From: Bugula neritina
Taxonomy: Eukaryota > Animalia > Bryozoa
DNA: 64,000 bases
Assembly: GCA_964035545.1 (NCBI GenBank)
Contig: OZ037766.1
Span: 9,662,722 to 9,726,721 of the forward strand
Direction: 5' to 3'
Of the stretch, positions 1 to 64,000 are shown piece by piece. The notes beneath the pieces were generated by a model. The model had not been told where the DNA came from. It saw nothing but the letters and a program-made list of their open reading frames with translations, and ran no database searches. Every line of letters starts with the position of its first letter. Positions within the stretch are counted from its first letter, which is position 1. Position numbers and translations under genes: made by a program.

Positions 1-537
1 TTTGATTAAGGAACATTCAACAGATCTCTGTTACCTAGAACACAGATTTTTGAATCTTTTCCATCAATGCTTGTGGCTGTTGTCATTTTAACTTATTCAT
101 CATTGTGATTAATACTTTCAGCTTTTTGTGGGAAATAGAAAAAAGCTTACCAGAGGCAATATGTGTTGTGTTTTGTTTGCTAAAACATGAATATAAGTTC
201 CAATGTCTATTGGTGTTGTGACCTCGTGAAAAGATTTATAGTATGCATAGTTACCTGTGGTGCCAAACCCTTTGAGCACTTCTGTAATTGGAAATTTTCT
301 CCAATTAGTTGTGCAATTTTAACATTGCAATAGACTTGCTCAAGATAACAAGACACTTTACCGGAGCTGGTTCAATGTTTTCCTACTGGATTTGACTATT
401 TGTATTTTTCAAATCTGTTTAATTTTCTTCTGCATATTTACCAATTTTGTTTAGCATTGTTATCTGGAAGCTAGATGCCGCATTTTTTAATTTGTTGTCA
501 TAAAATAAGTATTTTAAAGCAATAACTTAAACTTTAG

Positions 538-2492
538 GTTTATACAATGACGGAATATCAGCTGTTAAGTATCTTAAGAGTAGACCAGATGTGGACCCAA
601 ACAGGATAATCTTGCATGGGAGATCACTTGGTGGTGCGGTGGCAATAAACGTCGCAGTACAAGACACATGTTCTGATGTACAAGCTATAATTATTGAAAA
701 TACATTTACAACTTTATCAGATGTAGCAAAAAGAGTTCTCAATATTTCCCTGGTCAAGGTTTGTATTCATTCCTATAAATATGTAAAAAGTAAAAAAAAA
801 ATTATGCATACTTGATTTTCTTAGTGACCGTTTATAATAAGTTTTGTTATATAACCGTTTTTCGATGTATAGATTTATTTTTTAAAAAAATAGTTTCATG
901 TTATATTTTGTCTCATAAGGTTGACAACTTCAACTGCTATATTTACAATTTTTATTACAACCTAAAAGCCTTATTTCTTTTTTAAAGCAAGCATTCTGGT
1001 ATTTTACAGCTTGTGCAAAGTCTACATATTCAGTATGCTGTCTTCAAAACTATTTCCTCGTCAATTGTTGTATCTTAGAAATATTTGATGGCTGTATTTT
1101 AGTATATTCCTGATTGGTGCTATAAAAATAAGTACCGAAGCATAGAAAAAATAGCCAATGTTAGACACCCAACTCTGTTCCTCTCTGGTAGATTTGACAC
1201 TCTTGTCCCACCACGTCACATGGATGCTTTGTATATGGTTAGTACTTTCACTAATTTTTTCATATACAGAATTCTTCTCTAAAACTAGTCAATCGTCTAG
1301 TAGATCTGTTGAACAAATTTTGCCTCAAAATTTTAACCATAAAATTTTGTACTGAGCAGTGATTCTATTTTTCAAAAGTAATATTGGAACTAATATATCA
1401 CTCAGTTCCATTAAACCTCAGCAGTTGTTAAATTTACCGACTCCATTGACCATGTTTTTAAAGTATTGTCAGCAGTCACTGGTACTCCAGATTTCAAGCA
1501 TTGTGACCTAATTTTCTCTGACTCCAATATATATTTTTGTGTAATTTTAGCAACAACCAGTACCAATAATGTCCTCATATGTACTAATGATATGAGCATA
1601 CATTTACTTTGGATGTGTGAATTAGTTCTGCTGCTTGACAGGATTGAAAAGTTTGAGTCATCTCAAAAAAATAATTTCATTCTCAAATTGATATTTATCC
1701 AAAATTCTTTACTAATTTAAATTGAATTAGATGAAGGTTTTCAAATCCAAGTATTTTTTAACAAATATAGCTTCACTACATGTCAATGCATAATATAGGT
1801 TTATATTTAATCAATTGGTCTATGATCTTCATAAAGATAATAATTAATATTTGAAACAAAGTGTTCAAACATGCAGCATAGTTTTATTTAAAGCTGCTCA
1901 AATGTTTTAACTCATAGGTTAATGCTCAATTTTACATCTTATTTGTTCCTATTTTTGTTAGAACTTTTTTTCAACTCTATGGCTAATCTTTAGTATATTA
2001 TTATTCCTGAATTTTCAGTAAAAATAACAACTTTTTTCATTGCTCTGAGGCAGTTTTACTGCGTGAACACTTGCTGTTTAAACAACCATATTTGCTGTAT
2101 ATCAGATGAGAGTTTCAACTTTCCAATAAAACTTTAGAAAATGAGTGCATCGCTTTGTGCCAAATACATAACTGCAACTGCTGCATTAACTTTGTATTGT
2201 GCTTTAGTTTATGATTGATTATCTAATGGTATTTTGCACTTTTTAGAGTTGTCTTAGTGTGGTTTTATAATTGCAATCTTGATTTGTTGCTAGTGAGGAA
2301 AATGATAAGCTAAATGTGCAGATGCATGCATTACATAAAGAACCAATGGTCTCAGTAATATTACTTTTGATTTAACAGGCTAGCGGCTCTGTAAAGAAAG
2401 AAATGTCAAGCTTTCCCAAAGGTACTCATAATGAAACATGGACTGAACCTGGCTACTTCTTTGCAATTAATAATTTTTTACAGTGTCTATAA
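538..2492 (+). CDS. ABHD13: Alpha/beta hydrolase ABHD13-like, last three coding exons (538-758, 1103-1237, 2379-2492); 5' part lies outside the window
   Basis: Phase-compatible GT-AG exons give GLYNDG...IILHGRSLGGAVA (nucleophile Ser), IIIENTFT, LFLSGRFDTLVPP (Asp) and FPKGTHNETW (His), ending in TAA at 2490-2492. Confidence 0.88.
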
Positions 2493-3496
2493 TAGCTGAA
2501 ATCTCCCATGTATGCCTTCCTCATAAAGTTCTGTAGGTATAAATCTCTGTTACACCTATTGCTGAATAATCAGTAAGCTTATCATTTTTAATACAAATAT
2601 AATAAACTAATACTTAGCAACCCATATTTACTTTCACTAATAATTTAGTTTGTCATTACAATCTAATATTTGTTTTACAACTCCAGATGCACATGGTGCT
2701 CACAGAGTCTCAGTGTCCCAAACTCAATGCAAAATGAACACTTCTGTCAGTTTTTCAATTAGCTAATTTGCATCTTTTTTATGTGAATAACTCAGTTTTA
2801 GCACTCAAATTTGTGAACTCAAACAGTATTTCAGGTTGTAGTCATTCTACTAAATATTCGCTAAGAAGCAGTGAATGAGTATTTGTGAAATCTTTGATGT
2901 TCTATTGAAAGTTTTTTTTTTTTTCATTTTCTGTATGTTTCAATAAATAATATTTTCTGGTATACATGAGTGAATTATTTGCATTTTAATATATATTGTG
3001 TTTTTTGTTCTGTTTTCCAACTCAATGTGAAAATGATTCTATTACTAGTATTAAAAATATTTAAGTTGTAAATATTCAATAAATGGTTTTGAAGTAAACA
3101 ATATATATGTTGCTAGTCAGGTGCAATATTGACACAACAAAAGCTAACTAACATCATATAGTCTACATATCATTATACCTAACTAGTAAAACTGTAAATG
3201 AACACTATTGTTCCAAGAAGTGTTGGTTGGTGCTGCAAGTGCATGGTATAATAGTATTTTGCTCTGCATTTTATTTATAAATTTATTACAAATATAAATA
3301 CATGTGGGATGGTTACAGATTAGTACCACAACAATTTTAGGCATAGAAGCTATGGTTTATGGCATCATGCTGATATGCATTGCCTGTACTATTCTATTCC
3401 TTATCTAACTAAAACAAGCTTGGTATCACAGCAAATTTTCAGCAATTTTGTTAAAATTATTTCATTTTCAATAGAAAATTCGCAATTATTTAGTAC

Positions 3497-3628
3497 TATA
3501 AGCAACTCGGGGGGGGGGGGGGGTGATTTTAGTTGGAGATTTCAAGTTTGGAGTTAGGTCCTCAACTCCAAATTTGAGACTTCCGAACTAAAGTCGTCCT
3601 TTACCCCCCCAATTCAAAGCTGCTTATA
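3497..3628. repeat. Imperfect ~130-bp palindrome (hairpin or MITE-like remnant)
   Basis: TATAAGCA..Gn..TTTAGTTGGAGATTTCAAGTTTGGAGTTAGG is mirrored by CCTCAACTCCAAATTTGAGACTTCCGAACTAAAG..Cn..TGCTTATA. Confidence 0.75.
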
Positions 3629-3969
3629 ACAGAATTCGTCTGCAATGACTTATTATAGCCACTGCTCCTTGTCACTATTTACCAAAAAGTGTAGACGGGT
3701 GGGTTCAACCTTGATCCATTGAACTCAATTTTTAGTTCAGTGACGTTGACCTTCGAATGCCATTGGCGGTAAAATCAACACTGTAATTCGCAAAAATCAA
3801 CATAACAATGTTTTTTTTTCTTGACAAAATGAAGATAAAACTTTTTGTTTGAAATTTCATATTAATATAATTTAGAGAATACGATTGCGAAGCTTTTGAT
3901 CAAACTTACATCACCGGCAATGCCAACTATACCACTAATTTTACTTCGTTACTGTAACTCTGTCTCCAG

Positions 3970-4016
3970 CAGCAGTACTAGTAGACTGTAGAGTACTAGT
4001 ACTAGTAGTACTACGT

Positions 4017-4049
<33 letters not shown>

Positions 4050-4570
4050 TTAGTAGTACACTACTAGTACTTCTAGTAGTACTACTAGTAGTAGTAGCAG
4101 TAGTAGTAGTAGTAACTATAATAATCATAAACTAGTAGTAGTACATTAGTCATTAGTACTACTACTACGTCTACTCACTACTGGTACTGCAATAGTGAAT
4201 AGACCTAGTACTAGCAGTAGTACTAGTAGGGTAGTGTTACAGTATTGCTATTAGTATTACTGTATTGCATTTAGTAGTACTACTAGTAGTAGTAGGACTA
4301 GTAGTACTAGTCCTACTGCTACTATTACGTTTACTATTAGTATTAGTATAACTATTGGAGCCTAGCACTACTAGTACTACTAGAGTCTAAACTCTTGACT
4401 CTAGTAGTATTAGTATTACACTATTACTAGTAGTAGTACTACTACGAATACTAATAGTGTAATGCCCATACTGTTATATTATTAATATTATAATTGTGGT
4501 GCTATTATAATAACTATTTTAATATTAGATTTAATAATGCAGTAGTCGTAGTCGTAGCAGTAAAAAGCCA
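3970..4570. repeat. Degenerate (ACT/AGT)n microsatellite tract upstream of ORC4
   Basis: Runs of TACTACTAC and TAGTAGTAG in both orientations, with ACTAGT/AGTACT palindromic junctions. Confidence 0.9.
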
Positions 4571-5229
4571 ACTATAATATTAATAATAGTGTAAATTGAA
4601 ATATTAGTATTTTAATATTAGCATATGATAATTATAATAGAAAATCTACTAAGTGTAACTGTAAGAATTTCATTTTCATATTGATATTTAATTTTATTAC
4701 CGTTGCCCTTTTGGTGTTGATGAAGTATCACAAGACACAAAGTTGGTTTTAAACATTATTTTTTAAAAATAATTAATATCATTATAGATTCTTTTTTCTA
4801 TTAAGATAAAGATGTGATCATTGGGGTGATGAAACTAAATAAAATTAATTTTGAGTTTTGTAAGCTAGAGAATCAGAAGGGTCATACTATTCGGTCTAGT
4901 TCAAACATATTTTCTTAATTTTTAATTGAATGATTAGTGTTTAATTTTACTAATACGCAATAACTGTAAAACACACTGAAGTCAGTTATTTTTTAGATAA
5001 TCAACAGGCTATCATTTTAACAGCTGTTTACTATTTTATGTTGTTATTTGGCACAAATATTTATAATACGTATTTTAATTTAGCATTTAGCTAACATATT
5101 TCTAAACTTTCATGACATCTTACATGCAATATATAGCTGATATAAGAGTATCTAATAAATATTAGAGAAATCATGGTTTATTCTAGTTAAATTTAAATGA
5201 AGAACATATATTTTAGAGTAAAATTTGAA

Positions 5230-8112
5230 ATGGTTGTATGCAATGATGCCGTTGCTGCATGTGACATTTTGATGGAAGAAATGTTCAATGGCACTAATCT
5301 GGATGTCCAAGTTCAAGATGATATCCATGCACAGAATATTTATGATCTCAAATGCCTAATTGATAAGTGTGTCTTGTATGGTAAGACTCATTCATCAGGT
5401 TTATGGTTATATGGCTTAGTCTTAACTTCATCTTTCTATCTTTAATAACCATGCAATGTCATTAGGGGTGCTTCCAAAAAATTTAAAACTTTACTCCTTT
5501 TTAATGCAGAATATGTGTTGTAGCACATCATTATACAAGTTGCACTATGCTCTGTATTCATACAAGTTAAACATAGTTTTGATGATCATGACAGTTTAAT
5601 TATAGTCATATAAGTTGCCCTTAAATACATTTGTTGATGGACAATTATTAATCAATTTTGCTTGGCAAAACCAAACTTTAAATGTAGTATTTTGCTATTA
5701 AGAGTGTTATATTTTTATCGTCATGTATTGTCATTATATATCTGAAATACCATCAGATTTGTTTTGTTTTCACAGCTTTCAATTAATTTTTAAAAATATG
5801 TTCCAGGGGAAAGTAACTCTATATTGGTTGTTGGTCCACGAGGTTGTGGAAAGACTCACGTCGTCAATTCGACTATTGCGAAAGTGTTAAAAAACAAGCA
5901 GGATGACGTTGGCATAGTAAGTATGGTTATTTGTAATGGTACAAAGATTACCAAAAACATTTACTCCATTTTTTCAGATGCAGGTTTATTACAAGTACTT
6001 GTCAGGAAATGGCATGTTTTTGTAATTTTATGTTTTAGGTTCGTTTGAATGGTTTACTGCAAACTGATGACAACATAGCGTTGGAGGAAATAACTAGACA
6101 ACTGAAGCTTGAGAATGTAGTGCAGGATATGGTGTTTGGCTCTTTCGAACAGAAGATGCAGTTTTTACTTGAATCGTTGAGAGCCGGATCAAAAGACAGT
6201 CAGCCAATCGTTTTCATTTTAGATGAGTTTGATTTATTTGCAAATCATCGAAATCAAACTTTATTGTACAATCTCTTTGACATAGCACAGACTAAACAGA
6301 CCCCCATTTCTGTTATAGGTAAGTTTTAATGAACTTGGAAGTTGTGTCATCAGTCTAAATGCTGAGCAATAAAATGAAGCTGTCTGTTGGCCTGGTTAAA
6401 TTATTCCTGTATACTGTATAGCTTTAAAAGACATTCTGAATATCCTAGTTTTTTTCGCTTGTAAATATCAATTAAATTAGATTTTTATTTTTCTAAAAAG
6501 AAATTCATATTTAATCTTTCAAGAGCAATTTTTATAATTAATTTCCTGATTTTTAAATGCTACTCTGTTGATAAGTACTTCGTAAATCTTCATATTGTGT
6601 CCTATTCAATTAATAGTTTGACTTTAGGTGTAACCTGTCGTCTCGATGTCACGGAACTGTTAGAAAAACGAGTGAAATCTCGATTTTCTCACAGATACAT
6701 CTACATGTTTCAGAGACTCGCTTTTTCTACACTTTTTGAGACTCTAGCATTTTGGTTAAAACTTCCAGACAAATACTGCAAGCGCAAAGCATCATATGCC
6801 ATTCAGTGGAACAAAAGAATGGATAATTTACTGCAGGACTCTCAAATCAAAGACGAAATGTTATTTCGATTCAACATGATAACAGATATGCACTCTGTCA
6901 AACAGATGGCTGCAAAAATAGTTGGTAACTGCAGAGATATAGAAGCAACATCTCTTCCTGAGGAAAAACATTTTCTAGATGCATTTAAAGTTTTAGAATT
7001 AGACTGTAAAGCTGCCATGTTGCAAGGTTAGTTAACATGCTTCGCCAAGTGACCGTTATGCCGTAGACACTGCCTATAATCAAATTTTCATTTTTGAAGC
7101 TTGTTGTGATTTGTATTTTGTCAAGAACAATATATGCGCAGCCACAAATAAAAAATATCTTGGCAGTGAAAAATGAAATGGAAAAATAGTTGGCAAAAAT
7201 AGGAAATTTATATTGTGATATGTTACAGGGGCTATTATAAATAGTTGAAAGTTTTTTGTTTGAAAAAAACTCCTTAAATCCTTTTCATTATTAAATAAAT
7301 AACAGAGCTATTGTGCATAGCATTACTGTATAGTTCTTTTCTATGCACTGTATAGGCCATAGGGCATTTTAACAGTGTCTAAAAGTCTTCCAAATATTGA
7401 ATGTGTCTTCCCACTTTTTAGAAGTTGATGCAATTTCTGTTTTGCAAAATATGCAATAACTGTAAAATAATTTGAGATGCCTCAAAATCTACCCAAAATC
7501 GCTTGTAATATATAAAAACTAGGCATGTGGCAAAGCTGAGTCCTAGTTTCAAGTGTTTCAAATTTGAAAACTACTGCAGTATATCAATCTTGTGCAAATA
7601 TTAAGCATTTCAAGGCGTGTTATTGCTTGTTAGTTCTGTGTAATTGTATTTACTGGGATTACAAATGACGTGATATTATTTTGACATGCGAGTTTACACA
7701 AAGTTCATGAGTTTACAGGAAACATGTTGGTAAATTATCTATTTTTATTTTCTCGCTTTTAGGTACATCAATCTTAGAGCTTTGCTTGATTATAGCGATG
7801 AAGCATCTAACTGAAATCTATGAATCTGGTGAACCATTCAATTTCCAAATGGTCTACGCCCACTACAAAAAATTTAGTGAACGAAAATCATCTATGAAAA
7901 CCTGCCCCAAGCCCATCGCTATGAAAGCTTTTGAACACTTGATAGATCTTGAGATTGTCAAACCTGTGGACCATTCTCCTGCGTTACTAAAACAATATCG
8001 CTCAATGAGGCTACTGGTGACATCTAAGGAAATAGAAAATGCCGTATTGCAATACAATGGTTGTCCTGCTGATGTAAAACAGTGGTCATTTATTGACTCT
8101 GTTCATTTGTAA
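5230..8112 (+). CDS. ORC4: Origin recognition complex subunit 4, 5 coding exons (5230-5380, 5807-5916, 6039-6318, 6628-7026, 7763-8112), ~429 aa
   Basis: [17 protein letters not shown] (Walker A), [32 protein letters not shown] (Walker B), [22 protein letters not shown]-terminal FNFQMVY..KAFEHL; all junctions in phase. Confidence 0.96.
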
Positions 8113-8840
8113 TGTCTCTTTATATTTTTAGTATTTTGTTTGTAATATAATTAAGAAATCCTATTATTAGAAAATTGCCGTTGAACTCATTTTTAATCAC
8201 AAATTGTTGGTATTATACCAGTATTTTTAACAAGTAGTTTGAAAAATACAAATCATTTTAGTTTGCTGTACAATATTTTGTGTTATAAAAACTGTAATAA
8301 TCAAGGTTTCAAGCATATCTTGAATACATGGAATATTTTTATTGCAATATATTATAATCATGACACATAAAAGAAGCCCTTCTTAGTTTAAGTTTACATC
8401 ATATTATTTTCTGGTCTATGCAATTAATAGTAAATTATCTATTTAACATTTGAATTTTTGAAAGTATAATTACATTAAGCTGCTTGTCCAGGGAGAATGT
8501 ATAATGGTGAATGTGAACTCTAGGAAATCAAGTAAGGTTGTTAAATATAAAAAGAATCTAGTTCTGTTACCCTTATGTTCATAAGTCATGCAAGTTTACT
8601 TAGTAATGAAATGAAATATATAACGTATGCAGTCATAGTAATAGTGCAATGTGGTTAAAGCCAAATACTATCAATATTTCAATACCTCCCACTGCTTGCC
8701 ACAGAAATTATGTCTTGTACAACTTTACCTTATGATTGATGAACTATAATCTAACCTAAGCCACCAGTATATTATGTAATATATAATTGTGTGTATTTGT
8801 ATAATTATATATAAAATTATTTAGTGTTGATTGACTGTAG

Positions 8841-9595
8841 ATTGCAGTAATTTTCAAAGATGTAGATCATCGAAGCGGTGTCAAAATAGTGGACTCGGCA
8901 GGCAAAGAAATGGAAATGGTAGTATATGTGTGTTATATAACACCTATAACTGTGAATGCATTTTTGTCATTGTGATGCTTATTTTTGAATATGGATAAAC
9001 AAGAAAAATATGTTTTATTCCTTATATATGCAATTTTCTTACCATACTGGCATTAAATAATTATAGGCTGCTCTAAAATAAAAAACAATATTACATAGGG
9101 CGCCGAAGATCTGGGTCAGCAAACAGTTGCAAAACAATTATTACCAATGTAAAAAAGGGCAGAGTGGCGAAAAGAACAACCAAATCCAAGAAAAAGCAAA
9201 GAAATGGTTCAACAGTCATAAAACCTAAAAAAAGTGCAACTGCTAGATGTTCTGCAGCTAAGGCATCATCTGGCTGCTCTTCAACGCGGTTGGCTAGCTG
9301 CAAACATTCTGACTCTTTTTCTAAGGCTTCCTCTTCTAGAAAATGCATTTCTCCTCAAAGTTCATGGAGTGATTGCACTGACATCTCATCTCAAAGTACA
9401 TCTACAGTCTCTGTCAGTCCCTCTAGTATCCTTAAGGCGAGAGACAGTGGCCCCACCTGTGAGATGCCTGTCAGGTTCAAGCTGCCACATTCTTCTCGAA
9501 TAGTTTATCCGGCAAAATCTTATCAGCAATCATCAAGTCAACACTTTGAAAGTGATGAAGACAGTGAAATATTTTTAGATACCCAAGACTACTAG
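8841..9595 (+). CDS. Hypothetical basic Ser/Lys/Arg/Cys-rich protein; exons ~8841-8917 and 9099-9595, start exon unresolved
   Basis: GC-richer 497-nt open terminal exon after a TAG acceptor; an in-phase open upstream exon (CSNFQRCRSSKRCQNSGLGRQRNGN); AATAAA at ~9656; no recognisable domain. Confidence 0.5.
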
Positions 9596-10874
9596 ACTTT
9601 CCATATTTTGTGCATTATGTATACGTGTATAATGTGTTAATATTTATAATATATAAATAAAATGCAAGTAAAACATGTCGCATTATCTAATTTCTCACCT
9701 ATATTAGTGTATTTTCTCTGTCAATATTATGATTATATTAGAAATATTTTAGCATTTGCAATAGTACTTGCACTGGTTTTATGTAAAAGTGAACTTTATA
9801 GAAAAACGTCTTCTGTCTACACTTATGTTGATGTGTGAGGAAAATATGTACGATTTCTCAAAAACTTTTAATGCTACATTGTTGCAATATTACATTTTTA
9901 GCATTTGGTAGATTATATTATTCCAAGAGTAAATATTAAAAATCAACTGCAATATATGCAGCAAATTTGAAATAATCACTAAAGGCTTTCTGTGCCCTAA
10001 ATCTGTACATTCTCAAAACTTTTATTTAAACTTAATTAATGTCTTACAAAATATAATTGACTACAACAACCATGCTAATATTTATTTATGGAAATTAATA
10101 AAAACAGCCTACTTATTTGACCCTGCCATTCCAAACAAAATTATACTATGTATTTAGCTGCTTCTAAATACATTGTAGTACATTATCATAAGCTCAAAAA
10201 AAATGTAGCTTTATCACACGTAATGTAAAGGCAGTCTCTATGCACAAAGTTATATTTGCCTTGTCATCAGAGATATAATAGAAAATATGTTATTGAAACG
10301 CCATAATTTGAAAACATAATTTGCTTATAAAGAAGACTTGGCTTGAGATACATATTTTATGCATACCGCTAAGTATTTCTGAGTTGTTTTGTTTCTTTTA
10401 CCTTAAAATACAGCCAATATAATAATATTATATTATATAATAACATAATAAAACCTTACACCCTTTTCAGTGAGGCCAAGCCAACTTAATTGAAGTTGTC
10501 TTTTCTATATTGAAATCATCACGTGACTGTACATTTACTTTGACTTTAATACAAAATGGCTGCCTGTAAAAAAGTAATAATCTGAATATAAAATTGAATA
10601 TGCAACATAATGACATGCTCAAGTGATGTGTCGATATAAAAATTTCAGGCGATATAAATCTTTAAATTTGTTTGTACAAATAACTAAAATATGAATAATG
10701 CATTGAATAAAGCTTATTCTATAACTATAAGGCTTATAGTTATTAGTTATTACTTATAATTATATTTATAAGTATTTTAATTTTATTAATAAAAATAATT
10801 AAATTTAAATTAAGTTATTAAATATTATAATTACTATTATTATCATTATTGGAAATGAATTGAATTTTATTATT

Positions 10875-12175
10875 ATTAATCTTAAATGGGAAAAACAAAT
10901 TAACTCTACAATTACCAAAGCCACTAAAATCCTAGGTGACATAAAATCGACATTAATGATTATAATTATAGTCATAATGATAATCATAATGCTCCTAAAA
11001 AAGATAAGATGTTGGCGTATCTAACATTAGTTAGACCAGTGCTAGAATATTCCAGTGAGGTATGGGACCCCCATTATTTAAAAGGCATATACAAAGTAGA
11101 ACTAGTCCAAAACAAGGCACTGCCGCTGCGGTTCATATTGAGTTTAAATGGAATTCAAAGTATGACCAAGGCTCGAGAACAGCTAAATATAGAAACGTTG
11201 GAGTCACACAGAAAATCAAGGCGTATAAAGTTACTGCTTCAATTCCTAGCTAATGAAAATGTCTGTCCTGAAATTAATAATGCCTTACAGTAGGTACATC
11301 AAGTATCCTTTAGCCCCGCCTACTTTCGCAAAATCGAGTGGCATCGATAGCCCGAGCAAAATCTGGAAAGCGTACAGTGCAGAAAACCTGTTTAGACCTC
11401 TTTTTGATTTGCTAATAACTTTTAGTATAGTTCATGCAGAGAAAATTTGAAGATATCATTGTGTAGCAGAGCCTTTTATTAAACTGATTTTATGATCACG
11501 AACCCCTTCAAATCCTCTGCTCCTTGTAGTAAGTAGTGTTGAAGTATAGTAAAAATCCATGTTTTTCAATCGATAATCTAAGTTATAATTTGTGACAGAT
11601 ATGCAAAATGAATATATTTTAATACCATCTCTAAAGGTTTTCTATCAATTGAAGTATTAATATGGTGATATTATGTTTTAGCTATTTAGTTATAATGATT
11701 TAAGTCGAAGGCTATGCTCGAGACTTGTAGATTTTTGAAATAGCCATTACGCTATTGTTGCTAAACGCATGAAAATAAGTGGGTTCGCTAAAGCATTCAT
11801 GGCGTGAAGATTTAATTGCTCGGGTATCTGGTTGAACGCCATAAATTTATAAGTTAATATCTGCACTTGTAGTTGATCTTGCCTGTTGAGAGTGCATTGA
11901 AGCTCACTCAAATTTTCTTGTCTACCGATCTAACCTAATATTAAACTGTAAAGCATTACTTGAAAATTATCATTTGATGTACCTACTTACAGGAACTAAC
12001 AAATTGTCAAGACATATGCCTCGTTCATTACTAACAAATTCTAACATATACTTTAATAGTTTCCTTCCAAGGACAATACGAGACCTTAGAATCTCTGAAG
12101 TCACGCCTTTAAAACACTCCTCCGTGAAGGTCTCCTCTTCCCTCTCGAAGGTCTAGAGACTCAACACAGATACAT
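10875..12175 (+). mobile_element. 5'-truncated non-LTR retrotransposon (CR1/L2-group-like) ORF2 C-terminal fragment, split by a DNA-transposon insertion
   Basis: LKWEKQINSTITKATKILG..., AYLTLVRPVLEYSSEVWDPH...VELVQNKA, LETLESHRK-like segment, and after the insertion YFNSFLPRTIRD; these are typical post-RT LINE motifs. Confidence 0.85.
11291..11985. mobile_element. Non-autonomous TIR DNA transposon (~695 bp) nested in the LINE
   Basis: TIR TAGGTACATCAA (11291-11302) / TTGATGTACCTA (11974-11985), flanked by direct repeat CTTACAG (11284-11290, 11986-11992). Confidence 0.85.
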
Positions 12176-12309
12176 ATTAGTATTATAAAGTTTGAATTAT
12201 AATTATTAATTAATTTCAAGTTAGTTTTATCTTAACCTTTGATTTTCGAAGAACGAGGGCAATGTGAAAATGAAAGTGAATGTCAAATACTTGAAATACT
12301 GAAATGGAA

Positions 12310-12810
12310 AGAATTAGTATCACTATCAGTATGACTATGAGATTGAGCATCTAAATTTTATCATCATCAGATTTAGGGTCACTATATCATTATTCATTAT
12401 GATTATCAATATGAATATGAGTATTTGACAGTGACTGTGATTCAGTTAGTGAATGATTGTCATGGTGGTTGTAAGACTAAGTGTAACACTAACAGTAACT
12501 CTAACTGCATCAGTATGAGTATGGTAATGGATATTGCTATAGCTATATGTATAAGATTAAGTATCAATATGAGTTATAATCATAACTAAAAGTTTAATTA
12601 TAGATCATTATAAATTATATTACAGTAATAATACCACAGTTACTATAAGTATCAGTATGAGATTAAGTAACACTAATCACTATCACACTAATACTAATAA
12701 TCATAATGACTGTAATGTCACAGTGAACTTGGTGCACTATCAGTATTATTATCATTATGACTATCAAATCAAATGCTTAGTCTATGACATGATATGTAGT
12801 TACTACTTAT
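12310..12810. repeat. Degenerate ATC/AGT/ACT-rich low-complexity tract upstream of the TTC31-like gene
   Basis: Recurrent ACTATCAGTAT, ATCATTATGA and AGTAAC motifs. Confidence 0.65.
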
Positions 12811-13574
12811 TGTAAATTGTAATACTATTAAGCTAAATGCAGGTTTTATTAGTTTTTGAGAAATAAAAACATTTAAATATCAGCAGGAATAAAATTAACA
12901 GTTGAACATATTGGTATTATTAATATATAACATATCAGAACTATTTTATTTTGCGTATATAGGGCAGCTTCATGTATAAAAAAAATCACGTTGCAATATT
13001 TCTGTCAAGAAAATCAAGGAGTTTTGAGAAAAAGCATTGAAGTGTGCAATTTCATTGCTTTTATAATTTTATATTATTTATGTGCGAAACTTTTTTAAAA
13101 TAAAGTTGATTCCTACATTATAGGAGCATCAAATATCAGAAGATAAATACTACTGATCAAATACATCCCAGGTTATTGTGCCAACACTAATAAATATAAT
13201 TATGATTATAGACATTGGATAAAAGAAAATGAAACTATTACAATTAAATTCATCGTGATATTGCATACTTATTCAATTTTTATCATTATTAATCAGTTAT
13301 GAGTTATTCAACTATTTACAGTGATAATTAGTATAAAATGAGCGGTTATTATTACTAGTGAATTTCTGTCAGTGACAGTATTTGTTAATCACGCATGTGC
13401 TGCCTTTAACACTTTTTAGACTGAAATTTTAGAACCACCCATTTTTACAGCCACATTTATGCTAGTCATTAACCAATATTTAAGTTTTTCCTTTTACATA
13501 AATGCTGACAAATATGTTTTACACAAAGCTTTAGTTTTCTGAAATATTTGTCATTATCCATTATGCCAAAAATG

Positions 13575-13660
13575 AGACAGCTAGGATTCAAACCTAAGAT
13601 CTCTTCATTCTTATTCAAATTATCATTATTTACCTTACCAACTATTCCACCTGGGCTATA
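13575..13660 (-). mobile_element. Possible degenerate tRNA-derived SINE head
   Basis: Minus strand shows A-box-like TGGAATAGTTGG and B-box-like GGTTTGAATCC. Confidence 0.3.
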
Positions 13661-14601
13661 GCACTTATGGAATAAATATTCTATACTGAACAGATTTAGC
13701 TTCCAATTTTTAAATATAATATTAATAGTTACTTATTTTACATTTACCAACTAAGTAAAAGTTATTTAGTTGTTAGTCACGCTATTGATCGAATAACTTA
13801 AATACCTAAAAAAAATTATCTCCAGTTATAAAAAGGAGCCTAAATATATCTTGCTGGGTATATAGTCAGCTCAAATAAGAAATTACGATTGATATTAAAT
13901 GATAATGTGAAATGAAATTGGTAAATTTGCTAATTAAATTAATTTTTATTTTAAATTTTATTAATAATTAATACTAAAAGTAGAGGTCAAGCCGTTGAAA
14001 TGAAAGCTATGTTTCATCAGTTATGCTAGTCTCCTGTTGGATGACACACTGTTAGAACAATGTGAATTTGATTGAACCTAATTTTTATTGTATTTGTTAT
14101 AGTTTTGCATAACATTTATTTTTCGTTTATTACTAAATGATATCATTGTTTTCAATGATTATATTTTAATACAGCAATATCATATAGAATAGCAGTGTAA
14201 TAAGAAAAACAATTATATATTGATCCGTAACAACTCGTATTTGTATTATGGAATATTGTAAAAATTTGGTTGGAAGGTTTAGTTTTTATAACTTTACAAT
14301 TCTGAATGGAAAAGTACTTAAAAGAGATGTGTTTATTTGCATAATGCAATAGTTGATATAATTTTTTTTTTAAAGCTTTAGAAATATAAAAATAATTTAT
14401 AATGCAGCATTTTTTTAAATTAATTAATATGTTTTATACCCAGCTGATGGGTTAAACGTCAATTTAGAAATGTCAGTCTGTATTACATTAATATTTGTGA
14501 ATTCAGTTTGTATAAGTTACTATTTGTGTACTATTTATTGGAGGAGTGCACCAAGCATCTTGTGCTTATAACAAGTAGTTTTCCCTGGCAGGTCTGATTA
14601 C

Positions 14602-17600
14602 ATGGAAATGGACATGGTGAGTTAATAACTCTTTACGATTATACGCTAGAGTGTAAGTAGATCTTTGCTAGTTGATTGTATTGCTATCATTCATATAGAT
14701 ATGCTTAGGAAATTGACAGTTCTTGAAATCTATATGTTGTAGGCGACTATGAAAGATCTGTTTAAGAACATTATATTTGGACAAGATGAATTTAAAAGTA
14801 AGCTTACTTTCGTCTTTTTCGATCTGCCCATTGCTAAGAGCCTGCTCATTTTATAATCTTCATTTGGTTTTCATATAATTTCTTGTTAGAAAGCCACTCA
14901 TTATACTCTGATCTGATTTAATTTCGCTAAACTTTTTAATTTACAGTATTAAAATATCATATTTTTTATTAACCAAAACATTGTCTACAAAGTTTTTTTG
15001 CCAATTGTTTGTAAATTCCAAAAGCCAGACTTCACAGTGTCTACACAATTTTACCTTATTTAAGAGTTGTCTTTCTCCGAAATAGTGTTATCTAAGGAGT
15101 TATCTACACAACCTTGTTGATGATGTGAATGAAAAATCTCAATGCTGACATTATAGCTATTGATATTCTTTCTAAGGGTATATTTATACGTATATAAAAC
15201 AATGGATTTATAAGCCTGAAGTACTAATATTCAACATGAGGGGATTTTACATATTTGTTTTATTATATTGCCCTTTATTAGATATATAATTGATAGAAAT
15301 CTAATCATTCAATTAGGTTGTGATTTTTAAGTAAAAAAGGATTTTTGAAAAAATGTTACATGTTAGGGATGAGGGAGGCGACTGGGAAGTTGTTTAACAC
15401 TAATTGAAAGGCTGTTGTGTATATGGCTACTAATATACAATATATTGAATGCAACTGATGATCTAACAGTTTCACTTGTGGTTCAAATATTTTTATTCTC
15501 AGTAACGATACTATGGTGACCTGCAAACTGACTATTGTTCTAAATATTGCTTGCTCTGCTGGCCTGTAGATATGAGAATTTATTCAGCTACACACGAAAT
15601 CAATGGCTCATTCTACTGCACTACTTGTCAGTCTGTGATGCCCCAATTGTAAAAAAGTAACTTGTCAAAATTCATGCATAAACTTAACTGCTTGTATTGA
15701 GTGGGCTCGTTTATGCATGTGAAACTGATATGTACCGAATTGTACATTTCAGATGGCAATGGAGTGTTATATGATGGTGAAGATAGCTTCTCTGGCAGTG
15801 ATTATTCAGATGGTGTGTTGTACACTTCCCAAGTACATTTAAATTAAGTTCTAGATTACCATTTGGCTGTGCCAACTTCTATTGCCATTGGTGCATTTAT
15901 GGCATAATTGCACTGCTTTGGAAAATATTTGACTGAATGATTAATGGAGATATTATCATTTTGGTTGCAATTGATTGATGTATTACAAGACTGCACTGTT
16001 TTTCAGTGTGAATTACATAATGCTTTTGTTGCTTAACTCTATTGATTTTTCAAGCAAATAATTGATCGGCTTTATCATTCCTGATTCATATAGATTGTTG
16101 GCTATTGGAAATATTGGTCACATGTCGTTCTTGTATCAGGTCAAAGTACGAGGTGCAAGGTGTTTAAAGGTGTATTGATTGTGTTTTGGTAGATATATAA
16201 TTGAATAATAATGGAAATAAACTACACAATATTGTGTGATGATCACTTTAAGATTGACGTTTGTTTTTTTACAGATGCATACAATGAAGTTAAAAGTAAA
16301 TCTCAGGAAGTAAGTGCTTTTGTACTAACTAAAAGGCATTTCTATGTACATCTTAATCATGTGGCCGTAAATGGTTTGATGCATGTATTGTACATTAAAC
16401 ATGGAGCTGTGGTCATTATATAAAAAAATCCTTTAGTTTGACTTATTTTTCGCGGCTGGTTATAATGCACAGATTTCTTTGTACAATGCTTTCTGGCATT
16501 AATGAAGTCTTTAAGCTTTAGAACCCACTTCAGATACTTCGAGATTGGTCTCTATTATGTTATCAGCTTTAAAACGACTTTTTTCTCAATAAATTAGAAT
16601 AGTGATCTAATGGCTAAAGAACTAATCAGTGAAGAGGAAAAAGAAAAACGAAAAGCAGAAAAACGCCGAGCAAAGAAAAAAGTTGGTATATTTATGCAAG
16701 AATCATTTAATGATTTTAGCTAAAATTTCTAGAATTTAGGTTATTTGCATATAAGTGTTTGCAAATTGCTAAGCCTGGTTAAAAGATTGTTTAACTTGCT
16801 ACTATATTTTTAATCCAATTTGCTCGAACACCATGCTTTATCTGAAATTTTCATATTGGTAAAAATCTAATTGCTGTTCAGATACTAAGTTTCTTGTAAG
16901 TTTTTTTATTCTTCAACTCTGGTGCAACTCATAGAAAATGCTTTCCTTTTTCTGGGATTAAATGTGATGTTCTTTTTATGGTTTTGTAGAAGCGAAGAGA
17001 AAAGAAAAAACAAGAGAAAGAATTAGAACATATCAATAAAAGTGGTGCTACAGACAGTAAAAATGATACACCTAATGGTATAAGGTTTGTCATCGCCTTT
17101 TTAGTCGTATTTAACATGTAATTTTTGTTAAAACTTGATTCTAAGGTATGACATCAGCAACTATGTGACTGTTAGATATCCATTAAGATAAAATCCCACG
17201 AACATTGCTCTTGTAACACTTGGGATCCCTTATCATTAAGTTCTACTCAATACTTCTTCAGCCTTGAGTTTAGGGCTTGGCACAGGTTGCAGTTGGTAAA
17301 GTTCAACATTTTTTCAGCTATAATCATCTAATACCTGACTTGCTGTATATTTATGTTAAACCTGATTAAACTAGTCTCATTTATCTATCTGCTAAATGAT
17401 GGTTTTATCAGCAAGCTGACCGGCCATGCTTCATGTCATAGTAAGAAGATAGGTGTAGTGCCATGTGACTGTTTGTTATCTTTCTCAGGTCATCAGATGA
17501 AGGGGAAGGGATCGATCCAAATGCCGCCTTCGTTAAGCAAAGTAAAAAGAAAAAAAGTGAAACAATCTCAGCAAAGCCCGATAACATTAGTTCTGTTCCA

Positions 17601-18645
17601 ACGCCTTTCACTAGCAAGAAAGGTGATAGTTCAGAAGTAAGTAAATGGTAGTGCTCAATAAGCTTATTGACTGTTGAAAACGTAATTTTCAGGCCTCACT
17701 TGTTTTGTCTGACTGATTTATAATGCTTTTAACTTTAGCCGAGAGAGCTAAGCAGCGGGATGACAAAAAAGAGTCGCCTAATAGCAAGTAAGTGAGCTCT
17801 AAATTAGTTGAATATTTCAGCTTATCTGGTATACTGCGCATTTCTGGAGATTACTAGATGGTACATCCAGGGTATTTTGTAACTTTTAGTAATTCTTACA
17901 TTTCCTTAACAAAAATAGGTCTGCAATTTATTTTATTTAGTTTCAATTATGAATATAAATTCATTAATTTCGTTTCTTTTTCATTTACTGCTTAAACTGT
18001 CAAATAACCGCAAAATTTATTTCCCCAAACTTCATTATTTGTTCTACATTTCAGTAGCTTCATGGCATAAGTAATACTATAGAAATGTTAAGGGTTATCA
18101 AGTAATACTTGCTACTTAGAACTCATGTGAATATGTCCGGTTAGAATGTACTCCATGCAAACCTCCTGGAAATATTACGTTTGACACGAAAAGACTAATT
18201 ATGTTGTAAGCTTGTGGTCAGAGGAATCTTTTAAGATACAATTTTCATGGTCACCCTATCATTAATAGCTTTGTTTTTGTTTTCACATTTGAACATTCTT
18301 TAGTCTAAATGCAAGCTCATTGGTTGTGTACAATTACTTATGTAAGAGCTTACTTGTAGAATTGGTGGATTATATGTGATCTTTTTGCAGTTTTACATAC
18401 CTCTACTAATCACCTGTCCTATCCTACTTCATCATACCCCTGTATAATCGCCTGCTAACTCCATCTATCCATGTCTATGTTTTAACTAATCTCACTTGGT
18501 CTGTTGGCCTAAGTCAAAATTTGTGCTCAACATGTCAGTGATGTATGTTATGTTATATATGTTGTATATATGCTACATAAATTATTTATATATTTATATG
18601 TTACATATGTTATATATATGCTACATATGTCATATGTTATATATG

Positions 18646-18725
<80 letters not shown>

Positions 18726-21700
18726 CATATGTTTTTTATATATATATATATGTTACATATGTTATATTTGTTATGATACTAGTCATTTATGTACTTGCAA
18801 AACTTCTTTCCGTTATTTTGTTGAGTTATTTTGAATTATGAAGTTTTTAATGAAAATTTTTGTAAGGGAATTATGATTTGCTAAATACTAGTGTATATAT
18901 AAGCAGATAAATGGAGACCGGTTTACATCTGTATTCATCGAGCACTAATATCATTTAGCAATGTGAAGTGGGAAACTGTTCATTACTCCTCCTTTAAAGT
19001 TTATTTATATATGTGTAGACAATAAGTTTACTGTTGTCCATAACATGGTGACAGCCCACTTGTCATGTAGGTAGTTTATAGTTTATTGAATGTTGTACAC
19101 GATATCCATAACTCTGCATATGCAGTGTTACAGTAAGGTTGTGATGTCTATGCTATATACATACTGTGATGTCTATGCTATATACATACTGTGGTGTACA
19201 TGCTATGCATACAGACAGTGGTAATGAAGCTGCTCATCGAGGGGACTATCCACTAGCCATTCTGCAGTTTTCGGAAGCCATAAAACTTGAACCCTGTGAT
19301 TACAGATTCTTCGGCAATAGATCTTATTGCTATGATAGGATAATGCAATTTGATAAGTATGTACATGTATATAGAACGATGTAAAGTTTTAGTAGAGATA
19401 CATTTAGAATTCTGGTATATAAGTAATGCTTTCTTTTATTTTGGGCAAAAGTATGATCAACCGTGTGATTGAGCTGCATAAGATATAATATTATATTCCC
19501 TTATCATGTTTAAAATAATTCAGTGTTCCTTGAATGAACCGAAAATAACAAATGATATTGATTCTTGTATATCACTTTTGCTTGACAAAATTGTTAGTTT
19601 TTCTAAAGAATGTCTCTTTGGTTATTTGACTGAATTCTTGATGTTTTTGCTTTACATATGATTAATGTAATTAATTATTTACCTTATCTTCGTTAGTAAA
19701 AAATCATAAATTAGTAATTAGTCATGTAACTTTGAAATTGGAAAGATTGTAAAATTTTAGAGCTTTGGCTGATGCTGATAAATGTATAGAGCTCTCACCT
19801 GATTGGCCCAAAGGATATTTTAGAAAAGGTAGAGCGTTGGCTGGAATGAAGGTACATTTCTTTAGTTTTGTGTTCAATAAGGTTTTGGGAATGGCTGTTC
19901 ACTAGATGTAAAGTAACCCATACATGGGATTAGTGTTAAGTTCTGGGCAAACAGGCTAGTGGAGACGCAAGCCTGTTTGCCAAAATGTGTATTTGAATAG
20001 TTTTTTTGTCATCAGCAATTTCATTGCTATAATGGATTCATTAATACCAGTAGGTTTGAGTAGGAAATACCAGCATCCAATGCAGCCTGAAATTTAACAT
20101 TGTGGCCCAAACTTCCTGCTGCTTGTGATGAGTAGCTGAACCATTATGTCTAATTCTACGTGACTCAGCTTATTGTAAATGAATGTTGGTATTCATATTC
20201 AAATTGGTGAGCACCTCTGCAGTTTTGGTGAAACACTGATGTCTAACTTGTTGCTCTCTTGTATAGCTATTCGCTGATGCTGAGAAGTCTTTCATGCAAG
20301 TACTAAAGCTGGATAAAACCTGCGAAGAAGCGACCAAAGAACTATCTCGTGTACGAACTCAGCAACTCATAGATATGGGATTTTCTCCTCAAGAATCTGA
20401 AAAAGCAGTTCTCACTAAAAATACGTTACAACAAGCTCTGGACATGCTCTTAGCTGGTGTTGGTGAGTTGTTACATACGACCGTTCTCTCAAAGTGATAC
20501 AAATTAGAATTAAATTACCTTCTACTAGATGCATAACTAAGTTTTGGTGGTGGTGGGGGGGGGGGGGTTATTACATTAATCTATTCAACTAATGGTCTTT
20601 TAATGTTATCTTAACACTTGCTCAAGTCTTGCACATAATTTTTGTTGAAGTGCTATTTAGATAAAATATGTTGATAATTATCACTTACTAACATGTTGAT
20701 AGACTTTCTTACCATATTTCATTCAGTTTTCAATGTATTTATTCTATTTGCAGTTTTAGTTTAACTATCGTATAATTTATTAATTTTAATGCTTTAGGTT
20801 CTGAAATGACTTTATCTGGTGAAGATGTTTATGTCTCTGATGATGAAGTTGAAGATCATGGAGTTACGTCAGCATTTGCACCTGTCGTGTCCACTGGCGT
20901 TTCCCAGCCCTTGCAATATTCTGTAAAATCATCAAAAACATTATCCAATAATCAACATACTGAAGCATTTAGCGAAGAGAAAAAAATGGAGTAAGTGGGA
21001 TTTAGACTACAGGTTTATTTTCATTGTGCATATAAATGTACATTAAATGATATCTCGTAGTTGGGCCACAGTCTATAGAATGTAAGTGTGCAGCCGACTT
21101 AATGAATGGTGTAAATTGTTGACTTCAAAAATGATTTATATACTAAGAGCTAAACTGACTTTCTTGAAAGTTACTGTTGATAGTTTGAGTAGTTGAAATA
21201 ATGGCGACGTATCAACTATTACTTACACAGTATCAACTACTACTTACACAGTATCAACTATTACTTACACAGTATCAACTATTACTTACACAGTATTAAC
21301 TATTACTTACACATTATCAACTATTACTTACATAGTATCAGCTATTACTTACACAGTATCAACTATTACTTACACAGTATTAACTATTACTTACACAGTA
21401 TCAACTACTACTTACATAGTGTCAACTATTACTTACATAGTATCATCTATTACTTACACAGTATCAACTATTACTTACACAGTATCAACTATTACTTGCA
21501 TAGTATCAACTATTACTTACACAGTGTTAACTACTACTTATACAGTATCAACTAAGCGCTCAAAGGTAGTACGAATACCACTAACAGTATATTCAATTTT
21601 TCCACACGAGAGATGAGTTCAGTATTAAATTGGTGACTACTTTCATGAATAGTTCCTGGATGCAATGCAAAAAAGGAAATGATGCTCTTCAGTATTGTTT

Positions 21701-23777
21701 AGACACTTTAAGTTCAAATTAATTAGTACCATATTCTTTAATATTTGTCATCTTCCTGTTTTTTATTGTCATCACACCTACTTTTTATGGATGTGTGGTT
21801 TTAAGATGGAAATGCAGTGAAGTTATCTAACTGATTCCTCAAGCTTGATTATGTTCAAGATTTTAGCAACCTGACCTGTCAATATATTATACAGATGAAC
21901 AGTTGCAACAAGGCGGTTTTATAGGCTTATTATTGCAGTGGTTGTCCTTCTAATACTTGATACTTGTTATTGATGGTGCTATAAAGTATAAATAATGCAA
22001 TACTTGCTAATATATATCTGGTATGCATGCTGATGGGTATCCAAACAATATACATAATATTACTCATGCTTGTTTATGTATATGTGTGTCCATGCAGATT
22101 CATACATGCTAGGCGTAAATAAGTGTCCTAGTATATTCTGAATGATAATATGGGATAAAAATAATATATTTGAAATTATTATACGTTGTGACTTGATATA
22201 TAATGATACCAATTGGGATATTGGGAAATATTCTAGCCTTACCAGTAGTTACTGCTATGTACTTGGTATCTTGTATAACTCTATTCATAATGATATGCAA
22301 AACTTTTCCTTTCAGTCCAACTAATCCTGAAGGTTTAACAGCATTGTGGGTTGGCAATGTGTTACCAACAGTAAAGGAATCGGATCTACAGAATTTATTC
22401 AACAGGTGACAGTGTTCTTCTTAATTTTACTCTGCCTTCTCCCATTAGTTTGCGCTACTGGCTAAACCATTTGCAACTTTGAAGAATTTTATCTAAAATC
22501 CAAAAGATGATTTGTTTGCAGTCAACTATTTGATGTGGATAATTGGATGAGTGTTAAAGGAGTTGTGATGAGTTTAAATGAAACTGCGGTTTTGGCAGCT
22601 GTGTGACTTTGTTATCAGACACTTGAGCTTTTAGGTGTAGCATTCCTGATTAGTTGTGATGTCTTTCCAAATTTTGTGAATTTTCTGATAATCATTGTAT
22701 AAAGGCATTCTTCAAGTGCCTGGCATGTACAATTGATTATGCCAAATAGCTGTTTACTGACATCTCTTAACACCACCTGCAGTCTTTGTAATGTTCATCA
22801 GTGTCTTCTCATGTAATGACTAAGCATTTGAAATAAATGAGTGTCACATTTGTAAAATAATAATGTTGTCTGTTGTAAACTTTGCATCTAGTATATTGGT
22901 AGTCTTACTATTCCTAGATATGGGCATGTGTCAAGTGTAAGATGTCTGCCTGAAAAATATTGTGCATTTGTCAACTTCAAATCTAAAGAAGCAGCTGGAA
23001 AAGCAATGAATGCGTTACAAGTATGTTACATAGATACTTATGCTCCCCTAGGGATTTTTCGGTTTCGGTGTTAGAATTTTGTGCACGATTTTAGAAAAGG
23101 GATGCTTAGCTTTTTTGCGATATAAGAAAGAGCTTTTGGCCTGGGCCAAAAATTGATTGTTGATTTTTTTCTAGCAGAAAGAAATAAATGAAGGAAGTTT
23201 ATAAAAAGTTTAGAATTGTTTTTGCTGGTACTAATTGGTCATGCTTAGTTAGGAACTTATTCCAAAGCAATAAAAATTTGTAGCCTTTCTAGTCAAGGTC
23301 ACATCAGTCTGAGACTAAATGTGGTCTTAAAGTCACTTGCTTTATTATCATATAATTATTTGTTCACTTTACCCTTGTGCTTTTTAAGAATCATGAAGTT
23401 CAAGGACAACATTTACTAATAAAATTTCCTGACAACCCTATAGCAACAAATGGAATTTCTGGGGTTGCAAAGTTGACGAAGCAAGCCACATCTCAACCTG
23501 GTCATAAACATGACCGCCGAGTTGCTCCGTCCGCTGAATCACTGTAAGTGTAACTGTAAGCTCTGAAAAGATCAACTTCAAAACAAATGTCTACCTCTTG
23601 GGATAATTTCTACAGAACTGATCTGTTTGCAGGGCAAGTAAAGTAAGTGGGCCAGTTAATGGTGATGAATGCTATTTCTGGAGAACTACTGGTTGTCAAT
23701 TTGGTGCAAAGTGTAGATGGAAACATATACCTGAAAGTCGCGGCATTGATAAAAAGCCATGGCAGAGAGTTAAATAA
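14602..23777 (+). CDS. TTC31-like protein with coiled coil, 3 TPRs, UBA-like, RRM and CCCH zinc finger; ~16 coding exons
   Basis: MAKELISEEEKEKRKAEKRRAKKKKRREKKK; SRLIANSGNEAAHRGDY..FFGNRSYCY; ALADADKCIELSPDWPKGYFRKGRAL; QLIDMGFSPQESEKA; LWVGNV..YCAFVNF; ECYFWRTTGCQFGAKCRWKH; TAA 23775-23777. The start exon (14602-14616) is less certain. Confidence 0.85.
18540..18775. repeat. (TA)n microsatellite with degenerate TATATGT flanks
   Basis: Pure TA run at ~18648-18722. Confidence 0.95.
21209..21553. repeat. Intronic 21-bp minisatellite, ~16 copies
   Basis: Unit GTATCAACTATTACTTACACA. Confidence 0.95.
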
Positions 23778-26700
23778 CATTTATATATTATTTACCCATT
23801 AAATATTAATGAAATTTTGACAGAAACTGATAATAATACGAGCACTTTTAGCTACTTATATTGTCGCAGACATTTAGATAAACAGTGCACAATAATGTTA
23901 TAATGCATAAAAAACAATGTGCTATTTTCCTTTTTGATGATAATTTTGTTACTCTGTAATAAAACAAGTTAGAAATTTCATCTAAAGGATGTTGATTTGT
24001 TCTAAGAGGATACAAAGTTATTTCTAGTGAGACAGTTTTACATTGAGCCAAATCAAAATATTATCATCAGCCACAACATTGATTATTTTAAAAAGATGTG
24101 TCAATTAGAATATTTACACTTTTTTTAGAATAAATAGTACGAAAGGCTTATTCACGAATTAGGAATCAACCGGTTGTACAAATATTCTGATTATTCTTAG
24201 TGTTCATGCAATGATTCAGCAAAATATTATTTATTAAGCTAGCATTAAAATTGGTAATTCTTTCTGAAGCATAATTTGGCTCTTGCTCATCAAATTGATG
24301 TCTATCAACTGCTCTGTCTCAGCAGTATCTGAGCTCTTGTAACAGTTCACCACTCACTAACCAGCTGGAAGCCAAGATAGAATTATGTTGCAATGAAAAT
24401 TTTCTTAAAGGTTGGTGTGTGGTGAAGATTTATTAAAAGAAGATTCCACAAATAAATTACTGCACTGTACTCTAACCAATTTGAGTCAGATATGTCTTGA
24501 AGGAAATGCACTTGGCTGGCCACAATATTGCCGTGAGGCTTTCTGATTGGCCAAATTCTGCCTTTAACATCTGGTGCAGATAAATTATGGATGTGGTAAA
24601 TTCCAAGACAAAAGATGTTAATAATGAGGCTGTTTCTTACAGAGCACAAGCTCCCTTGTTTATGTAATGACTTTTAATTTTATGTTGTAAGATTGTTTAG
24701 CCATACAAATGTTATAGGTCAATATTGGCTCTTTATTGTATTATATTTATCGTTTGTTCCAATGTCAAACTAATAGTGATATCCTTGCTTACAATGATTC
24801 ATTCATCAGCCACAAACAAAATTCAACAAAACTCTATGTTTACTTTGGCTTTCCTTATTATATATCATTCTACAAGTAAGCAGCCACTTCTTGGCCAACT
24901 AACTAACGACAATGTAATGTACATGCATTACAGCTTCTTATAAACACACATGCAACAATTCATATTGAAATTACGTAGATAGACCAAATAATTTGGAATA
25001 GAATGCAATATTGACTGGTGATTTAATACTCATATCTAGCAGCTATAATTTTTAAATTAGTACGCCAAAACTTTTCTTCCTGCAACTTAAATAGAGAGAA
25101 GCAAATAACGTGAGAAAATTCCCAAGTTACTAACATTAATTATCCTGTAGCCTACTAGGTAGTTTAAAAAGTTATTGTCCGACATAAAAGCAATATTTGT
25201 AATTTTGGAACTAAGAATTACAAACCCACATGCATCTAATATTTAAAATTCATGTTGGCATACGACAATAAGTAGTGGACCAGATTTGAGTTATGAGGTC
25301 GGTGCGTTTTCTTATTTTAATCTAGTATTTCTTGAACAAGTTTTACTTTATGTGAGAGATGTTAATTAAATAACATAAAAACTTTTTCATTTGCAAGTAA
25401 ACAGTTAACAGCAAGAAACATTGTTCACAAATAAAAAACTATTCTTTGCGAGTAATATTTTCTATTATTAATTAATGCGTGTCTTTGAGCAAGTGCATCA
25501 CCTGAGTTTTCAACCAAAGGTTATTAGAAAGCCACCTTAAACACCAAAGGGGAGATCAGTCTGGTTTATTTAGCATATACTTGGTTGTTTTTCTTATAAT
25601 TTCTGGTGCCATTCTGACATAATTCACAATTTTGAATTAATAACTGAATGCTGGATGTGAACACAAATAATATGTTGCTCATCCCTCCTATGTGCTGCTA
25701 AGTAGGCGAAATATTGAACTTCTAAGCAGTCAACTTTCAGCCTCATGCACATAAGAGAATTTGGTGTTAGATTATGCAACATGTTAAAAACAATAATACA
25801 GTATAAGTTATAACCTCACAAGAATTCAACACTGTTCATTTATAGGCTACTGTTCGTTTTTTTTTCCCACCTATACAACTCCACAGTTTCAGTTTCATAA
25901 GAATAAGTTCTTCCTTGTTTTTACACTACTTCTAATGCCACACACCTGTGCTTAGAACATTTAGGTGCAGAAGTGGAAGAATCCATTAGCCCAAGTTCTT
26001 TAATTTTGTTATAGATTTTGGTTTAGGGCACAAGATGAAATTCTTGGGAGAGCATAACTTCCTTTGCTACATTTTTCGTCTAAAACACAGACTTTCCCCA
26101 ATGTCTTCATTACTACGCTTACCTCTTAGGAAATATCATGTTAGCTAAAGAGGTTTTTGCAGTAATGTTGTATATATAACATATATTGTATAAGTACAAG
26201 CTTCATAAAACAGAGCTGTGGTAGCAACATCATCCAATGGTAGTTACTATCAATTTCAAGTTGTGTAACTGAACTAGCTGAGTTGTTCTTATCTTTACTC
26301 ATTAATAAAAAAACAAATATTATTTATAACCATACACAATCTCAATATACAGTAGCATTTAATGACTGTATGTTAGCATAGCCAAAACTTTACGGTAAAT
26401 GCTCTTTGCAAAGTTTGTGAAGGTTTATTTATTAACAAACAACTGTTACTATCTGAATAACACCAAAGCTCTGTTCAATCTAATGCATTGTCTAGTTTAT
26501 TATTGCAATAGCAGTGACAAACAAATAGAACTTGGCTATTAGTAGATAAAGCTTTCAAAGTCAAAGTTCTGTTAGTTTCTTTCAAGTTAAATTAATATAT
26601 ACATATTTTTACTAAAAACCATCTATTATAAGCAATTATTAGTATAAAGAAAATATATATGCTATATAATACAACATCACGTGCATATGACATGCATTCC

Positions 26701-29700
26701 CATATGACCTATGTGTACAGTATTGTATAACTGACTCTACTTTAAAGTATTTTAACTGTTACACTCCGAGAGTGCAAACGATTATAATCATGTGATGGAG
26801 AGGTTTTTGCTAAATTTAGCCTGTTTATAAAACAGGTTGCCATCTGGTCAAAGTCTTTTCACACCAAGATTGCAATTTCCAATACATAGTTTCTAAAACG
26901 CTTATCAACAAACTGATAAATTGTTGTCAGCTTACAAGCATGCACCAGGCTATGTCCTAAATTGATAACTAAGTTAAATTCCTCATCCCCACACTTTGAT
27001 AAGACATCCACAGCAGTGGATAAAGCTAGTGCAAATGTCCTTACCAATTGCTTTATTATGTTGTTACAGTATTAGCCTAGACTGTATACAATATACAAGC
27101 TATTTTATGCAATATATTATTATGTGCATACATATAGCTACACTGAGGCCAGTTTTGATACAGATGTAGTTAGCAAACCACTGTTACCAACAACATAAGT
27201 AAAACAAATGGAACTGTTTGCTGATGCGAAGGTTTTAAGGTTGACTTTAATGATGTACTCGAAATTTTAAATCTTTAAAGATTTATTGTAAGGGCTGTGG
27301 TTGGAGAGCTTATGCAGCGTACTAATCAAATTGTTTAGTATCATTGTATTATAAGGAAAGACAATAGTTTATCTGCAAAATGATCTGAAAGTTGGAGTCA
27401 ACTGAGTCGCCAGTCTAACAAAGCTTGAACTCAATGTTGGCTTTAGCTCAAAAGGTAATAAGTTTCTGCAGCTTTCACATTAGCAACTAATTAAGCATAC
27501 GTGTTTGGGAAATGAGCACTATCGAGGTTGAGAATTGTCTTACCACCCATAGTATTTTGATATTTTGATACAACATTTTAGTTATAAAGCAAATTTTAAT
27601 TCGAATATTGAGCAAATTTTAACTTTTAACTTCTAATTTGCTATACTATGGCTACTGGCTAGTGCATTTCATCTCTAACAAACGTTTAAATGTCAAACTG
27701 GCTGGCACAATGCAGACGCTTGCTTCGTTCATCTTGCACAAACTGCATCATGCATCATACAACAAGAGAGTCGTGCATGAAGCAATATGTAGCTATTGAC
27801 CGTTATGTCACCTCACAATTGCTTCAGATCATATTTCATACTTTGAAAATGTAAATTTGCTTAATGGCAGTTTGATGTCAACAAAAAGTGCCGTCACGTT
27901 GTTTAACGTTGCCAGTACATTCTAGGTGTAGAGTTTGAGTAAACAGCGGAGTTGAGTATCAGCTATCGATCAGCAAGTGTCACCTGGTCGTCTCTCTACC
28001 AATTTAATATTAAGCAGGACTTTAATTTAAATCACACTGACATTCCAAGGTACCCAAGATTATGCTATAAGTAATGAATTGTACTTTCATATAACACTTG
28101 CATGATCAAGTTTAACCACTTTCAAAATTTCTGTACATAAATCATTAGCTAAAAATAGCAAGACTGATTGGTACTCAAAAAGGAAGTGAATAAAGCTATT
28201 ATTTGGAGTGTTTGACACCAAACAATTTTTGTTTCCATCATTTCTGTTAGCTGGAAATTTTTAGGCAATGAGTAAGGAAAAATAAATTCTTTTAATAGCT
28301 TTCATTACCATTTCTGTTATCCCTCCAAAATTGGGTACAAACGTATTAACTTGCTGAACATTCATTCAAGTTAACTCATGCTTATCATTTATGTTTATTA
28401 GTGTCCAATTAAGGACTCCAGTACTAAGCCAAGGCCATTGAAGTTAGTGCAAAATAGCGTTCAATGGTTTGTGTTATGTTTTCCTAGGTTACCTGGTAAT
28501 TGAGTCAAATTTTTTGGTGTGTTTGGCTGAGTTGCCATGAGCTGCAAATAATGATTGTAGTACACTGATTTTGGCACTGCCTGGGGACATTCACGGCAGC
28601 AGCATATGCAAAGACGTAGTTACTGTCTTATTGATTTGTGAATATCTAAGTCTCTTAGACTGTTAGTGTGGCTCCAAACTGCCGCCCTCACACATAAAGT
28701 TAAAACAATGACTTTAATGATTCGTGTGTAAGAAATAGAATAATATTAACTTTATCATACAGCACTAATCAATAATCAAGTGTATTATAATTATATCCAG
28801 GTCAAAGAAAACAACATGATATTGCATTGTTTACATACACTATGCAATTTTACCTAAACCTCTTATTTCTTACGCAAGAACAATATTTAAGTACAAAACT
28901 TCAAGGCGTGAAGAATTATAAAAGCAGTAAATTTAGTGCATGAATTGTATCATATAATGAATGTGCTTTAGTTCCTTGAACACTGCAACGATAGGCACAC
29001 ACACATGTGTATCTACATGTATATCCACATACCTACCTGTATGTTTACATATCCACATGTATGGTGTACTTACTATAATAATACATGCATTATTGGTGTG
29101 TTCCGCTATATGTATGCCCATACATGTCTACATGCATAATATGCATCTTTATTTTTGCTGGTAAAAATAATATTATTAAGCGCCATGATATACCTACTAA
29201 CAACTTGATAGCTGTTTGCAGTAGAATAGTATTTATCATTAAGTTAAAGAACCTGCTTTTAAAATCTCTTGTCGTACTATTTTGTTGCCAATATAAAGTT
29301 TATTTCTGTGCATTTCAAAGTTTAAATTTATTTATATTAACATTATATCACCACTATAAATTTGTATTATAGCTTTTGTGTGCCATGACCAGCAGACAAT
29401 AAGGAAGAACTTACTCATGATAGAATATGCTGGCAGCTGGTTGTGGAGAATCTCGTATCAAAATACCTTTGAACAATATTGGAAAATAAAAGAAACCTAA
29501 TTGATTTATAATATGATTTCTATACTGGTTGCGATTTAACTGGTAATAAAAATTTAATTCGAAAATCATATAAAATTATAAATCACTAAAAATAATAATA
29601 GGTTGTTAAGCAACACAAGCGAAATAATTGAATATTAGGGGCTACATTTATCTATTTTGTCATGCCTGTGGAATTGCACACTGTTTTTGCCAGCTAAAGC

Positions 29701-29769
29701 AGTTTTCAGTTAATGTTATTTATTATGTTTCTAGTGGAGCAATGCGTAAAATCACTTCAAGTTGCACAG

Positions 29770-30108
29770 CTAATGCTATTGGCTCAATTAACCGGCGGCA
29801 AACCATTGGCCAATCACAGACGATTGTGATGGGTTTGAGATACTATGCCAGTAGTTAACTATCGTAATGTGTGTAAGAATTGATTGGTTTAAAAAGGTTT
29901 AAATGGATAGGATAGGCAAGCAGATGCAAGTGCCCTTGACAAGCAGAATAAACTTCGTAGTCATTCATACTACACGTAATTTGGTATACTCTTAGTTCTT
30001 ATCTTTCGGTTTTTCGGGCAACTGGAATTTATAATCACCTGCTAAACATCTCAAGACCTGCCGTATTATTTCAGACTGATTAGCTGACTGCAAAAAGCAC
30101 TTTATCAG
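29770..30108 (+). promoter_or_regulatory. Putative promoter and non-coding first exon of the P450 gene
   Basis: Four CCAAT/ATTGG boxes (29778, 29805, 29810, 29883), Inr-like TCATTC at 29961, donor CAG/GTATGC at 30108. Confidence 0.4.
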
Positions 30109-33100
30109 GTATGCTCTTGCCTTCTCAAGCTAGAATTAAAGTTGAAGTTAGGAACTTCAGGTCATTAAATTAATTAGAGTTACAGCTATTGAGATTTCTA
30201 GGCTTAACCTTAAGCCTATTTCATGCATCAACATTTAAAAAAATTTATTTTTACTTTTCAGATTTTCTCATCAGTATCAAGTTCAATCTCAAGTTTAATA
30301 GCTCAATCTTTTAAACTGATTCCATTATTATTAAAATTAAGAGCTAGGATCACGAAACCTCGAACTTTTAACTTTAGGATAATTACAACAATAATTTTAA
30401 CAGTTCCACTAACATATCACTTATACTTATAGTTATACTGATGCACTCTCTATGACAATGATCAAATTCAATCATGAATTGACTATCAGTATCACGTGCA
30501 TTATCAACACACCATGCATTATCAACACACCGTGATACCTGTGTTCATACTGATACTGGTGTCTATCATTAATCAGCGTGCCAAAAACGTTTGCCAGCAT
30601 GAGCATCCCTACCCTTACTTACGCAATTTTGATAGTACTTAATACCTTCTAATGTCAAAAATGTATAGCACCAACAGTGCAAGTTTTTATCTCTAGACCT
30701 AGTAAAGTTGTAGTTGTTTGGTCACTCATATTTACCTCAGGCTCATGGTATGTTATCTCTATAGGTAGGTATATTAATATATATATTAAATTTTAGGCTA
30801 TATCAGTATGGTTCAGTTACTGTTAGTTTTAGTGTCACGAAGGCCCAGACTCTAAGATTTAGAGTCCGTTATATTCATATTGAACTTCTGGCTCTAGTAC
30901 TGCTAGCTGGTTACGTCATTTCCATTGACTCCAAGTTAATCTTCGGATTTAAAAGCTGCACTGGCAATGCTAACTGTCTAAAAGCAAAAAATGAAAATTT
31001 AGATCATGGAGTGGTTTTATTTTCTCAACTAGTGAAGTATGTAATCAATGCAATCAATCACCAAAATGGATGTTACAAGTTTTAACTAAACTACTGCAGT
31101 TGCCTCAAAAATTGAAACCTGTTTAACAATTACTCTCTTCGGGTTCCTTGTCATCAGTAAATTATTATTATGACAAGATGAAAATAAAATTCTATTTGGT
31201 TTCAAGATGGCTGTTTATTTCATGTAAATTTAACTTGACTTAAGAATAATTTACTTAGCTATATTGTTTTTAGAAATCGACAGCAATGTTAATTCAATTA
31301 TTATTATAAATGACAAGTATATATTATTTTGCACTAATGAATAGCACATACAGCTGATATACAAGTGTTAATTTATATTTTGGATAAGTTCCAATTTTGG
31401 AATGGGGTGTAGATTGATTTTTACTACATTTCACCTGCTTTGTATTGACTTTGTGTTCTTTCTTTTCAAGTCAGTGACTTAAGCAAACATAAATTAGAAA
31501 GCAAATGAAAAGAACCTAATGTCCAGTATGGGGGTCACAGAGTGGGGGAGCGTTTAACAGTATTCAGTAAGCAAATATGGGATGCATGATGTTATGGGCT
31601 CCCACTAACTCATCAACAAAGCGTATACATCTGGGTGCAGCTTCTGGGCAACAGTGCAGGCTGGCTTTGTAGTGTAGTCTCATAATGTTTGGATGGAAAG
31701 ACCATCAACTAAGCCAAAGTTGTAAAATGCAGGCAGTATTGCACCTGCCATTTGTGCTAGGTTCATTACTGGAGGTGCTTTAAGATGTCCAGCATTCAGC
31801 ATCCTCTTTGAACTTCAACATTCATGAATACTCAAGCCTATACCCACACATTGCTCACTTAACTGCAGTAAAGCCCTGTGCTCTGCATTTCTCTTCACTA
31901 TTTCAAGTTGAGTAAAGTTTAGAGGTTTTGCTAATGCTGTACAACTCATTAAAGTCACAAGACTTCTTTTTTCCTGATGACTAAGCAGCGCTATGACTCT
32001 ACAAAAAATAATTTTCTCTTTTTCACATTTTATAAGAAAAATTGTGTTATCTCAATAAGTGAAAATTACTTTGAAAAAAATGCTAATATTTTAAGTAGAG
32101 AGATGGCTTGTAGCTGTAGCTGTAGTTGGTAATAGCCTACCAACGTGGTCCCTCCCAATTTGTCCTCCTCAGTCTTTTTGACTAAGAAGTACCCTCCTTG
32201 GTACTGTAGTCTTAATTAATGAATTGTCTACTGCAATAAAACTGCATTGAGTAGAGGTTTATATCTTATCTCCTTAGTTATTAGGTTATTTATTATTAGA
32301 TTCAACACTAAATTTCATTGAGAGAGGAAGAGCGTATATGCGCCCCTCAATTCTATCATTCTTGATAAGAGTTGACCTCCTGTTGCTTTCCTTGGCATAT
32401 CTATCTAGCACCTCTTGAAGATGCTAGCCAACTTATAGCTAATAAAACATTCATCTTACTCTTAAGGAGCTACTACCTAAGCATATTTTATAATGTTTTA
32501 TCATTTACTAAATTAATTACTAGAAAATGTTTCAGTACAGTGAGGTCGGGTTTAGCTATAAGACAACAAGAATACTTGCACTGGCTAAGCCATCAAGGCA
32601 ATGCTGAAGAAATGTGCATTAATGTTCCTTTTTGCATAAAAAGCATACCTAATTATAGTGCAAAATCATTCTTGGTATAAAGCAATATTAAGCTAATGTA
32701 AAATAGTTTAAATTAGGATAAATCATAAAAGGTTGTTAAAAAACTCTTTGAGCAGGCTCAACAGATTTATCTAAAGAGAGATATCACATTTCAAAAAAAG
32801 TCTACAAAGCATTCATTGCTGCACTTTACTTTTATATGTCACCACATTCTGCATGTGATTTTACCTATTTCATAAATTAGGAAGAGTATAGTATAATAAT
32901 TGACAAGCATGCAAGTGTTTTGATAGACCAGTTAATTACTGTATCCTATTTCTGTTAGTGGTGACCTATGGGGGAATCAAAGAAGCCTAATTGTAATTAT
33001 ATTTGACCCGAAAATGAGTGCAAATTCATCCGGTTCTGAAAAAATGAAATACACCCATTGAACTTAGTAAACAACTCTAAATATTTATTACAACCAATTA

Positions 33101-33683
33101 TTGAGATGAGAGGAAATTCTCTTGTTTTGCTACAGTTTATAAGTATAGTAAATTCACTGATGATTATAATACACATTAAAACTGTAGCAGTCTGCAATGT
33201 ATCATTTTAAATACCAAGCAATACTAAAAACCAAATCATAACAATGAAATTCACTAGGGGTCAAGCTCAGTACAAACTACTCTTTGCTATAAACAAGCAA
33301 CAATGCCCCCATGTGATTGACTTCCTTCGACTGCATAATTTACTTTGCACATGTCATGAAGAATACATATCCTTGACATTGCCCACATCATAAAGGGTAA
33401 CATTCCTACAGGATACATATCCTTATCATTGCTGGGTTCAATATTCATTCTTAAATTTTTTTATAGCTTTTCGGTGCTGTTGCATAGTTTCAATTTTCCC
33501 CAAGTGTTATTTGCTATACCTTTCTCTGCATTACATGGGGTGCATGTTTTGTTATTCAACATTTTAGCAATATTATATGACATTCCGGTATTACATAACA
33601 TAGTATAGGAGTGTATACATACTTGTTTCAGAATACTCAGATGTTTACATATACCAGAGACTAGCACCTGAAACATTTCCAAG

Positions 33684-36600
33684 ATGTTTCTAACTTCGAT
33701 ACTAATTCTGATCACCATCGTCTTACTTCACCTCAGTGCCCGGTAAGTAGCCCCCCTCCCTTTATAGACTGAACCAGCCAATTCTCTTGGCATGGTGGAG
33801 TAACTTTGTAATAGTAAATGACTTCTAGCTTTTTATTTAAGCATTATTATTGCAGGTGTGTGACTATGCTGCGAAAGTTTAGTGCATGATCACCTAGACA
33901 ATGATGGTACTGATTTTTAGGTTATAAATAATATAGAGATGCGGTTTGCCTTATTCTGCTGGGAGTTGAAAGTATTATTGCTGAATGCTGACTCTTTGAT
34001 AAAATAGACTGAATATTGCAGACTGAACCCCTTTGCAATCTTTTTTCTCTTAGTTAATGAATTGTTTATATTGAAGATTAATAAAGCTGATCTTTAGTAT
34101 ATAAGTTGCTCGACAGTGTGGAGCCATACCCATGCTCTCCACTTTGATTTGCTTCACCCATCCGGGCTAAAGTTTGAGTTCATTTGGCAGCAAAGGAAAT
34201 TGTATTTACTGAAAATTGCATTGATGTTTCTTTGCAGCCGCCAGCAATGTATGGAACAGGTCATGTGTAAGTGCATGTGTTGGTGATGTTCGGATGAGCG
34301 GAAGATGCATGTATGCATCATTTCACACTTGGCGCCGATATTTTTTTTCTAGCAACAAAGGCAGCTGTACTTATATTCTGCCATTGATTTTTATTTTTTT
34401 CTTCTGTTTAGGTCAAGACAGAAAAAGCTCAACTTGTTTAACGAATTGGGGATTGCTGGCCCCAAGCCTAATGTGGTGTTTGGCAACTTGCATTCTCTCT
34501 CTGGCAAGGTATAAATATAACAATATATCATCTATATATAGATTGAAAAATTCCTTTCAAGCTGTACACTTCCTAACCAAAAATTGGTCTTTAATATGCA
34601 TATATGGCTCAACATATACTACTTGTTACTAATTTTAGAAATATGTGGAAACACTTAGTGATTGGACAAAAGAATATGGAAAAATATACGGGTAAGCTTT
34701 ATATATTAGTATAATATCAAAACAGTAGAATTTTACGAACTTCATGTTTTTACATTTAGGTAAATATCAATAACTTAGAGATAATTTGTACTTGCGGCAC
34801 CCATGATTTACGTCATAAGTTTTCAGTTGATAAGATTGTATATAATAGCATCTAAGAAATTCACAGCAGGCCTAGCTAGTTGCATGTGTATGTTTTATAA
34901 TATAACGCCAAACACTAGAGACTACTGAAGATGTTAAATAACCATCGGAAATGGTGTTTTCAATATTTAACTTTTGCTACCATATAAACCTCTGCTATAA
35001 AAACAATAGTTATTTGCTACTGTCATGTTGAGTTTGTAGATATATTAGTAGAAAACTTGTAGATTATCATATTTAGAAGTTATTAATATGAATAGTCTCT
35101 AGAATAGGTCACATCTCTTCACACTGTAAACCTCTACATTGACTATGGTTTACATGTAGGAATTATATACTCCTGTGCAAACCATGTTCTACTACTACAA
35201 CTGCTTTATCTTGCACTCATATTCCAACTAACACTCGAATAAGCTGACAGCACAGCTGCTAGCTGCCATTTACGTTAGTAACCACAAGTATGAAGGGTGT
35301 TGTACATTTGAATAACAAAGTTTCTGGGAACTCTAGTGATGTGGGGTGGGATTTTGCACCTCAACTAAGTACACTAAATATAAGTAATTAACTGGCAAGT
35401 AAATGTGCCCTATCTCTCCATGCATTGGAGCTGGACTAGAAATGTCAAAATAAATTTTTGAATAGCTAGTGTCTCATAATGTCACAATATTATAAATAGT
35501 TTGGCAACGAAATACATCTGCTCTCCATTATGCATGTCCTGCCCGATATGCTTGGTATGTTTATTAACATTTCTTGATTATGCTGCACTAAAGAAAGATG
35601 TAATCTAACATTTATACATTGCACAATCCTATATATTATTCTTATATACCAAATTATCATGGTACTTGTAATTATAGTTATTTATACCAAAATGATTGAC
35701 AAAACAACAAATACAGCCATCAAGGCTCATAGAATTGCATGCTTAATGTGAACCCCTCAGGTTGGCCCAGCTTGGTGCATTGTTACCATAAATCAAGTGT
35801 CTTTCAATGAAACAGCCATTTTCTCACTAATAACAGACTATACACTATTTTCCTGCCCAAGTACTAAGATTGATGATAAAATGATGGGTTGCGCTTAAAA
35901 TTTTATTGATAACCAACTGTGGCGCCATGCATGTATAATGTTAAATCATTTCAACTGCATGATTATGCATCTCAAATTAATGCTATTAATTTTATGTTAA
36001 TCATCACAATTTCACTTATTAGATATTACGAAGGTTCGTCTCCAGTTATCGTGACGTCTGACCCTGATGTCATCAAAGAAGTGTTTGTAAAGCAGTTCAA
36101 CAATTTCTATGGAAGAAGAGTAAGTAATGATAACTCCAGATGTAGTTTAGACATTCTCAAGCCATTTACAACTTTACAGAGATTTTATAAACTTAAAATA
36201 CTATTGTATTACTTAATTGTACATGTTTCACCTGCTATTGTAGTTTTTGCAAAAAAAATGATGAATATGAATCACAGAGTGTAAAATAATGATCAGTTGC
36301 ATCCTTTTTAACATGCAAGTCACCAACTAAGAGAGACTTAGTGAGTTTGAACTTGATAACGTCTCACACTAGCGAAGTTTATGTACACTAACATATACCC
36401 CAACACTTGTCACAATATAACCCTGATAACCACCAATAGTATAAACAAATGAGTACAGAAAGGTGTGCTGCATCAAACTGTCCTGTCACATCAGGATGGT
36501 TTTGTTGTTGTAAGTGGAATTCTTGCAATTCATTTAGTGCATGCCTTCTAATTTGTGAGTGCAAGAAAAAAACTACACTCTTAAGATGGTCTCTCTCTCT

Positions 36601-39600
36601 ATAAACATAGTATCTAAATTGCAGTGTTATAATTCCATCCTCGGAGTACTGACATGAGCTTTTGTTATTGTTGACCACATTATCAGTGCACCCAATATTT
36701 GCTGTTGCACTTACCTCCGACAATTAAAGTGGATTAAGATCAAATAATAATTCACTTCATTCATCTTTCTGTCATTGGGTGCAGTATCTCTCCGCTCTGC
36801 ATGATTATCTATCATGCTGGTAAATATGTTGTTTACTATAAAAAAAGTTACTTCTGTTATAACTCTTACAGACAATTACATGAATTTTACTCTCAACATT
36901 TGCTGTGGTACTGCTACAAGTATTGCTTAATTATCAGACTAAGGTTTGGTGTCTGGAATTGCCAATCAAGTGCAGATAGATAACCTTGCCACCTTGTGGC
37001 CACTTCAAAACTCTCTTAATGTCATACATTTTTTGCCTGCATTTCTTAAAAGCCAATACTTGCTTTAGTCAGGAATATACTCAAGTATATTTTGTGACAC
37101 TCATTAACTCGCCACAGTGCCACAGATTTGGTCAAAAAGTTATGTATTTCAACTGTTTTTAGCTGCTGCCTGTTCAACCAGAGCCAGACACTGGGGCCGA
37201 CAGAGATGTTCATATATTATTTTCAAGAGGGCATCGATGGAAGCGTCTGAGAAGTACTATTAGTCCAAGTTTCAGCTCTGCAAAGATTAAAAGTGTAAGA
37301 ACTTGGACATTTCATTTTTGTCTCGTTTGTTCGTCACTTTTCACATAATTGTAACTTTTCCATGTTATCAAACTTATATATATATTACAGATGATGCCAC
37401 TCATTAAGTGCTGTATCAACGAAACAATGACAATCTTAGAACGGAAATCCGCTGAAGGAGAATCCTTTGATATCCACAGGTATGACTGTGACAGAAGCAA
37501 TTTTTATATAACAAGTTTATAAATTTAGCCACCCATTGAAATAGCCAACCCTACTGCGTAGTGAATTGCCTTCTTTAATTTGATAGGCTTTATGTTTACT
37601 TTACTTGAAATTGATATTCATATATTTGTAAATTCCTCAATGGGCACGGAGGTATATACTGCTTATATGTTACTGAATATTGTGAAAATGTATCTCTTAC
37701 AATAATATTAAATTTTCTCAGGAAATTTTACAGGGTAATAAATCCTCTTGATTTTTCTTCAACCCCATATGCATTTAATTAGTCCATGACAATTAACTTT
37801 AGAGATATGCCTTCTCGAATCTTACATTATGCATTTTACGTGCAGCGTACTCCAAGGACTAACCATAGATGTTATTGGTACCTGTGCGTTTGGCTTGGAG
37901 CCTCAGTTTCAAAAGAATCGAGACGAGGATCCATTTATTATTCGCTGCCAGCGATTGTTTACAGACTTTGCTAAAAGACCATTTATTGTCATTCTTGGAG
38001 GTAAATTCTATTATCTTTGCTTTTTAAGTTTATTAAATAATTTATTTAAACCAATATTTCAATATGTGAATGGTTGAAATTGTTTAGTTTGAAGTCTTCT
38101 CCTTAATGCAATGCTTCACCTGTGCCATGCCTTTGTTTCAGCCATCTTTCCTGAATTATCGAGATTCTGGTGGAAGCTGTGTAAGCTAGTATCTGCCTAC
38201 ACTTACGATGACATGGACTGGCTCTTCACTAATCTCGGCTCCGTAATAGATAAACGAAAATCTCACACTTTGGAAAATATTCGTTCAGAGAATACCTCAC
38301 AATACAAAAGAGTAGATTTGTTACAAATACTGTTGGATGCCGAAGTTGGCAGCGGCTCAGCTAAAGGCAGCACAGTTGCTCATTTAACAATGCGAGATTC
38401 TGAGGAAGATCACAACAGTAACTATGAAGTAGACAGTAACGTCAGCTTCTCGCCTGAAATCAGTAGCTCGTCACAAAAATATCTTGCGTCACAAATAGAG
38501 CACAAACAGTTGGAGTCATCGAGTCAGCAGGATAAGTGGTCATACGCTGCCGGGGCTACTTCTGCAAAGCCGAAGACAAGGCTCTCGCTAGATGTAAGTG
38601 CTCTTTACTGCCAGAGTTACGATGTTTTGTTAAACCATTGCAGTTTCTGCACTCTTCTTAGCTTACTTAACTGGTGCTTGTTTTTTGCAATGTATTGTAT
38701 TTTTCAGGAAGTAAAAGCGTCAAGTGTAGTATTCTTAATAGCTGGATACGAGACGTTAAGTAACCTGTTGGCTTACGTGGTGTATGAGCTGGCAGTTAAT
38801 CCACATTGTCAGAAGAAGCTCCAGCTAGAGATTGACAATACATTTGATGATGTGGTAAGTATAACTGTGCAAATAGGAGGTGCCTAATTAACTTGTAAGA
38901 CAACACGAGTGTTGAGGGGTATCATGTGAGTGCACTAAAGGGAGCCCGTGAAAGACAGGTTTATATAATTAAAGAAATTAATCATTTTGTATTCAGTGTG
39001 GCATCTAGTAGCTAAATCAGCCACAGTAGTGAAAACAGTTTGTGTTTTCAGAGTAGTGTCTATTGGTGTCAATCATTATAGCCATTCCAGTGGTGTCAAG
39101 AGCTCCCATTCACTGAGAACAATTGTTTTAAAAATACAATTAGCTGAAGATAAACACTGCCAGTAGCTGCCTGCACAAAGACTTCTATTTAAAATGCTGA
39201 TTTATGTTGAACTATTTTATTTTTTTTTTGAAAAACAGCCTGTAAAATTAATAAGCCAAGTCATTCTATTTGTAATTATTGTGTTTAAAGAGCAATAGCT
39301 TCTATTGTTGATTAAGGTGTTTTGCTAATAACTGAAACCCAAGTAATTTCCGCCAAGTATCGTAAGCAAAATCATACAGTATCAATACCTATTGAAGGCG
39401 TAGCACAACATAATATCATGTGTTAACTGTATCTTTTAGGATGACCTTTGCTACGATAAGTTGTCGAGCCTGAAGTATTTGGATATGATAATAAGTGAAA
39501 CGCTTCGAAAATATCCTATTGCATCCTTGTAAGTATAATGTAAATCTGCGAACAACCCATTTACTTATGTTGGAAGGGATTTTTACTATAATTTACTAAA

Positions 39601-41158
39601 TTTACTTACAACCTAATAGAAAATTAAAAGATGTAAGAAAAACTTATAATGAATTTTTTTTACAATTTTTCATTTCCCAAGGTTGAGAAGCTTAGACCTA
39701 TACCAGTTGATTGCAGTCTATCAGATTTATTTTTATAGCCTAAAATATGTGCTGGTGGTTGCAGGTTGACGGGCAGGTTGTGTATGAATACAACAAAAGT
39801 AAGTGGATATACCGTACCTCAGGGTACCACAGTTCAACCAGACATCTGGAGTCTACACTACAGTGCAGAGCACTGGGGGCCTGAAGATCCACAACAATTT
39901 CATCCAGACAGGTAAGCCACAACTCAAACCTTTATGTGTTGTTCTTCTCAGATAATTACATTTTCATAGTAACATGTGTCTTACCCACTCTACATAGAAT
40001 ATGCTAATCTATCAGACTCACCAGAAATTACTAAATAGCTTGGAATTAATAGTTGAAGATCTTTTGCTAAGACTCGGTGGCTGCTGGTATAAATTTATGT
40101 AAATGGTTATAGCAAACTTGTCAGTGCGGTGCGTTCAAATTAACATAAGTTCTTGAGCAATTTTCAGGAATGTTTCCTAATGTTAAATAGCAATTTATCT
40201 CAGGACAGTAATTAGGGATGTAAAACATTTGTTCTCGTTTCCTGTTTCATCTAGTGGTGGGTGTCACGCTTGTGTGCAATAAGCTAGCCAGTGACTAGTA
40301 CAGTCTACTGTTTACTATAGACATTTTTTAGCTCTCACTTTTATTGTCTCTGGCTGGGACAAGCCTATTGTGGTTGCACTAACTTATAAATTAATTTGCC
40401 AGTAGCCAGTGATTAACTATTAGAATGATTGATGGAACAGAAAAATGAACATCAAATACCTTAGAGCAGTTCTTGCACTAATTTTAGATCATATTGCGTT
40501 TTAAATTAGATCCTGCTACCCAATGACCTATAAAGTCTATGGTTTATTTCTGGAACAGAGAAAGTCATTAGTTAGAATCTCTGTGCCTTTGAAGTTAATA
40601 GTCATTAGCAACTCGTCAAAATGTCTCATCAACTAATAGGCAAACCATTTTAATAGGCAGTTGCTTGGTGCACCAACTAATTGGGTTGGTTTTATTGTTA
40701 TGTTAATTAATTTACGGCTTTACACTAAACAAAAAGTACAACAAACAATCTAAGACCACCATGTTTATCTCAAAAAATCTCATTGATGGTCTAACATGCT
40801 GGAAAGATTGAAGATTTCACCATTCCACTATTCCTTCCATTTGGTTTTCATCTTCTCGCTTTCTTAAGTTACATGTGTGGAGAGTGAGTAACACATTGTT
40901 GATTCTGTTTGTAGATTTTTGCCAGAGTGTGTAGCTAAGAGGCACCCTATGGCCTACATGCCTTTCGGCGCAGGACCTAAAAACTGTATTGGCATGCGTT
41001 TCGCCATGACCGAGTGCAAAATAACACTAGCCACGTTATTTAAAAAGTTTAATATACTACCCAGTGAGCAGACGAAAATTCCGTGTGAGTTGATAGAAAC
41101 AGCTTCTCTCAGTCCGAAAGACGGTGTGGTCATCAAGCTGGAACCAAGAAGCTCATAG
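33684..41158 (+). CDS. Clan-3 (CYP3A/TBXAS1-like) cytochrome P450, 12 coding exons (33684-33742, 34412-34508, 34639-34691, 36023-36119, 37163-37294, 37391-37479, 37846-38000, 38142-38593, 38708-38854, 39440-39528, 39765-39911, 40915-41158), ~586 aa
   Basis: N-terminal TM anchor, GIAGPKPNVVFGNL, WKRLRSTISPSFS, FLIAGYET, ETLRKYP, FHPDRF, heme motif FGAGPKNCIG; all junctions in phase. Confidence 0.95.
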
Positions 41159-42849
41159 TAAATTATACAGTAGTTAAAAGGTTTCCTGCAGGGGTTATTC
41201 AACAGAAGCAAAGTTTGAGCTACTTTACCACAAGTCTTGGAGCATCTTGTGTTCCTAATAGAACTAAACATCTGGTGCATAGAATACTCAACTCCGCCAG
41301 CATTACTTATTATAGCAATCACGCCCCAACTAGTCATACTATTGTCATATATATTCATATTTGTATATGTATAGCTATTTTATTTTATGTACTTGTTAAT
41401 CTACTATTTACTTTTGAGTTGGCATGCAGTGCTAAACATGAGAAAGTTTTTATGTGGCTATACATTACTATTTTATGAAATATTTTGTGTTATGTTTGGT
41501 GACAATAAGCTTCATATATTCATACATTTATCATCGGACACAGACATTATATTTTTTTACTAATTTAACTTGCTATTAATTAGCAACTAAATTTTTACCT
41601 GAGTTTTGAATCAAGCTTCAAATGTCATTTTAGAAAGAAATTCTAAGATTGTCTCGTGCACTGAATTGTATACTATTTATTAAATGCTTCTCTACTTTTG
41701 TTGCTATGATAGTGTTATATAATATAATAGTCTCGTATGTGTATCATGTTGTAAGTCAGAAAAAAATTGCCTTATATTTGTCGATAAGAATATAATCCTT
41801 TATATTGAGGGATTATTTTCCTTTTGCATGCATTTTATGATAATTAATACACCTTTGTACAGTCAGATTTACTGTTTTCATAAAAGCATACAGTGTAATA
41901 TATTTTTTTAAAAGCATTGTATAGTGAAATTTGTTTTCTTGAAATATTCTGTTGGAATTGCTCGGAAACAGCATTCCAATCAAGAATAAACTAACCTGAA
42001 GATTTACATTAAATTTCTCAGAATCACAGATAACAAAAACTATTCCTAGCATAATTGTTATTGCAATCTTTTTGAAATGAAAACCTTAACAGTGACCAAC
42101 TTACTACACATGTGATTATGCTGTAAATAGTAACCATGCATTTGTCCAATTACCAGTTTGCAACAGAACTATAAAGTTGTCATTTGTTGAGCAATTCATG
42201 TGTTCTGAAAAGATAACTCCTCAAAGTCACAAATGAGAGTAATTCGGTAATATTGAATTACTAGATGCTTGCAGATCAAGGTAAAAACTGCTATATAAGA
42301 AAACATGTGTAGTATTAATATAATAAACTAGCTAAAGATAATATATATATATATATATAATGGTCAAAATTGGTAATTACATATAATATACAACATTCTC
42401 CCTTATAATTGTAAGAATATATTTAAACTCATACTGGAAACTATATGAAAGTTGATGAACAATGAATTTTACTTTATATATAATGGGCCAGAATTTTGCA
42501 GATAATTTTATTTTTCTTCAACTAATGTTACAGTCATTAAGGTTTTGCCAAATTTTTTATAGTAACATGTAGAAACTGGATACAAGTTTATACAAAATAA
42601 GAATATAGTTAGGGCATATCATGGCTTTTAAGTATTTTTGCGATCAATTTAATTCGTATGCAATTGAATGATTTGTGTTTCTAATATGATGTACAAAGTA
42701 AATACTGAATAAAGTTACTTCATATATCTATATTCACATTGTATTCTAGAAATTATTCAAAGCACACTGAACTGTACCTACCAGAAGATGCATTAATTCA
42801 ATAAGTGTAAATAAATCATTGCTATAAATTTACTAAAACAGCTGGCTTA

Positions 42850-43193
42850 GCCTAGGGCCACACGGTGCGTATTTTCGCATGCGAAAATCAAAATTACAAG
42901 TAGCAAAGGTGTCCACTGTAGCGTCAGTGATGTGTGATAAATAAAGCTTTCATTTTTAAATCGCACTCGCTTTCAATAAAACGAAATTTACTGGAATGTA
43001 GCACTAAAATAAAGAAATTGGACTCGCTGAATAACTACCAGCCAATTAGGTGACGATGGCAGAGACGATTCGCACTCGCGTTGAAAATGCTGAGCGACAA
43101 GTGCGAATGTTTTCTCAACGCGCACAGTGGACACCTTTGCTACTTGTGATTTCAATTTTCGCATGCGAAAATACGCACAGTGTGGCCCTAGGC
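42850..43193. mobile_element. MITE, PIF/Harbinger(Tourist)-like, 344 bp
   Basis: ~70-bp near-perfect TIRs starting GCCTAGGGCCACAC.GTGCGTATTTTCGCATGCGAAAAT; TTA on both flanks. Confidence 0.9.
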
Positions 43194-45512
43194 TTACTGT
43201 GCATGAGGTGTTAAAATAATACAATTCATGCCTGTGTATACATGTGTGACATGCAACTTATACACATAACATTAATCAACTTTATGTTATTTGAAATTAG
43301 CATGCCATAACAGAAAAGATGAATGCAAGCATGTTCTCTATTTTAATACTTAATCATTCTTTTTTTGCTAAAAAGCACCTAAAACTTTGAGAGATTTCCA
43401 TAAACAGTACTATTATTAAAATTGGTCATTGTAAAAATAGAAAAGTGATGGCATACATTTATTGAAGTTCTAAATTGTATGCTTTGTTGCTTGCAAAAAT
43501 GTATGTACCTGACTGCTTGAGTAATCACAGGGTACGTTAGTTTAGCAAACAAGTGCGAGTTCTGAACATAACATGTTTCTCAACAACTTGATTATCAAAT
43601 AAAATTTTCTAGTCACTATTGAACATTCATTCTACATGCTAAAACCTTCCCATTGCTATTAACAAGATACAGATTAAGGAATTGGTTCAAAATTAGCTTA
43701 GGTGACAAATACCCATTGTATTCAGAAAAATCAATACTGAAGTATAGCTAAACTGTTTGCATATTCCTTCTAATACTGTGTAATAGTGTTGCTGCAAACA
43801 AGAAGTTTATATATATAAACTATTTTCATAAATAATATATCATGCTGGTGATATTTAGTTTCTATTGATTAACACGTCAACATAAGTGGATGAGGTAAGC
43901 ATTTAGCATTTAGCCTGCTAGTTGGAGTGAGCTGCTGTCACAGAAAAGCTTATAGATAAATATAAAGAATACATATAGCAGCTTTGACTAGTAGTAAAGA
44001 CACAATAATATTTGGTAAGACTTTGCAATGTACATCAGCTAAATGTTTATATTGCTTTAGTTTTCTCCTTCTATTGATAAATTCATACGAAGAAAATCTC
44101 TATTGTCGTTGTGTATGCTTTAATAGACTGCAGCCATTTTGCATGTTCCTTGTTATCAAACATTTCAATAGACTACATTCTTTACAAAGAATTGCGCTTA
44201 CCCATAAAGCCATGTTGCTACACAACATCAATTCAATTGCACTCATGATATTCTACTGTTTCTAACACTGTCTAAGTCTCCAGCAAGTCACCCATGTGTT
44301 GCCACATAAGAGAATTAATATTTGCAACTAACTCCGTATCTGAGCTTTAAAATATTGGTTTAGCAAAAAATATTTTGTTTTAGACTGAAAAGCTGACTAT
44401 ACAAAACTTATTTGAAAAAACTGAAGCTTGAATTGTAGTTGGAAAAATATTAGTGCAACAATCGGTAAGTATAAATCTACTTTAGTGTACTCTTAATCTT
44501 AAGTCTACTTATTACTTTAACACTTGAGAGTGATTTTATTTGTTGAAACTGAAATTAAAAAGAATTGCAATGAAAATGTGGCAAGTTTTGCACTGTACAC
44601 CTTATCAGTTTGTAAATCAGTGTGTAAAAACAGAATGAGTAACCTGTCAAACAAATCTTGTAGTTTTGATATATTATATCAAAGCATGTAGTAAAGGTTA
44701 TAGTATATAATACAATAATATTATGACAACATATGACAATGATTGTAATAACTTGCTGCTTTATGCTTTCTTGCTAAAGTCTATAATAATGATATATAAT
44801 GAGGATTGCTCAACAGCAAACAGTGAACCTAATATACATATCATTATAAGTGTTACATCAAAAGAATAGTAATAATAATCAATAATTCTGATGTCAAATA
44901 GCCAAGCTACTGTTTCTATAACACCTGACAAAACTTCTTTGGGTCTCTAATTTGCAATTTTGTTTGATTCCTACAAACTGCAAGTGATAAAAAACAAAAA
45001 TATTGAAATAATTATATGCTGAGGTAATGAGAACAAATTCCTGTGAAGTTTCAGCTTTAAATAGTGAGCATACTGGCCGATTTCTTTCAAACGTTACAAA
45101 CATTATTTTGATTAACCTAAAATAGATTTATATTGAACATATGTGTTGACACACATAAAATATTGTTATAATAATGCTTCTTAAAGCCATAAAGCAAAGC
45201 TTCTAATGTTTACAATAAGGCTGTTAGAATTAAAAACACATACACCATCTTCTAACAACTGTTAATATATTGGCTGTTTTGTACATAAAATGATACTTTA
45301 TTTGCATCAATTGCGTATCTTATATGTGATATGCAAGTGTACCTAAACTGTGAATTTAAGAATATAATTTCTACAGAACTTTTTTTTCAATGTAAAATCA
45401 GAATGGATTTTTGTTGAGTTATATTACAACATTATGTACCCAGTTTCTGACTGTTAAATTGTTCCCAAGGACTGTATGCTTTCCCTTTTCTAGCTGACCT
45501 TAAATTTAAAAT

Positions 45513-45745
45513 AAAAAACTCAAGTGAGTTTATAGCCACGATCCCTGCAAAAAATCCCTGATGGAAAAGGTTTTTTCAAAGCAGGCTAAAGGCTTTTTCT
45601 TTCCCGATGTATCACAACAGCAATTACGGTTGGATGCTCTTCCTAACATCACCAATGGTCTTTACTAAGATCAAACCCATGACTTCGAGTTTACTAAGCC
45701 AACCTTCTGAACTCTAAAGTCTAACTCCTAGACCACAGCTGCTCC
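45513..45745 (-). mobile_element. tRNA-derived SINE, copy 1
   Basis: Homologous to 53014-53230; minus strand begins GGAGCAGCTGTGGTCTAG, B-box-like GGTTTGATC, core TTGGTGATGTTAGGAAGAGCATCCA. Confidence 0.8.
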
Positions 45746-45882
45746 TTGACTTTGGATATACGTACAATATGACCCAAAAGTTTTGTACTTCTGCTGTAGG
45801 CTTACAGATGTGGCATAATATTTAGCTATGAACAGAAGTTAGATTACTCCAACTTTCATCTGTAAAACCTGGATAGAATACC

Positions 45883-53775
<7,893 letters not shown>

Positions 53776-54042
53776 ATCTTTCCAACTGTATCATAAGCAT
53801 ATTATGTAATGAAGAGTTGCCATGTTTATCGAGCTATTTTACCTTCATTTATTAAAACCCCTTCCTCATAGCATAACGTTAGATGCATATAATGTAATAA
53901 GCAGTAAGGATGTGTGTTGAGTTTTTATTCTTAATATTTTTTTATAATAAACATAATTAGTATAATATGCAACACATGGGACAGTATTAGTTATCCAATA
54001 AGCATAATTAAGACATAAAAAATTCAAATAGAAGTAAAATGG

Positions 54043-55069
54043 TTACCTCTCAGCAACTACAGCTTCATCCCATGGGCCATATAAATTGTTCTTAATGGGT
54101 TGAAGGTGAATTAAAAAATACGGACAAACAAATGTTATAAAAAGAAAAAGGACAACAATCATCATTGCCAACGTTACAGTTTGGGTAGCAACCATATACA
54201 CAGACAATAAGAACAAACTTATAGACAAGAACAGATTTGAATATGGCCGAAGGTGCAATTTTAAATATCTCCTCAAGCTGGGCAACACATCAAACAGCAA
54301 CACAGAGAGCACTATTAATGAATAGCCTTGAAATAAGTGACTAAGCCTGGAGGCAAGGCAAACTGTTGCAAAAATACCAGCATTAAATGAGACAACTCCT
54401 TCATTAGAAAAGTTTAGCTGGTATATGTAGTTATGAGATATGAGGTGTACTAGCAACATTACAGTTGCCATAGCATAAATGGTGTCCGTAGAGATTGTAT
54501 CGGTGAGTGACATGAGCACGGGAGACAGGACAAAAGAAGCAGTGCAGAATATTATAACTGCCTTCATATCAAATGCATTGGAGTCACATACTCTTCTTAC
54601 CATATAACACAAGCATAAAATTCCAATAGATATTAAATTCAACACATATGGATCTAGCAATGCTTGGTTTAAATATATAAAACACATAACGAAGATGATA
54701 ACAGAATGAATTTGCTGAGTTATGCAGCCTGTATGCATAAGTAGAGAGTAATAATCATAATCCCTAACGAATAAGTTCTTTCTCATCTCTGTTAAAAACG
54801 TAGTATCCACGTAGTTGTCTGGTACACCTTGATTTTCATACAGTATTTTTACCCAAGGTTTCTTTAGTTTAATGCTCTCTCCACTATCTTCACTAAAACA
54901 AGTTAAAAAAAAACTATGCTACATTAAACAAAACTGTATTAGAGAAATTGAAGTATTAAATCAATTGTCAAATGTTCATTAGTTGCATAAGTAAAGCATT
55001 ACTTATTAATTTACACTTTATTTCCTTCACATGGAGTACCTACCACAGTCTAGAAAACTCTCCATTCAT
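54043..55069 (-). CDS. PIGC: Phosphatidylinositol N-acetylglucosaminyltransferase subunit C (GPI2/PIG-C); exons 55069-55044 and 54892-54043, ~291 aa
   Basis: WVKILYENQGVPDNYVD, LSPVLMSLTDTISTDTIYA, SFNAGIFATVCLASRL, KNNLYGPWDEA; start exon MNGEFSRLC joins in phase via GTAGGT...TTTTAG. Confidence 0.95.
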
Positions 55070-55081
55070 GTTTAAAATGAT

Positions 55082-55650
55082 TTAGTTTTGTGTATTATTA
55101 ACAGGTGAGAATGCCTTATGTTTCTCTCCTTGTGCTTTAGCCTTTTCCTTAGCCTCTAGTTTTTTTATCAGATCCTTTCGCCGATTTCCAATAACATTAT
55201 TTCTGGCAGCAATAAAGGCAAACAGACCACTAGATACAACTATAGCCCTGCAAATAAAGCATTACTTACAGAGAACTGAACAACTCAATAAATGTATGGA
55301 TTCATCTCAAAATCACTTTTTAATACTTATGTCTTTAAATAATGTTAGTTGCACAAAAGAAACAAGAAATACTTTTACCCGGCACAGTTTGGATGCATTT
55401 TGAAAACATACAACAAATTTACGCAACTATTATAGGCACATGAAAATCATTTAGCTATTATGCAATGTACTATATGCCTAATGCTAATTTTAAAATATAA
55501 AAAACAAGTACCCATTCAATGAAGGGCACCTTGTCACTTATAATATTTGAAAGTGTTTAGCAAAATTTTGAAAATAACAGAAATCTGCTATACTAACCAT
55601 CCAATGTTCACCTTCGTCAGGGGTGACAGGCTCCGCAATTGTTTTAGCAT
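55082..55650 (-). CDS. 72-aa single-pass membrane microprotein, DUF4748-like; exons 55650-55598 and 55247-55082
   Basis: MLKQLRSLSPLTKVNIGWAIVVSSGLFAFIAARNNVIGNRRKDLIKKLEAKEKAKAQGEKHKAFSPVNNTQN*; phase-2 intron GTTAGT...TTGCAG; absent from the ORF track because it is spliced. Confidence 0.75.
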
Positions 55651-56629
55651 CTCATTGAGGGTAAAACACAACTATACCAGCCAAACACTAAATCAAAAAG
55701 TAATAACAATATAATTGATAGTAAACCATATTGCCCAAAACAATGTTTACTATAAAACTTTTAGAATACTCATATACCTGAAAGCAAAATCTTAAAAGAA
55801 CGTTGAATGATTGCATTATTGTCGATTGTAAGGAATTTGATAGATACTTTGAATGGGCACACACCAAAAAAGAACATTGGACACCTTCAAAATTACATGT
55901 AATCATATTAATTTCTACAGCTTTATGAAATTTTTTTACACTCTGTTGAATCTTTGTATCCTCTCACAAAAAGCTAACATCATATTACTTAAAAATGACT
56001 ATTGTCTTATCAAATTATAGATATATGATTTAAAATACCCTTTTAGATTTTGGAATGTCGAATGCCACCCTTACAGTTATGATGCAAATAGCCTACAGTA
56101 AGCAAAGTAAAAAAGTTGCATATATCATACAGTATACAGCCTTAAAGACATGGGATGAAGCTATAAAACTGGTGCTGGAGGATAGCTATTACTTATGTTC
56201 ATAGTATCAGATAATGTGGGTATGATAATTAATACTATAACAGTAAAAATTATGGAATATGGCGATAATTGTCAACTGCCAGTGTGAGTAGCATGATAGA
56301 CTCTTGAACCGCACAACTACAAAGTTTACAAATTCTGAAGGCCAGTTAAAACTTCAAAGTGAAAATCAAATACCGAAATTACAAACAGATAGAAATGCAA
56401 AACTAAAGCAAAGCTCAAAGAAAAAGTTTCGTAACTTATTAAATGTACTGAAATTGTAAATTATTTAAAATTAAACTAATGGTTACTGTGTTTCCAAATA
56501 TGAAATAACACTTAGGTTTAAACACTCAACAGCAATTGTAAGGCTAACAGACACAATGACACTTAACGCCAACAGTAACGTTATGTCAGTAACTTTACTC
56601 GCCTAATTAGTTTATTGATTTTAAATGTA

Positions 56630-59500
56630 TGTAATACTAATAATTGATGAAGTACTAACTAGAAGAGTAAGTATAATTACTACTATAGTGATAGTCTATA
56701 ACTAATAAGTGATAACGAATAATGTAAAACTACAAGTAGTAGTACATCTCAACAACTACAAGATGAACAGCAACTCTAAGAGTAGGTACTTGTAGTTGTA
56801 ATCGTAGCATGTGCAAAGCCAAATGCCAATGAATATCGCAAATATAAACTTAAAGTAAAGGTCGGAGATAAGAAAAATGTTATAAATATAATAATTATTA
56901 TTTATAATCATTATCATTATGATAATGATTATCATATTCATATTGAATATTCTACCAGAGTAAAAGTACGGTCATACTTATACTTTATAGTTATAGTTAG
57001 TGAGCTAAAGTAGCTTACATTTTTATTTTGATGCTTAGTAATAGTTTCAGCTTGAGTTACAGCTACATGAACCGCTTGAAAGCAACTAAATCTGAGTTAA
57101 GTAAGTGAGTTTGACTTTGAGTAAAAAAGTCACATTCAGTTTCACTGCTGAAGTCAAACTCAAACTAAAAAACTTGTAGACTAGTACTAGTACTAGTACT
57201 AGTAGTAGTAGTAGTACTAGTAGTAGTAGTACTAAAAGCAAATGCTACTACTACTACTAGTACTACTACTACTAGTTTTACTAAACTTGTTAATTTAAAC
57301 CAAGTTAAAGTTACAAACTACTCATGCTCAAACTTAGTTATTGGTACCGGCTCTGACAATTCACCCCCTGTAACATTCAAAATGAATAAAATTATGTAAT
57401 AATATTATATAAGTACAATTTGTTAAATGAAAACGACTAACTTCAATTCTACAGCACATTTAGATTTTAATATTTTGGATCATGATATTTACTGTGTGTA
57501 CACTATTTTCAGACTATTTTCATAGCCCAAAATCATGGAATGAATAAGGGTCTGTTTGCAAAATAGTTGTTACATTGCAACTATTATTAAGAAGATAACT
57601 CTATATGTCAGCGTTCTACTGAAATAGTTATCTTTCCACGTCAGTCATATTACCCAAGTTGTTAATATGAACACTTAATATCAATAATGGTTCACAGGCT
57701 AACTTTCAAAGATGGATGGCTGCATCACGTTGAGATATTATTTGCGATCACTCACACTGTCACTGTAATAGTAATAACTGATAAGCCATATACATGAAAT
57801 TTGATAACCTGGCTGCAAATTTAGAAAAAAACAATGCGTAGTAATTCATGCGATAGATTAAATTCTCTCAGATTGCTCTGCGTTTACTCTTTACATAATC
57901 AGTGATAATGATTATGATAATCATATCACTCAATCTCATAACTTATTCACTGTTACTGTTACACTTACACTTACTGTAACTGTTAGTGTTAGTGTTACAG
58001 TGTTAGACTTAGTGTTACAGACTAAGTTACACTGTTACTGTTAGTGTTACACTTACACTTAGTCTTACACTTACAGTTAGTCTAACTCAAAGTAACTGTA
58101 AGACTAAGTGTTACACTTACAGTTACTGTTACTGTTAGACTTAGTGTTACTGCAAAGTCAGGAAGTGTAAACTTATGCAAAATCAAAATGTAGGAACTAG
58201 GATCAGGATGGCCTGATGGGTGATGGCTCATATTTATTATTTATAATCATAGTAATAGTGATTTTGGTAGTGATACTCTAATAGTATGCTCATACTGGTA
58301 AGTGATACTGATAGTGATAGTCAAATTCAATGTCATAGTGATAGTCACTATCAGTATCATAATGATAATGATACTCATACTGTCATACTCATAGTCATAG
58401 TAGTAGTACTTAGTAGTCATAGTTATACTGATACTCGTAGTCATTGACTGGTCCAATGAGTTACACTTCGAATTACACTTACTCTTAGTCTTACAGTCAG
58501 TGTGAGTGTCACAGTTGTACTTAGTCATTGACACTCACACCGAGTCCAAGTTACTGTTATGCTTAGAGTTGGTGTCACTGTCAATGTGACTGCATGTGAA
58601 ACTGAGTGTGAGTGAAAGGAATAATTATAATATGAATAACTGATGATTGATGATCATGATAAATTCATTTAGATCATTTGATGAATGCTACTAATAAGTA
58701 ATAATGCTACTCTAATTCACAGTCATACCGTTAGCTACTGACTGAGAATCTGATTGACAGACTTAGTCATACTCATAGTGACTACTCGGATTAAAATTAA
58801 AGATAAATCTGTTTAGTATAATTTTAAGTATAAATTAAACTATAGCTAAAAGTAATAACAATAGTAATAGTATAAGTATAAGTACAATAATATTAATAAG
58901 ATTAATACTCAATATTAATAGTAATAATAATACTAATACTGTAATAGTGTAATAGTTATAGTAGTACCAACTCTAAGGCAATGCAATACTCAGTAGCCGA
59001 TAAGCAATAAATATAATTAATTAATTATAATAATAATAATTCTAATAGTAATACTAATAGTAATTAATGCTACCAATTATACTTATTGTGATAGTATTAC
59101 TATTACTATTATGGTGGTAGTAATACTAATAGTAATAGTAATGCTAATAGTAATACTAATACTTATAGAGTTATGGTGATAGAGTAGTACTAATAGTTAT
59201 AGTAAATGTAACAGTAATAGTTATAGATCCATTAATACTAATAGTAATATTAAGCCTAATTGCTAATGGAGTAATAGTGAAACTGAATCAAAGTTTTGTA
59301 CTGGGTCTTGTAGTTCTAGTAAAAGTTAGTAACTGTAATCCTAATATATATAGAATTAGAGTTACTTTTAGAGATTTTACTGATATTAATACTCATTGTT
59401 ATGAAATGGGTCAAGTGCGGTCGGCAGTATAAATACAATACTAGTAGTGTAGTAGTGTAGTGAAAGTCACAATACTTAGGCGTTAACTATGTCTTATACC
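56630..59500. repeat. Degenerate ACT/AGT/GTTAC/AAT microsatellite tracts in the divergent PIGC-DCAF1 interval
   Basis: TAGTACTAGTAG runs at 57180-57280, TGTTAC/ACACTT runs at 57940-58150, ATAGTC/ATACTC at 58250-58560, TAATAG at 58850-59280. Confidence 0.85.
57600..58220. promoter_or_regulatory. Presumed bidirectional promoter core for the microprotein/PIGC unit and DCAF1
   Basis: Head-to-head gene arrangement; AAGATGG (YY1-like, ~57709), CACGTCA (CRE-half-like, ~57637), CAGGAAGT (ETS-like, ~58159). Confidence 0.35.
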
Positions 59501-60196
59501 AGAAATAGGATGTATAATTAAGCATTAAGTTTAGTATAGTATTATAAATATCACTATACTTTATACCAAGTTACACTTACATTCGTAGTTATACTAAGTA
59601 CCAAGTATAACTGTTGTATAATATTTGCAGGGATACTATTAACCTGGAAGCAAAATCGATTATAATTTTTTTATGGGTATTCACTACGCATTCTTATTGC
59701 ATTGAAATTTAATCTCCTATTGCAAAGTCTATTCTTACACTTGTAGTTATTTTGATTTTTTATTTCATCTAACTTTTTTTCTAAATACCTAAGAGTAATT
59801 TAGTAATTTTTTTTAACATTAGTGTAGCTATAATTTGCTATCTGATTTGCTTTTTGATTTTAGACTGCATCGGTCTGTTTTTATCGATGCATTAAAGTGT
59901 TCGGCATGTCAAATGAAAAAAATTGCCTTTGGTTTTGAATCAGTTGATTAACTGAGTTGTTTTACTTGTTGCAAAAGCTACTCACCAGAATTATTGTTAT
60001 ATTGATTAGCAATGTACCAATTTCCAAATAGTTTTTTAAAATTTTCATTGATGAATCTGGCTAAATTCTTTTAACTTTTATCTAAATTATGCAAGTGAAT
60101 TTGTTGATAAGTTTGACCAAACCCATTATTGGATAGCTATTTTAACACTCCTATCGTTATATTTTAATGCGGTTGAAGGTGACGACGTTAACAAAC

Positions 60197-63100
60197 ATGC
60201 CAAGCTCTTCTAATCAAATTGATGCCTTAGCTGCTACAGCTGCTTTAATGGAAAGATGGAACAGAGAATGTTACCAGGGATCTGCAACACCCATTGAGAT
60301 ATTGAAGTCTCTTTGTGAGGTTAGTTGAGGCTCTATTCTAGCTGATTTATTTAGAAGTTTTTTTGGAAAGTTAGGTTTCCTTTGGTTTTTTGCAATGTGT
60401 GCAAATATGCAGATGATAGAGGCCAGGAAAAAGTAAACTTATGTAAAGCTGTATTCCTAGTTAAACTGTCTTGCTGAATACAATTGTTCAGATTTTAAAA
60501 GATATTTTGTTAAATTTTAGTTCATGGCTAACACAACAAGGGTTTTTCTATCTAAGATAATACCTGAAATTCTATTGAAACAGTAAACCGATTTCATGAT
60601 TATGGGTCATTGTACTTCACTTAGTACACACTGACACATGTAGATCAGAAATTTAAATAGGCTCAAATTTCATGAAAATGTAACATTTAGCAGTATTTTT
60701 CTATGCTGATTTCAAATATGTGTAGAAAAAAAATTGTAAAAATTTTATAAGCCATGCAAAAGTGAAAATATTCAGTTTGTACAAAATAAAGTAATATGAC
60801 CCTTATAGCAATTACGACTTGATCCTGTAAGCAATAATTTTATCAAAACTAATTTCTCTCCAGCTCTGCGTAGGTTTTCAGTCTTGTCCCAGAACATAAC
60901 TAAAGCCGTTTGGTATTTTGTATTTTTGAAACTCATTTTTTTCTTTTTGGCACATGTTATAAGCGTCATAGCTAAATTACTTTAGAAAATAAAAAAAAAT
61001 TGAAGCAAAGTTACTCATGCTTATAACTTTAGTGAGAGGAAATTCTAATGGGAAACTGAACAATGACATCTCTGAGCTGTATAATAAAGTAGATTCATCT
61101 TTCACCGTTGTTGTAGATTGTGGAGCAGCAAACTGAAGCATATTTTAAAACAGATCCAGATCCTTTTGATGACCGACATCCAGGCCGCGCTGATCCTAAT
61201 TGTACTCTCGGACATGTTCTTAAAATGATTTTAAAAAATGATGATTTTATTCGTTCGGTTAGCACTATAGAGTTATCTCACCAAAAATTAGAAAATCTTT
61301 GTTTTCATTTTTAATTTAGCATTGCGATATGACAACCATTGGAGTATACATATTAGATCCTCTATTAAATGCTAGATATTTGTTAATTGTAATTGTATCT
61401 TATTATATCTCATATTGTTATCTCAATCAAATAACAATGATTTTGTTTAGCTGAACCATTTTTAGTTTCAAATCAAATTTAAAGTAACATTTTTTATTAT
61501 TAGACTCATTAGATATAAGACTGAAATTAAATAAGAAATGAAAGCCTAGTTTACAGAGAAATTTTACGATGTTTTTTTATTGCTTTTATTAATATTTGGT
61601 TTGAAAAAGTAAATTTACTTTTGGATGAAAAGATCAAAATTGAGCTCTATTTTTAAATTGGGGAGTTTTATGCTTGATTTTCTATATACTTGATAGTGAC
61701 ACATATTTCTTGCAGATTTCGCACACATATTTTTCAAGGGATCAGAGTGACCTAAATGTGATTACCTGCAGGGTCTTACTTAATCTTATGCCAGGACTAG
61801 AGGCGTCTGCTGTGTTTAAAGATGAGGTAATATCCGTAGAGGCCATTACTCCATGTTAAAATAGCATTTCCTGTTTCAGGTCTGGCCAAGTCATTACTGT
61901 ATCTAATTTTAAGTCTGTTGCCAAATCATCAAAATTAACTGACATTCGCACATAAAGTTGGGCTGCTGTTTTGCTTTCGTTGTTTTTAAACTGACAGGCT
62001 TAGCAGGTTATGCTGTAGAGAAATCTGCTTCTAGCATTCATTAGTCGCTCAGACTCAGACTTATTTTTCTCTATTGTTCTGTAAATTTTATATAAAGTAA
62101 CTAATGCTTTTTGACTTTTCAAGTACTAACTAATAAATTGATACTGACTTTGATATATCTCTTTGATATATTACTGTGATATATTTCTGAATTAATATAG
62201 ACTAGCAGTGTTAACAAGTTCTTTCGCTGGGCTGAAGGAAGAAATGATCAACTTAAATCTTATTCTATTGGAATTTTATCGTATATTATGGAATGCCAAG
62301 AAAATGCCTCCGTCTACAAAGAGCAGAACCACAAACTGGTAAGGAAAGTGCAACGCAAATATTGGATGAAAATTTTAAAATTTTGATTTTTTTGTTTGTT
62401 TGTTTTTTGTTTGTTTTTTTTTTGTTATGAGCAGATATTTTGGTAAATATTTAATAGGCATTTACAGTGTAAATTTTTAATGTTTAATTTGAGTAACTTT
62501 AGCATCCGAGTTAATAGCTTATTTCAATATATATGTTGCTAGGTACCAATACTAATGAAGCAGCTGCATAGCATTATAGATGAGAGAAAGAAATCCAGCT
62601 CTAAAACTAACCGACCCTTCTCTCAGTTTGCTAGCTCCAGTGAAAATACTGGTGCTGCTGTCATGGATACTGGAGATATACAAACAAACACACATGGCTG
62701 CGCATTGCCTGACCACGTATTAGCTGACAGTACAGCAAGTGAGTTTTTGTATCGGAAACTTTAAGTTTTCTAGCATATATAGCATATCTGTTGGTATATA
62801 GTATAGCATATATGTTAATATATAGTATAGCATATATGTTACTCGTAGTATATAGTATAGCATATCTGTTAGTATATAGTGTAGCATATCTGTTAGCATA
62901 TAGTACAGCATATCTGTTAGAATATAGTACAGCATATCTGTTAGAATATAGTACAGCATATCTGTTAGTATGCTGTTGCTGCTGATTGCTATATTTGTTG
63001 AAAGCTTATATCGATAGCCTCAAATTGTGATTTCGGTGGTAATATATTTAAATGGAATATATAGCATAGATGTCTAACTCAAGAATGAACCTAGATTTAA

Positions 63101-63800
63101 CAGTAATATCACTTATTTCTTTAGAAGGCGCAGGTGGTGAGTTTAGTAACAGTAGCTGGCAGGAGATGGAGCCTCTCTACATTCAGTCATACCAGATATA
63201 TCCTGTAACACCAGAAGTGCAGCAGAGACTTATTCTCTCCTACCTCACCCCAATGGGCGAATACCAAGAGGTGCTTCGACATTCTAAACAACCACTTTAT
63301 GTCACTCAAGTTTTATGAATAATATTTGAGCTTATGCATGCATTACATAATAATTATTGTCACACAAATGCTGTTTTCTCTGGTTGTAGCTGCTACCAGA
63401 AGTATTTCAAAATCGTGCGATGGACATCGTCTTCCATTACCTAGACTATCAGAAAAATTGTGATGTTAGGTTGGGGTTTGCAGCTGTTAGAGTGAGTTTG
63501 TATGCATTATTTTAACGATTCCAATTGGATAGCCGTCGTTTATTTTTACTTAATCAAATCTTTAATCTTTTTTAAGATTTACTTTATGTATGTTTTTTCT
63601 CTATGTGCAATGAGCTCATTTTGCGACAAATATAATTGTAGTATTTGGCATCATTACTATGCCATAAGAAGTTCGGCATTGAGTTCATCAACAATGGTGG
63701 ACTTGGAAAGTTCCTAAGCGTGCCTAGACCATCCCTGGCGGCCACTGGTCTCTCCCTCAGCCTCTACTACCTTGCTTTCTTTGAAGATACAATGGAGAGG
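60197..63800 (+). CDS. DCAF1: DDB1- and CUL4-associated factor 1 (VprBP), first 8 coding exons (60197-60319, 61117-61257, 61716-61826, 62201-62338, 62543-62738, 63125-63270, 63390-63491, 63642-63800); continues beyond the window
   Basis: [80 protein letters not shown]. Confidence 0.95.
62771..62970. repeat. Intronic 24-bp minisatellite, ~8 copies
   Basis: Unit approx. TAGCATATCTGTTAGTATATAGTA. Confidence 0.9.
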
Positions 63801-64000
63801 GTATGTATGTAGGGTTAACTGTCTAGAGGGATCTTTTATCATCAAGTCTCATTTCTATGTGTTGCAGATTATAGTTTTACATTTAGTGATGCAATTGTTA
63901 AATGATCACACTAAGTGGGGTCAACTTTAGAACATTCTGTGTCATAGAATATCATCATTCAAAATTTTTTACAAGTTTTATTATTTAAAAAAATATTTTG

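Follow-up and report, generated by a model that had tools for sequence, protein, structure and literature searches.

In the bryozoan Bugula neritina, the gene for the GPI-anchor protein PIGC most probably belongs to a conserved dicistronic gene, one spliced mRNA of which carries first a putative single-pass DUF4748 microprotein of 65-72 amino acids and then the only PIGC of the genome, the latter reached, as we infer, by reinitiation. The locus lies on the minus strand of the window, by which we mean the whole 64,000-nucleotide stretch of DNA analysed here. We regard the layout as beyond chance because both predicted introns are removed in RNA from four studies and because five other lineages share the layout. 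An essential single-copy GPI-anchor gene would thereby have been kept as a second reading frame across a deep clade, and the features that we find notable are this depth of conservation, the very short and variable spacing between the first stop and the second start, and a recurring uORF that overlaps the first AUG.

Reading and translation of the window found all the features claimed for the PIGC locus in its minus-strand sequence (Table 1). The sequence-only reading had started from the observation that the large PIGC exon cannot begin on its own, and this is correct: the exon has no in-frame ATG ahead of its W-x-K-x-L-Y / PDNYVD motif, an in-frame TAG stands in intron B nine codons upstream of the acceptor, and ATG 55069 with its GTAGGT donor is where it was said to be, as is the spacer free of AG that separates this ATG from the TAA of the microprotein. 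Joined across intron B, the PIGC ORF comprises 291 amino acids. Its large exon gives a full-length match to Pfam GPI2 (PF06432; profile positions 1-270 of 270, E 8.7e-72) and is the only GPI2 match in the genome, so that PIGC is single-copy; identity to named PIGC proteins of molluscs, annelids and a brachiopod is 43-46%. The microprotein, also single-copy in the Bugula neritina genome, is translated from the window as 72 amino acids that form a single hydrophobic helix followed by a Lys/Glu-rich tail.

Table 1. Layout of the microprotein-PIGC locus in the window, and the passage from first to second reading frame in the related lineages.
Feature	Position	Strand	Details
5' untranslated part, first genomic exon	55651..55687	-	acceptor AG 55689-55688 (tttag/TG)
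Mini-uORF	55644..55655	-	ATG AGA TGC TAA; three codons, overlaps microprotein AUG out of frame
Microprotein coding exon 1	55598..55650	-	ATG 55650; 53 nt = 17 codons + TG of a split Trp codon
Intron A	55248..55597	-	GT..AG, 350 nt; donor GTTAGT 55597, acceptor AG 55249-55248
Microprotein coding part of shared exon	55082..55247	-	ends with stop TAA 55084-55082
Intercistronic spacer	55070..55081	-	ATCATTTTAAAC; 12 nt, without AG
PIGC start part	55044..55069	-	ATG 55069 + 23 nt (MNGEFSRL + TG); phase-2 donor GTAGGT at 55043
Intron B	54893..55043	-	GT..AG, 151 nt; acceptor 54894-54893
Large PIGC exon	54043..54892	-	282 codons + stop; phase matches the 55044..55069 part
PIGC 3' untranslated region	53692..54042	-	contigs extend to 53692
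Lineage L007			spacer 22 nt; PIGC start MNGEFSRM + CA, then GTTAGT
Lineage L004			spacer 1 nt (TAA-A-ATG); PIGC start 26 nt, then GTATGT
Lineage L005			spacer 5 nt; PIGC start 20 nt, then GTATTA
Lineage L014-L017			stop/start overlap TAATG (-1); PIGC start 14 nt, then GTATGT
Lineage L008-L010			spacer 37 nt; PIGC ATG without an intron after it

The RNA evidence consists of Logan contigs from four runs, each from a different study, which we aligned to positions 53400-57000 of the window and from which they are about 5% diverged. In three of the four runs a single contig joins 55662-55598, 55247-55044 and 54892-53692, and the fourth run follows the same path with a break at the first junction. 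Both are of the GT..AG type on the minus strand, and the joints fall exactly where they had been predicted: the joint 55246/55597 (cut +1), which removes intron A, and the joint 54892/55044, which removes intron B, are each present in contigs of all four runs. The RNA contig L006 (1186 nt) illustrates the outcome, with a 65-aa microprotein ORF at 28-225 and a 291-aa PIGC ORF at 238-1113, 12 nt apart, the second of which starts at the same ATG as window ATG 55069; another RNA contig, L013, likewise runs from the end of the first ORF into PIGC. The public assembly GCA_010799875.2 (contig L012) contains a called PIGC gene of 291 aa whose coding sequence is identical to that of L006, and the fetched gene table, which annotates PIGC, has no gene over the microprotein region, so that the public annotation holds the second protein of the pair and misses the first. 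A spliced RNA carrying both complete ORFs thus exists. Whether it is the exclusive form goes beyond what contigs can tell, as assembly loses rare variants and gives no transcript ends, and a minor monocistronic or processed PIGC form could escape it; no monocistronic PIGC contig or joint was seen in the four runs, in contigs of a kind that drop rare forms. The proposal that the microprotein ends and PIGC begins within the one exon 55247-55044 is borne out by these spliced contigs and by the layout in six lineages, and a search for signs to the contrary found no other upstream coding exon, no contig over intron B and no second copy of PIGC.

The same contigs bear on a different arrangement, in which two overlapping but separate transcription units occupy the locus, microprotein mRNAs end near 55018, PIGC is driven by a promoter of its own in intron A or the shared exon, and the dicistronic RNA is minor read-through. 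Intron B does contain an AATAAA (near 55018, at 26 nt from the PIGC donor), and because starts and ends are invisible in contigs such units could in part go unseen; we see no use of this signal in the contigs, however, and no contig of the four runs enters intron B, the depth in both bins that include the intron being accounted for by their exon parts alone. What is assembled is the fully spliced dicistronic form. A low-depth contig of run X1 that spans the boundary between intron A and exon 2 counts in favour of separate units, but it is equally well explained by unspliced precursor or by DNA in what is a 'metagenomic RNA' library. Moreover, the PIGC AUG follows the microprotein stop at -1 to 37 nt in six lineages, a distance too short for a promoter that lies outside coding sequence. 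We consider separate units improbable, and retain the reading of a single dicistronic mRNA.

The window and the RNA do not come from identical genomes. A comparison of window 53400-56200 with L001, L006 and L012 puts the divergence of the window genome from the public assembly, and from all RNA runs labelled as the same organism, at about 5% for exons and 9% for introns, the introns also carrying large indels; a single name would seem to cover sibling species, or else haplotypes that are very divergent. In the diverged strain the spacer ATCATTTTAAAC is identical, and the reading frames of the window and of the RNA strain differ in length only at the microprotein tail, by an indel of 21 nt that preserves the frame. 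The microprotein has accumulated 11 synonymous and 7 non-synonymous changes between the two (dN/dS 0.17), and dN/dS for PIGC over the same comparison is 0.13; judging from these ratios, both proteins are under purifying selection.

At their 5' ends the RNA contigs extend beyond 55662 by up to 50 letters, of which the first 27 are identical to the strain-matched assembly L012 as far as the tttag/TG acceptor; upstream of that point (55688/55687) the RNA reads AAAAG where the window and L012 (2120-2140) both read GATTTAG, a mismatch from which it follows that a non-coding leader is spliced on at 55687. The contigs of the four runs break off about 25 letters or fewer into this leader; k-mer assembly stops where many transcripts share sequence. 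No AAAAG/GT donor occurs on the gene strand in the 8.3 kb of the window or the 2.1 kb of L012 upstream of the acceptor, and a genome-wide pattern count for a leader donor gave no clear enrichment. The leader could be a spliced leader or it could be a distant non-coding first exon, and both fit the contigs. With either origin, it precedes the first cistron and does not separate the microprotein from PIGC.

A leader that is absent from the adjoining genomic sequence, in contigs that stop so soon after entering it, is what might be expected if the locus were an operon whose transcripts are separated by trans-splicing of a spliced leader. In that case the dicistronic RNA would be the precursor from which a monocistronic PIGC mRNA arises, by the joining of a leader to an AG within the end of the microprotein ORF; in all lineages, AG dinucleotides do occur at 10-50 nt ahead of the PIGC AUG. 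But an acceptor at such a place would destroy the upstream ORF, and the spacer itself is free of AG in Bugula neritina, L004 and L014. The shared exon of the window has neither AATAAA nor ATTAAA, and in lacking both an acceptor AG in the spacer and a poly(A) signal the locus differs from spliced-leader operons of the nematode or tunicate type. Among the loose contig ends listed, none has a leader joined near the PIGC AUG, and the assembled species has had both of its introns removed, unlike a short-lived operon precursor. We give this explanation little chance. A separate observation made in the same genome is a tandem array of 33-bp period (G000:C2:458502-459269), each unit of which contains AAAAGGTAAGT; as far as seen, it is unrelated to the PIGC locus.

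The dicistronic layout extends well past Bugula neritina. A protein search with the large exon returned one near-identical protein (96%) and fourteen unnamed proteins at 49-62% identity, the best named matches from other phyla being at 46% or less. A PIGC tree groups these fifteen with 100/100 support, on a long stem and separately from every named phylum. The clade is very probably bryozoan, a placement drawn from the PIGC tree and from record names beginning with BRYA, as the related contigs are unlabelled and we infer their taxa. In genomic contigs of five further lineages, the PIGC proteins of which show 49-61% identity, the microprotein lies immediately upstream of PIGC, on the same strand and in a shared exon, and the layout is found in both main branches of the clade, so that homologues of both ORFs are at hand from six lineages. 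The exon 1 peptide of the microprotein is conserved in L001, L004 and L010, and its exon 1 was not found in L005 within 2.9 kb. The intron after the PIGC ATG is in phase 2 wherever it is present. At the one outgroup locus searched, PIGC of Lingula with 10 kb to either side, tblastn and exon HMMs found no homologue of the microprotein.

From the first stop to the PIGC ATG the distance is -1, 1, 5, 12, 22 or 37 nt, depending on the lineage. These values also speak to a third possibility, namely that PIGC is made as a fusion with the microprotein by readthrough of the stop codon. In the window TAA, 12 nt and ATG do lie in frame with no further stop between them, but each of the other spacings (-1, 1, 5, 22 and 37 nt) shifts the frame; the in-frame relation is not conserved, and readthrough seems to us extremely unlikely. 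Two local variants of the junction were observed in passing. In L004 (1470-1538) an internal, out-of-frame ATG of the microprotein is open into the PIGC frame and would add about 22 residues to the PIGC N terminus, and in L007 (106-135) a mini-ORF of 4 codons in the 22-nt spacer ends with a TGA that overlaps the ATG of PIGC (ATGA), a second case of stop/start overlap.

If the two proteins are made from one mature mRNA, the question becomes how ribosomes arrive at the second. The mode of translation that we favour is scanning-dependent reinitiation: in every lineage the PIGC AUG lies near the stop, which it overlaps in one case as TAATG, and an overlapping uORF is present in all three lineages in which exon 1 is visible (Bugula neritina, L004 and L010), and it is for these two reasons that we prefer it. 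We propose that a single promoter gives rise to a single spliced mRNA, with the DUF4748 microprotein first and PIGC second, and that PIGC could be reached along two routes. On the first, ribosomes that have ended translation at the microprotein stop would begin again at the PIGC AUG, -1 to 37 nt from it. Reinitiation after an ORF of 65-72 codons is usually inefficient. On the second, the mini-uORF would be translated, the microprotein AUG would be passed, and ribosomes would restart about 200 nt downstream. The overlapping uORFs have 3-9 codons and a weak context (T at -3), and they end 7-11 nt after the A of the microprotein AUG; ribosomes that use one cannot start the microprotein and must therefore restart downstream. 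Shuffling the 40 nt upstream gives a chance of 0.13-0.24 per lineage that such a uORF would be there anyway, and we take the recurrence in all three lineages to be suggestive only. The pairing of both frames on one mRNA would give a low, coupled output of PIGC.

Leaky scanning may contribute to the translation of PIGC as well. A purine stands at -3 of the microprotein AUG in all lineages, and simple leaky scanning should therefore pass only a minority of ribosomes. Between the region of the microprotein AUG and the PIGC AUG there are one or two further AUGs per lineage, most of which open 9-codon ORFs that close ahead of the PIGC AUG. These AUGs are scarce by comparison with mononucleotide shuffles (P 0.006), but 6 were observed against 7.4 in shuffles of codon order (P 0.32), so that codon content accounts for the scarcity and we rejected AUG depletion as independent evidence. 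As for a viral-type TURBS mechanism, the closeness or overlap of stop and start that forms part of its definition is present at all the spacings given above; TURBS motif 1, the UGGGA complementary to 18S rRNA, is absent, the shared exons of all lineages being free of TGGGA.

What, then, is the microprotein? A Pfam scan with the exon 2 peptide alone gave no useful match. For the full-length natural protein P0121 the top match is DUF4748 (PF15932) at 24.4 bits (E 2.4e-5), below the gathering cut-off of 27 bits, and the only other family listed at E up to 10 is DHDPS, with a weak match; DUF4748 is also the family of the two ESM Atlas clusters closest to P0121. Among 1.8 billion representative proteins, a profile of the exon-2 peptides of the bryozoans (A1) matched mostly exon-sized calls from related contigs together with two full-length proteins, P0129 and P0130 (E 6e-4), which exceed the DUF4748 cut-off at 35.3 and 41.5 bits. 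The microprotein resembles the family in its short N-terminal segment, its one transmembrane helix with a G-x-x-x-F-x-x-A-R core and its basic helical tail, and differs in that the window protein, at 24.4 bits, stays below the 27-bit cut-off; we file it as a putative divergent DUF4748 protein with its own score under that threshold. We also weighed the small subunits of the GPI-GlcNAc transferase (PIGY/Eri1, PIGP, DPM2) as candidates and rejected them, as there was no match to those families with Pfam E up to 10.

The sequence-only reading had gone on to suggest that the microprotein might be linked to GPI-anchor synthesis, and for this we find no support: it appears to be a DUF4748 protein, and its relatives elsewhere do not sit beside PIGC. 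In the contigs that carry P0130, for instance, different ORFs lie downstream. Nor does a shared mRNA show that the microprotein and PIGC work together. Word-based protein searches, cluster look-up, the literature and the PDB yielded no named DUF4748 relatives. We take human CEBPZOS to be a member of the family. The proteome of the mitochondrial intermembrane space includes CEBPZOS (PMC5404111). A mitochondrial location of the microprotein, reached by analogy through that presumed membership, is only a lead. In two JGI contigs from an unknown eukaryote, L020 (96-2140) and L021 (73-2117), three ORFs lie in a row on one strand, a 74-aa DUF4748 ORF, a 369-aa ORF with a faint PPTA match and a 125-aa ORF of the Ocnus family, separated by gaps of about 150 and 185 nt; judged by its sequence, this looks like a three-ORF transcript with DUF4748 in first place.

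To our knowledge, functional two-protein mRNAs are rare in animals, most cases coming from vertebrates and flies. The nearest parallel is human PYURF-PIGY, which is listed among the characterised human bicistronic transcripts (PMC13303939). There too a small protein lies upstream and a subunit of the GPI-GlcNAc transferase downstream on one mature mRNA, but the bryozoan locus has PIGC rather than PIGY and DUF4748 rather than PreY, with stop and start -1 to 37 nt apart, and the two pairings must have arisen independently. In other animal transcripts, MIURF-MIEF1, ASDURF-ASNSD1 and SLC35A4/STREMI, the conserved main ORF of the reference transcript is preceded by one of about 70-100 codons that is likewise conserved and encodes a small protein (PMC13303939). 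They share with the bryozoan gene the order of a conserved small-protein ORF before a conserved main one, and differ in being vertebrate and in their longer intercistronic distances; unlike in those pairs, the exon that holds the first stop of the bryozoan locus also holds, just behind it, the start of the second ORF, which an intron then splits.

Two further systems bear on the proposed mode of translation. In caliciviruses, and at the UAAUG of influenza B segment 7, termination is coupled to reinitiation at overlapping stop and start signals. The bryozoan junctions resemble these in the closeness of stop and start, the TAATG of L014 being an exact overlap, and differ from them in having no UGGGA, in spacers of up to 37 nt and in lying on a cellular mRNA. 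The second route that we propose is closer to GCN4 and ATF4, the latter cited as a case of delayed reinitiation after a short uORF (PMC13303939): a uORF of 3-9 codons in weak context ends just past the AUG of the first cistron, the differences being that the ORF skipped here is a conserved protein-coding gene and not an inhibitory uORF, and that the bryozoan mRNA is not known to respond to stress. A search of the literature for PIGC on a bicistronic mRNA, and for operons or spliced leaders in bryozoans, found no paper on either. We see the locus as an additional, well-supported case in the known class of animal two-protein mRNAs, and the spacing series, from TAATG overlap to 37 nt, together with the recurring uORF offers a natural comparative test of how a downstream cistron is accessed. 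It is tempting to speculate further that bryozoans regularly use two-gene mRNAs with a spliced-on 5' leader, the downstream gene of which is reinitiated by way of tiny uORFs laid over the first AUG, and that DUF4748-PIGC is one ancient example. A subunit of the GPI-GlcNAc transferase would then have been coupled a second time, independently, to a small membrane protein that is possibly mitochondrial, which would hint at a functional reason, but we hold so general a habit to be doubtful.

Some smaller observations concern the surroundings of PIGC. The 3' end of a plus-strand ankyrin-repeat gene overlaps the PIGC 3' untranslated region tail-to-tail, and a plus-strand GT..AG intron at 53558-53691 (joint 53557/53692, within 53466-53692) belongs to this convergent gene; ankyrin ORFs also lie on the strand opposite to PIGC in L012 and L013, and unstranded assembly merges the PIGC and ankyrin-repeat transcripts into a single contig. 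In mites, the PIGC models P0058, P0062 and P0106 are 379-441 aa long, and one of them is named cytochrome c oxidase subunit Va. Mite PIGC may be fused to, or closely paired with, a gene for a small mitochondrial protein, or these models may have been merged in error.
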